Counted from the stretch's first letter, positions 1 through 51,580 are shown. The stretch: DNA of 51,580 nucleotides from Pseudomonadota bacterium (GCA_048498415.1 JBEHYA010000003.1:1-51580), one strand, 5' to 3'. Numbers and translations are program-made. Notes: generated by a model not told the origin, from the letters alone.

Positions 1-17
1 ATCCATCACTCAAAGGC

Positions 18-110
18 GTCATCCCCGCGAAGGCGGGGATCCACGATAGGCCGTTAAACAAAGCCTTCGTCGGGTGGCCTGCCGTGGATGCCGGCCTTCG
101 CCGGCATGAC
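18..110. repeat. REP/REPIN-like palindromic element, subfamily A
   Basis: GTCATCCCCGCGAAGGCGGGGATCCAC...GTGGATGCCGGCCTTCGCCGGCATGAC: two inverted hairpin units around a spacer; near-identical copy at 35512-35605. Confidence 0.85.
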
Positions 111-118
111 AGTGAAAA

Positions 119-619
119 ATGAAACGCCCCGCCGTTTTCTTCGACCGCGACGGCGTTTTGAACCGCGATATCGGCTATGCCTATTTGCCGGATCAAATCG
201 AATGGGTGGATGGCGCGGTTGAATCCATCCGCGCCGCCAATGCGGCTGGCTATTATGTATTTGTGGTCACCAACCAGGCCGGCGTCGCGCGTGGGCTGTA
301 TACTGAACAGCATATCAAAGACCTGCATAGCTGGATGGCCGCGGAACTGGCGAAGCACGGCGCGAAAATCGATGCCTTCGCCTATTGCCCGCACCATCCC
401 GATGCCGGCTCCGGGCCTTTGACGCGCGATTGCGACTGCCGCAAGCCCAAGCCCGGCATGCTCCTTGAGCTTATGGCGCGTTACGATATCGACGTCGCGA
501 AAAGCTTTCTCGTGGGCGATAAAGACAGCGACGTGGAAGCCGCCCAAGCCGCCGGCGTGCAGGGCGAGCTGTTCACCGGCACCGGCCTGCTGGCCCTCGT
601 GCAAAAGCACCTCCATTAG
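119..619 (+). CDS. gmhB: D-glycero-D-manno-heptose 1,7-bisphosphate phosphatase (HAD IIIA)
   Basis: FFDRDGVLN (DxD motif), VVTNQAG, CPHHP...CDCRKPKPGM, VGDKDSD. Confidence 0.88.
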   Translation: MKRPAVFFDRDGVLNRDIGYAYLPDQIEWVDGAVESIRAANAAGYYVFVVTNQAGVARGLYTEQHIKDLHSWMAAELAKHGAKIDAFAYCPHHPDAGSGPLTRDCDCRKPKPGMLLELMARYDIDVAKSFLVGDKDSDVEAAQAAGVQGELFTGTGLLALVQKHLH

Positions 620-701
620 GCATCCCCGCGCAGGCGGGGAACCAGTTTGGTTCAATCCGTAAAAACAAGAAAACTGGATCCCCGCCTGCGCGGGGATGCC
701 T
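618..701. repeat. REP/REPIN-like element, subfamily B
   Basis: AGGCATCCCCGCGCAGGCGGGG...CAGTTTGGTT...AAACTGGATCCCCGCCTGCGCGGGGATGCCT; related copies at 14317 and 42354. Confidence 0.85.
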
Positions 702-715
702 GAGAGATTGCGCGC

Positions 716-754
716 AATAAAAAACCCCGCCGGAGAGAGGGCGGGGTTTTTATT
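716..754. terminator. Bidirectional intrinsic terminator
   Basis: AATAAAAAACCCCGCC-loop-GGCGGGGTTTTTATT between convergent genes. Confidence 0.85.
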
Positions 755-770
755 TGTTATTGCTAACCGG

Positions 771-1514
771 TTACCGCGTCGGGCAGGCGACGGGAACCAT
801 CTTGCTGTTAAAGCAACCGAAGGTCGGTTCTTTGGGGCCCTGGCCGCTGCCGGTCACGATGCTGTAGTTTTCATAAACGGTGGCATCCTTGCCGTTGTTC
901 TTCTTACTGAAGTCATGATCGCGGCTGAACGAGAAGGGGCCGATCGTATTGCCATTGCGATCCTTGAAGGTCAGCTGGTTCAGCACGGCTTCCTTGGCTT
1001 TGCGCATATCGGCAACCGTGTATGGCTTGCCATTCGGCACATAGAACAGCGGCGTTTCAATCTTGTATTCAACGCCATTGGCATCATAAACCTTGTCGCG
1101 CGTCTTGTACTTGGCGCCACCGGCCATATCCATATACGAGACAAACATACCATTCTTGTCGTTGGCACGGCGCCAGATCGGATACGCAACCGTCGGCATA
1201 CCGGGCTTCCATTCAATGCCCTTTTCACCAACTGTCTTGAAGCTGCCGAAGGTTTGCTTCTGTGGCAGAAGGCCAGTGCTGCCACTGTTATCCGCAACCT
1301 TGGCAACCACATCGCTGGCCGGCGCCTTCGCGGCATATATCAGGGCCGAACGCGGGAAGGGTGTCACGATATCTTGCTGATCAACCGCAGCAACCGTGGT
1401 GGGGGCCGGATTAGCCGTCGTGGCCATATCGGCCAGCGCATCGGCGCGCGCGCCAGTGGTGGCAATCGCTGCAAGACCAATACCGCCTAAAACTTGTTTG
1501 TAATTGATAGCCAT
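771..1514 (-). CDS. Hypothetical secreted protein
   Basis: Sec-type signal peptide (MAINYKQVLGGIGLAAIATTGARA), GGAGAG RBS, terminator downstream; no family recognised. Confidence 0.75.
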   Translation of the reverse strand: MAINYKQVLGGIGLAAIATTGARADALADMATTANPAPTTVAAVDQQDIVTPFPRSALIYAAKAPASDVVAKVADNSGSTGLLPQKQTFGSFKTVGEKGIEWKPGMPTVAYPIWRRANDKNGMFVSYMDMAGGAKYKTRDKVYDANGVEYKIETPLFYVPNGKPYTVADMRKAKEAVLNQLTFKDRNGNTIGPFSFSRDHDFSKKNNGKDATVYENYSIVTGSGQGPKEPTFGCFNSKMVPVACPTR

Positions 1515-1724
1515 AATCTCTCTCCAGAATATGATGAACGCGATGCGACTTTTCCTGCCTTCGCGTAAAGCGACAATAGTGATTCAGGGCATGATCCCGC
1601 AACCGTGATAATATTTTCATGAATGGTTAATGCGGCCTAACCATGAATCACCAGCGATTCCAACTTCCTCAGGGGCGCCATGCGCCTATGATTAAACCCC
1701 TGAAACCAATTCCAAGAGGTTGCC

Positions 1725-1976
1725 ATGATCAACAAAACCCTCACATTCGTAGGCGGCGCCCTTGTGGGCCTATGCGTTGCCACCGGCGGCTTCGTTCTGG
1801 TGGGCGAGGCAAAAGCGCAACAGCGGGCGCTGGGTCCGTACATGCTCATGCACCATTCCAACCCCACGGCGGCCGCGGGCGTGTTCCGGGTCAATCAGAG
1901 CACCGGCTACGTAAGTTATTGTTTTATCGATATCAATGGCCGGCCTTCCGTAAGCTGCACGCCCGAAGTGCCGTGA
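1725..1976 (+). CDS. Small hypothetical exported protein
   Basis: AGAGG RBS, signal peptide ending AKA, beta-rich mature part with two Cys. Confidence 0.7.
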   Translation: MINKTLTFVGGALVGLCVATGGFVLVGEAKAQQRALGPYMLMHHSNPTAAAGVFRVNQSTGYVSYCFIDINGRPSVSCTPEVP

Positions 1977-2128
1977 CGTGGCAGATTCGCCAACCTTTCC
2001 GCAAATCGTTAACACCCCTCTTGCGGCGCAGAGACGAAGGTAAGAAACTTAATATCTGATTCGCTTTTGTTTCTACCCCGGTTTCCCGTTCTAATTCCTT
2101 AACCGTTTCCTCTACAGGAGAGATCCCC

Positions 2129-2548
2129 TTGAACCTTGATGTCCATGCCTTGAACGCCTGGCGTAAAGTCCTCGTAGAGGGCGTGCGCAGCAAGGGTCCC
2201 GACCTGTCCTCGCGTCAGCTGGCCCTTATGCTCACTGTTTATCTGGAAGAAGGCCCCCATACCGTGCGTGGCCTCGCCAGCTTTCTTAATATTTCCAAAC
2301 CGGCCATCAGCCGCGCGTTAGACCGGTTGGGCGAGCTCGATTTCGTCAAGCGCCGCCGCGATGAAAAAGATAAGCGCAATGTGCTGGTGCAGCGCACCGC
2401 CAACGGCTCCGTCTTCCTCGTGCAGTTCGCCGAAAGCATCAAGCGCGCAAACGCTACGATTGATGAAACCCTGAAACCGTCCGTCTTCCTCGAAATGAAC
2501 GAAGAGATGGAAGAGCAGGGCAACAAGGCCGATACGCAAGCCGCGTAA
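2129..2548 (+). CDS. MarR-family transcriptional regulator
   Basis: Winged HTH: TVRGLASFLNISKPAISRALDRL...RRRDEKDKRNVLV; TTG start with AGGAG RBS. Confidence 0.9.
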   Translation: MNLDVHALNAWRKVLVEGVRSKGPDLSSRQLALMLTVYLEEGPHTVRGLASFLNISKPAISRALDRLGELDFVKRRRDEKDKRNVLVQRTANGSVFLVQFAESIKRANATIDETLKPSVFLEMNEEMEEQGNKADTQAA

Positions 2549-2557
2549 TGCAAGTGA

Positions 2558-2628
2558 ACATTCCGGCGAAAGCCGGAATCCAGTTTTCTAAAAGCAACCA
2601 CACTGGATACCGGCTTTCGCCGGTATGT
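2558..2628. repeat. REP/REPIN-like element
   Basis: ACATTCCGGCGAAAGCCGGAATCCAG...CTGGATACCGGCTTTCGCCGGTATGT. Confidence 0.8.
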
Positions 2629-2640
2629 GCGTGATCTTTT

Positions 2641-3438
2641 ATGTTAGACCCCCGTCTTGATCCCACCCGCGGTGGCCAGCTGGCTGCTAAAGGCCAGCCG
2701 TTTATGGTTGTACGCGGCGTGAACGCTTTGCGCAAATCTCCGCAGGAAGATGCCGAGCAGGTCAGCCAGCTGCGCTATGGCGAAATTTTTAATGTGTACG
2801 AGCACATCAACGGCTGGGCCTGGGGCCAGTGTGCGCGCGATAATTACGTGGGCTATCTCCCTGCCGTCGCGCTCCTCGATAAAACCATCGCGCCCACGCA
2901 CCGCATCAACAATGCAACCAGCTTTGTCTTTGTTGAAGCCAGCATCAAATCCGCCATCCGCGACTGCCTTACCTTTTTCAGCCCCGTTGAAGTCGTGGGC
3001 GGCGACGATAAATTCAAACAGCTTTCCACCGGCGGCTTCATCCACGCCCATCATCTCACCAGGCTTGCCGATTGGCGCATGCCAGACTTTGTCGCGGCGG
3101 CTGAACGGTTGATGGATGTGCCGTATTTATGGGGCGGTCTCACGCCCATGGGCATCGACTGCTCCGGCCTCGTCCAGTTGGCGCTAAACGCTGCCGGCAT
3201 CGCGTGCCCGCGTGACAGTGACATGCAGGCGGCCCAGATCGGCCAGAAAATTGCCGGTGATATTAAAGGCCCATTGCAGCGCGGCGATCTGGTCTTCATG
3301 CCCGGCCATGTTGGCATTATGGCCGATCCCACGCATCTGCTGCACGCCAACGCCTATCACGGCAAAGTAGTCATCGAGCCACTCGCCGCTATGGCCGCGC
3401 GGCAAAAGGATAATCAATTTACGGTGCGTCGTTTATAA
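2641..3438 (+). CDS. SH3 + NlpC/P60 (C40) cell-wall peptidase
   Basis: PYLWGG...GIDCSGLVQ, GDLVFMPGHVGI, LLHAN catalytic Cys/His; N-terminal SH3b-like QLRYGE...GWAWG. Confidence 0.92.
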   Translation: MLDPRLDPTRGGQLAAKGQPFMVVRGVNALRKSPQEDAEQVSQLRYGEIFNVYEHINGWAWGQCARDNYVGYLPAVALLDKTIAPTHRINNATSFVFVEASIKSAIRDCLTFFSPVEVVGGDDKFKQLSTGGFIHAHHLTRLADWRMPDFVAAAERLMDVPYLWGGLTPMGIDCSGLVQLALNAAGIACPRDSDMQAAQIGQKIAGDIKGPLQRGDLVFMPGHVGIMADPTHLLHANAYHGKVVIEPLAAMAARQKDNQFTVRRL

Positions 3439-3442
3439 ACAT

Positions 3443-3523
3443 GTACGTACCGGCGAAAGCCGGTACCCATTTATCCATGTTTTGATTGCTGATGGATGGG
3501 CCCCGTTTTTCAACGGGGCATAC
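3443..3523. repeat. REP/REPIN-like element, subfamily C
   Basis: GTACGTACCGGCGAAAGCCGGTACCCATTTATCC...ATGGGCCCCGTTTTTCAACGGGGCATAC; near-identical to 42250-42330. Confidence 0.85.
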
Positions 3524-3528
3524 TTTTA

Positions 3529-5111
<1,583 letters not shown>

Positions 5112-5115
<4 letters not shown>

Positions 5116-6146
5116 GCGCCCACCTTGTTCTTGCGGGGGTCATACGCATCGCGGACGGCTTCGCCAATGAACACCAGCAAACTCAGCATAAGCGCCAGAA
5201 TAATAAACGCCGTAAAGCCCAGCCACGGCGCCTGTAAATTGTTTTTACCCTGGCCCAGCAGTTCACCCAGCGATGGGCTGCCCGGCGGCAGGCCAAAGCC
5301 GATAAAATCCAGCGCCGTCAGCGTGGTGATTGCACCATTCAGAATGAAGGGAATATAGGTGAGCGAGGCCACCAGCGCGTTGGGCAGAATATGCCGCGAC
5401 ATAATCGTGAAATTATCCGCGCCCAAGGCCCGCGCTGCCTTCACATAATCAAAATTCCGTGTGCGCAGGAATTCAGCGCGCACCACGCCCACCAGGTGCA
5501 TCCAGCTGAACAGCATCATGAGCAATAACAGCGACATAAAGCTGGGCTGAATGAGCGATGACATGATGATAAGCAAAAACAGCATCGGCATGCCCGACCA
5601 GATTTCGATAAAGCGCTGCATGCCCAAATCCAGCCAGCCGCCGAAATAACCCTGCACCGCGCCGGCGGCCACGCCAATCACGCTGGAGATCACCGTGAGG
5701 ATCAGGCCGAACAAAACCGAAATGCGGAACCCATAAATCACCCGCGCCAGCACATCGCGGCCCTGATCATCGGTGCCCAGCCAGTTCTCGGCTGTGGGCG
5801 GGGAAGGGGCCGGCACCTGCAAATTGTAATTAATAGTGTTGTAGGAGTAGGGGATCATCGGCCAGATCTCCCAACCCTTCGCCGCGATCTTTTCCTTCAC
5901 ATACTGGTCGCGGTAATCCGCCTGCGTCTCGAACTCGCCGCCAAACGTCGTCTCGGGGTAGGTGTGGAAGATGGGGAAATAAAATGCGCCGTCGTATTTG
6001 ATCACCAGCGGCTTATCATTGGCGATAAAATCCGCGAACAGGCTAAAAATGAACATCGCGCCAAACAGCCACAGCGCCCAGTAGCCGCGCTTATTGGCCT
6101 TAAAATTACGCCAGCGGCGTTTTGCTAAAGGCGACATCTCCGTCAT
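5112..6146 (-). CDS. yejE: Peptide ABC transporter permease
   Basis: [34 protein letters not shown]-like loop; 4-nt overlaps with neighbours. Confidence 0.9.
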
Positions 6147-7258
6147 AGGTCGCGCCTTTCGAAATCGATGCGCGGGTCGACAATCGTATAGGTGATGTCG
6201 CCGATAATATTCATCACCAGCCCCAGCAGCGTGAACACATATAGTGTGGCGAACATCACCGGATAATCCCGGCTCACGGTCGATTCAAACCCCAGCAGCC
6301 CCAGCCCATCCAGCGAGAACACGATTTCGATGAGCAGCGAGCTGGTGAACAGAATGGAAATGAACGCCTGCGGAAAACCCGCAATCACAATCAGCATTGC
6401 ATTCCGGAACACATGCCCATATAGCACCTGATGTTCCGTGAGCCCCTTGGCCCGCGCCGCCGTCACATACAGCTTGCCGATTTCGTCCAGAAATGAATTT
6501 TTGGTGAGCATGGTGAGGCTGGCAAACCCGCTGATCACCATGGCGGTCACGGGCAGTACCAGATGCCAGAAATAATCGCCGATTTTGGCAATAAAGCTAA
6601 GATCATGCCAGTTATCGGAGACCAGTCCCCGCAACGGAAACCACGCGAAATACCGCCCGCCCGCAAACAGCACAACTAAAAGCACCGCGAATAAAAAGCT
6701 CGGAATGGCATAGCCAATAATAATCGCCGTGCTCGTCCACATATCAAAAGGCGTGCCGTCTTTCACGGCTTTCCGAATACCCAGCGGAATGGAGATCAGA
6801 TAAATCAGCAGCGTCGTCCACAAGCCCAGTGAGATTGAGACCGGCATTTTATCCAGGACGAGATCGACTACTTTTTGATCGCGGAAATAGCTCTTGCCGA
6901 AATCGAAGAACAAATAACTCTTCATCATCAGCAGAAACCGTTCATGCACCGGCTTATCAAAACCAAACTGGTGCTCCAGCTCCTTGATGAATTCGGGATC
7001 GAGGCCCTGCGCGCCGCGGTAGCGGCTGGTGGTGGCATCCATCGCCATCTTGTCGCCGGGGCGCTGCATGTTGCCCAGATTTTCGCTCGCCGCGCCGCTC
7101 ATACGCGCGGTGGCATCGCTGGCATTGCCCTGTAATTTCGCGATCACCTGTTCCACCGGCCCACCTGGCGCCGCCTGCACAAGCGCAAAATTGATGATCA
7201 TGATGCCGAGCAGCGTCGGGATAATCAGGAACAGGCGGCGGATTAAATAATTCAGCAT
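6143..7258 (-). CDS. yejB: Peptide ABC transporter permease
   Basis: [40 protein letters not shown]. Confidence 0.9.
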
Positions 7259-7274
7259 TATATGGATTCCATGC

Positions 7275-7369
7275 CGTCATGCCGGCGAAGGCCGGCATCC
7301 ACGATAGGCCACACGACGAAGATTAGCCTGCTTGGCTTTACGTGGATCCCGGCCTTCGCCGGGATGACG
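7275..7369. repeat. REP/REPIN-like element, subfamily A, inside the yej operon
   Basis: CGTCATGCCGGCGAAGGCCGGCATCCACGATAGGCC...CGTGGATCCCGGCCTTCGCCGGGATGACG. Confidence 0.85.
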
Positions 7370-7394
7370 TCGCCGTTTATCGTTAAAACAGGCA

Positions 7395-9230
7395 TTATTT
7401 ATTCCTGATGTTCTTATATTTGGCATCGTCAATCCACCAGGTGCTCTCCACCGGCAACCCATAGGCGGGGTTTACTGCGGGCCGCCCGAAAATATCCCAA
7501 TACGCGATCCGGTAGGTGGCGATATGCCATTGCGGAATGACATAGAAATTCCATTGCAGCACGCGGTCAAGCGCGCGCGTCAATGTCACCAACTCATCCC
7601 GCCCTTCAGCATGGATCAGCTTTTCGATCAAGGCGTCCACCACCGGGTTCTTGATGCCAATGATGTTTTTGCTCCCCTTTATATCTGCGCGATCACTCGC
7701 CCAGAAATCCCGCTGTTCATTGCCCGGCGAATTCGACTGCCCGAACACCTGAATGATCATATCAAAATCAAAATCGTTGAGTCGGTTCTGGTACTGCGCC
7801 GTGTCCACCACGCGGATATGCGCATGTATGCCAAGCCGTTCTAAATTTCGGATAAACGGCTGAATCCAGCGTTCAAACATGGGACTATCGACCAGAATTT
7901 CAAAACTGAATGGCTTGCCATTCGCATCCAGCAAATCCGTGCCTTTCAGCTTCCAGCCGGCTGCCGTCAGCAATTCCATGGCTTTCCGCATGTTATCGCG
8001 CGTATTGCCGGTGCCGTCGGTTTTGGGCGGCTGGTATTCGGTTGTGAACACGCGTTCCGGTAATTGGGCACGGTAGGGCTCCAGCACTTTTAATTCTTCC
8101 GGGCTCGGCGTGCCCACGGCCGCTAAATCCGAATTATCAAAATAACTGCGCGTACGGGTATACAGATTATAGGCAAAGTTTTTATCCGACCATTCAAAGT
8201 CAAACGCGTAAGCCAATGCTTCGCGCACGCGTGCATCCTGGAACAACGGCCGGCGTATATTATAAGCAAACGCCTGCATGCCGCTGGGGTTGCCGTTTTT
8301 GATCTCTTCTTTCTTGATCAGGCCTTTTTTAACAGCATCGGAATCATAAGCCGTCGCCCATGCCTTGGCGAAATTTTCCAATTTAAGATCGAACTTGCCC
8401 GCCAGCAGCGCTTCCTGCGCCACGGTAGCGTCGCGGTAATAATCATAACGAATATGGTCGAAGTTATATTGCCCCACATTATACGGCAGCTTTGCGCCCC
8501 ACCAATCCTTCACGCGCACATATGAAATGCTGCGGCCGGGGTCGATCGATTCAATTGCATAGGGCCCGCTGCCCAGAACTTTATCCATAGTGGTCTTGGC
8601 AAAATCGCGCTTGTCCCAGTCGTGCTTGGGCAGCACGGGCAATTGACCCATGATGATGGGCAATTCCTGATTACCGCTTGTTTTAAATGTGAATTTGACG
8701 GTATTGGCGTCCAACTTTTCGACCTTCGCCACATCGCCATAATAACTGCGGTAGAACGGGTGACCTTTGGTTTTCAGCGTCTCAAAGCTCCAGATCACGT
8801 CATCGGCCGTGACCGGCGTGCCGTCATTGAACCTGGCTTCCTTGCGCAAGGTAAACGTCACTGACGACCGATCATCCGGAAAACTGATGGTCTCCGCAAT
8901 CAAACCATACGAGCTATTGGGCTCATCCGCCGTGGGCGCCATCAGCGTTTCATAAACAAGCGCCAGACCCGCCGCCTGCTCGCCGATCAGAATGTAATTA
9001 TTGGTGCTGTCAAACCCGCCGATCACGGAAAGCGTGAGCGTGCCGCCCTTTACGGCATTGGGGTCGGCGTAATCTAAATGGGTAAAACCCGGCTTATATT
9101 TCGGTTCGCCATGCAGCGCCGCGCCGCCGGCATGGTCCAGCCCGGCCGCAATGGCATGCAGCGGCATGAACGCAATAAAAAGCAGGCAGGCAAAAAGCGG
9201 CAGGCGCATGGGTAAACCTTGATAAGACAA
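7395..9230 (-). CDS. yejA: Peptide ABC transporter substrate-binding protein (family 5); start may be 9209
   Basis: Signal peptide; HGEPKYKPGFTHLDYADPNAVKGG, ARFNDGTPVTADDV, SPGNEQRDFW. Confidence 0.9.
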   Translation of the reverse strand: MSYQGLPMRLPLFACLLFIAFMPLHAIAAGLDHAGGAALHGEPKYKPGFTHLDYADPNAVKGGTLTLSVIGGFDSTNNYILIGEQAAGLALVYETLMAPTADEPNSSYGLIAETISFPDDRSSVTFTLRKEARFNDGTPVTADDVIWSFETLKTKGHPFYRSYYGDVAKVEKLDANTVKFTFKTSGNQELPIIMGQLPVLPKHDWDKRDFAKTTMDKVLGSGPYAIESIDPGRSISYVRVKDWWGAKLPYNVGQYNFDHIRYDYYRDATVAQEALLAGKFDLKLENFAKAWATAYDSDAVKKGLIKKEEIKNGNPSGMQAFAYNIRRPLFQDARVREALAYAFDFEWSDKNFAYNLYTRTRSYFDNSDLAAVGTPSPEELKVLEPYRAQLPERVFTTEYQPPKTDGTGNTRDNMRKAMELLTAAGWKLKGTDLLDANGKPFSFEILVDSPMFERWIQPFIRNLERLGIHAHIRVVDTAQYQNRLNDFDFDMIIQVFGQSNSPGNEQRDFWASDRADIKGSKNIIGIKNPVVDALIEKLIHAEGRDELVTLTRALDRVLQWNFYVIPQWHIATYRIAYWDIFGRPAVNPAYGLPVESTWWIDDAKYKNIRNK

Positions 9231-9277
9231 GCGTTTACCTTATGTGGGATGGGCTAGCGGTGCAATGCCGCCTTTTT

Positions 9278-10684
9278 CTAGCCGCTGATCGCCATAATAT
9301 CCGAGTCGGAAACCCCGCGCCACGCCTGCAGCTTGCGGTAGATGGTGGAAGGGCTGACTTCCAGCAACGCCGCCGCGCGCGGCACGTCGTTCTGGCTCGA
9401 CTGCAAAGCGCGCAGAATGGTTTCTTTTTCCATCTGCCATAACGGCTTCACAATAATCTGCTCTTCTTCCGTCTCAATCGCATGCAGCTTCGGTTTGGTT
9501 TTCTGCATATCGGCGGGCAGCATGTTCAGGCGCACGCGCGGGCCATCGTTGACCATTACAATATGCCGCAGTACGGCCGCCAGCTGATGCACATTGTCCG
9601 GCCATTCCTGCTGGCGCAGGAGCGCCAGCGCATCGGGTTCAAAGCCGGTGAAGTGTTTGTTCTCCTGATCGGCGTAAAGTTTCAGGAAATGCGTTGCCAG
9701 TTCCACCATATCGTCTTCACGTTCGCGTAAGGCCGGCATGGCAAGGGGCACAATGTGCAACCGGTGATACAAATCCTCGCGGAACGTGCCTTTTTGCGCC
9801 ATTTCCATCACATCGCGGCTGGAGGCGCAGATAAACCGCACATCGGGTTTCAACCCCGACGCACTGGCGCTGGCCACCATGCCGGTCTGGAAATAACGGA
9901 GCAGCTTGGTCTGTAATTCATGCGGCAACGCCTCGATGTTTTCTAAAAACAGCGTGCCGCTGCGCGTGGTATCTAAAAGGCCTTTCCGCGTGCCCAGTTT
10001 GCCGTAATCATCGCCGAACAACTGGCTGTCAATTTCTTCCGGCGTGCCTTTGCTCACATCTAAAGCCGCAAAGGGGTGCGTGGCGCGGGGGCTCAGGCGG
10101 TGAATGGTGCGGGCCGCCATTTCCTTGCCGGTGCCGTTTTCGCCGCTGATAAAAATATTCGCCTTGCCGCCGCTGATGCTTTCAATCTGCCGGTAAACCG
10201 CCTGCATGGCGGGCGACGAGCCGATAAAATCGTAAAACCCTTCCTTGTGCGTTTCGCGGCGCAGTTCCTTGAGTTCGATATGCAAACGGCGGTGGCGGAT
10301 GGCGTTATCAAGGGTCGTATTGATGCGCGCGGGGCTAAACGGCTTGGTCACAAAATCAAACGCGCCATACTGCATCGATTGCACCGCCAGGCCAATCGAG
10401 CCAAAGGCGGTGACGATAATCACCGGCATGTCGTCGTAGTACTGGCGCACTTTGCGCAAAATCTCCAGGCCGTGCATATCGGGCAGGTGCATATCAAGCA
10501 AAAGCGCCTGATAGGTCTGCTTGGTCAGCATGGCAAGGCCGGTATGGCCGTCATGCGCGATATCCGCTTCATAGCCGGCAATCGCTACGTAATTGGCGTA
10601 AAGCACCGCCATGCTGGTGGTGTCTTCGATAATCAGAATGCGTTGTTTGTGCATGGAAAGCGGCCCGTTGGCGGTGTTTTGCAA
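9278..10684 (-). CDS. LuxO/NtrC-like response regulator (REC-AAA+-Fis HTH) with degenerate AAA+ domain
   Basis: REC LLLDMHLPD, Walker A GENGTGKE, HTH AAALLEVSPSTIYRKL; GAFTGA absent and Walker B reads FLENI. Confidence 0.88.
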   Translation of the reverse strand: MQNTANGPLSMHKQRILIIEDTTSMAVLYANYVAIAGYEADIAHDGHTGLAMLTKQTYQALLLDMHLPDMHGLEILRKVRQYYDDMPVIIVTAFGSIGLAVQSMQYGAFDFVTKPFSPARINTTLDNAIRHRRLHIELKELRRETHKEGFYDFIGSSPAMQAVYRQIESISGGKANIFISGENGTGKEMAARTIHRLSPRATHPFAALDVSKGTPEEIDSQLFGDDYGKLGTRKGLLDTTRSGTLFLENIEALPHELQTKLLRYFQTGMVASASASGLKPDVRFICASSRDVMEMAQKGTFREDLYHRLHIVPLAMPALREREDDMVELATHFLKLYADQENKHFTGFEPDALALLRQQEWPDNVHQLAAVLRHIVMVNDGPRVRLNMLPADMQKTKPKLHAIETEEEQIIVKPLWQMEKETILRALQSSQNDVPRAAALLEVSPSTIYRKLQAWRGVSDSDIMAISG

Positions 10685-10761
10685 AATGCAAAAACACCTT
10701 ATGGCACGCTGATTAATGAAAGCCGTTTTGTGCGTGTGCGGCGGTATGCAAATTCAAACGC

Positions 10762-12342
10762 TTAATGCAGGCGTATGCGCGCCGGCGGCAACAGCGCCCA
10801 GCCCACCACGATGGGCGCGGCTTTCGTTTCAATCCGCCAGGGCAGGGTGATGGGCGGCTGCACGATAATGCCCGGCATGCTGCGCGCCCAGTCCGGCATC
10901 TCGCCGTCGGGCTGCGGGGTAAACTTGCGCCATACCACTACGCCGCCATTCATCATCACATCGTCGCGCGCAATCCACTGGCTGGTCTCTTCGCCGCCAT
11001 CAATCCAGATATGGGCGCGGGTTTTTAAATCGGGCCCGTAGAAAGCGATGTTTTCCGCCAGCCATACTTCGCCAATAACGTATTTCAGCGGCGTATGGAA
11101 CTGTGCGTGCCAGCCCTGCTGCACGGTATGCGATAAAACATTGCCGGCAAAATGCCCGCGCAGGGGCTTGGCGCCCACCAGCGGCGTGAATTGCTGCGCC
11201 ACAAACGCCAGCACCAGCACGCCCGCCACAATCATGCCGGCGCCCACACCTTTGCCAAGCCGCGCGGCGTGCGGCGTGAAGCCCGCCACGATCCACAGCG
11301 GAATAAACGTGAGCAGCGGCATGCCCCACATATCGCGTAGCTCATGGCCTGTGAAAAAACCGATGAGAAGCGCGATCGCCAGCGGCGCGAACGCAATCCA
11401 GCCCAGCAGCGCGGCTTTAATGGGCGCCAGCGCGGCGCGGCGCAAGGGCCAATACATATACCCCGCCACCACCAGCAGGGGCAGCATGGTGAGAAGCTGG
11501 GCTGATAAAAACTTGAGCGGCATATATAACTGCGCGCCCAAATTCGCGGCTTTCTGCGTGCGCTCCATGGCGTAGGCGAACGGCAGGAAATGATGGCTGG
11601 TCAGCCACAACAAATGCGGCATGCACAAAAGAATGGCGGCCACCAGCGCCAGATAGGCCATGGGGCTGAACAGCATGCGCCGCGCTTCCGGCCGCCATAA
11701 AAGAAACAGAAGAAAGCTTATGCCAAAGATGCCGAAGGAATATTTGGCGTAAAGCCCGGCGGCAAAAAACACGCCCAGCATCAGCCCGTATTTAATCTGT
11801 CCCCGCGCCAGTCCCTGCACAAAGGCATAGGTGCACAGCGCCCCCAGCACCAGCTGCAAAACATTCGGGTTAAATTCCGTGCACAGGAAATTGAGATATA
11901 AAATGCCTTCCGTCAGCAGCGCGGCCAGAAACGCATTGAAGCGCGTGGTGAAAATCAGGCCGGTGCGGTTCACCGCCCACAGCGTGATCGCGCCTGCCAG
12001 CGCACTCAATCCGAAATACCCCAGCCCGGAGCGGCCAAAGATATAGGTGGCTGCTTCCAGCAACCATGCCTGCAACGGCGGGTGTTTGAAGGTGCCCAGC
12101 GGCCATTCATGGCCCCAGGCCAGGCCTTCAATCACATCCAGCGGCGCATTGCCCTGGGCAAGCGTGGGAATAATCGTCCAGCATAATAAATGCGCAGCAA
12201 ACAGCAGCCAGAAGGCGAGGGATGAATTATTTTGCAGCCAGCCGAGCAGGCCACGTGGGCGTTCGGGCGGTTGAATAATGGTTTCCGCAACGACAACTTC
12301 CGCCTCCACATATTCAACCGGCAGGTTTTTGTCGCCTTGCAT
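10762..12342 (-). CDS. GT-C fold glycosyltransferase (GT39/ArnT-like)
   Basis: Multi-TM; DVIE..WG, KHPPLQAW, GLYAKYS, PHLLWL motifs. Confidence 0.8.
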   Translation of the reverse strand: MQGDKNLPVEYVEAEVVVAETIIQPPERPRGLLGWLQNNSSLAFWLLFAAHLLCWTIIPTLAQGNAPLDVIEGLAWGHEWPLGTFKHPPLQAWLLEAATYIFGRSGLGYFGLSALAGAITLWAVNRTGLIFTTRFNAFLAALLTEGILYLNFLCTEFNPNVLQLVLGALCTYAFVQGLARGQIKYGLMLGVFFAAGLYAKYSFGIFGISFLLFLLWRPEARRMLFSPMAYLALVAAILLCMPHLLWLTSHHFLPFAYAMERTQKAANLGAQLYMPLKFLSAQLLTMLPLLVVAGYMYWPLRRAALAPIKAALLGWIAFAPLAIALLIGFFTGHELRDMWGMPLLTFIPLWIVAGFTPHAARLGKGVGAGMIVAGVLVLAFVAQQFTPLVGAKPLRGHFAGNVLSHTVQQGWHAQFHTPLKYVIGEVWLAENIAFYGPDLKTRAHIWIDGGEETSQWIARDDVMMNGGVVVWRKFTPQPDGEMPDWARSMPGIIVQPPITLPWRIETKAAPIVVGWALLPPARIRLH

Positions 12343-12344
12343 GA

Positions 12345-13286
12345 TTATTTGTCTTTGGGTTCTAGACCGCGGGCGTCAGCAATGAAATATAAAGGCCGCT
12401 GCTTCACTTCCGTGAAAATCCGCGCGATGTATTCGGCCAAGACGCCCAGCCCCACCAGCTGGAACCCGCCCAGCAGCAGCATGGTTGCCATAATCGAGGC
12501 ATAACCCGGCGTATCCACGCCAAAGATCAGCGTTTGCGCCACAACAACCAGCAGGAAGATGATCGCGAACGCCGAAATGGCTAATCCCACAACCGTCCAC
12601 ACGCGCAGCGGAATAGAACTGAACGACAGCAGCCCATCCAGCGCGAAATGCACCAAGCCAAACGGCGACCAGCTTGAAGTGCCCTTGTGGCGCGGCGCCA
12701 CATCAAATTCCACTTTGCCGCTGGTGAAACCCACCCAGCTCATCAGGCCTTTCATAAAGCGGCTGCGCTCGGGCAGGGCGTTCACGGCATCAATCACGCG
12801 GCGATCCAGCAACCGGAAATCGCCCGCGCCATCCGGCAGCTTCACGTCGCCAATCCGGCGGAAAATCCAGTAATACGCATGCGAGAATTGCCGGCGCAGC
12901 TTGCTGTCGGTATCGCGGTTGCGGCGAATGGCATAGACCATCTGCACGCCCGTGCGCCACATGGCGACTAATTCCGGAATAAGCTCCGGCGGGTGCTGCA
13001 GGTCGCTATCCATTATAATCGCTGCATCGCCTTGCGCGTAATGCAGCCCGCAGGTCACGGCGTTTTCTTTGCCGAAATTGCGGGCGAGGCGCACGGCTTT
13101 GATATTGGGGTTGCGCGCATGGTGGCTCACCAGCTCGGCATAGGTGGCATCCGAGCTGCCATCGTCGATGCACAGCAGTTCATAGCCCACGCCCATGCCG
13201 TTCAGCACGGCTTCCAGCCGGGTGAACAGCGTCTCCAGATTTTCCGCCTCGTTATGGCAGGGCAGGATGATGGAAAGAGAGGGCAT
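12345..13286 (-). CDS. GT2 polyprenol-phosphate glycosyltransferase (GtrB/ArnC-like)
   Basis: IILPCHNE, DDGSSD, RNFGKENA, DSDLQHPP, GDFRLLDR, two C-terminal TMs, RPLY. Confidence 0.9.
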   Translation of the reverse strand: MPSLSIILPCHNEAENLETLFTRLEAVLNGMGVGYELLCIDDGSSDATYAELVSHHARNPNIKAVRLARNFGKENAVTCGLHYAQGDAAIIMDSDLQHPPELIPELVAMWRTGVQMVYAIRRNRDTDSKLRRQFSHAYYWIFRRIGDVKLPDGAGDFRLLDRRVIDAVNALPERSRFMKGLMSWVGFTSGKVEFDVAPRHKGTSSWSPFGLVHFALDGLLSFSSIPLRVWTVVGLAISAFAIIFLLVVVAQTLIFGVDTPGYASIMATMLLLGGFQLVGLGVLAEYIARIFTEVKQRPLYFIADARGLEPKDK

Positions 13287-13292
13287 GATGTG

Positions 13293-13331
13293 AAAACGAA
13301 AAAGGCGTTAAGAGATTTATCTTAACGCCTT
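13293..13331 (-). terminator. Intrinsic terminator after rpsU
   Basis: AAGGCGTTAAGA/TCTTAACGCCTT 12-bp stem followed by a U-tract on the minus strand. Confidence 0.75.
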
Positions 13332-13357
13332 ATCTTAAAAACCCAATTTGAATTATT

Positions 13358-13561
13358 TTAAAAGCCTTCGCGTTCGCGGCGCTTGCGTTCGACCTTGCGC
13401 TGGCGGCGAATGGCTTCGGCGCGTTCACGCGCCTTCTTTTCCGAGGGCTTTTCGAAATTGCGGCGCAGTTTCATCTCGCGGAACACGCCTTCACGCTGCA
13501 GCTTTTTCTTCAGAACGCGCAGCGCCTGATCGACATTGTTATCACGAACGGAAACTTGCAA
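13358..13561 (-). CDS. rpsU: 30S ribosomal protein S21
   Basis: TTG start at 13561 ([25 protein letters not shown]...EKPSE), GGAAGG RBS; the ORF-track start is too far upstream. Confidence 0.95.
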
Positions 13562-13670
13562 AGTCTTCACCCTTCCAAAAGTAATAAGAAACGGGGCTTC
13601 TGGCCCCGTGTTGGTGCAGGTAAATAGCAGGAAAAAAACCGCCCCAGCAATACAATAATTCATTATTCTA

Positions 13671-13702
13671 TTGCCAAACCCGCATGAGTTCCTAAAATGT
13701 TC
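13671..13702 (+). promoter_or_regulatory. Putative sigma70 promoter overlapped by an alphaproteobacterial LexA-type box
   Basis: TTGCCA (13671-13676), 16 nt, TAAAAT (13693-13698); GTTC-CTAAAAT-GTTC at 13688-13702 fits GTTC-N7-GTTC. Confidence 0.5.
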
Positions 13703-13704
13703 TT

Positions 13705-14310
13705 ATGATTCAAGCAGATAAGGCCAAAACCCAGCTTATCACCCAGGCATTGCCCCATATCGCGGCGCACGGCTGGACGATGCTGGCCCTTACCAGCACT
13801 GAAAAAGCCGAAGGAATCGCACCCGGCACCTACGCCGCCACTTTCCCCGAAGGCATGCAGCAATTTATCCGTGAGTTTCAGGATTGGCTGAACGCCGAGA
13901 TGACCGCGCGCATCGGGGCCGATAAAAATTTCAGCGCCATGAAAGTGCGCGAGAAAATTTTCACGCTCTGCATGACGCGCTACGACATTCTCGCACCCCA
14001 CCGTGACACCGTAAAACGCTTGGTTGCTCACCAGCTGATGCCGTGGAACGGCGTGCACGGCGCCGCCGATTTAGGCCGCGCGGCCGATGCCATGTGGAAA
14101 CTCGCCGGCGACCGTTCCATCGATTACAATTTTTACACCAAGCGCTTTCTCTTGGCCGGCGTCTACGCCAGCACCCTGCAGGTGTGGCTGGATGATGAGA
14201 GCAAAGATAACGCTAAAACCCAGCAATTCCTGAAAGCCCGCATCGAAAACGTGCTGAAAATCGGTAAAGCGATTGGCGGCCTGAAAGATAAGTTTAAGGG
14301 CGCAGCCTAA
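13705..14310 (+). CDS. COQ9-family protein (rpsU-divergently transcribed protein)
   Basis: Divergent from rpsU; HGWT, ADAMWKLAGDRSIDYNFYTKRFLLAGVYAST. Confidence 0.9.
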   Translation: MIQADKAKTQLITQALPHIAAHGWTMLALTSTEKAEGIAPGTYAATFPEGMQQFIREFQDWLNAEMTARIGADKNFSAMKVREKIFTLCMTRYDILAPHRDTVKRLVAHQLMPWNGVHGAADLGRAADAMWKLAGDRSIDYNFYTKRFLLAGVYASTLQVWLDDESKDNAKTQQFLKARIENVLKIGKAIGGLKDKFKGAA

Positions 14311-14316
14311 CCTTTG

Positions 14317-14403
14317 CAGGCATCCCCGCGAAAGCGGGGATCCAGTTTGGTTTAAGCATAAAAAACAAGAGAAACTGGATTCCCGCTTTCGCGGGAATGC
14401 CTG
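14317..14403. repeat. REP/REPIN-like element, subfamily B
   Basis: CAGGCATCCCCGCGAAAGCGGGGATCCAGTTTGGTT...AAACTGGATTCCCGCTTTCGCGGGAATGCCTG between convergent genes. Confidence 0.85.
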
Positions 14404-14409
14404 GGATAT

Positions 14410-16329
14410 TTAACCGCTATGAAAATGCTCATAAATCTTGCGCGCCAAATCGGCACTGATGCCGGGGGCGCGGCGTAAATCATCAATGCCGGCGCGGCTC
14501 ACGGCTTGCGCCGAGCCAAAATGCAGCAGCAGGCTTTTCTTACGCGTTGGGCCCACGCCGGGCAGATTATCCAGCGGCGAAGCGGAGATCGCTTTGGCGC
14601 GCCGCGCGCGGTGCGTGCCAATCGCAAACCGGTGCGCTTCATCGCGCAGGCGCTGCATGTAATAGGCCACCGGATCACGCGGCGGGAATGAATAGGGCTC
14701 GCGCCCCGGCACAAAATAACGCTCGAGGCCGGCATTCCGATCTGGCCCTTTCGCCACGCCCACCAGTGGCACGTCGCTAATGCCAAGCTCCGCCAGCGCA
14801 TCAATCGCCGCATTCAGCTGGCCCAACCCGCCATCAATCAAAACCAGATCCGGCCAATGCGCCGGCGTGCGTTCCGGGTGTTCCGCCAGCGCACGTGAAA
14901 ACCGGCGCTTTAAAACCTCGCGCATCATCCCATAATCGTCGCCCGGCGTCAGATCGGTGCTTTTGATATTGAATTTGCGATAGGCCTTTTTAATAAAGCC
15001 TTCGGGCCCCGCCACAATCATGCCGCCCACCGCGAACTGGCCCGACACATGGCTGTTATCATACACTTCAATCCGCTGCGGCGGGCCATCCAGCCCAAAA
15101 GCTTCGGCCGTGCCTTCCAGCAGCGCGTTCTGGCTTTGCCGCTCGCTCATGCGGCGCTCCAGCGCTTCCTTGGCGTTGGTGAGCGCCATCTCCACCACCG
15201 CGCGTTTGGTGCCAAGCTTGGGTATTAAAATCTCTACCTTGTGGCCGGCTTTTTCGCGGAAGGCTTCCGCCAGCAAATCCATTTCATCTGCCGCATCGCT
15301 AAGTAAAATCTGCGGGGGCAGGGGCTTATCGGCGTAGAACTGCGCAAGAAAATTACTCAGGATCGCGCCATCGGAAAGTTCACTCGCATGCTGCGGGTAC
15401 ATCGCGCGGTTGCCGTAATTGCGGTCGTTGCGGAAAAAGAAAATCTGGATGCAGATCTGGTCGGCCTGCCGGTGCAGCGCCACCACATCGGTATCGCCAA
15501 TGCCGGCCAGATTAATCGTCTGCTTGGAATGAATGGTCGCCAAAAACCGAATACGATCCCGCAACTCCGCCGCCAGCTCAAAATTCTTGGCTTCGCTGGC
15601 CACCGCCATATCCATCTGCAGTTTTTGCAGAATGCTGTCGTCGCGGCCGTTCAGAAAATTCCGCGCATTCTTCACCTGCTCGGCATAGGCTTCGGCCGTC
15701 ACTTTCGCCACACACGGCGCCGTGCAGCGTTTGATATGGTATTGCAAACACGGGCGTTTCCGCGTGGCAAAGAAGCTATCGGTGCAATTGCGCAGCATGA
15801 AGCCGCGCATCACCAGCAGCATCGTCTCGCCCACCGCTTCCGCCGATGCAAATGGCCCAAAATACCAGCCATCCCGGTTACGGCTGCCGCGGTATTTCTG
15901 CACCTGCGGAAATTCATGGTCTTTGGTGATCAAGATATACGGGTAGCTTTTATCGTCGCGCAGCAGAATGTTGAACGGCGACTGGTGATGCCGGATCAAG
16001 TTCGCTTCCAGCAATAACGCTTCGGCTTCCGTATGCGTGACCGTCACTTCTAAAGTAGCGGTGAGCGCCACCATCCGCTGCAAACGGTTGGGCAGGCGTT
16101 CAATCTGCGTATAACTGGTCACGCGCTTTTTTAAATTCCGCGCCTTGCCCACATATAAAACTTCGCCCTTGGCCGAGATCATGCGGTAGACGCCCGGCGA
16201 ATTCGGCAGCGTCTTTATATGCTCGCGCAAAATCGCCGCGCCGGCGGCGTAGCTGGCGTTGGGTGCCGTCGGCAGCTTGGTTTTGCCGCGGCTTTCGCGG
16301 CCGGGAAGATTGGGCGTTTCATTAGCCAT
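14410..16329 (-). CDS. uvrC: Excinuclease ABC subunit C
   Basis: GIY-YIG (PGVYRM...LYVGKARNLKKRV), RIEVYDNSH, LIDGGLGQ, RDEAHRFA, C-terminal HhH. Confidence 0.97.
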   Translation of the reverse strand: MANETPNLPGRESRGKTKLPTAPNASYAAGAAILREHIKTLPNSPGVYRMISAKGEVLYVGKARNLKKRVTSYTQIERLPNRLQRMVALTATLEVTVTHTEAEALLLEANLIRHHQSPFNILLRDDKSYPYILITKDHEFPQVQKYRGSRNRDGWYFGPFASAEAVGETMLLVMRGFMLRNCTDSFFATRKRPCLQYHIKRCTAPCVAKVTAEAYAEQVKNARNFLNGRDDSILQKLQMDMAVASEAKNFELAAELRDRIRFLATIHSKQTINLAGIGDTDVVALHRQADQICIQIFFFRNDRNYGNRAMYPQHASELSDGAILSNFLAQFYADKPLPPQILLSDAADEMDLLAEAFREKAGHKVEILIPKLGTKRAVVEMALTNAKEALERRMSERQSQNALLEGTAEAFGLDGPPQRIEVYDNSHVSGQFAVGGMIVAGPEGFIKKAYRKFNIKSTDLTPGDDYGMMREVLKRRFSRALAEHPERTPAHWPDLVLIDGGLGQLNAAIDALAELGISDVPLVGVAKGPDRNAGLERYFVPGREPYSFPPRDPVAYYMQRLRDEAHRFAIGTHRARRAKAISASPLDNLPGVGPTRKKSLLLHFGSAQAVSRAGIDDLRRAPGISADLARKIYEHFHSG

Positions 16330-16356
16330 GAGGGCGGGAGTATAGACCTTCTCGCG

Positions 16357-16391
16357 TTATCCACGATTCCTGTGGATAACTATGTGGAACC
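16357..16391. promoter_or_regulatory. Cluster of three DnaA boxes (DARS-like arrangement)
   Basis: TTATCCACG-attcc-TGTGGATAA-cta-TGTGGAACC: one perfect box, one near-perfect box in opposite orientation and one weak box, followed by an AT-rich tract. Confidence 0.7.
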
Positions 16392-16582
16392 TGGGGTGCG
16401 CGGGCCAAAAATCCGAGAGGATTCAAGGCCTGAAACCCTTTGCACAAAAAATGGGCAAAACATTCAATCAACAGGATAATGAATTGATATCACGCAGCTT
16501 TTTATCAAGTGGGCGATCTCAAAAATTCCCAATGGAATCAAGTATTAATGCAAAGTAAACAGGATCGCAAGCTGTTGGTAAC

Positions 16583-17329
16583 CTAACGCTGCAAGGGCTT
16601 GCGCGTCATCGCGGCGATCATCCCATGCCACGTGCGCACTTCCTGCTCGGTCAGCTCCGCGCGCAGCAAGGCATTTCGAATATTATGCGTCATCGCTTCA
16701 CGCATGCCGGGCGAGGTGAAAAACCCGCCTTCCTCCAGCTGCTGCTCCAGATGCTGGAACAGAAAGCCGAATTCTTCCTTTGTGGCCGGCCGCGATTTTA
16801 GCTGCGGAATGGCGGAGGGCGGCGCCGCGCTATTGGCCATTAGCCATTCATACGCAAATACCAGCACGGCCTGCGCCAGATTAAACGAAGAAAATTCCGG
16901 GTTGGCCGGAATATGAATAAGTCTCTCCGCAAACATCACATCTTCGTTGCTTAAACCGGTGCGCTCCGGCCCGAACATCAAACCAATCTTTTCGTTCGCC
17001 CCAATACGCGCCTTCACTTCTGCAATCGCCGCGCGGGGGTTCAAAACTTCCTTCACCATGTCGCGGGCGCGCGCAGTGGTGGCGTAAACGCTGTTCAAAT
17101 CCGCTACAGCCGAAGCCACATCCGGATATACCCTCGTTTTCTCCAATACTTCCGCAGCGCCAGCGGCAGAGGCTTCCAGCCGTTCTTTATGCGGGCTTGC
17201 CAGCGGCCACGCATCCCGCGGGTCAGCAATACGCAGTTCCGTGAGTTTGCAGTTCAGCATCGCCCGCATGGCCGCGCCGATATTTTCGACCAGCTGGGGC
17301 CGCACCAGAATGATGACGGGAATACTCAT
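16583..17329 (-). CDS. SPOUT RNA methyltransferase (TrmJ/LasT family)
   Basis: LVRPQLVENIGAAMRAM, FGPERTGLSNED, SSFNLAQAV. Confidence 0.9.
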   Translation of the reverse strand: MSIPVIILVRPQLVENIGAAMRAMLNCKLTELRIADPRDAWPLASPHKERLEASAAGAAEVLEKTRVYPDVASAVADLNSVYATTARARDMVKEVLNPRAAIAEVKARIGANEKIGLMFGPERTGLSNEDVMFAERLIHIPANPEFSSFNLAQAVLVFAYEWLMANSAAPPSAIPQLKSRPATKEEFGFLFQHLEQQLEEGGFFTSPGMREAMTHNIRNALLRAELTEQEVRTWHGMIAAMTRKPLQR

Positions 17330-18915
17330 TTTTGTAACAGATAATAACTGTAGCTGTCGCCCAGCGCGTCGAACGACGCATCGATGATATTGGTGGAAAC
17401 GCCCACGGTGGCCCAGTGCTTGGTGCGGTCATCCACCCGCGCGGTTTCAATCAGCACGCGCGGCATGGCGCCCGACGCATCATTGGCATGCAGAATCCGC
17501 ACGCGGTAATCCGTGAGAGTGATATCGGCCAAACGCGGGTAAATCGGCTCCAAAGCTTTGCGCATCGCCCGGTCAATCGCGTTCACCGGGCCGTTGCCAT
17601 CCGCCACGGTATGAAAAACCTCATCGCCCACGCGAACTTTTACGCGGGCTTCCGAAGCCGTGGCCAGTTTGCCGGCGGCGTTATATTGGCGCTCGTCGGT
17701 CACGGCGTAATGCAACAATTCAAAAAACTGCGGCACTTTGCCCAGGTGCCGGCGGGCCAGCAGTTCAAAGCTCGCCTCCGCACCGTCATAGGCATAGCCG
17801 TCAAATTCACGTTGTTTTAGCAGATCCACCAGTGCGCCGATGCGAACATCCTTGGCGTCAATCTCCATGCCGATTTCGCGCAGCCGCGCCAGCACATTCG
17901 CGCGGCCCGATTGGTCGGAAACCACTAATTTGCGGCGATTGCCCACTGTCTCGGGCGGCACATGTTCATACGACTGCGGGTTTTTCTCCACCGCCGACAC
18001 ATGCACGCCGCCCTTATGGGCAAAGGCGTTTTCGCCCACATAGGCCGCATGCCGGTTGGCGGCGCGGTTCAGGCGTTCATCGAAGTTGCGCGAGAGTTTC
18101 GTAAGTTCGCCCAGCTTTTCGCCCGCCTTACCCACATCAAACCCCATTTTTAGCGACAGGGTAGGGATCAGCGAGATCAAATTCGCGTTGCCGCAGCGCT
18201 CGCCCAAACCGTTAAGCGTGCCCTGTACCATACGCACGCCGGCGCGCACCGCAGCCAGCGAATTCGCCACCGCATTTTCCGTATCGTTATGCGCGTGAAC
18301 GCCAAGCTTGTCGCCGGGAATGCGTTTCGCCACGTCGCGCACAATCGCTTCCACTTCATCCGGAAGCGCGCCACCGTTGGTATCGCACAGCACCACCCAG
18401 CGCGCACCGGCGCTGTAGGCGGCATCCAGGCAGGCCAGCGCGTAATCCCGGTTGGCTTTGTAGCCATCGAAGAAATGTTCGGCATCAAACAGCGCTTCGG
18501 CGCCGCGTGCTTTTACGGCCGCGATGCTCTCGCGAATAAGTTCGATGTTTTCTTCGTTTGTAATGCCAAGCGCGACCTTGACCTGAAAATCCCACGTCTT
18601 GCCGAACAAACAAAACGCCTTGGCCTTGCCGGCGAACAGTGCATTGAGGCCCGGGTCGTTGGCCACGCTACGGCCTGCGCGTTTGGTCATGCCAAACGCG
18701 GTAAAGCAGGCGGTTTTGAAGTTGGGGTCGTCGGCGAAAAACGCATCGTCGGTCGGGTTGGCGCCGGGCCAGCCGCCTTCAATGTAATCCACGCCGAATT
18801 CGTCCAGGCTGGCGGCGATCAGGCGCTTGTCGGTCAGCGTGAAATCGATGCCTTGCGTCTGGGCACCGTCGCGAAGGGTCGTATCAAACAGGTAAAGGCG
18901 TTCGCGCGGCGGCAT
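17326..18915 (-). CDS. cimA: Citramalate synthase
   Basis: FDTTLRDGAQ, EGGWPGANP, FDAEHFFDGYK, HAHNDT, GERCGNAN, GNGPVNA. Confidence 0.92.
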   Translation of the reverse strand: MPPRERLYLFDTTLRDGAQTQGIDFTLTDKRLIAASLDEFGVDYIEGGWPGANPTDDAFFADDPNFKTACFTAFGMTKRAGRSVANDPGLNALFAGKAKAFCLFGKTWDFQVKVALGITNEENIELIRESIAAVKARGAEALFDAEHFFDGYKANRDYALACLDAAYSAGARWVVLCDTNGGALPDEVEAIVRDVAKRIPGDKLGVHAHNDTENAVANSLAAVRAGVRMVQGTLNGLGERCGNANLISLIPTLSLKMGFDVGKAGEKLGELTKLSRNFDERLNRAANRHAAYVGENAFAHKGGVHVSAVEKNPQSYEHVPPETVGNRRKLVVSDQSGRANVLARLREIGMEIDAKDVRIGALVDLLKQREFDGYAYDGAEASFELLARRHLGKVPQFFELLHYAVTDERQYNAAGKLATASEARVKVRVGDEVFHTVADGNGPVNAIDRAMRKALEPIYPRLADITLTDYRVRILHANDASGAMPRVLIETARVDDRTKHWATVGVSTNIIDASFDALGDSYSYYLLQK

Positions 18916-18923
18916 AGAAAATA

Positions 18924-19475
18924 TTATTTGATTTTATAGGAGAGAACGACCTGATACGGGCTGGTCGCGCAGGCGGCCAGCGCAACGGTTTGCGGCGCAG
19001 AGCCCGTCGTCACCGCCGTGCTGTTAATGCTGGCCAGACCGCTGTTGATCGTATCGTTGTATATCTGCGCGACAAAATTCGTGCACTGGCTGCGGCTCGG
19101 AATGCTTGCAATCGTAATATCGAATGTCGCGCCGTTGGCGGCCACCGTCAGGGCCGTGCCCCACACGCTCACCAAACTGGTGCCGGTGGAAGCCACCATG
19201 CTTTTCGGCGCAATGCCGGTATTGATGAGGGCCGTTGTATAAGCCGTCGCGGCGGCGGTTTCTGTTGTCGCCACCGTGGTATAGGAGGCGCGGATGTTAT
19301 TCACCAGTGTCGAGGTGTCGTGCACCTGTTCTTTAATATTGTTGGAATCGCGCATCGACGCGTAGGCCGCGAACACGCCGCCGATCACCAGGCCCACAAC
19401 GCCCAGCACAATGGCGGCTTCCACCAGATTAAGACCGGCCCGGGCGTGAAGGCGTGAACGGCAAATGCGAAGCAT
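18924..19475 (-). CDS. Type IV pilin-like protein (PilS/type IVb-like)
   Basis: ATG at 19475 with AGGAG RBS; class III signal RAG|LNLVEAAIVLGVVGLVIGGV with E5; SVWGTALTV; C-terminal Cys pair. Confidence 0.8.
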   Translation of the reverse strand: MLRICRSRLHARAGLNLVEAAIVLGVVGLVIGGVFAAYASMRDSNNIKEQVHDTSTLVNNIRASYTTVATTETAAATAYTTALINTGIAPKSMVASTGTSLVSVWGTALTVAANGATFDITIASIPSRSQCTNFVAQIYNDTINSGLASINSTAVTTGSAPQTVALAACATSPYQVVLSYKIK

Positions 19476-19559
19476 AAAGTCTCCTAAGTGGCTGGGGGCC
19501 AGTTTACATGGTTTTTTATAAAGGCAAAGCCTCGGTGTTACCGTGGGCATTTTAGCCGC

Positions 19560-20930
19560 TTAAACACGCCGCCACAGCGTTTTTTCGGCCTTATCTTCCA
19601 GAATAACGCCCATGGCCAGCAGGTCATTTCTGATCTGGTCGGCCTTCTTGAAATCCCTGGCCTTGCGGGCGGCAAGGCGCGCTTCAATCTGCGCCTCGAT
19701 CTCCGCCTCGCTCATCTGGCTGGTGCCCTTCGGCGCCCAGCGCAGCCAGGCCTCCGGGTCCTGCGTTAAAAAGCCTATGAGGTTGGCCGCCTTCACAAAT
19801 GCCGACTTGGTGGCGACGCTTGGGTTCTTGTTTAATTGCCCCGCCAGATCATGCAGCGCGGCAATCGCCTGCGGCGTGTTCAAATCATCGGTGAGCGCCG
19901 CAACAACCGCATGCGGCACATCCACATTCTTATCGAGGGCAATACTCGCATGGCTGCGCAGCGTGCCATACCAGCCGTCTAAAACGTCCTTGGCTTGGCG
20001 CAAGGCATCGCGCGAGAAATCCAGCGGCTGGCGGTAATGCGCAGCCAATAAAGCAAACCGCAACGCTTCCCCCGGCGCATGCGCCAATAAATCGCGCACC
20101 GTGAAGAAATTCCCCAGCGACTTCGACATTTTATCGTTATCGATGGTCAGGAAACCGTTGTGCATCCACAGTTTTGCCAGCGGCTTGCCGTCATGCGCGC
20201 AGCGGCTTTGCGCGATTTCGTTTTCGTGGTGCGGGAAAATTAAATCCAGCCCGCCGCCGTGAATATCAAACGTCTCGCCTAAGTGCGCTTCCGACATCGC
20301 GGAGCATTCAATATGCCAGCCGGGCCGGCCGCGCCCCCACGGGCTGTCCCAGCCCACCTGTTCCGCGCTGCTCGGCTTCCACAGTACAAAGTCGGCGGCG
20401 TCCTTTTTATACGGCGCTACTTCCACGCGCGCGCCCGCAATCAGTTCATCGCGGCTGCGGCGTGACAGTTCGCCATATTCCGGCATGGATGGCACATTGA
20501 ACAGCACATGGCCATCCACGGCATAAGCATGGCCCTTCGCAATCAGCTTCTCGATCATCGCGATCATATGCGGAATATGCTGCGTGCAGCGCGGCTCTAC
20601 ATCCGGCGATAAGGCCATGATCGCGGCCATATCTTCATGGTACGCCTTGGTGGTGCGGGTGGTGACCTCGTTAATCGTCTCGCCCGTCTCCTTGGCTTTA
20701 GCCATGATCTTGTCATCGACGTCCGTGATATTCCGGGCGTACGTCACTTTCGGGTAGAGCGTTTTGAGCAAGCGGTACAGCGTATCGAACACCGCCACCG
20801 GCCGCGCATTGCCCAAATGCGCAAAGTCATAGACCGTCGGCCCGCACACATACATTTTGACGTGTTGGGGGTCGATCGGCGCAAAGTTTTCTTTTTTGCG
20901 GGTAAGGGTGTTGTAAAGCTGAAGTGACAT
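19560..20930 (-). CDS. cysS: Cysteine--tRNA ligase
   Basis: MYVCGPTVYD, HLGN, GRPGWHIECSAM, KMSKS. Confidence 0.97.
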   Translation of the reverse strand: MSLQLYNTLTRKKENFAPIDPQHVKMYVCGPTVYDFAHLGNARPVAVFDTLYRLLKTLYPKVTYARNITDVDDKIMAKAKETGETINEVTTRTTKAYHEDMAAIMALSPDVEPRCTQHIPHMIAMIEKLIAKGHAYAVDGHVLFNVPSMPEYGELSRRSRDELIAGARVEVAPYKKDAADFVLWKPSSAEQVGWDSPWGRGRPGWHIECSAMSEAHLGETFDIHGGGLDLIFPHHENEIAQSRCAHDGKPLAKLWMHNGFLTIDNDKMSKSLGNFFTVRDLLAHAPGEALRFALLAAHYRQPLDFSRDALRQAKDVLDGWYGTLRSHASIALDKNVDVPHAVVAALTDDLNTPQAIAALHDLAGQLNKNPSVATKSAFVKAANLIGFLTQDPEAWLRWAPKGTSQMSEAEIEAQIEARLAARKARDFKKADQIRNDLLAMGVILEDKAEKTLWRRV

Positions 20931-20966
20931 GGAAGAGGGCTTTCGGAGCGAAGAGAAAACAGAAAC

Positions 20967-21128
20967 TTACAAATGCGGGTGGCGTTTACATTGCGCGAAC
21001 ACATCGCTCAGCGCCGCCATGGTCTCGGCAAACGCATCATTGAGCTTTTTCATGTCCGCTTCCAGACGCGCAAGATCGCTGGTCACTTCTTCAAGCGCCG
21101 TTTTGATCTCGCCGTTATTCTCCGTCAC
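20967..21128 (-). CDS. Small coiled-coil hypothetical protein (53 aa), not in the ORF track
   Basis: GTG start overlaps the gltX TGA stop (GTGA); MTENNGEIKTALEEVTSDLARLEADMKKLNDAFAETMAALSDVFAQCKRHPHL; fills the gltX-cysS gap. Confidence 0.6.
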   Translation of the reverse strand: MTENNGEIKTALEEVTSDLARLEADMKKLNDAFAETMAALSDVFAQCKRHPHL

Positions 21129-22465
21129 GCCGTTTCTCCGTTCAGCCTCTGCATGGCACGCGTAGGCCCAATCAGCGGCAACAGCGCTTTTAACTCGGGC
21201 CCGTGCTCCATGCCGGTCAATGCTAAACGCAAAGGCATGAACAGATCCTTACCTTTTCGGCCCGTCGCCTTCTTAACCGCATCCGTCCAGGCGCCCCAGG
21301 TGGTCAAATCCCAGTTGCCTTCCGGCAACATGCGGGCGGCGTTAACCACAAAATCGCGGTCGGCGATCTGTGGCGTGATCTTTTCCTGCGCCACCTGCCA
21401 CCAATCCTTAATCTCGGCAAAGCGCTGAATGTTGGCGCGCGCGGCTTCCCAGAAATCTTTGCCAAGGGCACCCAAGCCCATCGCGGCTAAGCGCGGCTTG
21501 GCTTCGTCATATGTCATATGATGCAGCAGGCGCGCATTAATGCGCAGCAATTCCTGCGTATCGAACTTCGGCTGCGAACGGCCAATCTTTTTAAAATCCA
21601 GCCCGTCGATCAACTGCTGCATGGTGGCAGCTTCTACCGCATCCGATGTTCCCAGCTTGGCCAGCAGCGCAACAATCGCCAGCGGTTCCACGCCCATTTC
21701 ATCGCGCAGGCTCGCCACGCTCATGCTGCCCAGACGTTTGCTGAGTTCTTCGCCACTTGCCAGCGTCACCAATGGCAAATGCGCGAAGGTCGGCACGCCG
21801 CCGCCTACAGCCTGCCAGATCTGAATTTGCACGGCTGTGTTGGCCACATGGTCTTCGCCGCGAATAACGTGGGTCACTTTAAAATCCACATCATCCACGA
21901 CCGAGCAGAAGGTATAAAGCGGCACGCCATCTTCACGCACCAGCACGGGGTCGGATAAACTATCGCCGCCAAACGCCTTATGGCCCTGCACCATATCGTC
22001 CCACTCAACCGCTTCATGATGCAGCTTGAAGCGCCAATGCGGCTTGTGGCCTTCTTTAATCTTGGTTTCAACTTCGCCCGCCGAAAGCTTTAGCGCCGCG
22101 CGGTCGTAAATAGGCGGCAGCCCACGGGCCAGCTGCGACTTGCGTTTTAATGCCAGCTCATCCTGCGTCTCAAAGCACGGGTATATTTGCCCACGCTTCT
22201 TCAAATCTTCCAAAACCTCTTGGTAGCGTTTGTAGCGATCGGATTGTTTGGCGAACAAATCCCAGTTCAGCCCCAGCCATTTCAGGTCGCGCTCAATCGC
22301 CGCGGCAAAGGCGGGGGTAGAGCGTTCCTGGTCGGTATCATCCAGGCGCAGCATGAACTGGCCGCCGTTCTTACGGGCGAAAAGCCAGTTAAAAATGGCG
22401 GTGCGGATGTTCCCCACATGCAGAAAACCAGTGGGCGAGGGGGCGATACGGACAAGAACGGACAT
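21125..22465 (-). CDS. gltX: Glutamate--tRNA ligase
   Basis: RIAPSPTGFLHVGN, RLDDTD, IRGEDH, LSKR; ATG at 22465 preferred over GTG at 22471. Confidence 0.95.
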   Translation of the reverse strand: MSVLVRIAPSPTGFLHVGNIRTAIFNWLFARKNGGQFMLRLDDTDQERSTPAFAAAIERDLKWLGLNWDLFAKQSDRYKRYQEVLEDLKKRGQIYPCFETQDELALKRKSQLARGLPPIYDRAALKLSAGEVETKIKEGHKPHWRFKLHHEAVEWDDMVQGHKAFGGDSLSDPVLVREDGVPLYTFCSVVDDVDFKVTHVIRGEDHVANTAVQIQIWQAVGGGVPTFAHLPLVTLASGEELSKRLGSMSVASLRDEMGVEPLAIVALLAKLGTSDAVEAATMQQLIDGLDFKKIGRSQPKFDTQELLRINARLLHHMTYDEAKPRLAAMGLGALGKDFWEAARANIQRFAEIKDWWQVAQEKITPQIADRDFVVNAARMLPEGNWDLTTWGAWTDAVKKATGRKGKDLFMPLRLALTGMEHGPELKALLPLIGPTRAMQRLNGETA

Positions 22466-22535
22466 TGGCACGAACAGCTAATAAAGGGGTATGAAAAGTA
22501 GCTAGTAACAGTATTTAAGTAAACCTATCATCATC

Positions 22536-22618
22536 TGTATGCCCCGGCGCAGGCCGGGGCCCATAGTTCAGCAATCAAAATGCGGATAAATGGGCCCCGG
22601 CCTGCGCTGGGGCATACA
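22536..22618. repeat. REP/REPIN-like element, subfamily C (inverted orientation)
   Basis: TGTATGCCCCGGCGCAGGCCGGGGCCCAT...ATGGGCCCCGGCCTGCGCTGGGGCATACA; spacer is close to the reverse complement of the spacers at 3443 and 42250. Confidence 0.85.
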
Positions 22619-22676
22619 ATTAATGTTTTGCCCATTATATTGATTATTAGTGCTTCCATACTAACTCCTGTGATCT

Positions 22677-24794
22677 ATGGATAATCACGCTTTCCCCGCC
22701 ATGGCCGACGTTATTCGCCCGACTTTCCGGCCTGAAGCCGGCAAGAAGTTCGAGCTGGTAAGCGATTACACGCCCTCCGGTGACCAGCCGGTCGCCATTA
22801 AGGAACTCGTGGATGGCCTCAAGGAAGGCGCGCGGGATCAGGTGCTGCTGGGCGTCACAGGCTCGGGCAAAACCTTCACCATGGCGCATGTCATTCAATC
22901 GGTGCAGCGGCCCACGCTCATTCTCGCACCCAACAAAACGCTGGCTGCGCAGCTCTATGAAGAAATGAAAAGTTTCTTCCCCAATAACGCCGTCGAATAT
23001 TTCGTCTCGTATTACGACTACTACACGCCGGAAGCCTATGTGCCGAAGAGCGATACGTATATCGAGAAGGAATCCTCGATCAACGAACAGATCGATCGCC
23101 TGCGCCACTCCGCCACCCGCGCGCTTCTCGAACGCGATGATGTGATCATCGTCGCCTCCATCTCCTGCATCTATGGTATCGGTTCGGTGGAAACCTATTC
23201 CAAAATGACCGCGACGGTGGAAAAAGGCCAGCAAATCGGGCAGGGCGATCTCATCCGCAAGCTGGTCGAACTGCAATACCAGCGCAACGATACCAGCTTC
23301 GGCCGCGGCCTGTTCCGCGTGCGCGGCGATACCATCGAAGTCTTCCCCTCCCACATGGAAGACCGCGCCTGGCGCTTTTCGTTCTTCGGCGATGAAGTGG
23401 AAAGCATCACAGAGGTCGATCCCCTCACGGGCGAGCGCATGGGGCAGATGGATGTGGTGAAGATTTACGCCAACAGCCACTACATCACGCCCAAGCCCAC
23501 CATCTATCAGGCCATCGAAGGCATCAAGGTCGAACTCAAAGACCAGCTCGCCACGTTCCAGCAAAATGGCCGGCTGTTAGAGGCGCAGCGCCTTGGCGAA
23601 CGCACCCAGTTTGATCTGGAGATGCTGGCGGCCACCGGCGTGTGCAACGGCATTGAAAATTATTCGCGCTATCTCACCGGCCGTCCCGCCGGTGCGCCAC
23701 CGCCAACGCTGTTCGAATACTTGCCACCCAACGCGCTGCTGATTTTAGATGAAAGCCACGCCATGGTGCCGCAGCTAAACGCCATGTATAACGGCGACTT
23801 CAAGCGCAAATCCACGCTTTCTGAATATGGTTTCCGCCTGCCATCCTGCCGCGATAACCGCCCGCTTAAGTTCGATGAATGGAACAGCATGCGCCCGCAA
23901 ACGGTGTATGTCTCGGCCACCCCCGGCCCGTGGGAGCTGGAACAAACGCAAGGCGTATTCACCGAACAGGTCGTGCGTCCCACCGGTCTCATCGATCCGC
24001 CCGTCGAAGTGCGGCCCACTGAAAATCAGGTCGATGATCTTCTCGCCGAATGCCACAAGGTCATCGGCAAAGGTCTTCGCGTGCTGGTCACCACGCTCAC
24101 CAAAAAAATGGCTGAAGCGCTCACCGAATACATGACGGAAGCCGGCATCAAGGTCTGCTACATCCACAGCGATGTGGAAACCTTGGAGCGTATCGAAATC
24201 ATCCGCGATCTTCGCCTCGGCGTTTTCGATGTGCTGGTTGGCATTAACCTGCTGCGCGAAGGCCTCGACATCCCGGAATGCGGGTTGGTGGCCATTTTAG
24301 ATGCGGATAAAGAAGGCTATTTGCGTTCCCGTACGTCACTGATCCAAACCATCGGCCGTGCGGCGCGTAACGTGGATGGCAAGGCGGTGCTCTATGCCGA
24401 TAGCGTGACGGGCAGCATGCAGGCCGCCATGGATGAAACCGGCCGCCGCCGCATGCGCCAGCTGGAATACAATAAAGCCAACAACATCACGCCGGAAACG
24501 GTGAAGAAAAAGATCAGCGACATTCTCCAATCCGTATACGAGCATGACCATTACGATGTGCCCATCGGCGATGAAGAATTCATCCATTCCATCGGCAAGG
24601 ATATGAAGGCGCATATCCGCGAACTCGAATCGCAGATGAAAGATGCCGCCGCCAATCTGGAATTCGAAGAGGCCGCGCGTCTCCGCGACGAGATTCACCG
24701 CCTCGAAGCCAAGGAATTAGGGCTAAATGCGAATGCCATGGCGCTGCCGCGTAAAAGTCATAAAGACGTGCGACTAAAGAAACCGCGCCGTTAA
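22677..24794 (+). CDS. uvrB: Excinuclease ABC subunit B
   Basis: [38 protein letters not shown]-terminal UVR domain. Confidence 0.97.
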
Positions 24795-24842
24795 TAGGGT
24801 TGTTGTTGCTTTTTTTGTTAACTCCGGTCTTACACTAAAGCC

Positions 24843-25079
24843 ATGCAGTGGATCATCTTCGCCGCCATCACCAGCATCGTTGCTTTAGGCATCCGTAAAA
24901 TGATGCGGGAAGCCCATGACATGATGAACATGATGTACGGCGAAAACCCCAACATGGCGCCGCATGGCGCATCGCGCACAAAAGTTGCGGAAAACCCCAA
25001 GCCGCCCGCGCAGGATATGGTGCAATGCCCCGTCTGTCAGGCCTATGTGGTGAAGGGAAGCGTGTGCACCCATGGCTGA
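24843..25079 (+). CDS. Small membrane-anchored protein with C-terminal Cys knuckle (PP0621-like)
   Basis: N-terminal TM; DMVQCPVCQAYV...C; 8-nt overlap with the next gene. Confidence 0.65.
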   Translation: MQWIIFAAITSIVALGIRKMMREAHDMMNMMYGENPNMAPHGASRTKVAENPKPPAQDMVQCPVCQAYVVKGSVCTHG

Positions 25080-25944
25080 TGCGCCCCTGATCTCGGTGAT
25101 CAACACCACCCCCAATACCAGCGCGGTCATCCTGGATTCCCCGCATAGCGGCACCCTCTACCCTGATGATCTGCCCTATGTCTGCTCCATGCACGCCCTG
25201 CGGCAAACGGAAGACAGCTTCGTCGATGAACTCTTCGCCCAGGCGCCGGCGCCGCTGTTACGCGCGCACTTTGCCCGCAGCTACATCGACCCCAACCGCG
25301 CGGTGGATGATATCGATCCCGCTATTCTGGATGGCGCATTTCCCGGCCCCCTTAATCCCACCGAACGTTCGCAGCATGGCCACGGCCTCATCCGCCATCT
25401 TTGCCGGGGCGCCGCAGTGTATCCCCGCAAAATTCCGGTTGGCGTTGCGCTGAAGCGCATCGAGACCTGCTATCAGCCTTACCACACCGCACTCACCGGC
25501 CTGCTGGCGGAAGCGCGGCGTTATCATCCAACCGTCTGGCATATCAACTGCCATTCCATGGCGTCCAGCGATGCGTTCAGCTACCCGCGCCTTGCCAATA
25601 CCGCCGGCGCCGCGCACGCGGATTTCGTGCTGGGCGACCGCGATGGCACCACCGCCGAAGCCGCCTTCGTGGAGCGCGTGGCGCATTACCTGCGCGGCTG
25701 CGGCTACACCATCGCCATCAACGATCCCTATAAAGGCATGGAAATCCTGCGCCTGCACGGGCAACCCGCCAGCGGCATTCATTCCCTGCAGCTGGAGATC
25801 AACCGCAGCCTGTATATGGATGAAGACAGCCTGCAAAAGCACGAAGGCTTTTATAAAGTGCAGGCGGATATGACGGGGTTGGTCAAAGAACTCGCAGGCT
25901 ATTTAGAGGCCCGCAACGCCAGCCTGAAACAGGCGGCGGAGTAA
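25072..25944 (+). CDS. N-formylglutamate amidohydrolase family protein
   Basis: DSPHSG, EDSFVD, RSYIDPNR, YQPYH, NCHSM, LGDRDG, QLEINRSLYMDE. Confidence 0.9.
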   Translation: MADAPLISVINTTPNTSAVILDSPHSGTLYPDDLPYVCSMHALRQTEDSFVDELFAQAPAPLLRAHFARSYIDPNRAVDDIDPAILDGAFPGPLNPTERSQHGHGLIRHLCRGAAVYPRKIPVGVALKRIETCYQPYHTALTGLLAEARRYHPTVWHINCHSMASSDAFSYPRLANTAGAAHADFVLGDRDGTTAEAAFVERVAHYLRGCGYTIAINDPYKGMEILRLHGQPASGIHSLQLEINRSLYMDEDSLQKHEGFYKVQADMTGLVKELAGYLEARNASLKQAAE

Positions 25945-25949
25945 CCGGG

Positions 25950-26034
25950 GTATGCACCTGCGAAGGCAGGTGCCCATCTCGCCGCATTTGGATTGCTGTG
26001 AACCTTGGGCCCCTGCCTTCGCAGGGGGGCATAT
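25950..26034. repeat. REP/REPIN-like element, subfamily C variant
   Basis: GTATGCACCTGCGAAGGCAGGTGCCCA...TGGGCCCCTGCCTTCGCAGGGGGGCATA between convergent genes. Confidence 0.8.
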
Positions 26035-26036
26035 GG

Positions 26037-26576
26037 CTAATTCTCTTTCTTCGGTTCCGTCTTTTTGCGGAATTGATCGAGGCTGATCACCACGCCCTTT
26101 TCTTCCGGTTCGCCTTCTTTGGTGTCCTTGAGAAAATCGGGTTTTTTTACCCTCTCGAAGCGGGGCGTATCGTCATCCTCGTCCTCTTCTTCGTCCTCGT
26201 CGCCGTCAATCGTCTGGAACTGCAGGGCGAAGCTCACGGAAGGGTCGGCGAATGTGGTGATCGCGGCAAAGGGAATGACCAGCCGTTCCTTGATGTTGTT
26301 AAAGCTTAACGTCACGCTGAACGTATCGTCGTTAATCACCAGCCCGTAATACTGGTATTGCAGCACAATCGTCATTTCCTTGGGGTACTGCTCGTGCAGG
26401 TGCTGGGGAATTTGCACGCCGGGATATTCCGTGAAGAACGAGATATAGAAATGATGCGCGCCCGGCAACCCGCGTTCGGCCACCACACGCAGCGTATCCG
26501 CCACCACGTGGCGCAGCGCGGTTTCCACCATCACGTCATATCGAAGGGTATCGTCCGTATCAGCCATTGGCCCCAC
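26037..26576 (-). CDS. sspB: ClpXP adaptor SspB (alphaproteobacterial type); start may be 26567
   Basis: GLPGAHHFYISF, YPKEMTIVLQ, FADPSVSFALQF, C-terminal VISLDQFRKK; adjacent to ssrA. Confidence 0.92.
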   Translation of the reverse strand: MGPMADTDDTLRYDVMVETALRHVVADTLRVVAERGLPGAHHFYISFFTEYPGVQIPQHLHEQYPKEMTIVLQYQYYGLVINDDTFSVTLSFNNIKERLVIPFAAITTFADPSVSFALQFQTIDGDEDEEEDEDDDTPRFERVKKPDFLKDTKEGEPEEKGVVISLDQFRKKTEPKKEN

Positions 26577-26684
26577 AACTTTGAATCAGGTATTTCAATA
26601 AGGTTGGGATACAAACTTGAATTAATCAATAATAATTATAACGCCGGTTTGACGTTGGTTTTCTGGGGTTTTTGCACATGAAAG

Positions 26685-27025
26685 GAGTGGGGGGTTTCTG
26701 TTGCCCGGTACCCCCCGGACCGCTAAGCTTTTAAGCTACCTTATTTTCCGTTAGGAAAATTAGGCGGCGAGAGCTTGAGGAGCAACGTTGTCGTTGGCAT
26801 CCATTAGAGTAGCCCGATAACGGCGGTACAATGCCGAGCAAAAATTGTGCCTTTACTGCATACGTCGATCCTATTTCGCCCCCACTTTTTGCCTGCGGTT
26901 GTTCCGGGCACTTCGCCCGGAACAGAGCAAGGCAGACAAATGGTGGAGGCGCCGGGTACCGCCCCCGGGTCCGTGCTGCTTATTCCACACAACGTTTATC
27001 GCCATAGCCGGACAAGCCGGCACGC
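26685..27025 (-). ncRNA. ssrA: tmRNA, circularly permuted two-piece gene (outer ends approximate)
   Basis: Acceptor piece ends CGCCTCCACCA at 26941; hairpin intervening segment 26884-26940; coding piece starts GGGGGCGAAATAGGATCGAC at 26883 (G3.U pair); tag ANDNVAPQALAA* at 26798-26760. Confidence 0.95.
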
Positions 27026-27121
27026 CTAATATAGTACACTTCCATTGATTTCAAAAGCGTTGCGGCCAAATTTTGTGAAAAAACAGGGGGTTGGAAGGCA
27101 TTTTTAAGTTAAAACCCTTCC

Positions 27122-27208
27122 GCCTCATCCCGGAAATTGCGCAGCAATTATCCGGGATCCATCTATCCGCAAGGCCACATGGATCCCGCATCAAGTGCGG
27201 GATGAGGC
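27122..27208. repeat. REP/REPIN-like element, subfamily D
   Basis: GCCTCATCCCGGA...TCCGGGATCCAT...ATGGATCCCGCATCAAGTGCGGGATGAGGC; related to 35214-35304. Confidence 0.8.
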
Positions 27209-27218
27209 CTTTTCTTGA

Positions 27219-27710
27219 TCACGTCGCATCATACGTTCGGAAGAATAGCTGCGTGCCGTTTTCCATTTCCGGCCGTTCGGATGATAAGCGCCAGCGGTGC
27301 AGATCGATGGCAGGAAAATACGCATCGCCGGGAACTTCCTGCTCGATATAGGTCAGGTAAATGCGGCTTGCCATGTTGATGGTCTGTTTAAAAATCTCAT
27401 CGCCGCCAATCACGAACAGCCATTCATCCTTTTCCATCATCTTTGGCAGCCAGCTGATTTCATTCAGCGCGCGCACCCGGGGGTCCGAAAAATGAATATC
27501 GCGGGTGAGCACAATCGTCTCGCGACCCGGCAACGGCTTGCCCAGCCGCTTCACGATTGATTTATAGGTCACGCGCCCCATCGCCACCTTGTGGCCCATG
27601 GTGGTTTCTTTAAAAAACGCGAGGTCGGATTTGAAATGCCACGGCAAATCGCCATTCTTGCCAATCACCATTTGTTTTCCAGCGGCGGCGGCAATCAGGG
27701 CGATTGGCAT
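27219..27710 (-). CDS. folA: Dihydrofolate reductase
   Basis: VIGKNGDLPWHFKSDLAFFK, MGRVTY, PLPGR, IGG, GDAYFP. Confidence 0.95.
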   Translation of the reverse strand: MPIALIAAAAGKQMVIGKNGDLPWHFKSDLAFFKETTMGHKVAMGRVTYKSIVKRLGKPLPGRETIVLTRDIHFSDPRVRALNEISWLPKMMEKDEWLFVIGGDEIFKQTINMASRIYLTYIEQEVPGDAYFPAIDLHRWRLSSERPEMENGTQLFFRTYDAT

Positions 27711-27713
27711 GGG

Positions 27714-28592
<879 letters not shown>

Positions 28593-28679
28593 GTTTATAA
28601 TATCGGGAATCGGTTCAATCTGTAACTATCGTGCCATGCAAAAAGTGAATTCTCAAGCGTAACCGAAGGCCTGAAAGAC

Positions 28680-29825
28680 ATGCCATTCCGGCGATTTCTT
28701 AAAAGCGAATATGGCAGCGCCGTGCTGCTGCTGGTGGCTGCTGCCCTGGCGATTGCGCTGGCCAATTCGCCCTGGGCGGCCATCTATCACGATCTGCTGC
28801 ATGAAACGCTGGATGTGCCATTCGGCGCCGGCACGCTGCACATCACGCTGGCCCATGTCATCAACGACGGGCTCATGACCATCTTCTTCCTTGTCGTTGG
28901 TCTTGAGATCAAGCGTGAATTCATGGGCGGCGAGCTTGGCACGCCGGCCAAAGCGGTGCTGCCAATCATCGCGGCGCTGGGCGGCGTGGTGGCCCCCGCG
29001 CTGGTTTATCTGTTCGTCAATCAGGCGGAGCAGCCCAACTGGCCGGGATGGGCCATTCCCACCGCGACCGATATCGCTTTCGCCCTTGGCCTGCTGGCCA
29101 TTGCCGGGCGCGGCCTGCCGGCGGCGCTAAAAGTTTTTCTTACCGCGCTTGCGATCATCGATGACCTGATCGCCATTCTCATCATCGCCACTTTTTACGG
29201 CGGCCACATTGCCATGCTGCCGTTTTTTATCATGGCCGCTCTGCTGGCGGCGTTGCTGGGCCTTAATTTAATGGGCGTGCGACGCCTGTTACCTTATTTG
29301 CTGCTGGGGGCCGCGTTGTGGCTGGCGGTGATCTACACCGGCCTGCATGCCACACTGGCCGGCGTGATGCTGGCCGTTTTCATTCCATTAGCGCCGGACA
29401 AAAAGCAATCGCCCACGCCTTTGCACCGGCTTGAACACGCCCTGCATCCTTTTTCCGCCTATCTCATCATGCCGCTGTTTGCGCTCGCCAATGCCGGCAT
29501 TTCGCTGGAAGGCTTATCGCCGGCTGCCATGCTGGCGCCGTTGCCGCTGGGTATCGCGCTCGCCTTATGGCTGGGTAAGCCCGCCGGTATTTTTTTCGCC
29601 GCGCAGCTTGCCATCCATCTCAAATGGGCCCAGCTGCCATCGGGGATGACCACGCGCCATCTTTTCGCGCTCGCCTGCCTTGCTGGCATCGGTTTTACCA
29701 TGAGCCTTTTTATCGGTGCCCTCGCTTTCCCGCAGGAAGAGGCGCTTAATCTTGTGCGCCTTGGCGTGATTGCAGGTTCTTGTCTGGCGGCTATAACGGG
29801 CGGGTTATTGCTGCGACGGGCTTAG
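28680..29825 (+). CDS. nhaA: Na+/H+ antiporter
   Basis: INDGLMTIFF, GLEIKRE, GWAIPTATDIAF, LAIIDDL, GIGFTMSLFI. Confidence 0.95.
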   Translation: MPFRRFLKSEYGSAVLLLVAAALAIALANSPWAAIYHDLLHETLDVPFGAGTLHITLAHVINDGLMTIFFLVVGLEIKREFMGGELGTPAKAVLPIIAALGGVVAPALVYLFVNQAEQPNWPGWAIPTATDIAFALGLLAIAGRGLPAALKVFLTALAIIDDLIAILIIATFYGGHIAMLPFFIMAALLAALLGLNLMGVRRLLPYLLLGAALWLAVIYTGLHATLAGVMLAVFIPLAPDKKQSPTPLHRLEHALHPFSAYLIMPLFALANAGISLEGLSPAAMLAPLPLGIALALWLGKPAGIFFAAQLAIHLKWAQLPSGMTTRHLFALACLAGIGFTMSLFIGALAFPQEEALNLVRLGVIAGSCLAAITGGLLLRRA

Positions 29826-31417
29826 GCGGCCTTCCGTAAATTTTCGTGCGTTTTGACGAATTTTAGGCCGGGGTTTTCGTCAATCGTCTTATCCAAATGC
29901 CACTGGTTACGCGCCAGAAAAACGATCGCGCCATCATGGTCTTCGGCGGCGTTGCCCTTGTTCTTTTCGGCAAACGCTTTCACGGCAGCGGGGTCGCCCT
30001 CAACCCAGCGGGCAATTTCTACGCCCGCGCTTTCAAATTTAGCGGGCACGCTGTATTCGGCCTCAATACGCGCGGCCAAAACTTCAAACTGCAGTGGGCC
30101 CACCACGCCCACAATCCACTCGGCGCCCGTGAGCGGCTTGAACACCTGGCTCACGCCTTCTTCGGCGAAATGCTCTAAGGCGCGGCGTAAGTGCTTCACC
30201 TTCATCGGGTCATCTAAATGAACACGCTGCAAGACTTCCGGCGCAAAGCTGGGTACGCCGGTAAAATGAATGGCTTCGCTTTCGGTCAGGGTGTCGCCAA
30301 TGCGCAGTGTGCCGTGGTTGGGAATGCCAATAATATCGCCGGCAAAAGCGTCTTCTGCCAATTCGCGTTCGCGCGCCAGAAACATCACGGCGTTATTCAC
30401 GGCCATAATCTTGTCCGTGCGCATATGTTTTAGCTTGATGCCGCGCTTAAAATTCCCCGAACACAACCGCACAAACGCAATGCGGTCGCGGTGGTTCGGG
30501 TCCATATTCGCCTGCACCTTGAACACAAAGCCGGTCACCTTCGGTTCATCCGGCTTGATCTGGCGCTCCGCGGCAGCCTGCGGGCGCGGGGGCGGGGCGT
30601 ATTCGCCAAGGCCCAGCAGCAATTCGCGCACGCCAAAGTTGTTGATGGCGCTGCCAAAGAAAATCGGCGTCAGGTGGCCTTCGCGGTAGCTTTGAATATC
30701 GAAGGGCTTGCATAAGCCCCGCACCATCTGCACATCCTCGCGCAGTTTCTGCAATTCATCGGGCTGCAAATACTGTTCCAGCTTGGGGTCGTCCAGGCCT
30801 TTGCATTCAATGCCTTCGCTGCGCTTATCGCCCTGCGTTTTATCCATCAAAATCAGGCGGTCGCGCAGTAAATCGTAGCAGCCGCGGAAATCGCGGCCCG
30901 AGCCAATCGGCCAGCTGGCCGGTGTTACATCAAGGGCCAGCGTTTGTTCGATTTCGTCCAGCAAATCAAACGGGTCGCGCGCTTCGCGGTCCATTTTATT
31001 GATGAATGTAATAATCGGAATATCGCGCATGCGGCAGACTTCGAATAATTTTCGCGTCTGCGTTTCAATACCCTTGGCCGCGTCAATCACCATCACCGCG
31101 CTATCAACGGCTGTCAGTGTGCGATAGGTATCTTCCGAAAAATCTTCGTGGCCCGGCGTATCCAGCAGGTTGAACGCGTAATTGGAATATTCAAAGCTCA
31201 TGACCGAGGCGGTCACGGAAATACCGCGCTCGCGCTCAATCTTCATCCAGTCGGAACGCGCACGGCGCTGGTCGCCGCGGGCTTTCACGGCGCCCGCCAT
31301 CTGAATGGCGCCGCCGAACAGCAGCAGCTTTTCCGTGAGCGTGGTTTTACCCGCGTCCGGATGGGCAATGATCGCAAAAGTGCGCCGCCGCGCGATTTCG
31401 TTGTTTAAATTGGCCAT
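29822..31417 (-). CDS. prfC: Peptide chain release factor 3
   Basis: RRRTFAIIAHPDAGKTT, DTPGHEDF, NKMD, QANMDPNHRDRIAF. Confidence 0.97.
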   Translation of the reverse strand: MANLNNEIARRRTFAIIAHPDAGKTTLTEKLLLFGGAIQMAGAVKARGDQRRARSDWMKIERERGISVTASVMSFEYSNYAFNLLDTPGHEDFSEDTYRTLTAVDSAVMVIDAAKGIETQTRKLFEVCRMRDIPIITFINKMDREARDPFDLLDEIEQTLALDVTPASWPIGSGRDFRGCYDLLRDRLILMDKTQGDKRSEGIECKGLDDPKLEQYLQPDELQKLREDVQMVRGLCKPFDIQSYREGHLTPIFFGSAINNFGVRELLLGLGEYAPPPRPQAAAERQIKPDEPKVTGFVFKVQANMDPNHRDRIAFVRLCSGNFKRGIKLKHMRTDKIMAVNNAVMFLARERELAEDAFAGDIIGIPNHGTLRIGDTLTESEAIHFTGVPSFAPEVLQRVHLDDPMKVKHLRRALEHFAEEGVSQVFKPLTGAEWIVGVVGPLQFEVLAARIEAEYSVPAKFESAGVEIARWVEGDPAAVKAFAEKNKGNAAEDHDGAIVFLARNQWHLDKTIDENPGLKFVKTHENLRKAA

Positions 31418-31468
31418 ATGCGGGGCTTTGAATAAGCGGTATGGCCTGCAAACGCAAGGCTTTTGGCG

Positions 31469-32818
31469 TTAAGCCGCGCCCACAACCTTATTGCGGCCGC
31501 CTTGCTTGGCGCTATAAAGCGCGGTATCTGCCGCACGGAACAGCACATTGGCATCATCCATGCCTTTATCGGTCGCCGCCACGCCAATGCTGATGGTCAC
31601 CGGCAATTCGCGGTCGGGCTCCCGCACGGCAAAAGGCGCGCCCGCAACGCTGGACCGCAAACGTTCAGCTACGTGCATGGCGGAATCATAATTGGTATCG
31701 GGCATCACAATCGCAAACTCTTCGCCGCCCAGCCGGATCACGATATCGAAGAAGCGCAGGCCCGTATTCAGGCGTTTGACCACCTGCTGCAAAATCTGGT
31801 CGCCGGCGTGGTGGCCGTGGGTGTCGTTTATTTTTTTAAAGAAATCGATATCAACCATTACTACCGAAATCGCCTTGCCGCCGGCTTTATAGCGGTCAAA
31901 CAAGCGCGGCACGTTCTGTTCAAGGTAATGGCGGTTATATGCGCCTGTTAAAGCATCCGTGATCGCCATGGTCATATTATGTTCATACGACAGGCGCAGC
32001 TTATCATAGGTGCGCTTGTTGCGGATCTGGGTGCGCAGGCGCGCGTGCAACTCCATCGCATCGATGGGGTTGAAAATGTAATCGTTTGCGCCCAGGTCCA
32101 GCGCCTTAGCGACGCGGCCAATATCGCTTTCATCGGCGTAAATCAAAATCGGCAGGCTGCGGGTTTCTTCGTTGGCGCGCAAATTGGCGATCACTTTCAG
32201 GCAATCATCCTGACTAAGGCCCATATTCACCATCACCACATCAACGGGCTGCGCGCGTAACACATCGCGTGCCGCGCCCATATTGGTGACGGCATGCAGG
32301 TTAATCCCGGCGCGTTCAATATGCTTGGAGACCATCGCGCATTCATTCGGCTGGTCATCGATCAGCACGATGTGCACGCTCCGCAGCGTATCGACATCGA
32401 TCTCCGCGCTCGCATTGCCTTCGCGCATGCGCCATTCATCCAGCAGGCTTTTTAATCGCAGGCACGAACGCACGCGCGCCATCAGCGCCACGTCGTTGAA
32501 CGGTTTGGTCAGGAAGTCATCCGCACCGGCTTCAAGCCCCTGCACGCGGTACTGCACTTCAGAAAGCGCCGTCACCATCACCACGGGAATATGCCGGGTG
32601 GCGGTGTCCGCCTTGATTTTGGTGCAGACCTCAAAGCCGTCCATTTCCGGCATCTGCACGTCCAGCAAAATCAAATCCGGCTTTTCTTCCTGCGCCATTT
32701 TCAGCGCATCGGCGCCGTTTTCGGCGGTGAGCACGGTATAATATTCGCGGCTTAACTTCGCCGCCAGCAGCTTGACGTTAAGGGGGTTATCATCGACGAC
32801 AAGAATACGCGCTGACAT
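31469..32818 (-). CDS. pleD: Response regulator/diguanylate cyclase PleD
   Basis: MSARILVVDD, REC + pseudo-REC + GGEEF with RxxD I-site; directly downstream of divK. Confidence 0.9.
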   Translation of the reverse strand: MSARILVVDDNPLNVKLLAAKLSREYYTVLTAENGADALKMAQEEKPDLILLDVQMPEMDGFEVCTKIKADTATRHIPVVMVTALSEVQYRVQGLEAGADDFLTKPFNDVALMARVRSCLRLKSLLDEWRMREGNASAEIDVDTLRSVHIVLIDDQPNECAMVSKHIERAGINLHAVTNMGAARDVLRAQPVDVVMVNMGLSQDDCLKVIANLRANEETRSLPILIYADESDIGRVAKALDLGANDYIFNPIDAMELHARLRTQIRNKRTYDKLRLSYEHNMTMAITDALTGAYNRHYLEQNVPRLFDRYKAGGKAISVVMVDIDFFKKINDTHGHHAGDQILQQVVKRLNTGLRFFDIVIRLGGEEFAIVMPDTNYDSAMHVAERLRSSVAGAPFAVREPDRELPVTISIGVAATDKGMDDANVLFRAADTALYSAKQGGRNKVVGAA

Positions 32819-32825
32819 GGGTTCC

Positions 32826-33221
32826 TTAACCTAAATACGAACTGGTCTTTTGCAGGAAGCTGCTCACCGAAATTGGCTTGGACAAGTAATCATCGCAGCC
32901 ACTGGTGCGGATACGTTCTTCATCGCCCTTCATGGCAAACGCCGTAATCGCAATGATGGGCACCTGCGCAATTTCCGGGTCGGCCTTGATCATCCTGATC
33001 ACATCGAAGCCGGAGATTTCAGGCAGCTGGATATCCATCAAAATCAAATTCGGTTTTTCGCTATGGGCAAGACGCTGCGCTTCCGCGCCGTTCCGCGTCT
33101 CGACAATGCGGTGCCCGCGCGAGCTGAGCAGGTCGCGGAACAGCTTCGCGTTCAGTTCATTATCCTCGACGATGAGGACGGTTTTTCCGCTGGGGCCGGA
33201 CGTCATGGCGGGGCGACTCAA
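32826..33221 (-). CDS. divK: Single-domain response regulator DivK
   Basis: KTVLIVEDNELNAKLFRDLL, LMDIQLPEISG, TAFAMKGDEERI; operon with pleD. Confidence 0.88.
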   Translation of the reverse strand: MSRPAMTSGPSGKTVLIVEDNELNAKLFRDLLSSRGHRIVETRNGAEAQRLAHSEKPNLILMDIQLPEISGFDVIRMIKADPEIAQVPIIAITAFAMKGDEERIRTSGCDDYLSKPISVSSFLQKTSSYLG

Positions 33222-33327
33222 AAGACACGGGAAGGGCTAACCGAGTGATGCCCTAACAATCGCAAGGATAGGTTAAGAATGTGCTGATGGTGTGGCTTTG
33301 CTTGGAAATATGCGGTGCCGGAATAAA

Positions 33328-34254
33328 TTATTCCAGTGACGCAACAGCAGGGGCCTTGCACTTGGAAGGCGGCAGCGATTCCACGTTCACCAGCTCGGCT
33401 TTCATGGCGAAATCGCCGTAATCGATGGTCATGCTCTTCATGATGCCATTTTCCAGCAGCACCATATCCATTTCATAATCCGGCTGGCCATTGCCTTTGC
33501 TGTCGGGGGCGAAGAACGCCATGCGAATGGGCCAGGCTTTACCTTTAAGCAGCGGATTACCCGCCAACCCGCCCGTGGCTGCCGTTTTTTCCATAATAGA
33601 AGGTTCAATCGGCGCCGCGATGAACGAGCTCACTTCATTCAGCCCCTGATCATCCGCGCCGTCAAACACGTTGGTGGCGAAAAACTTCTCGCCGTTCTTG
33701 GCGTGGGTCAGCAGTTCCAGCGTGTGGTGCGCGGGGAAGGTGGTCGCGGAAGAAAACTGCAGTTTCTTGTCGGCGCCGGCATTGAAGCTGGCTTCGCCAA
33801 AACTGCCCGCGGCATTGCCGATATGCGCGCTGCCGCGAATGACTTCCGTGGGGTCTTTATCGGTGGTGTGCGCCGAACGGTAAATATAGTTGCTGCCGTC
33901 CTTGGCTTCGCGCGCAATCAACGAACTGGTGGTGGTGCTGGCATCGCCTTCGCCATAAAAGAAGCGCACGATCATTTTCTGCTCGACATTCCAGTCGTTG
34001 CAGTCGTCGGCCCACGAATAATACATGCGGCCGTCAATGTCGCTCATGGTGCCGCCGTTCTTTGTGGGCGCCATGCTGATCTTATATATCGCGCGGTGGG
34101 GAATAAGCGTGACGCTATTCAGCGCCGCGCCGGCAACGGGGTCTTTTGAAATGTCGGAAGATTGGGCGGCGTTAACCGGGTGAGAGGCGCTCAGCGCTAA
34201 TCCAAGAATTGCAAGCGCCGGTATTTTTAAGAATTCATTAGCCTTGTAAGCCAT
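33328..34254 (-). CDS. eipB: Cell envelope integrity EipB (DUF1849) family protein
   Basis: Signal peptide; LIPHRAIY, GRMYY...C, VFDG, WPIRMAFF, PDYE, ENG...IDYGDF, C-terminal Cys. Confidence 0.78.
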   Translation of the reverse strand: MAYKANEFLKIPALAILGLALSASHPVNAAQSSDISKDPVAGAALNSVTLIPHRAIYKISMAPTKNGGTMSDIDGRMYYSWADDCNDWNVEQKMIVRFFYGEGDASTTTSSLIAREAKDGSNYIYRSAHTTDKDPTEVIRGSAHIGNAAGSFGEASFNAGADKKLQFSSATTFPAHHTLELLTHAKNGEKFFATNVFDGADDQGLNEVSSFIAAPIEPSIMEKTAATGGLAGNPLLKGKAWPIRMAFFAPDSKGNGQPDYEMDMVLLENGIMKSMTIDYGDFAMKAELVNVESLPPSKCKAPAVASLE

Positions 34255-34483
34255 CTCGTCCAGTTCACTCCTTAATCATAAGTATGCCGGTAAAAAGTTA
34301 AGCAAAGTTTTAGCGATCGGATTATTTCGCAATAAATCAAAGGCCTATGGCCAAAAATTCACATCCCTGAAGCGGCAATTTCTGCCTTGAAGGTTACTTG
34401 GGGAAGGGAATGCCTTATTGGGCATTTTGCGTCGAATCGAATAATTACGCTGCCGATTCAAAAGCTTGGCCCCATCTGAAAAC

Positions 34484-34500
34484 TTGGCATACCCCTTGCA
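34484..34500 (+). promoter_or_regulatory. Putative sigma54 (-24/-12) promoter
   Basis: TTGGCATACCCCTTGCA: GG-N10-GC, ending 35 nt upstream of the ATG, with a GAGGAG RBS in between. Confidence 0.6.
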
Positions 34501-34535
34501 ATTCTCGAGTCGACTGAACGAGGAGTCGACAAACA

Positions 34536-35207
34536 ATGCCCACTCAGACCGCGCTTACCTCTGCCACCCATGACGGCGCCTTTGCCGCCACCATGCAGGA
34601 AGCCATGCCCGCCAGCCTGATGACCCGTAGCAAGGTCATGGATATGGAGCAGGCCCTTAGCCTGATCGCCGAGGCCGATGAAATGATCCTGGCGCAGCGC
34701 CGCCGCATCGCCTACCTCGAAACCCTTTCCTTAAGCGATGAAGTCACCGGCCTCATGAACCGCCGCGGCTTTATGAGCGCACTCCACCGCGAACTGTCGC
34801 AGGCCAAACGCGAACCGCAGGCCAATGGCGTTTTGATTATCTTCGATCTCGATAATTTCAAGCAGATCAACGATACCCACGGCCATGCTGCGGGCGATGC
34901 GTACCTTGCCGCTTTCGCCGCCGCCCTGGCCGCCGAAGTCCGCCCGTCCGATGTGGTCGCGCGTTTGGGCGGCGATGAATTCGCCGTGCTGCTTACCCGC
35001 GCTGCCGCCAAGCCCGGCATGGCGCGTGCCGCGACAATCGTGCGCAATTTAAACGGTAAAAGCATGACCTGGCGCAATTCGGTGCTGCCGCTCCGCGCCA
35101 GCGCCGGCGTCGCCACCTACACGGGCCGCGATATCGCCGAAGCCGTCATGGTCTCCGCCGACCTCCGCTTATATGCCAACAAGCAGAAACGGAAAGCGGG
35201 CCGGTAA
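34536..35207 (+). CDS. Diguanylate cyclase (coiled coil + GGDEF)
   Basis: DEVTGLMNRR, DLDNFKQINDTHGHAAGD, RPSD I-site, RLGGDEF. Confidence 0.92.
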   Translation: MPTQTALTSATHDGAFAATMQEAMPASLMTRSKVMDMEQALSLIAEADEMILAQRRRIAYLETLSLSDEVTGLMNRRGFMSALHRELSQAKREPQANGVLIIFDLDNFKQINDTHGHAAGDAYLAAFAAALAAEVRPSDVVARLGGDEFAVLLTRAAAKPGMARAATIVRNLNGKSMTWRNSVLPLRASAGVATYTGRDIAEAVMVSADLRLYANKQKRKAGR

Positions 35208-35213
35208 CAAGTT

Positions 35214-35304
35214 TGTCATCCCGGAAGCGCGCTTGCGCTATCCGGGATCCCATTTGGTTTCGGATAGAAATTAAATGGGATCCCGCATCAAGTGCGGGAT
35301 GACA
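35214..35304. repeat. REP/REPIN-like element, subfamily D
   Basis: TGTCATCCCGGA...TCCGGGATCCCATTT...AAATGGGATCCCGCATCAAGTGCGGGATGACA. Confidence 0.8.
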
Positions 35305-35333
35305 GTGAAGAAGGTGTTGTGATTGGTGTTACC

Positions 35334-35449
35334 CCCTTCCAGAGGCAGGGGTCCATTCCTCGTATAGAGGTCGTAGCGCGAAGAATCTCCCCGCCTTTCG
35401 TGCTCCCTCTCTCCCCAAATGGGGAATGGGCCCCTGCGTGTGGAAGGGG
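35334..35449. repeat. Long imperfect inverted repeat (distinct palindromic element)
   Basis: CCCCTTCCAGAGGCAGGGGTCCATTCCTC pairs with GGGGAATGGGCCCCTGCGTGTGGAAGGGG. Confidence 0.65.
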
Positions 35450-35511
35450 TTTTTATTTTTACCACTCCCGCAAGGGGCTTTGCACAAAAAACCCTCGCCC
35501 CAGTCTATCCG

Positions 35512-35605
35512 CGTCATCCCCGCGAAGGCGGGGATCCACGATAGGCCATTAAACAAGGCCTTCGTCAGGGGGCCTGCCGTGGATGCCCGCCGTCGCGGGC
35601 ATGAC
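35512..35605. repeat. REP/REPIN-like element, subfamily A, nested in an outer inverted repeat
   Basis: Near-identical to 18-110; flanked by GGGGCTTTGCACAAAAAACCC (35474-35494) and GGGTTTTTATGCAAAGCTCCC (35610-35630). Confidence 0.85.
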
Positions 35606-35644
35606 AGCCGGGTTTTTATGCAAAGCTCCCGGGGGAATTTTAAA

Positions 35645-36757
35645 CTAGCCGTTCCACCCGCACCGCATGCCATGCTGCATCCAGCCCATGGCGGCCTGCA
35701 CCATGTTGGGTTGCGGGCGGGTCGGGGCGTCGGCATCGGGCACGCGCAAAACCAGCGTATTGTCGGGCTGGCTGCCCAATTCCTGGTTGGTCACTTCAAA
35801 TGTCGCGCTCATTTTATACGCCAGCACATCCATGGCTTCGGTCGGCGTATAGCTGCCGGGAAGGCCAAGACTTTTGTCGGCGTTAAATTTATATGATGGT
35901 TCATTACCATATACCGCCGGGTTGCTGGCCAGCAACCCGTGGTGGTTCGCATCAATTAAATCATACAGCGGCTTATCCGTGCATTCATCGCCGTAATTGG
36001 TCGCCACCATTAAGGCTGTGAGCGGCAGGTTGTGCATCAGGTAATTCAACCCCGCCACTTTGGTGGGGCTGAGCAAAAGAATATTCGGGTTGTGCCGGCT
36101 TAATGTCAGCGTGTTGTGATGGATGGTTTCAATAGCCGCAAATGTCTGCGCGACCGTGCTTTGCAGGAATTCGGCATCGGTGTTGTTCGGGCCGGTTTGA
36201 TTGAACATCAAATAATCCAGCTGCTTGCGCGTCAAATTCGCAGCCGCCACCGCTTTGCCGTCAATCGTAAAGCTCACCGGAATGCGTTGAAGAAGTTCCA
36301 GTGTCCGGTCGGCGATGCCTTCATACGCCGTGCCCTTGCGGTCGCTGAACTGAAACACGCCGCGAAAATCGCTGCCCGCGCGGTCGCGGTTAAAGCCGGT
36401 GCGCGTTTCGATCGTGGCAAGGCCCATCAGCGCGGTGAACACATATTCATCGCCAAGCAGAATGTCATTCGGCGTGCCTGCGCTGGCCGTTTTCCATAAT
36501 TTAAAGCTGTTCGCAATCACGCGGCGGGTTTTCTGGCAAATTGCGTCGGTGCACGCGCTCAAGGGCGTTGTCACCAACGGGCCGCGGCCATGAAACCAGC
36601 GCGCAATATCTTTGCCGGCCGTCAATTCAAGGGCGCCGTAGCTTGCCGCAAGCAAGGTCAACGCGCCTACGCTTTTTCTGTTTTGCGCAAGCCATGCCAG
36701 CGCGGCCTGCACAGGCGCGAGGCGGGTGTCATTGAGTGGGGCGGGAACATTCACCAT
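35645..36757 (-). CDS. Hypothetical protein with putative SLT/lysozyme-like domain
   Basis: N-terminal hydrophobic segment; LATIETRTGFN...FRGVFQF and YLMHN resemble SLT motifs. Confidence 0.6.
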   Translation of the reverse strand: MVNVPAPLNDTRLAPVQAALAWLAQNRKSVGALTLLAASYGALELTAGKDIARWFHGRGPLVTTPLSACTDAICQKTRRVIANSFKLWKTASAGTPNDILLGDEYVFTALMGLATIETRTGFNRDRAGSDFRGVFQFSDRKGTAYEGIADRTLELLQRIPVSFTIDGKAVAAANLTRKQLDYLMFNQTGPNNTDAEFLQSTVAQTFAAIETIHHNTLTLSRHNPNILLLSPTKVAGLNYLMHNLPLTALMVATNYGDECTDKPLYDLIDANHHGLLASNPAVYGNEPSYKFNADKSLGLPGSYTPTEAMDVLAYKMSATFEVTNQELGSQPDNTLVLRVPDADAPTRPQPNMVQAAMGWMQHGMRCGWNG

Positions 36758-36804
36758 AGCCGCCAGAATAGGCGATTTTGGCGAAATTAAAAAAGGGCGG
36801 TTTA

Positions 36805-37254
36805 TTACGGCAGATTGCCGAGGCGGTCATCCATATAGGCCCGCGGATTGGCCGAAATGCCATGGCAGAGCTGGCCGTATTTATCCAGGAACGCATCCAG
36901 ATAAACGCACTTGTTGCCGGCCTCCGCCAGCATCTGCGCCTTGCGGTTCTGGGCGACTTCATTGAACGCGGTTTTGGCCGAGCCGCCTATCAGGCCTTCG
37001 CGGCGATAGGTTTCCTTGGCGGCGTCCGTCAGGTCATCGGCGGCGGCAAGCGCGGCGCTGGATTGCGCTGTCTTTCGTTTGGCCAGCGTCTGAATGCAGC
37101 TGCCGGCAATCGTATAATACATCGCGCAATTGATGAAATCGGCCGCCACGTTGTCATAGGCCGGTTTGCGGTTGCCGCCATACCCCTGGCCGGCCTGCTG
37201 GGCATAAGCCGGCACGGCTATCGCTATCATGATCAGGGCAATAATCAGGCGCAT
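36805..37254 (-). CDS. Hypothetical secreted helical protein with four Cys
   Basis: Signal peptide MRLIIALIMIAIAVPAYA; GAGG RBS; co-oriented downstream of aspS. Confidence 0.7.
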   Translation of the reverse strand: MRLIIALIMIAIAVPAYAQQAGQGYGGNRKPAYDNVAADFINCAMYYTIAGSCIQTLAKRKTAQSSAALAAADDLTDAAKETYRREGLIGGSAKTAFNEVAQNRKAQMLAEAGNKCVYLDAFLDKYGQLCHGISANPRAYMDDRLGNLP

Positions 37255-37303
37255 CTCATACCTCTATCACACCACTGCAATCTACGCGCCAATTGCGGCG
37301 GTT

Positions 37304-39115
37304 TTACGCCGCGCTCGCCTTTTTGACCGGGATATCCAGTTTGATGTGCAGTTCCTTCAAACGGGCTACATCCACGGTATTTGGCGCCTGCATCATCAAA
37401 TCTTCCGCGCGCTGATTGAGCGGGAAGGCGATGATCTCGCGGATATTGGGTTCCTCCGCCAGCAGCATCACAATGCGGTCGATGCCGGGCGCCGAGCCGC
37501 CGTGGGGCGGTGCGCCCAGCTTCATGGCGGAGAGCATACCGCCAAACCGGCTTTCTAAATCGGCTGCGCTATAACCCGCAATCGCAAACGCCTTATACAT
37601 CACTTCCGGCAAATGGTTACGGATCGCACCCGACGATAATTCAACGCCGTTGCATACAATATCATACTGGAATGCTTTGATATCCAGCGGGTCCATCTCG
37701 TTCAGCGCTTTCAGGCCGCCTTGGGGCATGGAGAACGGGTTGTGCGAGAAGTCGATCTTCTGCGTTTCTTCGTTCAGTTCATACATCGGGAAGTCCACCA
37801 CCCAGCACAGGCGGAAGGCGTTCTTTTCATATAAATCCAGTTCCTGGCCAATTTTGTTGCGCGCCGCGCCGGCCATCTTGGCGGCCACCAGCGGCTTGTC
37901 GCATACAAAGAACACCGCATCGCCGCTCTCGCACTTACTGGTCGCACGCAATGCCTTCTGCGCTTCGACGGGTAGGAACTTGGCAATGGGGCCTTTGCCT
38001 TCTTCGCCTTCAAACAGAATGTAGCCCAGACCCGGTGCGCCGATTTCCTTGGCCCAGTCGTTCAGCTTATCGAAGAAGCTGCGTGGGCGATCTTTCACGG
38101 CTGGCGCGCGAATGGCACGCACCACGCCGCCGGTTTCAATCTGGCTCTTGAACGCGCGGAAGGTCACGTCATCGCGCTTGAACACATCCGTCACATCGCA
38201 CACGATCAGCGGGTTGCGCAGATCCGGCTTGTCTGAACCATATTTCAACATCGCATCCGCATAGGTAATGCGGGGGAAGGGGGCGGCCGTCACGGCCGGC
38301 TTCGTCTCGCGGCGGAAGGAACCGAATTTATCGAATACGCCCGCCAACACTGGCTCGATGGCCGCAAACACATCTTCCTGGCCTACGAACGACATTTCAA
38401 AATCGAGCTGGTAGAATTCACCGGGTGAACGGTCGGCGCGGCTGTCTTCATCGCGGAAGCACGGCGCAATCTGGAAATACCGGTCAAAGCCCGCCATCAT
38501 CAGCAACTGTTTGAATTGTTGCGGCGCCTGCGGCAGTGCGTAGAACTTGCCGGGGTGCATGCGGCTTGGTACCAGAAAGTCGCGCGCGCCTTCCGGGCTG
38601 GAGCTGGTAAGGATCGGCGTCTGGAATTCGTGGAAGCCCTGATCGATCATCTTCTGGCGGATGAACGAAATCACATCCGACCGCAGCACGATGTTTTCCT
38701 GCATCTTCTTGCGGCGTAAATCCAAAAAGCGGTAGCGCAAACGCACATCTTCGCCCGCATCTTCTTCCGAATTCACCTGCAGGGGCAGCGGTTCCGCCGC
38801 GCCCAGAATTTCATGCGCCGAAATATCCAGTTCCACTTCGCCGGTAGGCAGCTTGGTGTTTTTGGTCTCGTCGGGCCGCGCCACCACTTTCCCGGTAAAA
38901 CTCACCACCGATTCCAGCTTCAGGGCTTCAATCGATTTGAACAGGGGGCTGGATTGATCAATCACGCATTGGGTGAGGCCGTAATGGTCGCGGAGGTCAA
39001 TAAACAGCAGGCTGCCGTGGTCGCGTTTGCGGTGGATCCAGCCGGCCAGCTTAACGGTTTCGCCGATGTGGCTCGCGCGGATATCCCCGCAGCGGTGGGA
39101 ACGATAGGCGTGCAT
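37304..39115 (-). CDS. aspS: Aspartate--tRNA ligase (probably non-discriminating Asp/Asn)
   Basis: RDHG OB-fold, [35 protein letters not shown]. Confidence 0.97.
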
Positions 39116-39180
39116 ATGATTTATCTGTTCAAATAAGGTGGAATAGGGGATAAACGGCCATTATTTATAAAGGGTTCCCC

Positions 39181-40326
39181 GTGCTTATCAACACGAATGA
39201 TGCGTTAGTTGCATTCTGCCAAAAGGTGGAAAAAAGCCGTTATCTCACGGTGGATACGGAATTTATGCGCGACCGCACCTATTGGCCCAGGCTCTGCCTG
39301 GTTCAGGTGGCGGGCGATAATGATATCGCGGCCATCGACCCCTTGGCCGACGGCATCGACCTAGCGCCCTTATTCGCGCTCCTCAAAGACCCCAAAATTC
39401 TCAAAGTCTTCCACGCTGCGCGGCAGGATCTGGAAATTTTCTATAACCTCACCGGTGAAGTCCCCGCGCCCATTGCCGACAGCCAGGTCATGGCCATGGT
39501 CTGCGGTTTCGGCGATAGCGTGAGTTACGAAACGCTCGTCTCAAAACTTGCCAAAGCTTCAATCGACAAAACCTCCCGCTTCACGGATTGGAGCGCGCGG
39601 CCCCTAAGCGAGCGCCAGCTTTCCTACGCGCTCGATGACGTGCGTTATCTTCGCCCCGTCTTCGATAAACTGGAAGAACAGGTCAAAAAACAAAACCGCG
39701 GCGACTGGCTCACGGAAGAAATGGCCATCCTGGAAAGCCCCGCCACCTACAAGCTGGAACCAAACGAAGCCTGGCGCCGCCTCAAAGCCCGCATCGACAA
39801 GCCCAAGCACTTCATGCTGCTGAAAGCCCTGGCGGCGTGGCGTGAACGCGATGCGCAGCGCATCGATATCCCGCGCAACCGCGTGCTGCGTGATGAGGCG
39901 CTGCTGGAAATCGTCTATCACGCGCCGCAATCGATTGAAGATTTATCCCGCGTGCGCGGCTTTTCTGCCGATATGGCCAAAGGCCGCATGGGCGCTGGCA
40001 TTCTCGCCGTGATCAAGGAAGCCCTCGCGCAAACGCCGGAGCCACTGCCCAATGATTTCAAGCGCAAAATTCTTCCCGGCAACATTGCGCCCGTGGCTGA
40101 CCTGCTGCGCGTACTGTTGAAGTCGGTCGCGGATGAACAGAACATCGCGCCGAAACTTCTTGCTAGCGCCGCTGATCTGGATGAGCTTGCCGCCGATGAC
40201 AACGCCGACATCCCCGCCGCCCATGGCTGGCGCCGCGAGGTGTTTGGCGCCCGCGCCATCGATCTCAAGCATGGCAAGTTGGCCATCAAGCTGGAAAACA
40301 ACCGCGTGAAATTTGTAACGCTTTAG
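39181..40326 (+). CDS. rnd: Ribonuclease D
   Basis: VDTEFMRDRTYWPRLCLVQ, FHAARQD, TDWSARPL, YALDDV, HRDC domain. Confidence 0.95.
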   Translation: MLINTNDALVAFCQKVEKSRYLTVDTEFMRDRTYWPRLCLVQVAGDNDIAAIDPLADGIDLAPLFALLKDPKILKVFHAARQDLEIFYNLTGEVPAPIADSQVMAMVCGFGDSVSYETLVSKLAKASIDKTSRFTDWSARPLSERQLSYALDDVRYLRPVFDKLEEQVKKQNRGDWLTEEMAILESPATYKLEPNEAWRRLKARIDKPKHFMLLKALAAWRERDAQRIDIPRNRVLRDEALLEIVYHAPQSIEDLSRVRGFSADMAKGRMGAGILAVIKEALAQTPEPLPNDFKRKILPGNIAPVADLLRVLLKSVADEQNIAPKLLASAADLDELAADDNADIPAAHGWRREVFGARAIDLKHGKLAIKLENNRVKFVTL

Positions 40327-40559
40327 TCCGCCTGCGGTCTGCGCTGGCGGCTTCCGCGCAAGTTCTGCTCCAGCACCTCCGGCAAATCCGGGCGCAAACG
40401 ATGCTCCGCCGGCTCCACGCTTCTAAACGTGCGCAGCAATTCCTGCAGGTCTTCCACTTCTTTTTCTTCGCTTGGCTTTGCGGCGGTTAATGTTCCGCTG
40501 AATCGCTTCAGGGCATGCGTAATTGCATTCGCCGGCGATTCCTCGTTATCACTGCTCAT
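40323..40559 (-). CDS. Small hypothetical protein (about 78 aa)
   Basis: Likely start ATG 40559 (MSSDNEESPANAITHALKRF...); fills the rnd-sixA gap; 4-nt convergent overlap with rnd. Confidence 0.45.
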   Translation of the reverse strand: MSSDNEESPANAITHALKRFSGTLTAAKPSEEKEVEDLQELLRTFRSVEPAEHRLRPDLPEVLEQNLRGSRQRRPQAD

Positions 40560-40721
40560 GGCACTCACATATTGGGTCAATAATATAAACCCATTGTGCC
40601 AACTCCCGTATAAACCCTGCGCCTTTTGAATCTTCAGTAGTATAAGCAAAGCATAAAGTTGTATTTTTGCCCTAGACAAAAAGGGCCGCAGCGCCCGATA
40701 GTCGGGCTCACGCATAATCCA

Positions 40722-41225
40722 ATGGAATCAATGATAACTACGCTGCTTCTCATGCGCCACGGCGAAGCCGGCGCAGCCCCGCGGGATTTCGAACGCCCAT
40801 TAACCACGGCGGGTGAGGCCATGGCCGCCAATGCCCAGCAGCATGCCAGCGGGCAGGGGGTTACAATCCAGAAAATCCTCTGCTCCCCCGCCATCCGCAC
40901 CCGCATGACATGCGAAAATTTCACTAAAGGGTTGCCGCAAAAGCCGGAAGTGGAATTCGTTGAAAATTTCTACGGCGCATCCCCCGAAATGGTGATGGAA
41001 ACCCTCCAGCACGAAGAAGCGGAAACCGTGCTTGTCATCGGCCACAACCCATGGGTGCACGCGCTGGTGCTGATGCTGGCCACCCGCGCCAGCCTGTCGC
41101 CATGGCCGCAAATCAAAAGTGCCTATCCGCCGGCCTCCCTCGCCATCCTGCGTTTCAACGGCCCCGTCGCCAAAGGCGCGGGGGAATTGACGGATTATTA
41201 CGCACCCCCTAAGAGTGCCGCATGA
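40722..41225 (+). CDS. sixA: Histidine phosphatase superfamily, SixA-like; start 40722 or 40731
   Basis: LLLMRHGEA, DFERPLT, CSPAIRTRMT, VIGHNP. Confidence 0.82.
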   Translation: MESMITTLLLMRHGEAGAAPRDFERPLTTAGEAMAANAQQHASGQGVTIQKILCSPAIRTRMTCENFTKGLPQKPEVEFVENFYGASPEMVMETLQHEEAETVLVIGHNPWVHALVLMLATRASLSPWPQIKSAYPPASLAILRFNGPVAKGAGELTDYYAPPKSAA

Positions 41226-42241
41226 CCGATCAACACTATGCCGGCCCCACCTGGCGTGAAAATGCGTATATCGCCGGCGTCGCTCTTCATGAAGCCGAAG
41301 GCAAATTCAGCCTTGGCCTTGCCGATGGCCGCATCATCACGCGCCTCATCGACCGGCCGGAAACGCAGCTGCACGAAGTCAAAGCCCATGAAGGCCTTGC
41401 CATGCTGGTGCCGGGGTTCGAACCCGGCCACACGCTTTCCATCGGCGAAGATGGCCGCCTGGTGGCTCAAGCCAGCGGGCTTACCAACGAACTGGCGCAT
41501 TTCGAAAAAACCTGGCTGGAGAACATCGCGCTTTATCCCGATGACCAACTCATCGCCGTCAGCGCGCGTAAAAATATTTATGTGCTGAATGCCGAAGGCC
41601 AGCAGCTTGCCCAGTTTTCCAATCACCCCAGCGGCGTCACGGGCATAACGTTCGATCCCAAAGGCAAACGCATTGCCGCCTCCCATTATAATGGTGTGAG
41701 CCTGTGGTGGGCGAAGGGCGATGCCGCGCAAACGCCGCAGGTGTTGGCATGGAAAGGCTCGCATCTCGGCGTTAACTGGTCGCCCAATAACAAATATATC
41801 CTCACCTACATGCAGGAAAACGCCCTGCATGGCTGGCGCGTGCCAACGTTCGAGAACTTCGCCATGAGCGGCTACGGCGTCAAACCCAGATCCATTTCAT
41901 GGAGCCATGATAACCGCTGGTTAGCGAGTAGCGGCTCCGCCGGTGTTGTGTGCTGGGACTGCTCCGGCAAAGGCCCCATGGGCCGCGCCGCCACCGTGCT
42001 GGGCCAGGACTGCCCCGATCTCACCACCCAGGTCGCCTGCCACCCCAAGCTGGATATGGTCGCCGCCGGCACCTCCACCGGCCTCATCTATTTGGCGCGC
42101 TTTCAGGACGACACGAATGTCTGGCTCAAAACCCACAGCACATCCGAGATCACGTTAATGTGCTGGAGCGAAACCGGCCAATACCTCTTCGCCGCCCACG
42201 AAGACGGCCAAGCGAACATGTGGCAGTTCGGGGAGGAATGA
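41222..42241 (+). CDS. WD40-repeat beta-propeller protein
   Basis: Repeated H...I.F.P.G..IAA....V.LW units; WKGSHLGVNWSPNNKYI, MQENALHGWR. Confidence 0.85.
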   Translation: MTDQHYAGPTWRENAYIAGVALHEAEGKFSLGLADGRIITRLIDRPETQLHEVKAHEGLAMLVPGFEPGHTLSIGEDGRLVAQASGLTNELAHFEKTWLENIALYPDDQLIAVSARKNIYVLNAEGQQLAQFSNHPSGVTGITFDPKGKRIAASHYNGVSLWWAKGDAAQTPQVLAWKGSHLGVNWSPNNKYILTYMQENALHGWRVPTFENFAMSGYGVKPRSISWSHDNRWLASSGSAGVVCWDCSGKGPMGRAATVLGQDCPDLTTQVACHPKLDMVAAGTSTGLIYLARFQDDTNVWLKTHSTSEITLMCWSETGQYLFAAHEDGQANMWQFGEE

Positions 42242-42249
42242 TTTTATAC

Positions 42250-42389
42250 GTACGTACCGGCGAAAGCCGGTACCCATTTATCCGCATTTTGATTGTTGAT
42301 AGATGGGCCCCGTTTTTCAACGGGGCATACTCTTTCAGCGGGGCATACGCTCTCAGGCATCCCCGCGCAGGCGGGGATCCAGTTTGGTT
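42250..42389. repeat. REP cluster: subfamily C element, partial duplicate of its end, and half of a subfamily B element
   Basis: 42250-42330 matches 3443-3523; CGGGGCATAC is repeated up to 42348; CAGGCATCCCCGCGCAGGCGGGGATCCAGTTTGGTT at 42354-42389. Confidence 0.85.
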
Positions 42390-43179
42390 ACTCTTTCAAG
42401 TAAGCGGGCCGCGACAAACGCAACGTCGCGCCATCAATAGCCAGCGGCCCATCCATATACCCCGCCGCTTTCTCCACATTAAACACCCCCACGCCCACAT
42501 TCCCCTGCACGGCGCGCACAACGCCCAGCTCGGCAACCGGCTGCCCCGCGCGTAAAGCACCCTCAAACGTAAATGGCAAAGCACGTTTCTTGTTGAGCGC
42601 CCGGTAGTGCATGCGCGCTGTCAGTTCCTGCCCCATATAGCAGCCCTTGGAAAAACTCACGCCATTCAACACATCAAAATTCACTTCGGAAGCCGTGGCT
42701 TGCCCAGCTTCAATCTCGCTGCCTTCCAGCACCGCATGCTTAAAACGCAGCGTCCGGTAATCATCCTCACGCGCGGTTGCCTGTATGTTTTCCAAAACGC
42801 TGCGCGAACCCAGCGCGGCAAGCCGTGGATCATTCCCATCCGCGCCCCACGTCGCCGCAACCTTCAACTGCGCAGAAACATCTTCCACCGCAATATCCGC
42901 CCGCAGCTTGAACTGTTTCAGCTTGGCCAGCAGCTCACCCGCACGTGCCGCTTCGCAATCAATCAAAACCGCATCGCCATTGCTATGCAAAATCAGATCA
43001 AACAAAACCTTGCCCTGCGGCGATAACAGCGCGGCAAATAGCGGCGTTTGGCCATCCCATTTCTGCACATCATTCGTGATCAGGCCCTGCAGAAAGCTGA
43101 TCCGGTCCGCGCCCGTCAGGCGCAGCACGCCGCGGCTTTCTAACTGCGCAATAAAATGATTTTCGTTTGAGGCCTTCAT
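42388..43179 (-). CDS. ygfZ: Folate-binding Fe-S/tRNA-modification protein YgfZ (GcvT family)
   Basis: FLQGLITNDV, LSPQGKVLFD, SFSKGCYMGQELTARM signature. Confidence 0.92.
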   Translation of the reverse strand: MKASNENHFIAQLESRGVLRLTGADRISFLQGLITNDVQKWDGQTPLFAALLSPQGKVLFDLILHSNGDAVLIDCEAARAGELLAKLKQFKLRADIAVEDVSAQLKVAATWGADGNDPRLAALGSRSVLENIQATAREDDYRTLRFKHAVLEGSEIEAGQATASEVNFDVLNGVSFSKGCYMGQELTARMHYRALNKKRALPFTFEGALRAGQPVAELGVVRAVQGNVGVGVFNVEKAAGYMDGPLAIDGATLRLSRPAYLKE

Positions 43180-43210
43180 CGCTATAGTTTTAGCCCATCG
43201 GGTTCAAATA

Positions 43211-44134
43211 GTGAAAAACAAAAAACTTCTCTTCATCACATCCAACCGCCTTGGCGATGCCGTGCTTTCCACCGGCATTCTGAACGCCGCCATCGAGCGT
43301 TTTAAACCAGATAGCATTTCAATCGCCTGCGGCCCCATTCCAGCGCCGCTGTTCACGGGCGTGCCGAGCCTCACCGAGATAATCACCCTCGATAAAAAGG
43401 AAAAGGGTCTCCACTGGCTCAAATTATGGGCCCGCGTGGTGGGCCAGAGGTGGGATGTTGTGGTCGATGTCCGCAATTCCCTGGTCTCTTACCTCATATT
43501 TGCCAATCATCGCTTCCATTTCATCCAGCGCCGCAGCGACATTCACAAAACCCTGCAGATCGCGGAAATGATGGGGCTCACAAAAGCCCCCGCGGGAAAA
43601 ATTTTTCTAACCAAAAATGTCGTTGACGAAGCCGCGCGCCTGTTGCCCACCCAGCCCATTCTGGCTCTTTGCCCCACCGCCAACTGGGGCCCCAAACAAT
43701 GGCCCGCTGAAAATTTCCTCCGCGCCGCACAACAACTTCTTTCGGGCAAACTTGTCGGCGCATCGGTTGCCATCTTCGGCGCCGAAAACGAGCGCGCGCA
43801 AAGCGAAGAACTCATCCGCGAGTTATCCAAGCAATATAAAGTCATCGATCTCGTCGGCAAAACCGACCCGCTGCTCGCCGCCGCCTGCCTGCAGCGCTGC
43901 GCGCTCTGCATCGCCAATGATTCCGGCCTCATGCACATTGCCGCCGCAATTGGTACGCCCACGCTTGGCCTGTTTGGCCCGAGCTTTGATGTAGAATATG
44001 CGCCCCACGGCCCGCGCGTCGGGTTTGTGCGCGGTGCAGCATTTCATGGGCTTGATAAAACGCCGGATCCGCTTGCGCTGATGCGTGCCATACATGTCGA
44101 AACTGTGGTGGAAGCGGCTGCTAAATTGCTTTGA
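43211..44134 (+). CDS. Glycosyltransferase family 9 (heptosyltransferase-like)
   Basis: NRLGDAVLST, PTANWGPKQWP, NDSGLMHIAAA, TLGLFGPS. Confidence 0.9.
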   Translation: MKNKKLLFITSNRLGDAVLSTGILNAAIERFKPDSISIACGPIPAPLFTGVPSLTEIITLDKKEKGLHWLKLWARVVGQRWDVVVDVRNSLVSYLIFANHRFHFIQRRSDIHKTLQIAEMMGLTKAPAGKIFLTKNVVDEAARLLPTQPILALCPTANWGPKQWPAENFLRAAQQLLSGKLVGASVAIFGAENERAQSEELIRELSKQYKVIDLVGKTDPLLAAACLQRCALCIANDSGLMHIAAAIGTPTLGLFGPSFDVEYAPHGPRVGFVRGAAFHGLDKTPDPLALMRAIHVETVVEAAAKLL

Positions 44135-44164
44135 CTTCTCACGCCATTCCGCCCATCTTTTGCA

Positions 44165-46071
<1,907 letters not shown>

Positions 46072-46122
46072 AAAACAGGTCAAAAAGGCACGTTTTCGAA
46101 ACAAATCAATAGTTTGGCGGAA

Positions 46123-46138
46123 TGTTCCACGTGGAACA
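46123..46138. other. parS centromere-like site (ParB binding)
   Basis: Perfect 16-bp palindrome TGTTCCACGTGGAACA, intergenic, fitting the widely conserved parS consensus. Confidence 0.8.
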
Positions 46139-46247
46139 CACACCCGCGTATGCAAAAACGTGCGGGCATTCTCGCTTTTTCAGTGAAAAGCAAATGCCGG
46201 TTTGGTTTTAAAAAATTTATGCGGCCACAACCCCATGGAAGACCTGT

Positions 46248-46940
46248 GTGATGAGTAAAACCTATACGATCGAGGGCATGCACTGCGCATCGTGCGTGCG
46301 CAAGGTAACAGCGGCGCTTGCGGCGGAGGGCTATAAAGCGCGGGTTACGCTTGATCCCCCGCAGGCCCAGCTGAACGGGGAAGCGCCGGAAGTAGAAATA
46401 CTGAATGCGGCGCTGGCAAAAGCGGGCGCGTATAAACTGGTGGATGCGCCCGCTGCCGCGGCCGCCGCCGCGCCGGGCGGATGGCTTAAGACGTATTTTC
46501 CCCTGCTGTTGATTGTCGGCCTGATCAGCGTTGCATCGTTTAGCGGCGCGGCACATGTGCATGACTGGATGCTGAATTTCATGGCCGGGTTCTTTATTAC
46601 CTTCGGCGCGTTTAAGCTGCTTGATATACGCGGTTTCCGCGATGCCTATGCCAGCTATGACCTGCTGGCGGCGCGGTGGAAAGAATATGGGCTGTTATAC
46701 CCGTTTATAGAACTGGCGCTGGGGTTTGCATTTCTGTTTCGCTTTGAAATCACCCTTACCCTGTGGCTGTCGCTTGCGGTCATGGGCGTAAGCAGCCTGG
46801 GCGTTTTAAAAGCCTTGCGCGAAAAGCGGGAACTGCGCTGCGCGTGCCTTGGCACCACGCTGAAGCTGCCCATGTCAACCATCACGCTGGTGGAAGACCT
46901 TGGCATGGTTGCGATGTCGGCGCTGATGCTTATGGCGTAA
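46248..46940 (+). CDS. Heavy-metal-associated (HMA) domain fused to a MauE/DoxX-like membrane domain
   Basis: IEGMHCASC (GMxCxxC); FMAGFF...FKLLD...YDLLA, YPFIEL, CACLG, EDL. Confidence 0.85.
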   Translation: MMSKTYTIEGMHCASCVRKVTAALAAEGYKARVTLDPPQAQLNGEAPEVEILNAALAKAGAYKLVDAPAAAAAAAPGGWLKTYFPLLLIVGLISVASFSGAAHVHDWMLNFMAGFFITFGAFKLLDIRGFRDAYASYDLLAARWKEYGLLYPFIELALGFAFLFRFEITLTLWLSLAVMGVSSLGVLKALREKRELRCACLGTTLKLPMSTITLVEDLGMVAMSALMLMA

Positions 46941-47550
46941 AGGCGGCTTTGATTTTATCAAAAGCCGACATCGTCGCCGTTGGGCTGTCCGGACCATTGC
47001 AAATGGCCATCACATATTCATCCAGCGACTGGCCAATCATTTGCGCATTTCTGGCAACTTCAACGCGCTTATGCGGATCATTATGGGTGAGCGACGCGTA
47101 GGCTTGCTGCATATCGTACATATGGGGCGTTTGAATGGCGGTGGTTACGCCCAGACTGGCGATGGCAAAAGCGACCGTGGCGATTTTGATGGGTTTGGAT
47201 ACAAATCTTCCGCGCACGGCATACCATCCGCCCAATACCAGTGCATCAATGCCCGCGCCAAGGCCAAGCATAAGTAACGGGCTGTAAGGATCCGGGCTTA
47301 AAAATGCGGCAACCTCGGGGATGATGGTACTGAGGGCCGGCGCGGCAAGACAGCCGGCATGGCCAGCCAGAAGGCCGCCCGCACCCGCGCCCACACAATA
47401 ACCGCAGGTACCCAGCATGGCACGCAGCCAGCTGGTATGGTTGCTTTTTTCGATTACGGCGTGGTTACGTTTGGCCATGCGGCGCAGCGCATCGAAAGCT
47501 GCATCCGGTGCCGCTTCGGGCGATTGATGTACTTCATATGTAATCGACAT
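46930..47550 (-). CDS. Hypothetical membrane protein with CxxC and HxxC motifs
   Basis: About 3 hydrophobic segments; TCGYC...GHAGC; starts 2 nt after the upstream stop. Confidence 0.65.
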   Translation of the reverse strand: MSITYEVHQSPEAAPDAAFDALRRMAKRNHAVIEKSNHTSWLRAMLGTCGYCVGAGAGGLLAGHAGCLAAPALSTIIPEVAAFLSPDPYSPLLMLGLGAGIDALVLGGWYAVRGRFVSKPIKIATVAFAIASLGVTTAIQTPHMYDMQQAYASLTHNDPHKRVEVARNAQMIGQSLDEYVMAICNGPDSPTATMSAFDKIKAAFTP

Positions 47551-47552
47551 GT

Positions 47553-48161
47553 TTAACCCTGGGCTGGAAAATAAGGGGGCTGCTGCATCAGGCGAACAAG
47601 CCGGTCGCCCGCCTGACTGCGCGTCTTTTTGAAAAAAGCCGTCAGCGTGCCGGTGTCTTTTATATCCAGCGTGAAAGGCGAGATGGCGCCAGCAGAGACA
47701 AAAGACAGGGCTTTTATTTCCCTGTCTTCGCTCACGGGTTTGATGGCAAGAGCGCGACCATCGTTATGAATGACGGCAAAGGGGTTGGCATCCAGCGCAA
47801 CGGAGGTGATGGCACCATCTGCGCCCACGCGTACATCGCAGCATTCCAGGGCGGCTTCACGGATCTGCCCGAAAAGCTTTTTGGTCGGCGGAAACGCGCG
47901 TTCGGATGCAAAGGGGTGCAGGAAAAAGGCGGCGTCATCGGTTGTGGCATATGGCGCAAAAAGCCGCCATGCCGGAATGGCGAGGGGCGCCTGCACGTTC
48001 AACAGGCGGCACATGGCGAAAAAGTTTGCCTGAAACTGCTCGTGTTCGAGCGCGGGCGTCAGGTTTGGGGCCAAGACGGCCTTTTCCTGCAGCCGTTTAA
48101 AGACGGCGTCGGTAATACGCCCGATAAAAGCGATGTGTATATTATTGAAATCCAGATTCAT
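47553..48161 (-). CDS. Hypothetical protein
   Basis: Strong GGGAGG RBS; operon spacing with neighbours; no family recognised. Confidence 0.65.
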   Translation of the reverse strand: MNLDFNNIHIAFIGRITDAVFKRLQEKAVLAPNLTPALEHEQFQANFFAMCRLLNVQAPLAIPAWRLFAPYATTDDAAFFLHPFASERAFPPTKKLFGQIREAALECCDVRVGADGAITSVALDANPFAVIHNDGRALAIKPVSEDREIKALSFVSAGAISPFTLDIKDTGTLTAFFKKTRSQAGDRLVRLMQQPPYFPAQG

Positions 48162-48185
48162 ATTTTCCTCCCTGTTTTAAAATAT

Positions 48186-50330
48186 TCAACCGTTGTTAAT
48201 GCCCTTCATGGCGGTCAGCATGGCCGTGTTGTTCGATTTGTTTCTGTCATCGCATTGGGTGCATGGCCTTTTTAACAGGGCGCATTTAATTTTGCAGAGC
48301 GCGTCGGCGGCGGCTTTGTAACTGTTTTCGGCCACCCGATCGACCTGTGTGCCAAGCCGTTCGACATTGATGCGAATGCCCGCCAGGCCTGTGGCAGCGT
48401 TCTGCCGGGCCGCGTCGATCATGCCGGCGGCGGCCTGCTGGGCGTGGCGCACATAGCTGCCGGCCTGATCGAGAACATGCCGGGTGGTTTGCTGCGCCGC
48501 TTCACGGTAATGCGCCAGAATGGGTTTGATCTGCGCCATTAAAGGCGGCGGTGCGGCGAGGGCAGGCGCCGCGGCAGAAGTGGGCGGCGTAGCGATATGC
48601 GCGGCCACGTTATTTTGTGCAACTGCCGTTGCTTGCGTCACGGTTTTCATCACAGCTTCCGGCTTCTGCGCGGCTGGCGGCGCTGCGAAAGAAGAAGCCA
48701 TTATCATGGCGGGAGAGATAACCGGTAACGTTACGCGGGGCTCGCTCGCGCGGGTCTGCGGTGCAGCCATGGCGGGGGGCATACCGATTACCATATAAGT
48801 AGCGGCAGTTTTATTTTCCCCTTTAGACGGCAAGACGGCTGCCGGTAGATGTGCGGCTGGCGCGATCATTTCTTTTGTGTCTGAATGATGGATGGACGGG
48901 GCAACAGGTTTTGAATGACCCACTGCTGTCACGGGCAGTGCAGCCGGAACGGACGGCGCCGAGGAAGGCAAAGCGTGCGTGGCCGTTCGGCCTGCCCCCG
49001 GCACGCCGGCCGATAAAGACGGCGCTGCGGCTGCCGCAGCCGGCAGCGTCACTATTGCGGGTGGGACATTATTAGCTGGTGCAGCTTTCGTAGAAGGCCG
49101 GATAACTGTTTGAACCGGAGTAGCCGGAATGATGGATGCCGCGGTTGCCGCCGCCGTGCTGGCCGGAATGCCCTGGCTTTTTTGCGCAGGCTGAGCGCGC
49201 ACGATGGAAAATGGCGCGCGCGTTTCCGGCGTGGACCCCCGCAGGGCCGCGGGATTGCCGGGAATGACGCGAAGATGATAGCGGGTGGAAGCAAGGGGCT
49301 GCTGCGAGACATGTCTGCGCGTTTCAGAAAATTTCCCTGCAAGCCGTTCGGCCCACGCGCTTTTGCCGATCATTGAAACGCGTGACGGGGCATCCGCTTT
49401 TATGCCTGTTTTTGCCAGCATGGCGGGGGCCAGCTTTTGCGGCGGCGCGGCGTGCGCGGTACGCAGCGGTATCGGGCGGGAGGCCGCCTCTGAATTAGAT
49501 GGGCGGCGTTCAGATGGGTGTGTCTGGCGCGGTAAAACGGCCGGGTGGGTATTGCCGGGCGGGAATAATTTTGTATCAAGATAAGGCAGCGCCCGCGCCA
49601 GGACTGGCAGGGTGCGCGGCAATTCCCGCAACTGGCGGATCATCTGGTGCAGGGCGTGTTTATGCGCCGGCGGCAGGCCCGGCACCTTGGCAATGGCCGT
49701 GAGGCCCGCCTGCATAGCATTAAGCGTTTTGGCCAGCGCCTGCGGTTTTACGGCGCCGGGATTCTTTTTTGCTTCTTCCAGCTGCTTTGCCAAAGCGGTT
49801 TTATGGCCGTGCATGGCGGCGATCAGGCCGCCCAGTTTCGCGCGCTGATCGCCCAGCACCTGGAGCACGCCGGTGCGGTCGATATTCTCCAGCTGGCCCA
49901 TGATGACGTGGAGACGGCGTAGAATCAGATCGAACTGGGTGGGCCGGTCAATATGTTCCAGCGCGCACAGGCTAATCGCCAGCGTGCCGGCGGCGGTTTC
50001 GCCACTATGGAAATAATGGGTCTGCGCCGGCTGGCCGAAATCGGGTAGAAGCGCCTGGTGAGCGGTTTCCGTTACGGCAAGGACGACCAGCGGCGCCTGC
50101 CGGGCCGCGGCAAAGCGTTCGACCTGCTGCGCGATCGCGGCCGCCTGCCGGCCATCCGGATCGGCAAAGTAGGCCGAAAGTTCGCGCCGGACGCGGGCGG
50201 CGACTTCTGCGGCGGCGCCCATTATTTCAAGGTGCGGCACATCGTAAAGGTATGGTACGGCCGGCGGTTCGCTGGTGGCCATAGGTTCATTGCCGCCGCG
50301 CAGCGCGGCAGCCGTGGCAGGAGCGTTCAT
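48186..50330 (-). CDS. Large hypothetical protein: helical N-terminus, Ala/Pro-rich linker, C-terminal Cys cluster
   Basis: 714-aa ORF; long low-complexity A/P tract; C-terminal LCKIKCALLKRPCTQCDD. Confidence 0.65.
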   Translation of the reverse strand: MNAPATAAALRGGNEPMATSEPPAVPYLYDVPHLEIMGAAAEVAARVRRELSAYFADPDGRQAAAIAQQVERFAAARQAPLVVLAVTETAHQALLPDFGQPAQTHYFHSGETAAGTLAISLCALEHIDRPTQFDLILRRLHVIMGQLENIDRTGVLQVLGDQRAKLGGLIAAMHGHKTALAKQLEEAKKNPGAVKPQALAKTLNAMQAGLTAIAKVPGLPPAHKHALHQMIRQLRELPRTLPVLARALPYLDTKLFPPGNTHPAVLPRQTHPSERRPSNSEAASRPIPLRTAHAAPPQKLAPAMLAKTGIKADAPSRVSMIGKSAWAERLAGKFSETRRHVSQQPLASTRYHLRVIPGNPAALRGSTPETRAPFSIVRAQPAQKSQGIPASTAAATAASIIPATPVQTVIRPSTKAAPANNVPPAIVTLPAAAAAAPSLSAGVPGAGRTATHALPSSAPSVPAALPVTAVGHSKPVAPSIHHSDTKEMIAPAAHLPAAVLPSKGENKTAATYMVIGMPPAMAAPQTRASEPRVTLPVISPAMIMASSFAAPPAAQKPEAVMKTVTQATAVAQNNVAAHIATPPTSAAAPALAAPPPLMAQIKPILAHYREAAQQTTRHVLDQAGSYVRHAQQAAAGMIDAARQNAATGLAGIRINVERLGTQVDRVAENSYKAAADALCKIKCALLKRPCTQCDDRNKSNNTAMLTAMKGINNG

Positions 50331-50409
50331 GGAAATTTAAATCGTTAAAAGCGGTCAGACAGATAGCGTCGCTTGCCCATGGCAAGACGAAGCCCGCGGA
50401 TAAACGGAT

Positions 50410-50814
50410 TTAAATTTGCGGCGGCGCGCGCGGCTGGGCGGGGGTAAAAAAATGCTGGAAGGAAGCGCGTGCCGGTATGGCCGGCGCGGCCCGTTCCAGA
50501 AAAATAAAGAGGGCGAGAAGAACAGGCAGGAAAGTGAAGCCCGCTACTTGCGGCGCGCCGGCATAGGGGCAGGCATCGGTCTTGATTTTGCCGGGCGCAG
50601 GATGATCGCCGGGCTGGCCGGTTTGATCCACCACCGTATGCCCGAGGCCGGCGGCGGTGCAGATGGTGATATTGAATAGACCGCGCGCGCTCGCCCGTAC
50701 ATCCGGCATGAAGCCAAGCGGCATGATGGCGGTAAACAGATAGGCAAACAGCACCACCCACGCGAAGGATGCGCGTATTGTCTGCAGGCGAAGGCGGCTC
50801 AGAAAAGAAGTCAT
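50410..50814 (-). CDS. DUF2946-family leader protein (CruR/CutF-like) with C-terminal RAPP motif
   Basis: ATG 50814; signal/TM ending MPLGFMP, ICTAAG, DACPYA, C-terminal QPRAPPQI*. Confidence 0.8.
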   Translation of the reverse strand: MTSFLSRLRLQTIRASFAWVVLFAYLFTAIMPLGFMPDVRASARGLFNITICTAAGLGHTVVDQTGQPGDHPAPGKIKTDACPYAGAPQVAGFTFLPVLLALFIFLERAAPAIPARASFQHFFTPAQPRAPPQI

Positions 50815-50872
50815 GGTCGGCCTTGAATGTCCTGCAATCCGGGACAAAAAGCCAGATGAAAAAGACGGGGGA

Positions 50873-51499
50873 TTAGTCGAAATCGGCCGGGCGGTTGGGT
50901 TCGCGGTGGTGGCGGAACATGGCCTTGACCTGAAATTCCACGATGCGGTCGATGGAGAGCGGGGGAAGGTCGTCTTCGGCAAAATAGGCGGCGCCCAGCG
51001 TTTCGTTGCTGGGGGTGATGGTGCCGCCGGTGACCGCGCACATGAAAAACATTTTGTAGATGTGGAAAGGGAAGTGGGGTTCGTGCGGGTGTTTTTCGCG
51101 GTCGAACACGGCGGCGAGTTTGGTGATACGGGCGTGAAGGCCGCATTCCTCCCACACCTCGCGGATGATGCACTCGGATGGGGATTGGCTGACATCCGCC
51201 CAGCCGCCGGGGAGCGACCATTTTTCGTCGGAACGTTCCTGGACGAGCAGGATTTTATCGCCCTCAAAAATGGCGGCGCGCACATCGACCTTCGGCGTGG
51301 CGTAGCCGGCCTCATTCTTGAAAAGCTTTAGAATGTGTTCGGGCGGCGCATCCGGGGTGGCCAGCATTTCCGCGGCGATTTCGCGCAGGCGTTCATAGCG
51401 CGCAACCTGAAAATGGTTCTCGGCATAGGTAAGGCTGGTTTGCGACAGCGCCTGAATCTCACGCGCCCAGTTCAGCCATTTGGTGTTTGATGTAGCCAT
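50873..51499 (-). CDS. NUDIX hydrolase with Nudix_N domain (ADP-ribose pyrophosphatase-like)
   Basis: KWLNWAREIQALSQ, GYATPKVDVR, Nudix box GGWADVSQSPSECIIREVWEECG; ATG 51499. Confidence 0.9.
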   Translation of the reverse strand: MATSNTKWLNWAREIQALSQTSLTYAENHFQVARYERLREIAAEMLATPDAPPEHILKLFKNEAGYATPKVDVRAAIFEGDKILLVQERSDEKWSLPGGWADVSQSPSECIIREVWEECGLHARITKLAAVFDREKHPHEPHFPFHIYKMFFMCAVTGGTITPSNETLGAAYFAEDDLPPLSIDRIVEFQVKAMFRHHREPNRPADFD

Positions 51500-51519
51500 G
51501 ACTACTAATATAAGCACGA

Positions 51520-51547
51520 CCTCATCCCCGCGAAAGCGGGGATCCAG
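51520..51547. repeat. REP-like unit (any partner would lie beyond the window end)
   Basis: CCTCATCCCCGCGAAAGCGGGGATCCAG. Confidence 0.75.
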
Positions 51548-51580
51548 CTAAAGCCGCGTCTGCGGCTGAATATAATTTAG

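Follow-up and report, generated by a model that had tools for sequence, protein, structure and literature searches.

A putative DUF2946 arrest-peptide leader heading three genes of no described family: a candidate metal-handling operon

The window analysed here, a whole stretch of DNA of 51,580 nucleotides, carries a small DUF2946 gene followed on the same strand by three cysteine-rich genes whose products, as judged from their sequences, appear to belong to no described family. On balance, the 134-aa product of the first gene is read as a DUF2946 arrest peptide that acts in cis, like CruR and CutF, as a leader gating the three downstream genes, an undescribed cargo. A known kind of switch would thus probably control an undescribed metal-handling module. 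The genes and motifs concerned, with the basis of each assignment in brackets, are:

50410..50814 (-): leader gene, 134 aa, Pfam DUF2946 (ORF reading and Pfam match)
50419..50430 (-): R129-A-P-P132 codons, predicted ribosome arrest site (sequence; arrest by analogy with CruR)
48186..50330 (-): gene of the large cargo protein, 714 aa (ORF reading)
48252..48296 (-): C-terminal Cys cluster of the 714-aa protein, C679-x3-C-x6-C-x2-C693 (sequence)
47553..48161 (-): gene of a soluble 202-aa protein (ORF reading)
46930..47550 (-): gene of a 206-aa protein with three hydrophobic stretches read as membrane helices (hydropathy)
46248..46940 (+): convergent HMA-MauE fusion gene, 230 aa (Pfam)

The leader reading frame extends from the ATG at 50814 to the stop codon at 50410-50412. 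As the original prediction had it, the product is a DUF2946 protein (PF11162; E 4e-11, 44.1 bits against a Pfam gathering score of 23.7), and its residues 18-132 align to positions 1-117 of the 117 in the profile, i.e., over the full length. In a whole-genome scan the leader scored 43.9 bits and was the sole DUF2946 match of the window's genome; among the 13 small ORFs with RAPP or RGPP tails found in this genome it is the only credible one. Two hydrophobic stretches were observed, an export-type N-terminal one (aa 12-39) and a second at aa 85-115. The first is preceded by R7, R9 and R14 and followed by a possible A-S-A site (41-43); as read from hydropathy, it would provide the N-terminal export signal or N-in transmembrane segment of a CruR-type uORF. 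The RAPP motif occupies residues 129-132 of 134, close to the stop codon as in CruR-type uORFs. Its codons lie at 50430-50419 as predicted, but the motif is not strictly terminal, since Q-I precede the stop codon. Across 13 aligned leaders of the order R129, P131 and P132 are invariant. The leader contains ITIC at 49-52 (Cys52) and CPYA at 82-85 (Cys82). The second Cys of the family CXXC, the copper-binding motif of CruR-type uORFs, is absent (C82-P-Y-A85), as it is in 8 of the 13 aligned leaders of the order and also in genome G027. By alignment, the leader appears to be a one-cysteine variant in which C-P-Y-A replaces C-x-x-C and the upstream ITIC cysteine is conserved. The tail, R-A-P-P-Q-I, differs from the C-terminal PPP stall motif of CutF.

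The DUF2946 prototype is CruR (Bp2923) of Bordetella pertussis, leader of the operon cruR-crtA(bfrG)-bp2921 (PMC9426467), for which arrest at RAPP and a toeprint are described (PMC9426467, PMC12992588); the receptor of the operon is treated separately (PMC12914433). As described for CruR, CXXC mediates copper sensing, mutating the Cys equivalent to that of ITIC has no effect, and RAPP lies three residues from the end; 45 +/- 2 residues separate the Cys motif from RAPP in the family (PMC9426467). The leader of the window resembles CruR in its Pfam family, as a small, apparently exported protein and first gene of a set of co-oriented genes, in having RAPP two to three residues before the stop, and in the spacing between Cys motif and RAPP, with 43 residues between A85 and R129 here against 45. 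It differs in reading CPYA where CruR has CXXC and in its spacer, which is 79 nt long where that of B. pertussis has 162 nt. The cargo differs too: CruR precedes a TonB-dependent copper transporter and a PepSY protein, the window leader three proteins from no known family. Ribosome arrest at the leader RAPP is proposed by analogy with CruR, the one place where arrest was shown. In Rhodobacter capsulatus the DUF2946 leader CutF heads cutFOG (10.1101/2025.02.05.636593; PMC8456105; PMC9973294). The model given for CutF is that of an exported leader whose C-terminal proline stall melts mRNA structure over the next RBS (10.1101/2025.02.05.636593). CutF has CXXXC and an EF-P-dependent PPP stall where the window has CPYA and RAPP-Q (10.1101/2025.02.05.636593), and its cargo is a multicopper oxidase.

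The 714-, 202- and 206-aa ORFs are real genes, and all three have relatives. Their coordinates and sizes, the lack of any assignable family and the positions of the Cys motifs in the 714- and 206-aa proteins all agree with the original prediction: nothing exceeded the threshold in Pfam, NCBIfam, PADLOC or PHROGs, and no PDB match was obtained. The genes are separated by 79 nt (leader to 714), 24 nt (714 to 202) and 2 nt (202 to 206). In the 714-aa protein, in which no signal peptide was seen, a conserved N-terminal domain (approximately aa 30-260; alpha/beta plus a four-helix bundle) is followed by a low-complexity middle part rich in Ala, Pro, Ser and Thr (approximately 261-600) and a helical C-terminal part with Cys residues at 679, 683, 690 and 693. 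C-terminal Cys clusters are present in all seven members of the large-protein family with an intact C-terminus. The GC3 of the N- and C-terminal parts of the gene is 0.71-0.72, which is usual for the genome, and the gene has no Shine-Dalgarno sequence. The 202-aa protein comes from a very rare family, in which an E-C-C-D-V motif (C107, C108) is invariant; its gene is preceded by the strong Shine-Dalgarno sequence GGGAGG. In the 206-aa protein C49-x2-C52 (CGYC), H64-x2-C67 (HAGC), W109/G114-R115 and the C-terminal Cys184 are conserved, and the C49-x2-C52...H64-x2-C67 pattern is placed just before and at the start of the first hydrophobic stretch.

All three cargo proteins carry conserved Cys motifs, which would fit a link to copper. 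No fold or family evidence links any of the cargo proteins to metal binding, and their Cys clusters could serve zinc binding or redox chemistry instead. The Mer relay of Tn21/R100 consists of MerP, MerT/MerC and the N-terminal Cys pair of MerA. It is similar by design only, with a small inner-membrane protein bearing a Cys pair in or near the first helix and then cytoplasmic Cys-pair acceptors; homology was not detected. The 206-aa protein gave no match to MerC (PF03203) at E <= 0.1, none of the 39 members of its family exceeded the Pfam cut-off (two scored below it), and profile comparison with the Tn21 references gave hhalign probabilities of 0.3% (MerC) and 0.8% (MerT).

The linkage of leader and cargo is conserved, but not universal. 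The whole module is present in the same order in genome G005 (leader, 709-aa, 212-aa and 197-aa genes), with identities of 47% between the 212- and 202-aa proteins (E 1e-65) and 52% between the 197- and 206-aa proteins (E 5e-70). In G004 and G006 a large-protein homologue likewise comes after a leader. A profile of the N-domain of the large protein matches 8 of 71 genomes of the order, and within this family, leader and large protein follow each other in four of the six genomes carrying the protein, in two genera. In G001 and G007 the large protein is present without a DUF2946 leader, so the leader is dispensable for its function. The synteny expected from the original prediction was retained for leader and cargo in G005, G004 and G006, was lacking in G001 and G007, and did not extend to the HMA-MauE gene. 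The latter combines HMA (1.3e-6, residues 5-59, GMHCASC) and MauE (3.5e-16, residues 108-229), and the 11-nt tail-to-tail overlap with the 206-aa gene was correctly described (46930-46940). However, the gene was found in 3 of 21 genomes including that of the window. Its surroundings differ in the other two, and none was detected in G005 despite the whole module there; it is a neighbour and not a conserved partner of the module.

The sister genomes G002 and G007 contain DUF2946-headed operons of a YcnI (DUF1775) protein and a TonB receptor, a cargo of the known copper-uptake type, unlike that of the window. Their leaders are the closest by sequence (42% and 38% identity, respectively, to the window leader) and share the one-Cys variant as CPF(A/G). 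The module-type leaders of G005, G006 and G004 are 30-32% identical. No homologue of the TonB receptor that follows the G002 leader was found at E <= 1e-5 in G000, G005, G006 or G027. In G027, which belongs to another family, a DUF2946 leader heads genes of 146, 822, 210 and 307 aa, an operon of similar build to that of the window, and the 307-aa protein has kept C-x2-C...H-x2-C...C as found in the 206-aa protein. Further along the same strand come genes for PCu(A)C (3.4e-35) and SCO1 (1.6e-43), with a multicopper oxidase gene facing them; by this context the module is tied to copper. Homology of the two middle G027 genes with the window genes was not detected (hhalign probability <= 1.1%), so the argument from G027 uses the first and last genes, the similar gene sizes and the Cys motifs. 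The window's genome encodes a heme-copper oxidase and three PCu(A)C genes, and therefore needs copper. The proposal of a copper or metal module gains from the G027 context and loses from the leader, in which CPYA breaks the CXXC that mediates copper sensing in CruR.

Features of the interval between the leader and the 714-aa gene are:

50331..50409 (-): spacer, 79 nt, T26 C22 G17 A14 (sequence composition)
50369..50390 (-): GC-rich local hairpin, 9 pairs, 3-nt loop (predicted fold)
50407..50417 (-): 5' arm AAAUUUAAAUC of a predicted 11-bp long-range helix (predicted fold)
50333..50343 (-): 3' arm GAUUUAAAUUU of the same helix (predicted fold)

The spacer matches no Rfam family. The hairpin lies within 2 nt of where it had been placed (50367-50389) and has no U-tract directly after it. 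The absence of a separate promoter or terminator, on which the reading as one operon depended, was borne out: no convincing promoter or intrinsic terminator was found in the interval, only a weak, 5-pair terminator-like match. The 5' arm of the long-range helix spans the final codons of the leader, stop codon included; the 3' arm is at -3 to -13 from the AUG of the 714-aa gene, where a ribosome-binding site would be. Both the MFE and the centroid fold pair 50417-50407 with 50343-50333. The octamer ATTTAAAT occurs only twice in the 51,580 bases, once on the leader stop codon and once shortly before the start of the 714-aa gene; by our own arithmetic the chance of two random sites within 80 nt is approximately 0.003. 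The paired octamers would fit a start-site-masking switch like that of CutF, in which a helix likewise joins the leader stop region to the zone just upstream of the next start. The helix predicted here is, however, weak and AU-rich (-9.2 kcal/mol), and the energy control gives it no support: the GC-rich end of the leader paired equally well with 399 of 500 random windows. Against shuffles, the whole-spacer fold is also unexceptional (z -0.5, 57 of 200 as good). In G002 the leader stop region lies in a hairpin sequestering the AAGGA of the next gene (z -4.43, 0 of 200 shuffles as good), and pairing in G005 joins the RAPP codons to GGGG ahead of the next AUG (42 of 500 control windows as good). 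No significant pairing of leader end and start site was obtained in G006, G004, G027 or G007.

Under the proposed mechanism, the leader would be inserted co-translationally via its N-terminal hydrophobic segment, and the ribosome would pause once Pro131 occupied the P site and Pro132 the A site. How long it paused would be set by the fate of the exported Cys52/Cys82 loop, i.e., by copper binding or disulfide formation. The paused ribosome would cover most of the 5' arm of the helix, whose 3' arm masks -3 to -13 of the 714-aa start, so that pausing would open this start site, in line with the model for CutF. The same transcript would carry the 202- and 206-aa genes, the former with its own strong ribosome-binding site and the latter, downstream, starting 2 nt past the 202-aa stop. 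Copper dependence, stalling and cargo function are all matters that we infer, and the sequence is compatible with copper turning the operon either ON (CutF) or OFF (CruR).

Another reading of the same leader-gated operon is that it senses the thiol/disulfide state of the envelope or another thiophilic metal (Zn, Ag, Hg, Cd) rather than copper. The cargo would then be a thiol-disulfide relay in which a membrane protein with Cys pairs around a helix hands reducing power to partners, CcdA/DsbD- or MauE-like. The loss of the canonical CXXC from the leader points this way, as do the position of Cys52 and Cys82 in a predicted exported loop where a disulfide is possible, the proposal of disulfide formation as the release force in the CutF model (10.1101/2025.02.05.636593), and the MauE-type membrane gene adjoining the module. 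Other leaders of the order head an AhpC/TSA-Redoxin gene of thioredoxin-like type (G026) or the gene of a ZnuA zinc-binding protein (the second leader of G007). Nevertheless, this reading is considered unlikely: the cargo proteins have no Pfam match to DsbD, CcdA, thioredoxin or MauE, the G027 operon goes on into PCu(A)C and SCO1, and both DUF2946 members with published experiments are described as responding to copper (PMC9426467; 10.1101/2025.02.05.636593). It is still more improbable that leader and cargo are mere neighbours with no regulatory link, the leader being the relic left when a YcnI/TonB-receptor operon lost its cargo or had it displaced, and the large Cys-tailed family being under its own control with a non-metal function, e.g., as a scaffold with a zinc-knuckle tail. 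The greater similarity of the window leader to TonB-receptor-type than to module-type leaders, the leaderless large proteins of G001 and G007 and the negative energy control of the masking helix would suit a relic. Against it stand the intact leader with its RAPP, the joint occurrence of leader and large protein in most carrier genomes of the family, the short spacer with no promoter-like site and the exact placement of the two ATTTAAAT sites, one at the stop of the leader and one at the cargo start.

The read-out step alone is concerned by transcriptional polarity of the CruR type, in which a RAPP-stalled ribosome blocks Rho, and copper releases the stall, whereupon Rho terminates in the spacer and the operon is OFF. 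This can be reconciled with the leader-gated operon favoured above, and is regarded as possible but rather unlikely. The mechanism is demonstrated for the prototype CruR (PMC9426467), C exceeds G in the spacer (22 vs 17), and translation of the leader may act mainly on transcription given that the 714-aa gene has no Shine-Dalgarno sequence. However, the spacer is short for a Rho loading site beside the 162 nt of Bordetella (PMC9426467), and the paired ATTTAAAT arms suggest control of translation initiation.

Within the reading as a leader-gated operon, the cargo might be a relay of cysteine sites that handles copper(I) or some other thiophilic metal. Its parts would be the small membrane protein with C-x2-C...H-x2-C around the first membrane helix, the cytoplasmic 202-aa protein with its invariant Cys-Cys pair, and the large cytoplasmic protein with a four-Cys cluster ending a flexible linker of approximately 340 residues. 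The most specific form of this proposal is tentative and rather doubtful: an undescribed inner-membrane-to-cytoplasm copper(I) cysteine relay that replaces the YcnI/TonB-receptor route and is gated by a one-cysteine CruR/CutF variant via a start-site-masking helix. If it is true, a relay in small-genome alphaproteobacteria would stand in for the route that is found under the same leader in sister species.

The metagenome-assembled genome that holds the window (G000) comprises 1.98 Mb in 140 contigs, and the window represents one complete contig (C3). The leader ORF and the three cargo ORFs that follow it are located at the right end of the window, between a Nudix hydrolase gene and a convergent gene:

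50873-51517, minus strand: Nudix hydrolase gene (Pfam Nudix_N 2.7e-19, NUDIX 1.7e-16)
50814-50410, minus strand: leader ORF, 134 aa
50330-48186, minus strand: first cargo ORF, 714 aa
48161-47553, minus strand: second cargo ORF, 202 aa
47550-46930, minus strand: third cargo ORF, 206 aa
46248-46940, plus strand: gene for a fusion of HMA (GMHCASC) and the MauE membrane domain; CAC motif (198-200)

The layout is operon-like. A gap of 58 nt separates the Nudix gene from the leader ORF on the same strand, and a spacer of 79 nt lies between the leader and the 714-aa gene. The 206-aa gene and the HMA-MauE gene overlap tail-to-tail by 11 nt. The ORF coordinates and motifs of the original prediction were accurate, except that RAPP had been taken as the leader terminus; Gln-Ile stand between RAPP and the stop codon. 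The proposal that the HMA-MauE gene belongs to the module was not borne out. This fusion was found in three of the 21 genomes searched, namely the own genome, G007 (63%) and G011 (54%), and its neighbours in the latter two are unrelated to those in the window. The remaining window is ordinary chromosome (tRNA synthetases, uvrB, uvrC, thyA, folA, thiC and others). A TPP riboswitch (44162-44267, plus strand; Rfam RF00059, 71.9 bits, E 4.6e-13) spans the first ATG (44236) of the thiC ORF; translation of thiC therefore probably starts at a Met farther downstream. In this genome, a single gene encodes heme-copper oxidase subunit I, and PCu(A)C is encoded three times.

The leader is a member of Pfam family DUF2946, as had been predicted: it matches the entire model with E 4e-11 and 44.1 bits (cut-off 23.7). 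Hydrophobic stretches are located at the N-terminus (residues 12-39) and at residues 85-115, and RAPP occupies residues 129-132. The Cys motif reads C82-P-Y-A85, i.e., the second Cys of CXXC is absent. The same holds for 8 of 13 aligned leaders of this order, including those of the YcnI/TonB-receptor operons in the related genomes G002 and G007. C82, R129, P131 and P132 are invariant in this alignment, and the upstream cysteine of ITIC (C52) is nearly so. Roy et al. list as family hallmarks an export signal, CXXC, RAPP three residues from the end and the first position in the operon (PMC9426467). They show for CruR, the DUF2946 leader of Bordetella pertussis, RAPP stalling that keeps Rho off the transcript and a relief of the stall by copper via CXXC (PMC9426467). 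Arrest and a toeprint of CruR were later shown in vitro, the P and A sites being occupied by the two Pro codons (PMC12992588). For CutF, the Rhodobacter capsulatus leader with a PPP stall, it is proposed that copper prolongs the stall during export and that a stem-loop which covers the ribosome-binding site of cutO is melted in this way (10.1101/2025.02.05.636593). Compared with CruR, RAPP is kept in the window at a similar distance from the Cys motif (43 residues, versus about 45 according to PMC9426467), but CPYA replaces CXXC. Relative to the prototypes studied, the leader is a one-cysteine variant, and we do not class it as a canonical CruR.

Several other DUF2946 leaders were observed in the order. 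One-Cys leaders with CPFA in G002 (L025 6250-6345) and CPFG in G007 (L022) head DUF1775(YcnI)-TonB receptor operons. CPxC-type leaders in G026 (L030 6639-8539), G008 (L031) and G034 (L032) head a protein of 305-320 aa with a signal peptide followed by CACGCG; the G026 copy has no Pfam match, and an AhpC/TSA-Redoxin protein comes next in that genome. These CACGCG-protein operons represent a further type of cargo within the order. G007 also has a second leader, divergent and DUF2946-like (L027 6128-8804; CVFS, tail RGPP), and genes for a 448-aa protein without a family and a ZnuA-type zinc-binding protein are located downstream of it.

The association of leader and cargo was followed in the related genomes. 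G005 contains the leader and genes for 709, 212 and 197 aa in the order and spacing of the window, and its convergent neighbour encodes a methyltransferase, not HMA-MauE. A scan of genome contigs with one alignment yielded one locus, the G005 contig, and two metagenome scans yielded no relative. In G006 and G004 two further genes come after those for the leader and the large protein. One encodes 171 aa with a Cys-Cys pair, the other 295 aa with, as read from the sequence, one hydrophobic stretch and CxxC; homology of either protein to those of the window was not demonstrated. Downstream of the module in G006 (L023 9914-12154) a 746-aa secreted coiled-coil protein is encoded; it is Ala/Lys/Glu-rich, contains several Cys pairs and matches no Pfam family. 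No DUF2946 leader was found upstream of the large protein in G001 and G007. The conserved linkage expected in the original prediction was therefore confirmed for the leader and large protein of G005, G004 and G006, and failed in the leaderless G001 and G007; the linkage is recurrent, not universal. No homologue of the TonB receptor encoded behind the G002 leader is present in G000, G005, G006 or G027, and both the large protein and the 206-aa protein are absent from G002. The two cargos are not strictly exclusive, because G007 combines an operon of the receptor type with a large protein that has no leader.

G027, a member of another family, carries a DUF2946 leader (CPFA, RGPP) followed by genes for 146, 822, 210 and 307 aa. 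The 822-aa protein is of low complexity with a CxxC end, and the 210-aa protein contains KCCW. The match of the 307-aa protein to the 206-aa family is weak but specific (per-genome E 0.0018; E 2e-5 against the copy of G005 within a small set), and every Cys and His position of that family is retained. Homology to the window's families was not demonstrated for the 146-, 822- and 210-aa proteins and for the 171-aa protein of G006 (hhalign probability at most 1.1%); their likeness consists of gene order, size and Cys motifs alone. PCu(A)C and SCO1 genes come next on the same strand in G027 and face a multicopper oxidase, which places this one relative in a copper-chaperone context. The multicopper oxidase (L039 2171-3754) is read as two ORFs of 188 and 336 aa a few bases apart; the gene may be split or frameshifted, or the sequence may contain an error.

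The first 260 residues of the 714-aa protein are related to P0046 (43%, E 2e-46) and P0047 (41%, E 3e-39) and to the proteins after the leaders of G005, G006 and G004. A single-sequence search of 41 genomes with the 714-aa protein gave the self-match alone; a later profile of the N-terminal domain matched 8 of 71 genomes of the order, among them six of the eight genomes in the window's own family (G000, G001, G004, G005, G006 and G007). The AlphaFold2 model of this domain is of moderate quality (pLDDT 69.5, pTM 0.59) and shows an alpha/beta part with a four-helix bundle. No match was found with Foldseek against the PDB at E ≤ 0.001, and the top VIA-align hits (Z 12.6) were generic helical bundles within the stated noise for helical models. 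A likeness to copper storage proteins (Z 9.4 and 8.6) was dismissed as meaningless among many similar rows. The middle part (approximately residues 261-600) contains 23% Ala and 15% Pro, and its GC3 is 0.59, versus 0.71-0.72 at both ends and 0.70-0.73 in housekeeping genes. The C-terminus is intact in seven members, all of which have one or two Cys clusters of varying spacing in the last 170 residues; the cluster of the window protein is C-x3-C-x6-C-x2-C. A signal peptide or membrane segment is not evident in the large protein.

The 202-aa protein has three relatives among 5.8 billion proteins, in addition to the G005 copy, and E-C-C-D-V is invariant in this family; its AlphaFold2 model (pLDDT 44.2) is unusable. 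Three hydrophobic stretches of the 206-aa protein are interpreted as membrane helices. A single-query homolog search retrieved the protein itself alone, and its profile retrieved 40 proteins at E ≤ 0.001 (own protein counted, i.e., 39 relatives) from 1.84 billion cluster representatives. In a 401-genome sample of the class, the profile matched the window's genome and gave two weak hits in one genus. Within the family, H64 is invariant and C52, C67 and W109 are almost so. C49 and a C-terminal Cys occur frequently, and a His-rich stretch beyond the third helix is found in many members. All 39 relatives stay below the Pfam cut-offs, two of them with a sub-threshold score for MerC; homology to MerC/MerT was rejected after negative profile comparisons with Tn21 MerC and MerT. 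The longest contig given for P0046 and for P0050, the latter a relative of the 206-aa protein, is 10,102 bases in both cases, and the two may share one assembly contig. The ESM Atlas gave no usable match for the 202-aa or 206-aa protein.

Chance reading frames were rejected as an explanation of the cargo ORFs, since relatives with conserved motifs exist for each of them, and gene-like codon-position GC is seen at both ends of the 714-aa ORF. The cargo families are real and rare. The original prediction could assign none of them to a family, and this agrees with the lack of any match in the libraries searched. Sequence searches of the PDB gave nothing at E ≤ 0.01. PADLOC and PHROGs also gave nothing, and a defence or phage origin is therefore without support. 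The extreme rarity of the families argues for a lineage-specific invention rather than a widespread pathway. The literature search found no paper describing the cargo; Roy et al. classify cargo by Pfam family, and for this reason unannotated cargo would not show in their text (PMC9426467). This type of switch is already known; the cargo has no precedent in the libraries searched.

The spacer ahead of the 714-aa gene has no Rfam match. The original prediction presupposed that neither a promoter nor a terminator separates leader and cargo: the search of the spacer for a sigma-70-like promoter was negative, and its single terminator-like match has 5 pairs and a poor T-run. The GC-rich intergenic hairpin noticed earlier is present in the predicted fold at about 50369-50390. 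It is enclosed by a predicted 11-bp helix with the following arms:

50417-50407, minus strand: 5' arm AAAUUUAAAUC, final leader codons and stop
50343-50333, minus strand: 3' arm GAUUUAAAUUU, positions -3 to -13 relative to the 714-aa AUG

The octamer ATTTAAAT is present in both arms, with no third copy within the 51.6-kb window. With Pro131 (50424-50422) in the P site, the usual ribosome footprint extends roughly to 50410, and a ribosome arrested there would occupy most of the 5' arm. A Shine-Dalgarno sequence is absent before the 714-aa gene; GGGAGG precedes the 202-aa gene. Against a masking helix, its energy is weak (-9.2 kcal/mol), 399 of 500 random windows paired equally well by energy with the GC-rich leader end, and the complete spacer folds no differently from shuffled sequences (z -0.5). 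The related genomes give a mixed picture. In G002, AAGGA of the next gene is sequestered by a strong hairpin that starts at the leader stop (z -4.43, equalled by none of 200 shuffles and by 35 of 500 controls), and in G005 the RAPP codons pair with GGGG ahead of the next AUG (42 of 500 controls). Pairing of leader end and start site was not significant in G006, G004, G027 and G007, although the start used for G004 is probably too far upstream.

The explanation that we favour, at somewhat better than an even chance, combines four steps: the leader would stall and gate the cargo, copper would be the signal, the read-out would be an unmasking of the 714-aa start site, and the cargo may relay or hold a thiophilic metal via its cysteines. 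A CruR-like Rho read-out would replace the third of these steps only. We regard a Rho read-out as rather improbable. The signal could also be the redox state or another metal, a reading for which the single cysteine leaves room and which the copper-chaperone genes of G027 do not suggest; it appears unlikely. That leader and cargo are merely adjacent would suit the leaderless large proteins, and the shared arrangement in G005, G004 and G006 speaks against it; this is the most doubtful of the alternatives.

DUF2946 leaders are, to our knowledge, the only metal-reporting arrest peptides. Only two have been studied, one with a TonB receptor and one with a multicopper oxidase as cargo. The present locus places this known switch ahead of three gene families undescribed in the libraries, all with conserved cysteine motifs. 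In one relative, G027, an operon of similar build runs directly into PCu(A)C and SCO1. The locus thus provides a concrete and testable entry to an undescribed step in the handling of copper by bacteria. The natural one-cysteine leader could help to separate the proposed modes of sensing, i.e., metal binding versus disulfide formation.
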